From: Vicugna vicugna | Taxonomy: Eukaryota | Length of the DNA: 36,769 nt | Direction of reading: 5' to 3' | NCBI GenBank assembly: GCA_013265495.1 | Contig: MU057560.1 | Coordinates: 3,658,909 to 3,695,677 of the forward strand | Part shown: positions 1-36,769 of the stretch, in pieces | Layout of the letters: the number at the start of each line of letters is the position of its first letter | How positions within the stretch are numbered: the first letter of the stretch is position 1 | Made by a program: the position numbers and the translations under genes | Notes under the pieces: generated by a model | Databases searched by the model: none | What the model was told of the DNA's origin: nothing | The model's input: only the letters and a program-made list of their open reading frames with translations

Positions 1-1039
1 AAAATGATGAGGTAGACTTTGTTAAAATTTGAAACTATAAAAACACCTTAATAATTAAAAACATATTTGCCTTTTGCTTTGAGTTTTTCCAGTTCCCATG
101 AGCCCGTTATTTTAGCATCACACTCTAATCAAATCTGCCCTAAACAGAAATAATGCCGTATGTCATTAAACATTTGGTTGATGCAGGAAGAACCTTTTGC
201 AAATGTGAATTAAAGGGTGAAACATAGAGGAGTTTGGTGGAGAGGAGGAAGAAGTTTGGGGGATGTCAAGGGCCACAGTGGCAGTTGTGAGGCCAGTTCT
301 GCCTCAGTCCAACGTGAAGAATCTCCACTACTCTCCTAATTACTCAGGTTCACACCCGTTGAACTCATTTGATTTGTTATTCACAATGGACTGTCAATTA
401 CTCAAGAACATTCTCTGGAATATATTAAACTCTGGATGCTAGACACATCCCAGAAATACACAGACAAGTTGTTGCTATCACTAGTGAAATGTCAAAAGAC
501 CTTGGGATTCAGCTGAAGGAAACATACATGTTTGCACAACTGGGGAAGCTGTGTAGGGCGCAGGATGGAGCAGAGCCTTTGGCAGCTGGAAAATCTGGGC
601 CACATACTCTGTGGTCCTTGTTGTGACAGCCACATAGTGAAAAGAAAAGGCCACATACTTAGTACACATACTACTCCTACATAACTTAGTAAGGGAGGCC
701 ATCTCAAAAATAAACTGATTTTAATACCTTGTCAGCCAGAAGTACACAATTTTAAGAAAAATAAGCAAGCTAAAGGATTGGAAAGTGACAGAAATTGCTT
801 TTTTATTTAGTGTGCTTAGGGACTCTCTGAGCATGTAATATCTAAGAGAAGAAAGCAAGTCTAGAAAAAGTCAGAGGAGGGGGCAGTGAAGAATGAGGAA
901 CAGGAACAAAAATCTTGTACCTGGAATAAGCCTGGTGTCTGAAATCCAAGTGTTCTGAACACGGCAAGTTTGTGGAAAGGTAGCAGGAAAGGAAGACAAA
1001 GAGTTTGCCATGGTTAGATGCTGTCTATGTGCACAGTTT

Positions 1040-1145
1040 GATTAAACTGGAGCCAGTCTTCTCGGAAACCCCTTCTCCTCTGAATTGGCTTTGGCCACAG
1101 GAGGTGTCTTGCATGAGTCGAATGAGGAGTGCAAAGCAGCAGCCG
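1040..1145. mobile_element. Degraded ERVL-type LTR fragment (LTR41/LTR33/LTR50-like)
   Basis: ctggagccagt...cccttctcc...ttggccacaggagg...aaagcagcagcc resembles the recalled consensus of old ERVL LTRs; highly diverged. Confidence 0.3.
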
Positions 1146-1404
1146 GTGTTTGCCCAGAGTGAGTGAGAGGACACATCATACTGGGGGAGGCGCTGTTCCA
1201 TAGGTGTGGTTAGAGGGAAAATGATGAGAGGGAGTGAAGATAGAGGACGCTGTCTATGGAGGTAGCACTAAGATGATGGAAGACCTGCATACAGCAGGTG
1301 TTGGAGCTGAGACACGTCCTGGAACAAGGCCTGCCCCCACCCACTGCATGCATTTCTCTGTCTGAAAGGTGTGTGACCCGCAGGTCATGTGACACCACAG
1401 CCAG

Positions 1405-1422
1405 CTAACCCTAACCCTAACC
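1405..1422 (-). repeat. Three perfect telomeric hexamers (CTAACC)x3, i.e. TTAGGG on the minus strand
   Basis: ctaaccctaaccctaacc read directly. Confidence 0.8.
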
Positions 1423-1639
1423 AGCCATATCAGTACAAAGGAAAATCATGTCTTGGAAACGGTGCAGCTGAGCACTTCTGGGAACACTAAAGACCACCTT
1501 TACTAAGTAAAGTTAAAAGAAAATAGAAACTTAGAAAACTTATCTGTTAACTAGATAACCTCAGTGTCAGAGAGAAAGCTTTGTGAAGTACACCACCTGA
1601 CAGGAGCTGTGATCTCGGAGCAAGGACCACCACAGCTCA

Positions 1640-1797
1640 CCATGGCCAGCAGAGCAGTAAGTACCTGCTGATTGAGCCAATGAAAAGCTGGAAGGCAGGA
1701 GAACCTATGGACAGTTCACATGGGTCAGCTTTCCAGGGCACTGACAGAGCGAAGGTGGCTGGGACTGGGTCTGGAGAGCAAGCAGACCTCCAGCACG
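1640..1797 (-). mobile_element. Old LTR fragment (LTR33/MLT1K-like)
   Basis: gggtcagctttccagggcactgacagagc...ggtctggagagcaagcagacctccagcac matches the reverse complement of the recalled LTR33/MLT1K start. Confidence 0.45.
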
Positions 1798-3356
1798 TTC
1801 AATCACTGCGCTTCTGTGATGGTCACAGTGACCACAAATGATTCTAAGGTAAATACAAATTTGCTTTTTTATTGTATATCACTGCTATGGAGTGTCTGTC
1901 TCGTAGGTATTCCAGCAAGAATTCAGGGCCTGTAAGTTGTATGATTGGTTCTTTCTTGAATGTACACATGAGTAATTTGCCTGACGTTCCTCAGGGCTCA
2001 TAGTAGTGTACTAAGAAATAATCTGAGTGTCTGTGATACTGTACAAAACTAGCATTCAACCCTTAGTAAAGGTTTCCCTGTGTTCTTCTACGTGTGTTTG
2101 GAAGGACCACAGGTGTGCAGTGATAAGTAGGTGACACCTCAGACAAGAGAGCCCTCTGCTGGAAACTGGTTGAGCTGGACCATTGCTTGTCTGCCCCTCA
2201 GGCCTGAGCTCTGATCCAAGAATGAAATGTCTGTTCAGCTCACTGACTGCTTTAAATCCAACTCCACCTCAGCCAAGGGTGTCAGGGCCTCAGAGGTCAC
2301 AAAGGACTTCCACCTCCCCTCCCACCTGGGAAGGGTGGCGCTGGCCCTCTCTGCCTGGACACACATGTCCACCTGGATGGTCAGAGGTCAAGGGCTGTCC
2401 TAATGCTGCCCACTTGGACTGGAGGAAGGAAGTCCCAGGAGGGCCCCACCAGTCCTCAAAAGGCTGCAGCTAGGCTCTGGCAGGTTGCCGCACCCAGTCT
2501 ATATAAACTGACGCATGTCTACTGAGGGCCCTGTGTGTCAGGGCTGTGTGGCCACCACACCGTTTCCACAGTGGCTGCACCATTTTACCTTATTCCTTTA
2601 GATCGCAGAATAAGATGGTAGTTTGTGGATGTAGTCCATCTGTTTATCTGTTCACTCTTTGATGGATATTTCAATTGTCCTACCTTTTGGCCATTGTGAA
2701 CAGTGCTACTATGAATATTCACATACACATTTTTTGTTTGAACATCTGTTTCTAATGCTTTGGAGTCTATATCTAAGAGTGGAGTTTTTGAACCATATGG
2801 TAACTGTATTTTTATCTTTTTGAGGAAATGACAAACAATTATACACATAGGCTGCACCATTTTCCATTTCTACAAGCAATATTTAAGGGTTTCAATTTCC
2901 CTGCATTGTTGTCAACATTTGTTATTTTTAGTTTTCTTGATTGTAGGCATTCTAGTATGTGTGAAGGGGTATGGCATTGTGGGATAAATTTTCATTTCCA
3001 TGATGACTAATGATGTTTAACATCTTTTCATGTGCTTGTTAACTGTATCTCTTGTCTGGAGAAAGGTCTATTCAGGTCCTGTTGCCATTTTAAAAACTGG
3101 ATTGTTTGTCTTTTTGTTGATAAATTGTAAATCTGGATAAAGACTCATTTCAGATATGTAACATGCAAATATTTTCTTCCATTCTGTGGGCTGTCTTTTC
3201 ACTTTCTGGATAGCACCTTTGATGCTCAAAGGTTTTTAATTTTGAGGAAATTCAATTTATCTTTTTCTCTTATTTCTTGTGCTGTGGTGTCAGATCTAAG
3301 AAAATTGCTGAATCCAAGGTCATAATTTCTCCCCATTGTTCCTTCGAGAGTTTATA

Positions 3357-3742
3357 TAGCTGTCACTCTATTTCTGTGGGGTACTGATTCCAGGACACTC
3401 AGTGGATATGCAAATCTGTAGGTTCTTTACATAAAATGATATAGTATTTCCAAATAATCTAAGCATATCTTCCTGTATACTTTAAATCACCTCTAGATTA
3501 CCTGTAATACCTGATACAGTGTAAATAACATGTAAATAGTTGTGAAGAAAATGTAAATGTTATTTAAATAGTTGCTGTCATGGGACAAAGTCAATTTTTT
3601 CTTCATGGAACTTTCTGGAACTATGTTGTTGTTGGTGGTGGGGGGGTGTGTGTGTGTGCGTGTTGCTGATTTTTTTTAAAATTGCTCCCTGATGTTGGTT
3701 GAATCTGCACCTGTGAAACCTGCAGGTAGGGAGGGCTGACTG
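3357..3742 (+). mobile_element. MER2-type (Tigger/TcMar) non-autonomous DNA transposon
   Basis: tgattccaggacac...tcctgtatactttaaatcacctctagattac...ggttgaatctgc...gagggctgactg, flanked by TA on both sides (3355-3356, 3743-3744). Confidence 0.85.
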
Positions 3743-4019
3743 TAATTTTACCTCTTCTTAAACTTTATCTATTTTGAGTTAATTTTATATGTGGTGGGAA
3801 GTAAAGATCCAATTTCATTCCCTTGCATGTGGATAGCCAATTGCCTAGCACCATTTGTTGAAAACACCATTTTCCCTCAATTTAATGCTGGCCACTGTTG
3901 TCAAAAATCAGTTGATCCTAGATTGATGGGTTTACTTCTGGGCCCTCCATTCAAATCCATGGATCTGTACATGTATATTTATACCAGTGTCAACTGTTTA
4001 ATTTACTGTTGCTTGGTAC

Positions 4020-4476
4020 TGCTAATTAAAAATTGGCATTTGCCATCTAACTCTCCTTGGATTAAATTGTGAGCCACTGCAGCCACTGACCTCCAACACA
4101 CCCTGAAAGGAGTGCAGGATGGAGGTCAAGCATGAGGCACTCTGTGCTCTGGGAAAACTGACTGAACAGGCCTTCAGATAGTTAGATATTTTCGGGAGAA
4201 GATTTTATAAGCCCAAATTCCTGCATCTCCTCCTATCTAGAAAAACACTAAATTCATCAATGGTGACAACTGCTCCTCGTGACTAGCAGCTAGCCTTTAC
4301 CTGAGTGTGTGCTTGATTGCACATACAAGCCCCCCTTCACTGAAATCACATATAAAACTGAGGAACAGTTTCTCAGAGCTTTCTGGGGTGCCATCTCCCA
4401 GGCTATAGTCTTCATTTTGCCCCAAGTAAATCTTAACCTGCAACTCTCACACTGTGTGATTTTATTGTAGTCGACA
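4020..4476 (+). mobile_element. Solo ERV1 LTR inserted in L1
   Basis: TG...CA ends with a 4-bp TSD GTAC (4016-4019, 4477-4480); TATAAAA near 4351; agtaaa poly(A)-like signal; 3' end gtcgaca similar to the LTRs at 9210, 16964 and 19894. Confidence 0.9.
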
Positions 4477-5432
4477 GTACTAAGATTCGAAATTGGGAAA
4501 CATGATCCTACAGTTTTGATTTTCCCTTTCAAAGTTGTTTTGGCTCTTTGGAGTTCCCTGTAGTTCCATACGTAGGGTAGGATAGGCTTGTGTATTTCTT
4601 CCCTTAGGCCTTGGGACATTTCACAGGAGCCACATTGAATCTGTAGGTTGCATCGTGCACTGTTGCCATCTTAACAAGATTAAGTCTTTCTATCACCATG
4701 GGATGTCTCCATATTTAATTAGGGTTTCTTTCACCAATGCTTTATAATTCTCAGTGTACCAGTCTTGCATCCTTATTAAACCTGTTCCAAAATATTGTAT
4801 TAATGCTGACATTATTTAAAGGAGAATTGTTTTCTTAAATTCCTTTTCAGGTTATTAATTGCTAGTGTCTACAAATAAAATTAACTTTTGTTTCTTGATA
4901 TTTTGCTCTGTAGTTTTGCTGAACTAGTTTAGTAGCTCAGATAACTTCCTGTTGATTCTTTAGGTGGGTCTATATATAAGATGATGTGAGTGGTGTCTCT
5001 GAATAGAAATGGTTTTACTTTTTCCTTCCACATGTGGTTGTATTTTCCTTCTTTTCTCATTACTCAGTGTAGAGATTCCAGTACAGTACTGAGTAACAGT
5101 GGGGAAAGCAAGCATCATGGACTTTTTTTCTTGATTTCAGGAGTAAACCTTCAACTTGAGCATGAAGTTTGCTATGGACTTTGCATAATAGTTTTTTTTT
5201 AATCATATTGAACAGATTTCCTTTTAATTTCTTGAGTGTTTATGAACATGAAATAGCACTGGATTTTGTTTAAAGTTTTTTTCTATATCAATATAACCAT
5301 GTGTTTTTATGTCACATAGTTACTGTGGTGTATTACCTTGTTTGGTTTTAATTTGTTGAAAAACCTGGATTTCTGGTGTACAGACACTTGCTTGTAGTGC
5401 ACAGTCCACGCCTCCCCTCTATTTTTTAACCT

Positions 5433-5737
5433 GTTATGGTTAATGGGTATGGGTTAAATTTAGGGTTAGGGTAAGATATGGGTATGAGTCAGGGCTAGAC
5501 TAAGCCTAGTGTTTAGTCCTGGGTCAGGATCAGTGTCCACATTCAGGGTTGTTGTAGGGGTTGTAGAGTTAGGGTTAGAGGGTTAGGGTGAGGGTAAGGG
5601 TCAGTGTTTAGAGTTTAGGAGTCAGGGCCAAGGGTCTAGGGGCCTGGGGTTAGGGTATAGGGTTATAGGTTAGGTGATCAGGGTATAGGTGAGGGTGTTA
5701 GGTTTAGAGCATTAGGGTTAGAAGAGTTAGGTTTAAG
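5433..5737 (+). repeat. Degenerate interstitial telomeric (TTAGGG-like) tract
   Basis: About 50 hexamer-phase units including ttagggttaggg, gtgagg, tcaggg, tataggg. Confidence 0.9.
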
Positions 5738-6720
5738 CATCACTGGCCCATTCCCTTCTCTCTCTTATCCATCTCTCTGAGGCCTCCAGGATGGACAGGA
5801 TTAGCCCAGAGTCACACATGAGTCAGGGAGTTGACTGTACCACTGTTTTTCTGCCCCCCTGTCCTGGGCACTGAAAGAATGAAATGTCTGTTGTTATCAC
5901 TGACTGTTTCAAATCCAACTCAATCTCAGTCAAGGCTTGTGGAACCTCAGAAGTCACAAGTGTTTTCCTCTGCCCTCTCACCTGGGCAAGGCATTGCTGT
6001 CCCCACTCTGCCTATGCAGCCCCAGGTTCCAGCACAGTATTGGCACCCAGAAAACTCAGTAGACATGTGTGGATGTACACAGGGCTGGGTGGAGGGACCT
6101 GCCAGCCCCCAGGTGCTCCCTTTGTGTGTGCTGATGGGCCACCCCCTGGAACTGGCTGGATCTTTTGTCCCATCTGAGTGGGCATCAAGGGATAGTCAAG
6201 TCAGGCAGGACAGCCCTTGACTTCTGACCATCTGGGCAGGCATTCATGGTCCTCCAGCTCAGGCCAGCCTGGGCCTGTCAAGACTCTGTTGTCAGTTACT
6301 AAGCTGACTATGCCGTTGGGCAATTCAACAACCCCCTGGGTAGTGTAGAGAGCACCTTGGGATATTTCAGTTCTCTACATCCATGAGGCTGGCAAAAGTG
6401 CCTTCTGCCTTGCTACCTCTTAGCTTGCTAAGAGAGATAATAAACCATGTGGTGCCCTGACCTGGGGTCCTTGGCAAGCACCACACCCCATTGCCTTTAC
6501 CTGATGTGCTTTTGGAGAGTCCTCCCCTGCCCCCAGCAGAAATACTGGGCCTGAGGCTCTCAAGTGCTCTGCCCCACCAGGCCTCACCACTGAGCCACAA
6601 GATCAGCCTTGCACACCCCTCCTTCCCCAAGGGAAAATCACACAGAAGAGAGGAATGGGAAGTCCTACTTGTCAGCATGACAGGGAACAGGGACATGGAC
6701 CAAAGCGCCTCAAGAGGCCT

Positions 6721-7148
6721 GGGTCCATAGCACCCAGAATCCCCTGCGTGGCCCGGGGATACAGTACTCAGAATCCTTCATGTGGCGTGGAACTACAGTA
6801 CCCAGAATCCTAGGTGTGCCACATCCTGGGACTACAACACCCAGAAGACTCAGCATGCCTGCCTGCCCAGGACTACAGTACCCAGAATCCTCGGTATTTT
6901 TGTTCATCTCAGAACTACAGTAACCAGAATCCACGTGCACCCTCCCCTAATCCTGGGGCTACAGTACTCAGAGGTCTTGGTATGTTACCAGCTCCCCACT
7001 GCTGCCCGTCCAGGGACTACAGTATCCAGGATCCTCAGTGTTTGTGCTCATTCTGGGACTACAGTACCTAGAATCTTTGGCGTTTCTGCTAACCCCAGAT
7101 CTACAGGACCTAGAATCCTCGGCGTGGCTCTGGACTGCAATGCCAGGG
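6721..7148 (+). promoter_or_regulatory. Array of ~11 copies of 23-bp GGGACTACAGTACCCAGAATCCT (ACTACA plus ZNF143/Staf SBS-like motif) with dissimilar spacers
   Basis: Copies start at 6721, 6755, 6789, 6828, 6869, 6911, 6955, 7013, 7055, 7097, 7131; matches the ACTACAnnTCCCA(G/T)AAT(G/C)C promoter motif. Confidence 0.7.
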
Positions 7149-7254
7149 CCCACACTAATCCAACCTGGTTCATTGGCAGCGGAGGGTTTTTTTCTGAGCC
7201 TGCAGTTTGTTACCTGGTTGGTGGCCACTTTGGCTCCACCCTTTCCTGCTCTTG

Positions 7255-7277
7255 TTTTTTTTTTTTTTTTTTTTTTT
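7255..7277 (+). repeat. poly(T) tract followed by GTAG (possible splice acceptor, exon start 7282)
   Basis: Run of about 23 T followed by gtag|ggcaacc. Confidence 0.5.
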
Positions 7278-7594
7278 GTAGGGCAACCAGGACCCTTGAG
7301 CGCAGGCCTGCAGTGGCCTGGGAAAACCGTGCACCATGGGCTGATCCCCAATATCCACAGGGCAGACTGAGGCCTGAGGACTCCCCCAGTTGCTGGCTGG
7401 AATGCATCTCTGTGTGCTCCTGTGGGGTCCTGAGTCCTTTCGCTTGGCATCTGGGCTCTCTTGTCAGTGATGGTCTCCTGGCACCACAGGCATCTGTGCC
7501 TAAATCCCAGGTTTCTGCCCAGCCCAATCTTTGAACCTCTGTGACTTCCCTGAAAGCCCTTCTACTGGGTGGGAAGGCCTTTCCAGCTGGGCAC

Positions 7595-8160
7595 TGAGGC
7601 AGGAAGGGGCAGGGCACAGCCATTCAAGGAATGCTACAGCAATTAACATCAAAATAGTGAATGATTCAACTCCCAGTAGGCCTTAAGGCTCAAGATGACG
7701 GGATATTTAACTTCTAGTTGACCTTGAGCTTCATTATATGCTTATTATAATATGTTAGCATGATGAATAACATGCCTACAGGTGCCATGACAGTCCCAAG
7801 GCTAGCCACAAAAGGTCAAAGAGTGGGAAATAGCCAAATTCCCGGGAATCCAAGCCCCTTCCCCAGGATAGTTAGACTGGTCCTTCCACTTATTTGCATA
7901 TGAAGCTACCAAAGCTCATAAAAATGGGCAACCCTGCCCCTCATGGCCTCTCTGTCTCCCCCATCCCACCATTCAGGGGTGGCCTGCACTCTGTCTATGA
8001 AGTGTGTACCTACTTTTAATTTGAGCACCCAACCCCCACACCTTATGGTCTTTCTCTTGTCTTTCAATATATCTCTCTGAATAAATCTACCTTTATTCAA
8101 CTGTGGCTTGCTCTTGAATTCTTTCCTGTGCAAAGCCAAGGACCCATGCCTGGCAGGGCA
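7595..8160 (+). mobile_element. MER41-like ERV1 LTR
   Basis: Starts TGAGGCAGGA; contains tgccatgacagt, aataaa near 8080 and gaattctttcctgtgcaaagccaaggaccc typical of the MER41 3' part. Confidence 0.75.
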
Positions 8161-8242
8161 TGTCCCAGTGATGCAGGAAAACAGATGTGAGGCCTGAGAA
8201 GGGCTGTGTCCCAGGCTTCAGTTGAGCCCCTGGGATGTGCCA

Positions 8243-8424
8243 CAAGGTGTGGGAGGTTGGGTGCTCAGATTAAAAGTAGGTACACACTCCGTGGACAGAG
8301 TGTGGGCCAGCTCCAAACGTCTACTAGGAGTTAAAGGCCTACTGGGGGTTGAATTTTTCACCATTTTGATGTTAATTGCTGTAGCATTCCTTGAATGGCC
8401 GTGCCCTGCCCCCTTTCTGTCTCA
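8243..8424 (-). mobile_element. Internally deleted MER41-like LTR, inverted relative to 7595-8160
   Basis: Reverse complement of 7595-7690 joined to the reverse complement of ~7980-8045; preceded on the minus strand by purine-rich gagggtggaa (PPT-like), so probably a 3' LTR. Confidence 0.8.
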
Positions 8425-9205
8425 TTCCACCCTCAGAGATTTTACTCCCATTATCTTATGGGGTTGTGGAGGGGCAAAGAAGGTCCATCTTTTGAAACTG
8501 CTTCCAGCTTGAGTAGGGTCATTGGCCCTGCATATCAGGGAGTAAAAATCTCTGAATGTCTAATCTAGGGACCCCAGGAACAGGACAGCCTTTTGTTTTT
8601 GCATCCAAGGGCTGAGGGTATTGGCTGGAATCCTCACATAGCCATCATCAGATGTGGGGCTGCTGTAACCCACTGTTTTCATTGACTTTTGGTGAATTTT
8701 CTTAAAGATGAAGCACCTTTGTAACAGCACTTTGACTGTAACAACAAAAAGACTTAAAAGTTATGGTTAAACATCTGTAATTGATAGAGACTTGTTTGTG
8801 ATTACTAGAATTGTGACTGATTATGTTTAACTTAACATATTTAAAAAAAAAAGTTAACTTAATATCTAAGATGCCCTAGACTTCCTTTAAAGCATCTCAA
8901 AGTTAGCAGCAGCTAAAAAGAACTTTTAGAACTTGTCAAATATTTAAAATCCTGATTATGCATGAAATTTTTGTGTTTTATGAAACTCTTTTACTGGAAA
9001 CATATATCTTTCTCACTGTATATTAAAATACTTATTTTAGGAGCTTTAATTGGATATATTTAAGCAATTATGTACTGTTGTAATCATCGTTACATGGTGG
9101 GTTTTTTTTTAAACATGTACCTGAAGTTGTGTATTGCCTCGCAAGTGTAGGTTTCTCCTGGTTCCCGTTGGGGCTTATAAGTTACAAGTTTTATTTTGGA
9201 TAAAT
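8425..9205 (-). mobile_element. ERV1 (MER4-group) internal fragment
   Basis: Adjoins the PPT/LTR; the reverse complement of ~8690-8830 resembles the provirus interior at ~13955-14105; right boundary uncertain. Confidence 0.55.
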
Positions 9206-9209
9206 GTAC

Positions 9210-9682
9210 TGTGAATAAATAGTAGTGCAAGCCATATCAGTAAGCAAAGAATGCTGAAACCATCAAGTCATCAGCAGCTGCTGCCACCCCCCAGTGAAGA
9301 CAAGCCTGCCTCCTAGCCTCTCCAGGCACTCACAGTGGTGCACCCTGAGGGGACTCAGAATAATAAAGGACAAGATACTAGCCCTAGACAGCTAGGTGCT
9401 TGTCAAAGGAAGGAATTCAATGAGTGCAAATGTTTGCTTCCTCCCATACATAGAAAAGCACTAAATTCTTTTACTTGAGATGCTTGCTTTTTTTAAGATA
9501 ACAAGTAATCTTTTATTGTTCCAACTACCTGGTCTTTGTTGTAAAGCTCCTATATATCCTAGCTCCTTCCTTACCTCTTTGGAGCTCAGAGAGATCTGAG
9601 AGGCTGTCATCTCAGCTTGAATCCTCCTGCTGAATAAAACATAACTCTCAACTTTTAGGCTGCCCATTTATTTCAGTTGACT
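9210..9682 (+). mobile_element. 5' LTR of provirus
   Basis: tgtgaataaat...tatatat...aataaaa...ttcagttgac; preceded by GTAC; first ~270 bp repeated at 16207 (about 33 mismatches in ~272 bp by eye). Confidence 0.9.
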
Positions 9683-9686
9683 GTTA

Positions 9687-9703
9687 TGCTGACCAGAAGG
9701 GAC
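9687..9703 (+). other. Degenerate primer-binding site, tRNA-Arg type
   Basis: tgctgaccagaagggac versus the Arg PBS TGGCGACCACGAAGGGAC, immediately after the LTR. Confidence 0.6.
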
Positions 9704-9897
9704 CGAGAGCAGACTTCTCTCCTTTACCTGAACTCTATGAGGAACCAGAGCCTTGGTACCAGCAGAGGCCCTTTGTGCCCATCTGCCTCCTTGAGTCCAG
9801 ATGAATTTGGGTGAGTCTCTCCTGGTTCTCAGATCTCTAATATTGGTTGATGATCCTGAGTTTTACTTGGTGGTGTATCCAGTACCTGGCCCTCCAG

Positions 9898-10140
9898 TTG
9901 AAAGGTACCAGGGTGGAGGGATACCCACCCAGTGGAGACATGCTGGGTGGGATCTGATTGAAAGATAAGAGGAAATACACACCTAGATGAGACATCCTAG
10001 GTGAGGGGGATGCTGCTTGAAAGACACCAGGGAAATACCCACCTTGAGGAGATGTCTTAGGTGGGGCTTTGTGAAAGATGCCAGGGAAATACCCACCCAG
10101 TGGATACACCCTGGCTGGGGCCTGGTTGAAAGATACCAGG
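9898..10140 (+). repeat. About 4.3 tandem 54-60-bp units in the ERV leader, each holding a stem-loop (Psi-like)
   Basis: Units begin (T/G)TGAAAG at 9898, 9958, 10017, 10071, 10126; each contains C(C/A)CACCYAG...CTRGGTG-type inverted arms. Confidence 0.85.
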
Positions 10141-10660
10141 GTCTGGACAGAGTGGTTAGGTAAGAGGTTGGTCTAATGCTTTCCTCATTTTGGTTACCTC
10201 CATTGAATTTATCAGGATAAAAGTAAAAATCTTATGAGGAGCCTTTTGATTCCAAAAATGGGACTCTCCCCCTGGTTGGCAACAGCTTTTTCAGGTGACT
10301 GAGAAACTTGCAGGAGTGGTAGAGGCAAATGTGCAGTTGTCTCTGTGGGGAAACCTACTAGCAATTTTATTTTAATAACCTGACCTTAGATTGGGAATAG
10401 ACCTTTGAAAACAAAAGAAAAAGAAATGACAGACTTCCAGCCTCCAACTAATACCCCAACCAGGTTTATGTATGTACAAAACTTACAAATTTAATTGAAA
10501 ATTAAAAAAATCTCACCCTGAAAATAACTAGCCAGGCCTGATAAAAATATTTTTTGGAATTCTGATCTTACAAAAACAAAAGCCCCTTTAGGGGGACTTG
10601 GATTTCTCTTCCTGTGTCCTTGAAATGTAAATGTTTTATCTTTCTCTGGGCATTTTCTGT

Positions 10661-10698
10661 GTATGTATGTATGTATGTATGTATGTATGTATGTATGT
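10661..10698 (+). repeat. (GTAT)n microsatellite
   Basis: gtatgtatgtat... about 9 units. Confidence 0.95.
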
Positions 10699-13600
10699 GT
10701 TTCTTTTTTAAAGAAAACTTGGACTGCCATCCAAAAGGAACAAGTATGGTGTACATAGTGTGGCCAAGCAAATAAGTTGGGATTCTGAACAGTCCTTTGA
10801 TTGTACCAATTCTCAGGCATCTTGCCATCTTAACCTTTGTTGCATCAGCCTGGACTGCAAAGGCCTTTACCTTTTGGGGAGTAAACTTTTGAATTTTATT
10901 TAGGCAGCACTCCCCACCTCATGTGGGAGAGTCGCTTCATCTTATTAGTTTAAAATCACTACTAATATATATTGATATATTAATATATGTAATTGATATA
11001 TATTGATATATCTCATTGATGGCCATATGATCTATCCTTTAAATTGGAGAAACTTCTAAATTGGTGAAAGCTGAGAGAGCTCTCATTATAAACAGCTGCT
11101 TTATTGGCACCTATTAAAATCAATCAAGGTTAAAGGTGGGAAAATATATATAATTATTAGTCTAAGAACTTAGAAAAAAAATGGTTTAGAAAGCTACATT
11201 TGTTATTTCCCTTTCCCTTTAATGGGTTTTAGAGATGCTAATAAAAACATTAGAATAATTAATGTTAATTAGGTTGAGTAACTGGAAAAAGGAATGTAAA
11301 AAAGGTCAAAAGATTTTTTTCTTAACAAGGGAAAAATAAGGGACTTATCCGAAATGGATAAATATGTTTAGATGTTTATTTGGAATGTGATAAATAAAAT
11401 GGACATTTATGGATTAAGATACAAGGTTTTGATTCTACACTACGTAAAGTTTAAAAAAGCCAAAGGGATCACCTACTGGACCCCGACAATAAAGTTCAAA
11501 CAAGTCCACTTTATTTACCCCAGTTTAAAATATATATATTTATAGGGCTGGAAAAAATATATAGACTGATATACTTGATCAATGATTGGGGCAACAGACC
11601 AATTAATCAAATTAAAAATTGACAAGGGCCTAAGTCCTTTGGCTCAAACTTGGGGATCCCAGAGACTTTTATATAAAATTATATAAAGTGGACAAGAAAT
11701 AAAAGAAAAACGCATCTGACACTCTTTCTAGAAATAAGACTTATTGATTAAACCTAATAAATATTAAAATTTAGGGTATAAGAGTTGATAAAATTGAGAT
11801 AATGGTTTATAAAATTGATATATTTAAGTGGGCTTTATATAACCTCTTTTGCTTAATTATGTTGTGGGATGGATATATTTCAATGAAAAATGCTTCCCTT
11901 TCTTGGTATTATAAGACTGGGCACATATCCGTCCCTCAGAAAATATTAATAAAAAATAGTAAAGGAAATGAATAGAGTTACCTGAGCTGTCCAATATAAA
12001 GTAGAACTAAAAACTAATATTCAGGGACTAATAAAAAAATAATAAGAGATTTACCCTGGGTTTAACTTATAACTCAAGGAAAAGAGACCTTACTAAATGC
12101 CTTATGCAAACTTTTGAAGACATGATATAGTAAGCCTTAAAATTAAAAAAAAATAAAAATTCTTTGTTTAGAGCTCTTCTCACTGATACAGAAAAGCAAA
12201 TTAAGGAGCTACAATTGGACCTAGGTGACAGACCAGTTCTTTCAGGAACTGGAAGCAACTCTTTGTCTTGCAGATCAGAAATATAAATACAGCAAGCAAT
12301 GACCTGAGACTGAGCCTAATTAGCTCAATGAAATAAAAACTTAAAGCCAAAGAAACTTTTGGCATTTTAGAACTCAGAAATCTGAAGGGTCCTTCAGATT
12401 TTGTCAAGGACAAATAGAAATCTAAATATCTTTTTCATAAATAGTAAGCCTTAGTGATTTGAGCAAGCAAATTCAATGTATTCCATCATTTATAAGCAGT
12501 AAATTTATATTGTAATAGCTAACTCATAACTAAGTTTTAAAGTGAAGCTATGAGACCTCTAGTTTTGTCTGTTTATAAGTCTGTGTACACGTTATAGATA
12601 TGAGATGTCTCTACTGCTAAAAAATATCAAAATCAAAGAGCTCTACTTAACTGACTAAAAAATAAGCACTACAAATTAAATATTTCTAAAGTAAAAATTG
12701 ACCAAACTGAGTTTCAGGTTCACGTGAGCTGGAAAATAATCGATATTAAGTTAATACTTGGTATTAAATTTAGTTTAAGTTTGTTCTAATTAATATAGAC
12801 ATCTTTAGAGTCAGCAATATTAAGTATAATACCTTTACTATACCTAGGTTTAATGAAAGTCAAATAAGGTCTTGTTATATCTGTTGCAGATTTGTCACAC
12901 ACACAAAAAAAAGTAATAACGTGGTGATAAAATTCTAAGTAAATTAAATACAAATGAGCTAAGAGCTTTTTAGTACATGCTTTAGAAATATATTTTTAGA
13001 AAAGCATGCTTAAGATAATCTCTGTAAATATTTGGTATCTTAAAATTCAAGAGTTGTGCTAAATTAAGTTAAATGATGAGAGTTTATTAAATAGCTATGT
13101 CATTTTCAGATAAAATAAGATTGAAATATTAATTGCTTAACATTTGACTTCCTCTTATAGAGAAACTAAAGGTGTTTAGAAATGTTAATAAATGATTAGT
13201 GCCATCCTGAATTCTCTACTAGTAAGGGAAACATCTCAGTATCCTAGGAAAGTAAGATGAATGTGTAAAAGAAGGTATGAGAAATGGAATTATATTTTTG
13301 GTTAATGGGAAATAGTGACTTTGTCCTGAAGCTGGTTACTTCTGAATGGAAGAGAAAATAAGGGACAAGATAATATGGTATAGAAAGTTGTTGAAGGCTT
13401 GTGGAAGAGAGATCCTGAGGAAATAATTTTGTACATGGTCAGGATTGGTTAAGTTTAGAATAAATTTAATAGAATCTTAGAAGTAAGCTGGTACAAGACT
13501 AGATTTGGTTTTCTCTCTGTTAAGAGGACAAAGTTTTCTTAAAATGTTAATCTGCCTTCACTAACAGATTGTAAAGTTTCTTTTATCCCTTAAGTGATCT

Positions 13601-14938
13601 ATTCTGCATTTACTTTTGAAATATTTTCTTGTTAATGAATAAGTACTGTTTCATAGTGACCTATACTTTTATCTGACCAAGTGTTTTGAAACTTTTTAAC
13701 AAGTTTCCCAAATATCAAACTTTAATCAGAATTCTTCTGACCTCTGGCTAAATCTGGGATGCTTTAGAGGGCCCCTGAAACATCCCAAAGAGAGATTGTA
13801 AACTAGTAATTTCATTTGTTATGTTAAATTATGTGGGAAGTATTGTCAAATGAATAATAAATCTTCCTAGATTATATTGTATGAGATAATACTATTAATG
13901 TAGATATTCTACAAATTATATGGAATCCCTAAAAATATGGTATATCTGAAATGTTACCAGTCATAATTCTGGTTATTGTGACCAGGTTTCTTTATTGATT
14001 ATAGTGTAACTAGGTGTTTAATCATGCTTTTAAGTCTTTTGTCATTTAGAGACAGTTATTGTTTTATAGTGATGCTTTTGCAAAATGCTTTCTCTTCGAG
14101 GAGATTTGCTGGTTTCTAATAAATTTTAAACTCTAGCACTGAACTAAACTGGGTAAGAAATTTTAAAGATCTGATGAAAACTCTGATTTCATAAAACTGT
14201 TAACAAAAGGATTAGTTACATGGGACTGAGTAAACTGATGAATATGGTTATAATTTTTGATTTTTGTCTGAAATATTACTGGCTTTTAATCTGTGTTTCC
14301 CAGACATAAAGAAAGCCTTCTCCTTAAGCTAATTATGACTCAAAGCAATTTGACAAACATACCTATGTAAGCAGAGTTGGAACAGTTTCTTTTCTCTCTA
14401 TCTGATCCCTCCAGAGACTGGAAACACTTAGGTGGCTCTATCAGATAAATTAGGAAAATCACCTCCTAACAGGTATAGGAATCACAAAGTATTTTGAGGA
14501 CCTTAAAGAGAAAAAAGTTCACCTAAATCTGTGAGGCAAAAATCTATGACAAGCCCTTAATGTAGCTTTCTTGGCCTTAGAAAAGCTTATTAAAATTATA
14601 GCCTGAGACTTCTTATTAAAAGTTCCAACATAGCCATTTTAAAAGAACATCTATGATCAAATAATCAGTCTTAACTTGTAAACAAATTCATCTTGATTTG
14701 GCTATATTTGATAAAAATGGGGGTAACTTCAGAGAGAAAATGATTATATTTTAGTGGATATTAAATTCTAGTTTTGTTAATTGAGGTCTATATTTACTAA
14801 GACTCACTTCCCAGATCATTCCTTGCTGCTATGTTACATTGCTGCAAAGTTTAATTGAATTATGAAAAGGACAGTCTAGGTTTGTTTCTGAAGCTCTGTA
14901 ATCTACCCTTGGATGAAGACCCAATTCCCCATGATCCA

Positions 14939-15075
14939 CAACCGGGGCATTACACATACTGGAACAGACATGACTTAAAAAACTATCTCCAACCTGGATG
15001 GAAGGGCCCTTTATCAGGTACTCTTAACTAGATCATACACAGCAGAAACTGAAGGAAACTGAATTTTGGATTAAT
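14939..15075 (+). pseudogene. Retroviral integrase C-terminal (GPY/F) remnant, frameshifted
   Basis: Translates QPGHYTYWNRHDLKNYLQPGWKGP/YQVLLT...KLKETEFWI, matching gammaretroviral WKGPYxVLLT...WIH. Confidence 0.8.
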
Positions 15076-15249
15076 TTCCAGTCAGAAAGAGTCCCTGCAC
15101 TGGACTGACCTATAGAGCACTGCTCTCCTTAAAACAATGCTCAAATGGAGAAGAAGATACCAGGCCAGGATGAGAAGACATCTGAGGTAGACATCTGACC
15201 CGAGACACTGGACCAGGCCTGTCTACCAATTATTTTGATAATTGCTCAT

Positions 15250-15930
15250 ACCTTTGCTTATGAACTAATCCAATTGTCAGGTTTATGGTCAATTACTTAT
15301 ATCTACCACTTCTGTGTTACCTTGGTGTGTTTCCCTACTCCAAGGCTCTAACTAGATAGCCCTCAGAAAATTTATTCTAAAAAAGAAATTACAGCTTTTT
15401 AGGCCACTATTGACATTACAAGATGGGAGACCTCACCTGGCCAATTAATAATACCTGCTCTGAGCCTGACCATAAATATGAATATTCTTATAAGATCACT
15501 CAAGCTCAATCAAGGCAACAAGCAAAGAATATTACTTCCCTCAATTATGGAAAGGACTTATATAGTTAACACCAGGGTATGGACATTCAAGTTTAAAGGC
15601 TCTCTTATGTTGGAAAAATTAAGCTATACTAAAGATAACCAACCCAGTAACACTATGAAATTTGGCTGGGAGTCTTATGACAATGCCTGTATAACATCTT
15701 CCTTAAAGATAAGGATTAGTACAGAACAGACTAATTCATATGACCTGGGAATTCACTGAGCTTCACCTAATGGAAGTTTTTGGCTTAAATTCTTATGACC
15801 TTACTAATACTGTTAACTATAGTATTTGTATTTTGCCTTTTTTATAAAATTGTTTCTGCATTACCAAATGTGTGACTGAGCCTCTGATAAAATAATGACT
15901 AGGCAACTTGAAACAGTAGATGAGATATAT
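15250..15930 (+). pseudogene. Deleted retroviral env remnant
   Basis: SNCQVYGQLLISTTSVLPWCVSLLQGSN* (CWVC-type SU start), GIH*ASPNGSFW, then hydrophobic LMTLLILLTIVFVFCLFYKIV (TM anchor-like). Confidence 0.65.
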
Positions 15931-16206
15931 ACTTCTGTATGACCAATGATTGTAATAGTGCAACTCTAGATATGGGACGAAGCAACATGAGGGAATATTT
16001 TCCTGGATCATGATAGATTAGTAAAATAGGTGACCCAGAGAATTTTTGAGTATCAACAGGGCCTGAGCCAAAAATTAACACTTGAGTGGCATGTCAACAG
16101 AATCTTCTGCCTGATCTAGGAATGAGCCTTCGTAGCATTATGGGACAGAATTGGTCATGAAATGTCTCCCAAAATATTGGTCAAATTTAGGACCAAGGGG
16201 GAGCAC

Positions 16207-16478
16207 TGTGAATGAAAAATACTGCAAACTATATCAGTAAACAAAGAATGCTGAAGCTATCAAGTCATCAGCGGCTGCCACCAACCCCCAGTGAAGACAA
16301 GCCTGCAGCCCAGCCTCTGCAGCTGCTCACAATGGTGCCCTCTGAGGGGACTCAGAATAATAAAGGACAAGATACTGGCCCTAGATAGCTAGATGCTTGT
16401 CAAAGGAATGAATTCAACAAGCTCAAATGTTTGCTTCCTCCCATAAATAGAAAAGCACTAAATTCTTTAACTTGAGAT
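16207..16478 (+). mobile_element. 3' LTR of provirus, truncated; PPT aagggggag immediately upstream
   Basis: Direct repeat of 9210-9481, ending abruptly at ...cttgagatg. Confidence 0.9.
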
Positions 16479-16479
16479 G

Positions 16480-17636
16480 TGTTGGATGCCTTTTTTTCTA
16501 ACCCTCCAGACAATTTAATTTGTGCAGTACAGTTACTGAAGTTGACAGGGTCAATTTGGACACCAGGGAGGTGTCAACATGTGAACTCATCTTGTTTCCA
16601 GGAGGGCTCCCTTACAGGGTGGTTCTCAGAAGTGCCTATAGTCTGTTTCTAAGTTTTAGCATTTTATGTTATCTGGAGAGACAGGGAATTCCCCAAATCA
16701 TCCTCTGGCCCCCCCTTTGTTCAATAGTCCTTCTTTCAGCTATCTGTCTCCTTTTTGCTATTTAGTTTAACAGCAAGGAAGAAGCAGCTAGGAGACACTC
16801 AGTACTTTCTGGAAATCTTAGCTAGTTCACCTAATGCTTGGGCTCATTTTGAACTTTCCACATTACTGTAGGAACAGTGTTACTAAACTTTCTGACACTA
16901 GATAACAAAGATCCTCTTTCCTCTAGTTTGTAGTCAGAGTTTTTGATACTATCCTGTAAGTCCTGTCAACTGAAATAAATGCACAGCCTAAAAGTTAAGA
17001 GTTATGTTTTATTTGGTGGGAGGACTCGAGACGGCATGACAGCCTCTCAGATCACTCTGAGTGACTGCTCCCAAGAGGTAGGGGAGGAGCTAGGATATAT
17101 AGGAGCTTTACAACAAAGACCAGGTAGTTGGAACAATAAAAGATTACTTGTTATCTAAAGAAAACCAGGCATCTCAAGTTAAAGAATTTAGTGCTTTTCT
17201 ATTTATGGGAGGAAGCAAACATTTGGGCTCACTGAATTCATTCCTTTGACAAGCACCTAGCTATCCAGGGCTAGTATCCTGTCCTTTGTTATTCTGAGTC
17301 TGCTTAGAGTGCACCATTGTGAGTGGCTGCAGAGGCTGGGCTGCAGGCCCATCCCCACTGGGGGGGGTGGCAGCAGCCACTGATGACTTGGTTTCAGCAT
17401 TCTTTGTTTACTGATATGGTTGCAGTATTTTCACTCACACTGCAGTGTTTTCATTCACAGTCCTCACTAACAGCCTCCTGAAAATATGGACTTCTGTTAA
17501 CAGTCTGTTGACACCAAGTCAAGCTTTCACTAACACTTCTGAAATCCTTTTCACTTTCTCCCACTGCCTGATATCAAAGCCACTCCCACATTTTAGGTTT
17601 TTGTTATAACAACCCAGTGCTATAGGTACCAAAATT
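16480..17636 (-). mobile_element. MLT1 (MaLR) internal region, split by the solo LTR at 16964
   Basis: cccacattttaggtttttgttataac...ggtaccaaaatt|tgta is the typical MLT-int/LTR junction in reverse; left boundary approximate. Confidence 0.7.
16964..17459 (-). mobile_element. Solo ERV1 LTR of the same family as the provirus LTRs
   Basis: Reverse complement of 9210-9682; TG...CA; TSD GTCC (16960-16963, 17460-17463). Confidence 0.95.
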
Positions 17637-18501
17637 TGTATGAATTGTGTAATGTTGCTTAACACATTACCGTGCAGTTTATCAACTTAGCAAACACTTA
17701 TGTTCTCCCATAGTTTTTGTGGGTCCAGTATCCAGGCGGGGGGTAGCTGGGTGGTTCTGACTCATGACCTCTCATGAGGTTGCAGCCAAGTCATCATCAT
17801 TACCATCTGGTGCTGGAGGATCTGCCTCCAAGGTGATTGTTACTCCTTTGCCTGGTACATTATTGCTGGTGGAGGGCAGTTCCTCCTGGTTCCCTGCATG
17901 TGTTTGTTTGTGTGTGCTCAAAGTGTGTGGTTCCAGGCATCCCCTAGAGTCTGTGAGCCTAGAAAGAGAGCAAGGAGGAATATCCTCTGCCTTAGACCTG
18001 TTCTCCAAAGTTTCAAACATCACATACTTTTAAATTTTATTTTTGGTTTTTAACTCCTTAATTGTGATATGGTTTCTGTATAGTAAACTACACATATTTC
18101 AAACGTACAGTCTGGTGAATTTTGATAGACGTATACACCCATGAAGCCACGACCGCAATCAAGATAGGTAACATTTCCATCATTCCCCAAGAAGTGCGAA
18201 TTTTAAACTCCTGATTTACCCCTTCCCACCCCGTTTACCCACTGGTAACCATAAGCTTGTTCTTTATGTCTGTGACTCTGTTTCTGTTTTTCATTAAGTT
18301 CATTTGTGTCTTTTTTTTTTTTTAAGATTCCACACTTAAGTGATATCATATAGCATTTTTCTTTCTATTTCTGGCTATGTTACATGATTTTTTGTTTGTT
18401 AAATGCAAAACTCTAAATTCAGCCCACAATCAAAGGTAGAGGAATTAGGCTCTCCCTCTTGAAATGATCAAGGAATTTGTGGGCCTATTTAAACCATCAT
18501 A
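17637..18501 (-). mobile_element. MLT1 LTR interrupted by L1 3' fragments (~18030-18376)
   Basis: catagtttttgtgggtccag...gctgggtggttctgactc...ctctcatgaggttgcagccaag and terminal gaatttgtgggcctatttaaaccatcata. Confidence 0.7.
18030..18376 (-). mobile_element. L1 3' end fragments (old L1M tail plus a younger camelid-type 3' UTR)
   Basis: gaattttgatagacgtatacacccatgaagccac; ggtaaccataagcttgttctttatgtctgtgactctgtttctg; agattccacacttaagtgatatcata. Confidence 0.75.
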
Positions 18502-18994
18502 GTAGGGTCAATTTATATCTCTTCACTCAAGGAACTCAAGGAACACAGTCCTTTCTACCTGATGTGCAGTTTCTGAAAACATTTGCTTCATATGTTTGGT
18601 CATTTTTCTAGTTGCTTACGGCAATGGGCTAGTCTCATGCTGGTTATATCAGAGATCTCAATGCACTGATTTGGACCTTACATGCAGATTTCCTTCTCTC
18701 TGGTTTCAATTTCCTCACCTTTAAAGTGGAAATCTTTGACTTAAAAAAAGAAACAGCAACAGAAAGTTACAGTTTTACTCTCTGCTTCCATTCCCTAAAC
18801 ATTCAATTATTTCCTTATTTACCTTTGAGTGACCTTAGATTTGTGAAGAAAATGTTAAGTAGCAGCAAAAGTCTACTTTATCATATAAATTATCTGCCCC
18901 TTTACTGTACAAATTATCTAACATTTGACTATGGCTGCCTATTGCCTAACACAGGCCCAGGCATTACAGGCACCAATAAAAGTGTGAATGACTC

Positions 18995-19612
18995 CTGGGC
19001 ATATGTTCAGAGGGAACTTTAATTTGAAAAGACACATGCACCCCAATGTTTGTAACAGCACTATTCACAACAGCCAAGAAATGGAAACAACCTAAATGTC
19101 CATCAACAGACGGCTGGTTAAAGAAGTTGTGGTATATTTATACAATGGAATACTACTCAGCCGTAGAAAAGAATACAATAATGCCATTTGCAGCAACAGT
19201 GGTGGACCTGGAGATCATCATTGTAAGTGAAGTAAGCCAGAAAGAGAAAGAAAAATAACAAATGATATTACTTATATGTGGAATATTTTTTAAAAAGACA
19301 AATGAACATATTTACAAAACAGAAACAGACACAGACATAGAAGACAAACTTATAGGAAGTGAAGTTGGGGAAAGGGGGTGGAAAGGGATAAAGTGGGAGT
19401 TTGAGATTTGCAGATACTAACTACTATATATATATATATATATATAACAAGGTTCTGCTGTAGAGCACAGGGAACTATATTCAATATCCTGCAGTCACCT
19501 ATCATGGAAAAGAATATGAAAAAGAACATATGTATATATACATATGACTGAACTATCATGCTGTGCCCCAAGAGTGACACAACATTGTAAATGGACTATA
19601 TTTCAATTTTAA
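18995..19612 (+). mobile_element. 5'-truncated lineage-specific (camelid-type) L1 with a 17-bp TSD
   Basis: ORF2 end MFVTALFTTAKKWKQPKCPSTDGWLKKLWYIYTMEYYSA; 3' UTR gggagtttgagatttgcagatactaac...; TSD aaaagtgtga(a/g)tgactc at 18978-18994 and 19613-19629. Confidence 0.95.
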
Positions 19613-19893
19613 AAAAGTGTGAGTGACTCAGTACTGCTGTCTTTTTCTGTCTTGTACTAGCTCTGGAATGTGAGCACAAGGAGCAGGGCAATACAGCAGT
19701 AACACAGGGGCCTGGATGCTGGCTAAGCAAGATGTAGCTCTGGAAAGGCACAGGCAGCTCACTTCTTATTGTTAATGAAAACTGATTATGGTCCAGATGC
19801 CAATAGTTCTCCATTTGTGTGCTCTGTGAAACCATGTTTGGGGAGTGTTGGAAAGGAGCCCCAGGCCCCGTCTGATACTTTCATGTTTGTAGG

Positions 19894-20310
19894 TGTCTAA
19901 TGAAAAAAAGCACAACCTAAAAGTTGATCATTACATTTTATTTGGGGACATGGCTGAGGACTATAGCCTGGAAGCAGCTCCTCACATAGCTCTGAGGAAC
20001 TGTTCCAAAGAGGTAAGGGAGGAGCCAGGTTATATGAGTTTTTGCTGAAAAAAGTATTCAGACATTAAAAGACTATTGCTAATAATGAAAAACATACATC
20101 TTATGTTAAGGATTTTAGTGTTTTTCTGTGTATGGGAAGATTCAAGCATCTGGGCTCATTGAAATTATTCCTTTGATATGCACCTTAACTGTCTAGGGTC
20201 AGTATTCATTTTTTTTTTTTTAATCCTAAATTCCCCTCAGGGTGCACCTTTGGGAGGCAGCTGCTGCAGTGGCTGATGGCTTGATGGCAGCATAATCTGT
20301 TGTCTACATG
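19894..20310 (-). mobile_element. ERV1 LTR, an older relative of the 9210/16964 family
   Basis: tgtctaatgaaaaaaagcacaacctaaaagttg...gaggtaagggaggagccagg...ctgggctcattgaaattattcctttga, collinear with 16964-17440. Confidence 0.8.
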
Positions 20311-20620
20311 GACCTGTACCCATGTTATTATGTCTACACACATAATCTGTGTCTGTACACAGATGAGTGGTCTTTGCCTCTTCCTCTGGGTCCTAAAACA
20401 TCCCACTGAAGGCATTTATGGTAGGTTGACTGTTGGTCTCTCTCCTGGGAATAGAAGCCACTCTGATGAGGTAATTGATAGCTGTAGTCATTCCTCAGAA
20501 GTTTCTGCTTTTATTCAGATAAGGGGAGCTCCAAGAAGGGTTTTTTCCTGCATCTAAATCTCAAGTATCTTCAGCTTAAGTGTCTTTATACCAACTATAG
20601 GGGTCTGCCTGGGTTTCTAT
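20310..20620 (-). mobile_element. Additional ERV LTR fragment
   Basis: tctgcttttattcagataaggggagctcc...tcttcagcttaag...ggggtctgcctgggttt resembles reverse LTR ends; family not identified. Confidence 0.4.
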
Positions 20621-21779
20621 ACCTCCAAGTTTGTTCTTCTTTTTTCAGGATGATCTATTCTGAGCCCCTTGCCTTTTCCATGTGAATTTTAGATTGGTTG
20701 TCAATTTCTGCAAAACACCACCTGGGATTTTGGGAGGGAGAGCTGACAGTCACCAAGACACAAGGAAAGTGGGGGACTGGGAAGCCCCAGGTGTCTTGGC
20801 TCAGCAAACAGGGAAGGTGGGGCTGCTTTCTGGGGTGTAGGGAGTGGCAGGATCACAGCCCTGTGAAGGGCCTGTCAGTCTCAAGGTGAGAGGGGGATGC
20901 AGTGGTTAGACAGATGCATCTGGCCTAGGAGTGGGGTCCAGGGAAGAAGAGGAGAGGCTGGGTCAGGGCTGGTGGGTTACAGCAGACATACTATCCCCAA
21001 AGTGAGAGGGGGACACAGTGTTTGGACAGAGGCATCTGACCTGGGTCAGGAGTCCAGGGAAGAAGGGGAAAGCCCAGGTGGGGGCAGGTGGATTACAGCA
21101 GACTCCATGCAGGGGACTGTGGTCCTGATGGAAGCAGCTCAGACCAGAGAGAATTGGCTGTCAGATGCTCAGTCACTCTCCTATTCCTTTATAAAGCCAC
21201 TGTGTCAGAGTTTGAAACACTGCCAGGGGATCCCTGAGTCCAGTTCTGCCCTGGCTTCATCCAGGGGGCTCAGGTGGAAAACATAACCAGTGCAGGCCCC
21301 ACTCATGTTCCCACAGGGAATGAACCCCATCAAGGCACCAGGCTCACAGACCTCAGGAGACCCCTGCCCTCAGGACTGGTCTTTTTCCTTGCTTTGGCCT
21401 GCTGGTCAGAGAGCCAAGCACCCTATCCTGGCTCCACCCTCCAGGGCCTGGATTCTGGGATAGCTTGGGGGTGGTTCAAAACCCTCATGCTCCTTTATCT
21501 GCCTCAGGGTGAGAATGTCTTAAAGCTGCATTGGCTGATTTCAGAGGTCTGATTATTTCTAGCAGGTATGGGGGGAAGGAAGGGGTGTGAAGTTCCTACA
21601 TCTGCAGGACTTTCCCAGGGTAAAGAGCTGTGCCTTCCCCTGGCCAGTCCACTCCCCACACCATCCACCTAGGAAATTCAGATCCAGGAGTATGAGGGCC
21701 AAGGCTCTCCCCTTGCTCATCTGTGACTTCCTATTCCCACAGCGAGGAGCCTGGCTCCCACCACCTTCCCTTTATCAAC

Positions 21780-22335
21780 TCATTTCTCTTTTCCAGGTTA
21801 CATTCACAGTGGTTTCAGAATTGTTAGCCACTATACCCTGGAAAGAACTTTGTAATATAAAGCCCACAGTTTAACAGTGGTCCATTTTGCCTTTGCAAAA
21901 TTATTCTGTACATTTCCAAAGTTAACTTAGGTCAGTCAGCACCTTTTGCCCCACCACTGACTGTGAGTTTTTCCACCCATTTCTAATACAGTTAGATTCT
22001 GTCACATTGTATGTTCCATCGTGTGATGCTGCTATACCCTAAACAACTAAATTTGAATAGATTATGATTGACCTTTGGGCAAAGGTGTTGACTTAGACAT
22101 AATTATAGTGACTCCAACCTAAAGTTTCACATGGAATACTTCAATCCCCACCCCCACCCCATGATCTGCTCATGTAAGTAGTTTTGCCTTTTCCATAATT
22201 GTCATAAATAGGGTCATACTGTGTGCAGCCTTCTCAGACTGGATTCTTTCACTTAGTAATAGATAAGTAAGATTTACCCATGTCTTTCCGTGGGTTGATG
22301 GTTTAATTTCTATTACTGAGTAGTATTCCACTGCG
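21780..22335 (-). mobile_element. L1MC-type 3' UTR fragments
   Basis: tcagaattgttagcc; ccaaagttaacttaggtcag; ttctcagactggattctttcacttagtaat. Confidence 0.65.
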
Positions 22336-22337
22336 AG

Positions 22338-22620
22338 TGTATGGGAGGAAAATAAGTTTCCCCTCTCCCCTTCTAGGCTCTTGGTTAACACCCCCCCCCC
22401 CAATAAGACAGATTACAGGGAGAAAAAGAAGCAAGTTTAATAACATGTATACATCCTGTATACAGGGGAGATACCCAAGAAAACTGAGTCCCTCCCTGAA
22501 ATGGTCAAAAGCATCACCTTAAATATCACCTTCAGCTAAAAACAAAAGCAAGGCCTCAGGGAGGGAGGGAGGAATTCATTTACCGCAGGTTGTCACGAAA
22601 GCTCAGTAAACAAAGGTGTA
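22338..22620 (-). mobile_element. MER34/MER39-like ERV1 LTR fragment
   Basis: gggaggaaaataagtttcccctc...aagacagattacagggagaaaaag...gggagatacccaagaaaactgag...ccctgaaatggtcaaaagcatcacctt. Confidence 0.6.
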
Positions 22621-22744
22621 AGTTTTAAAGTTTGTGTCTCCATTCACTTCATTCCGTAAGGCTTCCGATTGATTGTTTCTAAGTATTTGGAGAAGTTACA
22701 GATATTGGGCTCTATTTCATTTGAATTCCCAGTTTACAGGATTG

Positions 22745-23022
22745 AGCAGAGCCGCTGTCGGCGCGGGGCCTCTGCTGGCTTTGAGGGCGGCTGGGCCCGC
22801 GCTTTCTCATTGGCTGGCGGGGCCCAGAGCCCACCTCCCCCAGCTGCGGCGGGAACTCGCGTGCGTTCTGCCTGAGGATCCGGCGTCCTGCGCAGCTGAC
22901 TGGAGCCGCGTCTCCTCTGGACCTGCTGGGGCTTCGGGACAGCAGGGGGTTATGTCCCCGCTGACAGGAGCCCCGTCTCCTCAGGACCCAACAGGAGGTG
23001 CTGCACTGAAGGGAAGGTGAGG
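22745..23022 (+). promoter_or_regulatory. Small CpG-rich promoter/first-exon-like element (module copy A)
   Basis: The only CpG-dense patch in the window; reverse CCAAT (attgg ~22809), GC box ggcggggc, putative donor gaag|gtgagg near 23016-23022. Confidence 0.55.
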
Positions 23023-23129
23023 AGGAAGGAAAAGTGAGGGAAAGTGAGAAGTTTCCCACAAGGGGCTGACTGCTGAGGGGAGGCCCTCCTCCTCAGAGGC
23101 CCCAGCAGAGGAAGGGCTGGATGTGAGAA

Positions 23130-23910
23130 GCTGTGGGTTTTAGTCAGGTTTTGTGTGTGGTGCAGACAGTGTGCCGTGTCCTTCTTTGGTGTGTGGTGTC
23201 CAGTTTTCCCAGAACCATTCATCAAGGGGACTGTCCTTTCCCTGGTCCTTTCCCTGGCTCCTTTCTTGTGAGTTAACTCACCATATCCCCAGAGGTTTAT
23301 TTGCAGCCTCTCTGTTGTGCCAGTTCCACAATTCTTTGGTGACTGTGCTTTTGTAATGCCCTGTGAAGTCAGGGAAGGAGATGCCTCCAGCCTGTTTCCC
23401 TTTTATAGAACCTCTTTGGCTGTTCAGGGTCCTTTGTGTTTCCACAGGAATGTTAGGAATGTTTGTTCTGTTTCTGTGAAAAATACCACTGAGGTTTATT
23501 TTATTTTATTGAAGTATAGTCAATTCACAGTGTTCTGTTATTTTCTAGTGTAGGGCATAATGATTTGACGAGACTTGCTTTGAATTTGGACACTGCTTTG
23601 GGTAGAATGGGCATTTTAACAATATTAATTCTTTCTGTCCATGAGCACAGGGTAACTTTCCATTTATTTGTGTCTGTTCAGTTTCTTTCCTCAGTGTCTT
23701 AGAATTTTCAGCGTGCAGGTCTTTCACATCCTTGATTCAGTTTATTGATAGGTTTTTTTTGGATGCAATTGTAAATGGGATTTAAAAAAAGTCTCTTTCT
23801 GATGTTTCCTTATAAATGTATAGAAAGACAACTGATTTTTGTGTATTGGTTTTGTCCCCTGTAGCTTTACTGCAATGATTCATTAGTTCTAACAGTTTTT
23901 TGATGGTTTG
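23130..23910 (-). mobile_element. L1 ORF2 antisense fragment (module A)
   Basis: tccagttttcccagaaccattc; gatgcctccagc; aatattaattcttt...ccatgagcacagg. Confidence 0.85.
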
Positions 23911-24932
23911 ATGTGGAAAACTAGAAATCAGAATTCACTCTGTTTGGACTCCATGTGGGTCATCCACAGTACCTAAGACACAGTGGCTCCTAATCTTCCC
24001 ACAGTGCCTTTAAGTTACATGTGGACTCCTGCAAGGGCGATGAGCATCAGCACTTTGGGTGAACTGGATCGCGTTAAAGGTGGGCCTCTATAGGGAAATC
24101 TGAATTCTTCTCTGCTTTTTTGGTGTGGTATTGACATGGTTATTTTCAAAAGTAATACAGTTTTTAATAAAGTTTCTTCTAAAGTTTTCTTATAAAGTTC
24201 CATATAAAATACTTTAAATAGCATTACACAGTACTCACATTTGACACTTCACATAAAATACTCCAGTGGGTTTTACCTAAAACTGGGATACTTTCCCAGG
24301 GAACCAGCACATAAACTACAAATGAAGAAATTGTATGGTTCACCTTGTAATCACATCCACAGGCCCACTTCAGCCTTCCCCTTTGCCCCAGCTTACGGAA
24401 ATCCTTTTTTCCATTCTGTGCCAGTTTTCTTTTTCTGAAACTATTACTGAGAGTTTCCCTCTTTTTCAAAATCTTAATGGATTTAAGGCGCACAAGATGA
24501 ATACGATCTGGGTGGCCTCTTCTGTGTGTCTCCTTTCACTTAGAATGTTTTCAATCTTTATCCAATTGGAGTCTTTAGTGATTCATTCACATTTTTCATT
24601 GTCATTAAAAATACAGGACATAACATTTACCATTTAAACATGCAGTTCTATGGTATTAATTAGATTCACATTGTTGTACAGATGCCTCACCATCCATCTC
24701 CAGAACTTATTCATTTTCCCCAAGTGAAACCCTGTATCCAGTGAACACTAACTCCCCTCAGCCCCTGGCAGTGACACTCTTTCTGTCTCTACATTTGACT
24801 TCTCTGGATGCCTTGTATAAGGGGAATCATAAAATATTTGTCCTTCTGTGACTGGCTTATTTCACTTAGCATAGTGACTTCAAGATTTATTCATGTTGCA
24901 GCATGTGTCATAATTTCCTTAGTTTTTAAGGC

Positions 24933-25602
24933 TGTGCAGTATCCCATTGGGTATACACTACATGTATTTTATCCATTCATCCGCTGATGGACAGGTGAGT
25001 TATTTCCACCTTTTGCTGTTGTGATTAGTGCTGCCATGGATATGGGTGTACCCATTTCTATTCCAGTTCCTGCTTTCAAATATTTTGAACATATATCCTG
25101 AAGTGGAATTGATGGATCACATGTCAACCCCATGTGTAAGTTTTTGAGGAACTTCTGTCTGGTTCTCCACCATGGCTGCACCATTTTATTGCTTTATATG
25201 GCAGAATAATATGGCAGTTTATGGATGTACAGTATTTGTTTATCTATTTAGCCTTTGATGGACATTATTGTGCAGTATCCCATTGGGTATACACTACATG
25301 TATTTTATCCATTCATCCGCTGATGGACAGGTGAGTTATTTCCACCTTTTGCTATTGTGATTAGTGCTGCCATGGATATGGGTGTACCCATTTCTATTCC
25401 AGTTCCTGCTTTCAAATATTTTGAACATATATCCTGAAGTGGAATTGATGGATCACATGTCAACCCCATGTGTAAGTTTTTGAGGAACTTCTGTCTGGTT
25501 CTCCACCATGGCTGCACCATTTTATTGCTTTATATGGCAGAATAATATGGCAGTTTATGGATGTACAGTATTTGTTTATCTATTTAGCCTTTGATGGACA
25601 TT
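24933..25602. repeat. Near-perfect 334-bp tandem duplication inside an L1 3' end
   Basis: 24933-25266 and 25269-25602 differ by one substitution (gctgtt/gctatt); twin 71-aa ORFs in the ORF track. Confidence 0.95.
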
Positions 25603-26167
25603 TCAATTGTTCTACCTTTGGGAGTATTAATTTACATTTCCATCATGACTGATTTTAAACATTTTTTCATGTGCTTGTTGACTATTTGTCTTGTCTGGAG
25701 AAGGGTCTACTTTAAAAAATATTTAATTTTATTGATTGATTGATTTTTCTTATTTTTCACTTTTATAAGGTAGATGATTACTGTTTGACTGCACAGATAC
25801 ATTATATTGCATGTAAATACATATATACAATGTACTGTACTTTTTTTAAATTTACATATAGAGAAGGGTGTATTTAAGTCCTTTTACCATGTTAAAAATT
25901 GGGTTTGTTTTGTCTTTTTATGAGTTGTAAAAGTTCTTGATATATTCTTGATAAAATTTTTTTCAAGTATATAATGTGCAAATATTTTCTTTGATTTTGT
26001 GTGCTGTCTTTTCAGTTTATGGATAGCATCTTTGATGTACAAATGTCTTTAATTTTGAGGAAAGGCAATTTATTTTTTTCTTTCCTTGTGTTTGCTATCA
26101 AATCTAAAAAAATTGCTAAGTCCAAGGTCATGATGACTTATCCCAATTGTTTCTTTGAGAGTTTATA

Positions 26168-26523
26168 CAGCTTCCCTCCCTATCTGTTCCCTCCCTATCT
26201 GTTAGGTATTGGTTCCAGGACACCCTGTGGATACTAAATGTCTGTCGGTGCTGAAATCCATTATATAAAATGGTGTAGTATTGGCAAATAATCTAAGCAC
26301 AGCTTCCTGTATACTTAAAATCATCTCTAGATCACTTATACTAAATAATACAATGTAAATGGTATGTAAATAATGGTGAAGAAAATATAATGTTATTTAA
26401 ATAGTTTCTGACATGCCACAAGTTCAAGTTTTTCTTTATGGAACTTTCTCAAATTATTATTATTTTTTTTATCTGAAGGATACTGGTTCTGGAAATGTGG
26501 AATCAGCAGATGACTGCTGATTG
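26168..26523 (+). mobile_element. MER2-type DNA transposon, paralogous insertion to 3357-3742
   Basis: ttggttccaggacaccctgtggatactaaa...tatataaaatggtgtagtatt...atcatctctagatcacttata; same L1 site gagagtttata|. Confidence 0.85.
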
Positions 26524-26779
26524 TCACTTTACCACTCTTTAAATTTAAGCTTTTTATGTATCTTGAGTTAATTTTGCATGTGGTATGAAGCAGGGCTCCA
26601 ATTTCATTTCTCTTAGAAACAAAAAAATTTCACTGGATAGACAATTGCCTGGCACCACTTGTTGAAAACACAATTTTCTCCCCAATTTTATCTTGCCCAC
26701 TGCGTTAAAAAAAAAAAAAGAGTGTCTTTTCACATTAGAGTGTTCCTCTGGATACATGCCCAGCAATGGGATCTCAGAC

Positions 26780-28250
26780 TCTCTTTGCTTCTGACCTAAA
26801 CAGGAGGAGGTCACTATGTGGAACCTATACTTCAGGAGAGGGGGCATAAGCTCCACCTCCTTGATGGATGTCATGGATTATTAGGAACACTTCTGCATAG
26901 GAGCTTTCTATTCAATCTCACTTATTAAAAACAAAACAATACTATGTCATCATTTAACTTCACCATTGTGGACACCTGGATAGTTATTTTAATCTTTTGG
27001 TTATAATCCAGCACTACAGGTTTGGTAGCTCAGTTCATTCCTACTTTGGCTACTGAGAACTCTTTCATTGGCTCCTGTTTCCTTTGAGATCATTCCATAT
27101 TTTGGGTTTTTTTTTCCCCCCTGGTACTTCCTTACTTTCTGATACAAGAGTCAAGATTATCCTGGCTCTTGACTGTCTCAGTCCTAGTAGAAGCCATTTC
27201 TTCAAAGAGTCCTGACTCCTTTAATTAGAGAATGGTATTAAGAATTTGCATATGGGAGGAAAATGTTCTCCACTGACAATGCAAGGAAATGTATGTGTAT
27301 GTTCCCATGTTAGTGTATTGTTGTTGCTCAGGGAGCACCATCCCTCCCCCAATCTGCCACAACCACATAGTGTTTTAAATTAAAGTTACTTAGAAATGGC
27401 CAAAGCAAGAGGGACACTCTGACCCCTGCTCTATCTCCATAAAATCAGGAAATAAGCCTGTCATGTGAAAGGTTCAGAGGCGCATATAAACATAACTTGT
27501 AACTCCTTTAATTTACCACCCCAAGCCCAGACTCTTTAGATTCTTCATTGAGTACCCAGAAGCTACATTTCTTTGGGCTGTCAGTTGCTATGCTAGCAAG
27601 AGTTTTCTAGATGTATAAAATCTGCCTGTTTTCACTACTTCTTACTTCCCATTTCTATGAGACTTCTGTGTGTAGGAATTAAAATTTCCTTTTCTCCTGT
27701 GGCTCTGTCTTGCGTTAGTTTTATTATTAGTCCAGCCACGAGAAGTCAAGAGAGAGAGAGAGTGAAATTTCCCCCTCCCCAATAGTATACACTCCTAATT
27801 ATAGAGATTTCTATATGGAAATGTCTGTATTCATGTTAAGCAGAAGACGGGTTTATACTGATGCCTCCAACATGATCCATTATTGTATGGACAGGGTACA
27901 TCTTCCTCCTGCTTATCTGTAACTCCCAGTCAGACAGTAGAATCCTGGTTCCCACCGTCTTCCACCCATTCAATTCATTTCTCATTCTGCTCCAGATGAA
28001 TGGTTTCAGCGTTCTTAGCTCCTGCCCCTGTGGGATGGATCTTACAGATCCCACTGTTTAAGTGCAGTATGTTTTCCCTGTAGTCTACACGTTTAATTCA
28101 TTCCTGCAGTTACTGAGGCTTGCACCTTCTGCTCCACCAGCATCACTGAGTGTTTTCATACATGTCTAATACAGATCCTGTGTTACATCCTGTATTCCAT
28201 CCTGTGGCATTACTGCTTACTTGATCACGTAATTGACTTTTTTCTGTAAG
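26780..28250 (-). mobile_element. L1MC1-like 3' UTR interrupted by an LTR
   Basis: ggtcactatgtgg...gctccacctccttga; agccatttcttcaaagagtcctgactcctttaattagagaatggtatt. Confidence 0.75.
27300..27784 (+). mobile_element. MER34-like ERV1 LTR
   Basis: gaaatggcc...gggacactctgaccc...tataaaa...attaaa...ttttctcctgt...ttattagtccagcc...ctccccaata. Confidence 0.65.
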
Positions 28251-28327
28251 AAATGGAAATCTCCCTCACAAAAGGGCAATCTCTACTCAGTGTTCTGAGA
28301 GTCTTTTTTTTTTTTTTTTTAAAAATT

Positions 28328-28668
28328 NNNNNNNNNNNNNNNNNNNNNNNNNNNNNNNNNNNNNNNNNNNNNNNNNNNNNNNNNNNNNNNNNNNNNNNNN
28401 NNNNNNNNNNNNNNNNNNNNNNNNNNNNNNNNNNNNNNNNNNNNNNNNNNNNNNNNNNNNNNNNNNNNNNNNNNNNNNNNNNNNNNNNNNNNNNNNNNNN
28501 NNNNNNNNNNNNNNNNNNNNNNNNNNNNNNNNNNNNNNNNNNNNNNNNNNNNNNNNNNNNNNNNNNNNNNNNNNNNNNNNNNNNNNNNNNNNNNNNNNNN
28601 NNNNNNNNNNNNNNNNNNNNNNNNNNNNNNNNNNNNNNNNNNNNNNNNNNNNNNNNNNNNNNNNNNNN
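28328..28668. other. Assembly gap (N)
   Basis: Run of N. Confidence 1.
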
Positions 28669-29229
28669 GGTGTACCTTCAGATGTTTGTTTCTATCTTCA
28701 CCCATTTTTAATGGGGTTGTTTGTTCTAGATTTTATTGGTATAACTTGAGTACAAATCCTTTATCAGATATGCATTTTGCAAATAGTTTCTGCTAGTGTG
28801 TGATTTCTTTTTTGCCTTTATGAATAAGATCTTTCACAGAGTAGATGTCTATAGTTCTATAAAGTCCATGTCATTAATTTTGTGTTGATGTGTAGATAGT
28901 CACTTGTTGTGAGTTTAAACTCATCACCAGAACCAAGGTCTTACAGATTTTCTCCCTTTTCCTTTTAAGATTTATATAGTTTTGCCATTTAAATTTGTCT
29001 ATGGGCAATCTTGAGTGACTTTTGCTATCAGTTGTAAAGTCTGTGTCTATGTTCTCTTCATTCTATATGTTTTTTAATTAATTGCTCCTTAACCAGTTTT
29101 TGAGACAATATAGTGAGCTACTTGGCTGTATTTCAGTTTGGATTTCCAAAGGCACTACATAAAGCAGAACTGCATTCAGGATGAGGTCTCTGGGCTTTGT
29201 GAACTCAGCATCCCCTGAACTTTTCTGAT

Positions 29230-29560
29230 GGTCCACAGCAGGGAGCCAGATCCACCTCTGACCCACAGGGCACAGGTGCATTCTGCCCATGGACTTGGCC
29301 CCTTGCACAGCTAGCTGGGGCTTGGTCTCTTCAGGACTGTCAGGGCTTCATCTTCTAGACAGTGGGACTGTGTCCATGCTGTCATGGGCTGAGTTTTCTT
29401 GGGCATCGCTGTGAACACCATAAGAGTGGGAAAAAAAAAACCAAAGTGGGGAGAAGCTTCCTGTGTGCAGCTGACTGTTCAGGGGAGCTCTGTCTTCAGA
29501 GGAACCTCAGAAAGAGGTCGATGTGGAGAACTGTGGGGTTTTAGTTGGTTTTGTGTGCAA
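29230..29560 (+). repeat. Module copy B of the GC-rich promoter/exon-like block (CpG-depleted)
   Basis: gtgcattctgcccatggacttggccccttgcacagctagctggggcttggtctcttcaggac aligns with 22861-22925; followed by the same L1 junction. Confidence 0.75.
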
Positions 29561-30118
29561 TGGAGCTGGTGACCAGTGATGTTCTTTGGTGCTTGGTGTC
29601 CCATTTTCCTGGCAATGTTTGTTGAGGGGAATGTCCCCCCCTCTTTGTATGTCCTTGTCCCCATTTTAATGAATTAACTGACCACAGCCATGCGCGTTTA
29701 TTTCTGGGCTCTTTATGCTGTTACCCTCTTCCATGTGTCTGTTTGTGCCAGTTCCTCACGGTTGTGGTTACTACAGCTCCGTGATATAGTTTGATGCTAG
29801 GGAGGGAGATGCCTCCAGTTGTGTCCTCCTTTCTCAGAATTTCTCTGGCTGCTCAGGTTCCTTAGTTGTTCTATATTAATAGTAGGATTGTTATTTCTAC
29901 TTCAATGAAATATACCATTGAACATTATATTGATGTTGCAGTGAATTTGTTGATAGTTTTGGGTAGAATCAATAATTTAATACTAGTCATTCTTCCAATC
30001 CATGAGTACAGAATATTTTTCTGTTTATTTGTGTCTTCTTTAACTTCTTACTCAATGGTTTACAGTTTTTTGAGTACAGGTCTTTCACATCCTTGGTTAA
30101 ATTTGTTCCTAGTTATTT

Positions 30119-30148
30119 NNNNNNNNNNNNNNNNNNNNNNNNNNNNNN
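30119..30148. other. Assembly gap (N)
   Basis: Run of N. Confidence 1.
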
Positions 30149-30994
30149 GTTTCCTTAACCTTCTGATGGGTTATTATTGGTGTATAGAAATGCAACTGAT
30201 TTTTGTACATTGATTTCACATTGAACTTTACTGAATTTATTTACTTTAACAACTGTTTGTTAAGTGTTGTGGAAAATTGAAGTTTTAAAATCTCTCTATT
30301 TCTCCTGCATCCCAGGTAGTGCACAGGATCCAAGACTTGGTGGCTACTGGTGTAATCATCACACAGTGCCTCTTAATAACAGGTGGATTCCTACAAGGGC
30401 GATGAGCATCAGAACTCTGGCTGACCTTGGTCTGGGTGAGTCTTGGATTCTATTGCAAGGTTTGATGTCTGTCTTATAAGCTTCTCTGCCATGGTATTGA
30501 TATGGTTGTTTTGAAAAGTAATGGACTTTCCAGTAATTTCTTTGATGTTAAAATCTACTCACAGTTGCCACTTTATACAAAATACCATAGGGTGCTTTAC
30601 CCCAAACAGGGGTAGTCTCCTGAGGAGCTGTCATATAACCCACCAGTGAAGAAGCCGTGTGGCGTCTGCATCACTGCATGACCCGCCCGCCCCCTTCAGC
30701 TGCCACCACTTTGTCTAGCTGCTTGTTTTCTTTTTCTGGGTTTGTTACTGAGACTCTCACTTTGACAACCTTGATGGATGTAAAGCACACATGATGACCA
30801 TGTGATCAGGAGAATTTTTCTTTTCAGCTCTTTTCACTAGGGATTTTTCAGTGTGTTAATGTTGTAAGTTGTATCAGTTCTACATCCCTACATAATTTTC
30901 ACTGTGATTAAAAATACGTATGACATTTTTAATTGAAATCATTTCAAGTACACATTTCTGTGGTATTAACTACCTTTACATAATAGTACAAACA

Positions 30995-31380
30995 AGTTCA
31001 AGAACTTGGGTGCCTACTTTAAGCATGGGAGATGCCCAGAAAATTGAGTAATTCCCTGAAATGGCCCAAGACATCACCTGATATGCCATCTTTCTCTAAC
31101 ACCAAAAGAAAGGAAGGTTATGTTCATTATATAGATTTAAATCTTAGCTTTTTCTATTGATAAGCTTTTTTGAGATTTAGTCTTTCTTTTATTCCTGGTG
31201 CAGAAATGGAGATTACTTTTCAAATGTAGATTTCCCTTATAAATGTAAATTTGCCTTACAATGGGCAATTTTGAATCGGGTTTCATAGAGTCTTATGTTT
31301 CTTATTGTTAAAGAAATCTCCCCATTGTAATCTTCATGCCAAAGAGATGTATTTTATGGTGTCATTGGCCCTCTTTCACA
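30995..31380 (-). mobile_element. MER34-like LTR fragment
   Basis: gcatgggagatgcccagaaaattgagtaattccctgaaatggcccaagacatcacc...gatttcccttataaatgtaaatt...tcatgccaaagag. Confidence 0.6.
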
Positions 31381-32174
31381 GGGGTGTACCCCAACTTGCT
31401 TATATATTCATGCACAGAAGGACATCCTCATGGTTTAAAGTTTTAAGCCATTATGAGTAGAGTTGCTGTGCATAATTTCATGCTAGTTTTTGTTTGGACA
31501 CTTTTTCAAAGCAATTGTCTAAATACTACAGGTGCAGTGTTGGATCCTCAGGTGAACCTTGGATAGCTTTGGAAAAACTCCCAAACTGTCTTTCAAAGTA
31601 GCCACACATGCATTCCACCTGCAGTGAGGGAGAGTTCCTCTTTTTCTCCATCTTCCATCAATCACAAGTAATGTCATTTTTTTGGAGTTTAGTGGTTCTC
31701 ATAAGCGTGCATTGTTATATCATCATTGTTTTAATTTGCAACTTCCTACTGGTGTATGATTTTTGAGAATATTTTTATAGGCTTATTTACTACCTGTGTG
31801 TTTTCTTTGGAGAGGTGTTTGTTAAGATCTTTACCTATTTTTATTGGGGTTGTTTGTTGTAAAGTTCTTGGGGTAATTTGAGTCCAAATCCTTAATCAGT
31901 TATGTGTTTTGTAAATGTATGTTTCTCAGTATGTGTCTTGTCTTTAGGATTTCTGAATAAGGTCATTAACAGAGTTTAAATTTTTAATTTTTAAAAAATT
32001 CTATGATATAAATTTTACTTCTGTGGATAGACTGGGGGATTTTTGTAAAAGTTTGTCACCTAGACAAGGTTATGTCGACTTCCTTATATGTCTTCTCTTA
32101 GAATAATTCCAGATGTGCATTATATAATTGTCTGGACAATTTAGAGTACATTTTGGTGTAAGTGGTAAAAACTG

Positions 32175-32545
32175 AGTGGTTGTGGCCTGCGATTCCCAGC
32201 TCGCCAGCGGGTGGCAACACGGCTGTTCTCTGACCCTCAAGGTGCACCTGTCTTATTGCGGGGTTTGGCTCCTGTGGAAACTTGGCTCCTTGTGGGGCTG
32301 GTGGAGGCTGGGTCTCCTCAGGACCTGCCGTGGTCTCAGCTTCAGGACAACACTCGACCAACCAAGTCCACGGAGACAGGAGCCAGACGTCTCCAAGGAT
32401 CACCAGGAGGCATTACTGTGGGAATAAAAGGTGAGGTAAAAGTGGGGGGAGGCCTCCTGTGTGTGATTGCAACCGAGGAGGTCCATTTTCAGAGGATCCA
32501 GCAGGGGCTTGATGTGGAAAATTTTCAGATTTTCTTGATTTTGTG
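32175..32545 (+). repeat. Module copy C of the GC-rich promoter/exon-like block
   Basis: gtctcctcaggacctgcc, gacaggagcc, caggagg and aag|gtgagg shared with copy A. Confidence 0.75.
32188..32218 (+). promoter_or_regulatory. Putative bipartite CTCF site (upstream motif plus core)
   Basis: TGCGATTCC-N7-CCAGCGGGTGGCAAC versus TGCAGTnCC-N7/8-CCASYAGRKGGCRS. Confidence 0.5.
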
Positions 32546-32601
32546 TCTAGTGTTGATGGTGTCTAGTGTCATTTTCGTGTTCTTGGCACGCATGTGGAGG
32601 G

Positions 32602-32983
32602 NNNNNNNNNNNNNNNNNNNNNNNNNNNNNNNNNNNNNNNNNNNNNNNNNNNNNNNNNNNNNNNNNNNNNNNNNNNNNNNNNNNNNNNNNNNNNNNNNNN
32701 NNNNNNNNNNNNNNNNNNNNNNNNNNNNNNNNNNNNNNNNNNNNNNNNNNNNNNNNNNNNNNNNNNNNNNNNNNNNNNNNNNNNNNNNNNNNNNNNNNNN
32801 NNNNNNNNNNNNNNNNNNNNNNNNNNNNNNNNNNNNNNNNNNNNNNNNNNNNNNNNNNNNNNNNNNNNNNNNNNNNNNNNNNNNNNNNNNNNNNNNNNNN
32901 NNNNNNNNNNNNNNNNNNNNNNNNNNNNNNNNNNNNNNNNNNNNNNNNNNNNNNNNNNNNNNNNNNNNNNNNNNNNNNNNNNN
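32602..32983. other. Assembly gap (N)
   Basis: Run of N. Confidence 1.
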
Positions 32984-34659
32984 CTTCTAGTGCCACAGCT
33001 TTTGTTTTGTGTATGTCCTCTTCAATGTCTTTATGAGTGCTTTCTAACTTTCCATGTGCAGGCCTTTCACATCCTTGGTTCATTTGATTCCTAGGTATTT
33101 TAATTTTATTTTTATTTTTGGTGCAATTGTTAAATGGGATTGCTGTATTAATTTCTCTTTCTGAAACTTCTTTATTAGTGTGTAGAAAGTCAATTGATTT
33201 TTGTATATTTATATGGTATCATGTAGCTTTACTGAAGTTATTTCTTACTTTTCAACAGGGTTTTTTTTTTGTATTTTGATGTGGAAAAGTAGAATTCAAA
33301 ATTGCCACTTTTTAAAAATCACATCCATGTCATTCACAACAACCAAGACACAGTGGGTTATGATATTATCTTATGATGTCTCTCAATAATATGTAGATTC
33401 CTGCAAGGGTGATCAGCTTAACCATTTTGGATCAACTGGAACTGGCGAAGGCTTGGGCTCTACAGTGAAGTTTGATGTTTTCTCAGCTTTTCTGTAATGA
33501 TTTTAACATGGCTGACTTAAGAAATTTACTTTATAATTTTAAACATACAGAATATGTGCAGTAGCAGTACAATGTCCTCTTCATCTGTAAGCTCAGGTTT
33601 CTCACTCATCAGTGATGTAGCACGTATGCCACTTCTCATGACAATCTCTAGTGTGTTTTTACCTTGAGTAGAGACATCTCTCTACTCACATAACATGCAA
33701 ATGAGGATTCATTATGGTTTTCACTTCATAATGCAGTCCACAGGCTCAGTTCCACTGCCAGCACCTGCTCCAACTGTATGGCTATGGGTTTTCCCAATCC
33801 GATCCAGTGTTTGTTTTTTTCCTGGAACTGTTCTTGAGACTTTCTCTTATTTTCCCAAATTTGATTGAATTAAAGGACAAAAGATGAGTATGATCTGGGT
33901 GGCCTTTTCTGCATGGCCTCTTTTTCTTAGGATGTTTTCGTTGTTCATCCATGTTGTAACAAATATCAGTACTTCATGTTTTTCATTGTGAGTAAATCTA
34001 TTCCATATGACATTTACCATTTAAACTGCTTTAAGTATATAGTGTCATTACATTCATGTCATACAGTTGCTGGATATTAGCTATGTTTACGTTGTTGTAG
34101 AAATTTTCTCAGCACTCATCTGCACTACTTTTTCAGTTTCCCCAAGTGAGGCTGCATCCACTAGACACCAACTCCTAACCCCTGGCAAGTACATTGTACG
34201 TCTTGTTATTGAATTAGACTTATACGGATACCTTATCTTAGAATCATAGACTGTGTGTCCTTTTTTGGTTTGATTTGGTTTGTTTCCCTTGAATGACTTC
34301 AAGGTTCATCCACATTGTAGGATGTGTCAGAATTACCTTCATTTTAAAGGCTGAATCCAGTTTAAATGTGTAAAGTAATTATAATTATTTTATTTTGATT
34401 TAAAGATAAGTATAGTTGGATATCTACCCCTGTAGTAACACACGGACACTACTTTGAACCTTTACTAACCTGTAGTAAGTGCCAGCACTTGTTGAAGCAT
34501 GTGTACATCCACCTCTAAGTGGCAGTCTGGCCACGTAGGAGCCTCTGCCGACCTACCCATGTCCTCCATGTATTTAGGAGGTGTCTCTTTCATTCTCGGT
34601 GATTTTAATTTTTTTTAACTACAATCAGTAATATAAAACCATCAGCCATATCCCAATGT

Positions 34660-35850
34660 ATGTAGTTTGAGTTAGTTGTATATGTGGTTTATTCCCCTGC
34701 ATGTGGATAGCCAGTTATCCAGCACCATTTGTGGAAAAGAGTAGTTAAAAAAAAAAACCTAAATCTTCACGCTTGTCAAAAATGTATTGATCCTAAGTGA
34801 ATGGGATTATGTTTGGGCTTCTTATGTACAGCCATTTATCTATATTTATATTTTTATGGCAATATTTTTTTATATTGCTTTGTATTGACATGAAATTTGA
34901 AAATATGAAGCCCTAGCTTTGGTTACTTTTCAGTTTGGTTTGTCTTTTTAGGGTTCCTAAAATTATACACGAATGTTAAAATCAACTTCTGTGTTTGTTC
35001 CAAAATTGTAATAGAAATTACCTTGTCTCCCTAGATTGCTTTGGGCGCTCATGCCATATTTAGTTTTGTTACCAACATGGGGTGTCTTCTTTTTTTCTTT
35101 TTTAAGGTTGTATTTCATTTCTTTTAGTGGTGTCTTTTCCATTTTAATTTACTTGTAACTTGTAACTTGACTAAATTGTCTTGTAACTTGACTAAATTGA
35201 CTCTTAACTATTTTAGTAATATTGGCATCATGTAAAATACAATTCTCTTAAATTCTTGAGATTATTCGCTGTTAATGTGTCCATGTAGACAAATTTTGAT
35301 TCATTGATACTTTGTATTGTCTACTTGCTGAAGTATTTGAGTTGCTCACAGTTTAAAAATCGAGCTAGTCAATGAATTGTTCATGCTTTGAAGATGTATA
35401 TGTAAACTGATGTCAACCATGTCTGTGAATAGACGTCCTTTTATATGTAACAATTTTATGTTTATTCTCTTTCATCCTGGATTTGCCTGGAATTTCCTGT
35501 GCAATAGTGGATAACAGAGGTGAAAGGAACTCTCTGGGCCTCGTTCCAGATGATTGACATTTATTGTGCATGTTTTATACTGCTTTGTATCATATTGAAT
35601 AATTTGTTCCTAGTCTTATTTTCACGAGTGTTTGTGCCATGAAGTAGGAGAGGAATTTGTTTAAAGCTTGTGGTGAATCAAGTGGATGGGATGATGTGGA
35701 TTTTCTGTACTGTACAAATGTTGTTTATCACATTGCTTAGCTTTATGTAATAATTTATGACATTGGTTGGTTTACAATGTTGAAACTGGATTATCTGCTT
35801 TGGAGACATTTGCAAGAGGTGGATACTCATTTCTAATGTGCTGTTAATTT
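34660..35850 (-). mobile_element. Old L1 ORF2 remnant adjoining the terminal telomeric array
   Basis: gcatgtggatagccagttatccagcaccatttgtggaaaag etc.; collinear with ~3790-5400. Confidence 0.8.
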
Positions 35851-35962
35851 CAGGTAAGTAGCAATATACAGGGAAGTGGAGGATTCTATTTCGGGGGGGG
35901 ATGTATTTTTGTTACATCTTCATGGGATTTGACCATCATGAGAGTGGTAGGTTGTTACAAGA

Positions 35963-36769
35963 AAATAGGATTAAGGATTAGGATCAGGGTCAAAATTAGG
36001 GGTAGGGTATGGGAATGGGTTAGGGTTAGGGTCAGTGTGAGGGTACTGGTGAGAGTTAGGAAAAGGGGGAGGGTGCGGATTAGGGTAGGAAATAGGGGTA
36101 GAGTACAGGTTAGGATAGGAGTTTGGAGGTTAAGTTCAGGGTATGCGTAAGATACGGGCTGGGGTACAAGTTAGGTTACGCATTAGGGAACAGCTTAGGG
36201 TTAGGGATAGGGCTAGAACCATACCAAGAGTTAGTGTTAGGGCTAGGGCTAGAACCAGAGGAAGGAATAGAGTTAGACTCAGAGTTAAGGGTAACAGGGT
36301 GAGGGATAGACTCAAGGTGAGACTGAGGGTTTAGGGTTAGGGTTAGGGTTACACTCAGGGTTAGACTCTGGGTTAGGGTTATATTTAGGGTTAGACTCAG
36401 GGTTAGACTTAGGGTTAGACTCAGGGTTAGACTCAGGGTTAGAATCACGGTTAGACTCAGGGTTAGACTCAGGGTTAGGGTTAGACTCAGGGTTAGGGTT
36501 AGACTCAGGGTTAGACTCCGGGTTACTCTGGGTTAGGGTTAGGGTTAGACTCAGGGTTATGGTTAGACTCAGGGTAGGGTTAGACTCAGGGTAGGGTTAG
36601 GGTTAGACTCAGGGTTAGACTCAGGGTTAGGGTTAGGGTTAGACTCAGGGTTAGACTCAGGGTTACTCTGGGTTAGGGTTAGGGTTAGACTCAGGGTTAT
36701 GGTTAGACTCAGGGTAGGGTTAGACTCAGGGTAGGGTTAGGGTTAGACTCAGGGTTAGACTCAGGGTTA
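35963..36769 (+). repeat. Telomere-derived array: degenerate TTAGGG (35963-~36330), then regular TTAGACTCAGGG/TTAGGG satellite to the window end
   Basis: Read directly; G-rich strand is +, so a chromosome end would lie to the right. Confidence 0.95.

Follow-up and report, generated by a model that had tools for sequence, protein, structure and literature searches.

A tandem hairpin array in the leader of a non-coding class I endogenous retrovirus, most likely a decayed gammaretrovirus-type dimerisation/packaging region

The provirus and its leader

The window, by which we mean the whole stretch of 36,769 nucleotides analysed here, contains a decayed provirus of 7.3 kb whose leader carries four tandem fold-back units (Table 1). 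The succession of LTR, primer-binding site (PBS), interior, polypurine tract and LTR, together with a remnant of gammaretroviral type, places the element among the class I endogenous retroviruses (ERV1), the 4-bp target-site duplication being seen on a sister solo LTR only. The two LTRs are 88% identical over 287 nt (K2P 0.13), which presumably corresponds to about 30 million years at a rate of 2.2e-9, with a wide error. Three donor-like sites are found, at 9810, 10000 and 10159, and the ATG at 10258 has a good context. In a comparison made by eye, the site at 9687 resembles the R/W PBS motif given in the supplement of PMC4724089, with two substitutions and one gap.

Table 1. Features of the provirus (positions of the window)
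Feature	Position	Strand	Details
5' LTR	9210..9682	+	starts TGTGAAT; terminal dinucleotide with last base drifted
Decayed PBS, Arg/Trp type	9687..9703	+	
Splice-donor-like GGTGAGT	9810..9816	+	
Unit 1, type X	9899..9958	+	spacer, hairpin 9924-9951, loop GACA at 9937; strongest fold
Unit 2, type Y	9959..10017	+	hairpin ~9980-10003, loop GACA at 9991
Unit 3, type Y	10018..10071	+	hairpin 10038-10065, loop GATG at 10051
Unit 4, type X	10072..10126	+	hairpin 10092-10119, loop TACA at 10105
Closing spacer hairpin	10117..10146	+	CCTGG/CCAGG arms, -13.6 kcal/mol
Second donor-like GGTAAG	10159..10164	+	stretch well covered in other copies
AT-rich interior	10260..16194	+	GC 29-30% at 11-14 kb; no gag, RT or env signal
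Integrase C-terminus remnant, gammaretrovirus-type, broken	14909..15028	+	tblastn and Pfam MLVIN_C
Polypurine tract	16195..16203	+	
3' LTR	16207..16498	+	truncated, 3' half missing; own target-site duplication uncheckable

The element had been annotated as a non-coding ERV1, which is a fair description, with an integrase tail as the only coding trace. Indeed, when 95 frames from 20 reference loci were compared with the element, this tail was the only part of it that they matched (tblastn E 0.002, against E 0.023 for the best control; six Pol frames agree with it at 40-44% identity). The corresponding Pfam match to MLVIN_C has an E value of 0.059, below the cut-off, and is a single weak match among 12 short fragments. 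No Pfam family was detected in the three plus-strand frames read with X, the integrase remnant as query gave no match in a search of proteins, and the longest stop-free plus frame of the element is 118 aa, although very distant, decayed genes could have escaped these coding searches. Because gag and RT signals are lacking, the element needed a helper. No tRNA was found in the window.

The element may be related to the MER4I group and to LTR39/MER34-like ERVs, whose LTRs possibly have a similar 3' end, and this putative likeness fits PMC4724089. In the available part of PMC4724089, the defective ERVs of the MER4I group and the LTR39/MER34-like ones share with our element a highly defective interior and an unusable Pol; an R/W-type PBS, described there in several MER4I-group members, and an A-rich sense strand are further points in common, and leader hairpins are not mentioned in that part. 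Rodent VL30 is likewise a non-coding class I element, packaged by a helper via a leader signal, with imperfect repeats in its dimer linkage (excerpts of PMC516450). Large ERV1 clusters without ORFs are described in alpaca (PMC8605555), and long leaders are general in gamma-like HERVs (PMC6995185). The full-text literature searched gave no account of arrays of GACG hairpins in the leaders of ERV1 elements or camelid ERVs, a weak negative, with few subscription papers or Repbase reports covered.

The surroundings of the provirus hold further LTRs. Beyond the break of the 3' LTR, positions 16499-16963 are unrelated sequence up to an inverted solo LTR, and the missing 3' half of the 3' LTR occurs nowhere in the window. 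This solo LTR (16964-17459, minus strand) is complete and of the same family, being 88-90% identical to both provirus LTRs; a 4-bp target-site duplication surrounds it, and a short stretch at its start is duplicated. An older related LTR lies at 19895-20300 on the minus strand, with about 70-76% identity to the 5' LTR.

Folding of the units and decay of the loops

The array consists, as the initial annotation had it, of four tandem fold-back units of 54-60 nt. Their lengths are 60, 59, 54 and 55 nt, a fifth spacer follows at 10127-10142, and the plan of each unit is a purine-rich spacer and then a fold-back of 7-9 pairs. All the stems given in that annotation are present, with imperfections in units 2-4: an A-A mismatch at the stem base in unit 2, the loss of two top pairs in unit 3 and a C-C mismatch in unit 4. 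A spacer hairpin weaker than the closing one opens the array (9883-9916, -9.3 kcal/mol), and the internal spacers fold poorly (-1.7 to -4.1 kcal/mol).

The 248-nt array has a predicted folding energy of -92.4 kcal/mol, which beats 200 of 200 shuffles (z -3.85). Taken singly, the core of unit 1 alone folds strongly (z -4.76), the values for units 2-4 being -1.5, -2.2 and -0.8. When the whole leader is folded, the outer stems of units 1-3 reach probabilities of about 0.9-1.0 for most pairs and that of unit 4 about 0, and the inner register of the MLV type is predicted at 0, 0.06, 0.35-0.39 and 0-0.17 in units 1 to 4, respectively. Unit 1 favours an 11-bp stem with a six-base loop, and such a loop is also favoured by at least one paralogue piece with the 3' side of unit 1. 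The inner stem comprises one to three pairs and then a bulge in units 1, 2 and 4, and four pairs including a G-U in unit 3; decay may explain part of this shortness. The plus strand folds better than the reverse strand in two of the four units only. A plus-strand scan for hairpins capped by GACA, GATG or GACG, at -10 kcal/mol or lower, passed 3 of 289 sites; two of them lie in the array, which is the sole cluster.

Paired changes from C-G to T-A between units had been noted. They are present, but in a single column that sets units 1 and 4 against units 2 and 3, that is, as one event. There is one compensatory column among the four units, and hairpins that share a template count as a single observation, however many they are. 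Core identities are 27/32 between units 1 and 4, 25/32 between units 2 and 3 and 22-24/32 in the other four pairs. The order of the units is therefore X-Y-Y-X and not the X-Y-X-Y of a doubled pair.

The four loops read as first reported. The array of the present copy contains no CpG and no GACG, in the loops (none of four) or elsewhere, so that for this copy we infer GACG rather than read it. Among 31 core columns, CA and TG occur together in one alone, that of the loop dinucleotide, and in a simulation such a mixture arose from a CA ancestor with a chance of 0.8-6.6% per column. Other copies of the family add to this. They were sampled in four public DNA runs, which represent four organisms and whose contigs were aligned to 9790-10200 at 80% likeness (491, 172, 291 and 193 contigs per run). 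Eight of the pieces listed span a loop, and they read GACG in two cases, GACA in three, GATG in one, TATG in one and none of these in one; the eight are a selected subset of a larger number, and two may come from the same locus. Two GACG loops in eight have a probability of about 0.001-0.02 at an assumed CG frequency of 0.5-3%, against a local one of 0.2-0.5%. Whether the loops of other copies give GACG had been suggested as a check, and in this small, selected sample they do so in two of eight pieces. Both the CA/TG loop column and the GACG of some paralogues thus support a GACG ancestor altered by CpG decay, as originally proposed.

Among the rows listed, alternative letters at the loop dinucleotide occur in 13, 8, 5 and 6 contigs for unit 3 and in 1, 2, 1 and 0 for unit 2; letters of this kind cannot by themselves separate GACG from the other decay product. 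Unit 4 is odd in its loop, its closing base and its stem mismatch; hardly any other contig shares these three traits, which are private to the present locus.

Each spacer has a second decay site of the GA-CG type after GAAA. These sites read GGTA, GATA, GACA, GATG and GATA, at 9904-9907, 9964-9967, 10023-10026, 10077-10080 and 10132-10135, and none is at a hairpin apex. GA-CG is therefore not specific to the loops, since the spacers show a like CA/TG decay outside them, which the initial annotation had not noted and which makes the loop column one of two with this mixture. A second tetraloop formed by the spacer GA-CG was considered and rejected, the closing pair being absent in all five spacers.

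Reference leaders, other copies and competing explanations

The array is most likely a decayed dimerisation/packaging hairpin array of gammaretrovirus type. For comparison, we collected 20 loci via an RT motif, comprising 12 gamma-type, 7 delta-type and 1 unrelated. In 11 of the 12 gamma-type loci the leader contains 2-4 GACG hairpins, against 0-2 in the remaining 7.5-8 kb; nine have two (five of these being close MLV relatives), two have a cluster of three and one, an old endogenous sequence, has none in the strict scan. The two references with three hairpins, L017 and L024, presumably resemble gibbon ape leukaemia virus and koala retrovirus; the gag and pol frames of both are open. More than two hairpins are therefore not peculiar to non-autonomous elements. 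These two leaders share with the array the excess over two GACG hairpins; unlike it, they belong to elements with open gag and pol, their loops are 28-37 nt apart and their hairpins are not tandem repeats. L024 has a fourth, weaker GACG hairpin at 558-561, just upstream of the donor. In L028, an old endogenous gamma-type locus, one GACG and one GACA stand in stem-like contexts by eye (640-690); neither passed the strict scan.

Among the closest known counterparts is the pair SL-C/SL-D of the core encapsidation signal of Moloney MLV (H2/H3; Rfam RF00374, Gammaretro_CES). The MLV hairpin with which the units had been compared was named SL-C; it is in fact the second GACG hairpin, SL-D/H3 at 355-374, SL-C/H2 being at 310-352 (a numbering taken from the title of a cited reference), and its loop is at 363, with the gag start of that locus at 621. 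The array lies, like the MLV pair, in the leader 3' of the donor, and its stem-loops resemble SL-D in the A-U closing pair, the GGA/UCC-like context and a loop derived from GACG. That PBS, donor and array follow each other as up to Psi in MLV was borne out, with a PBS-like site at 9687 and GGTGAG at 9810. The donor is 127 nt from the first loop, as compared with 58-187 nt in six of the eight reference leaders with a donor match, and the bins at 9804-9831 have the top summed contig depth in two of the four runs.

Several differences must also be considered. MLV has two unlike hairpins 33-34 nt apart, whereas the array has four tandem units with spacers of 22-28 nt. Its loops are 54, 60 and 54 nt apart, against 28-37 nt in the references, a distance that does not permit the stacking seen in the SL-C/SL-D pair in that form. 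The inner stem has 4-9 contiguous pairs in the references and 1-4, bulged, in the array, and the PBS is of the R/W type, in contrast to Pro in MLV. A palindrome of 10 or 16 nt was not found in the leader, the longest being of 8 nt at 9754, upstream of the donor; age erodes palindromes. The motif UCUG-UR-UCUG was not found in the leader either, where two isolated TCTG occur at 9953 and 10142, the former not common to most other contigs. The Rfam model RF00374 gave no match to the window at E values up to 10, with sub-threshold noise only; as it finds one of eight reference genomes at its own threshold, this model is MLV-specific.

Statements on unit number rest on 32 pieces listed out of 1,201. 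Among these, the present locus recurs with one difference in three of the four runs, and two other loci, 13-16% diverged, cover all four units. A two-unit copy is an unbroken contig over 9794-10148 lacking 117 nt, the joint of which is found in three of the four runs, and another joint, one side of which is 77 nt long, is short of a single unit, leaving about three. Unit number thus varies among paralogues, with two, about three and four units observed. As two-unit and four-unit paralogues coexist, the number may have changed. A six-unit form (joint leading back 106 nt, in all four runs) and a one-unit form (skips of 175 and 207 nt) were discounted, their sides being 20-39 nt long and repeats being prone to misalignment. 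Contig coverage is thin over the middle units relative to the flanks, in a summed depth that is no measure of copy number. Pattern scans for family copies found none in viral contigs, prokaryote genomes or plasmids; four pattern matches in metagenomes were set aside as chance, agreeing over the 21-27-nt pattern only and having bacterial CpG levels.

We lean towards seeing in the array the fossil of a dimerisation/packaging region that belonged to a multicopy family of class I ERVs and was made of kissing hairpins, which later underwent CpG decay. In the active element, each unit would have folded so as to show CG in a hairpin loop. In MLV, the CG of each GACG loop pairs with its counterpart on the second RNA and so makes the dimer more stable (PMC3247676, PMC3265304, PMC7599994 and PMC5874298); by analogy with such gammaretroviral hairpins, the loop CG may have kissed a like loop on a second genome. 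An array placed just 3' of the donor would mark unspliced RNA, and a row of kissing hairpins could stabilise genome dimers for packaging by the helper. After integration, deamination of methyl-CpG would have turned the loops into GACA or GATG, leaving the present copy dead. Direct repeats are readily lost during reverse transcription, and we infer that short direct repeats of this kind were gained and lost by template switching at that step, which would make unit number fluid (two to four seen, perhaps more). Four units would then be one state of the family rather than a device special to non-autonomous elements.

The initial annotation had read the number differently, proposing that a non-autonomous element doubled its hairpins from two to four, perhaps to compete for helper Gag. 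In the full form of this model, more helper Gag or better dimers would have driven its amplification, which we consider quite improbable. Two- and four-unit paralogues do both exist, at least three loci share four units, an element devoid of gag and RT signals needed a helper, and two is the number in nine of the twelve gamma-type references, five of these nine being close MLV relatives. However, the X-Y-Y-X order of the units speaks against a doubled pair, and so do the intermediate, and possibly larger, unit numbers among paralogues and the three hairpins of two coding-competent references. The few contigs over the middle units are also unlike a dominant four-unit form, with the reserve that depth does not give copy number. 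As for the suggestion that the additional hairpins competed for helper Gag, MLV NC binds exposed UCUG and not SL-C, SL-D or the SL-CD pair, and these hairpins alone are insufficient for packaging (PMC7599994), while Gag recognises UCUG-UR-UCUG (PMC3265304). This idea is weakened because extra hairpins would add RNA-RNA contacts, not Gag sites. It likewise seems to us hardly likely that GACG kissing hairpins extend to MER4I-like class I ERVs as an expandable array whose number was selected for helper capture. On the same reading, genomes would hold a dose series (two, three, four or more) with copy numbers recording the pay-off, and of this we are just as doubtful.

A role at the level of the linear sequence is unlikely but deserves consideration. 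G-runs 3' of the donor may have served as splicing regulators, for which factors of the hnRNP F/H type are candidates, or the CpG sites may have been bound by proteins on DNA, the likeness to GACG hairpins being incidental. Such a role would agree with spacers that, including a decayed GA-CG of their own, are preserved no less than the hairpin, with the presence of three donor-like sites, and with a weak strand asymmetry and a single covarying pair. Yet the sole paired change preserves the stem, each of the four units has its GA-CG precisely at the tip of a 7-9-bp stem, and the context of the loop agrees with that of MLV SL-D. It is also rather improbable that the array is a neutral minisatellite, in which one hairpin, whether functional or not, was tandemly multiplied and the extra copies were idle, even though four hairpins of one template amount to a single observation, unit number varies freely and units 2-4 are weak folds. 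Indeed, the two stem types are still paired after having diverged, and several loci received copies of the four-unit form. Moreover, the units are 72-80% identical, against 88% for the LTRs; since the identity between units is below that of the LTRs, the units diverged in a replicating element and their stems were kept.

Cis-signals for the helper packaging of gene-less ERV1 families are hardly described. If the units did carry GACG kissing loops, this motif would be older and wider than the MLV-related viruses in which it is documented, and it could be multiplied in tandem. Given the variable number among paralogues, one could then ask from genomes alone whether additional hairpins brought a higher copy number. 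As far as shown, the array has no effect on host biology, the present copy being decayed.

Other features of the window

Degenerate telomere-type repeats with a 12-nt variant unit occur at 35960-36769 and 5400-5750 (24 and 6 TTAGGG, respectively), from which the window looks subtelomeric. Between 6730 and 7130 an ACTACA...CCCAGA motif recurs about nine times at intervals, with five strict matches; we take it for a binding site of ZNF143/THAP11, of the kind that promoters of zinc-finger genes typically contain. Two nested inverted repeats surround an LTR-like stretch, at 7606-7684/8334-8412 (94%) and 7980-8037/8252-8309 (88%). The region 22700-23050 is CpG-island-like, with an observed/expected ratio of 0.61 against 0.14 in the window, and is possibly a promoter. 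Finally, positions 24933-25568 contain a tandem duplication with a spacing of 336 nt, identical over 300 nt, which is either very recent or an assembly artefact.
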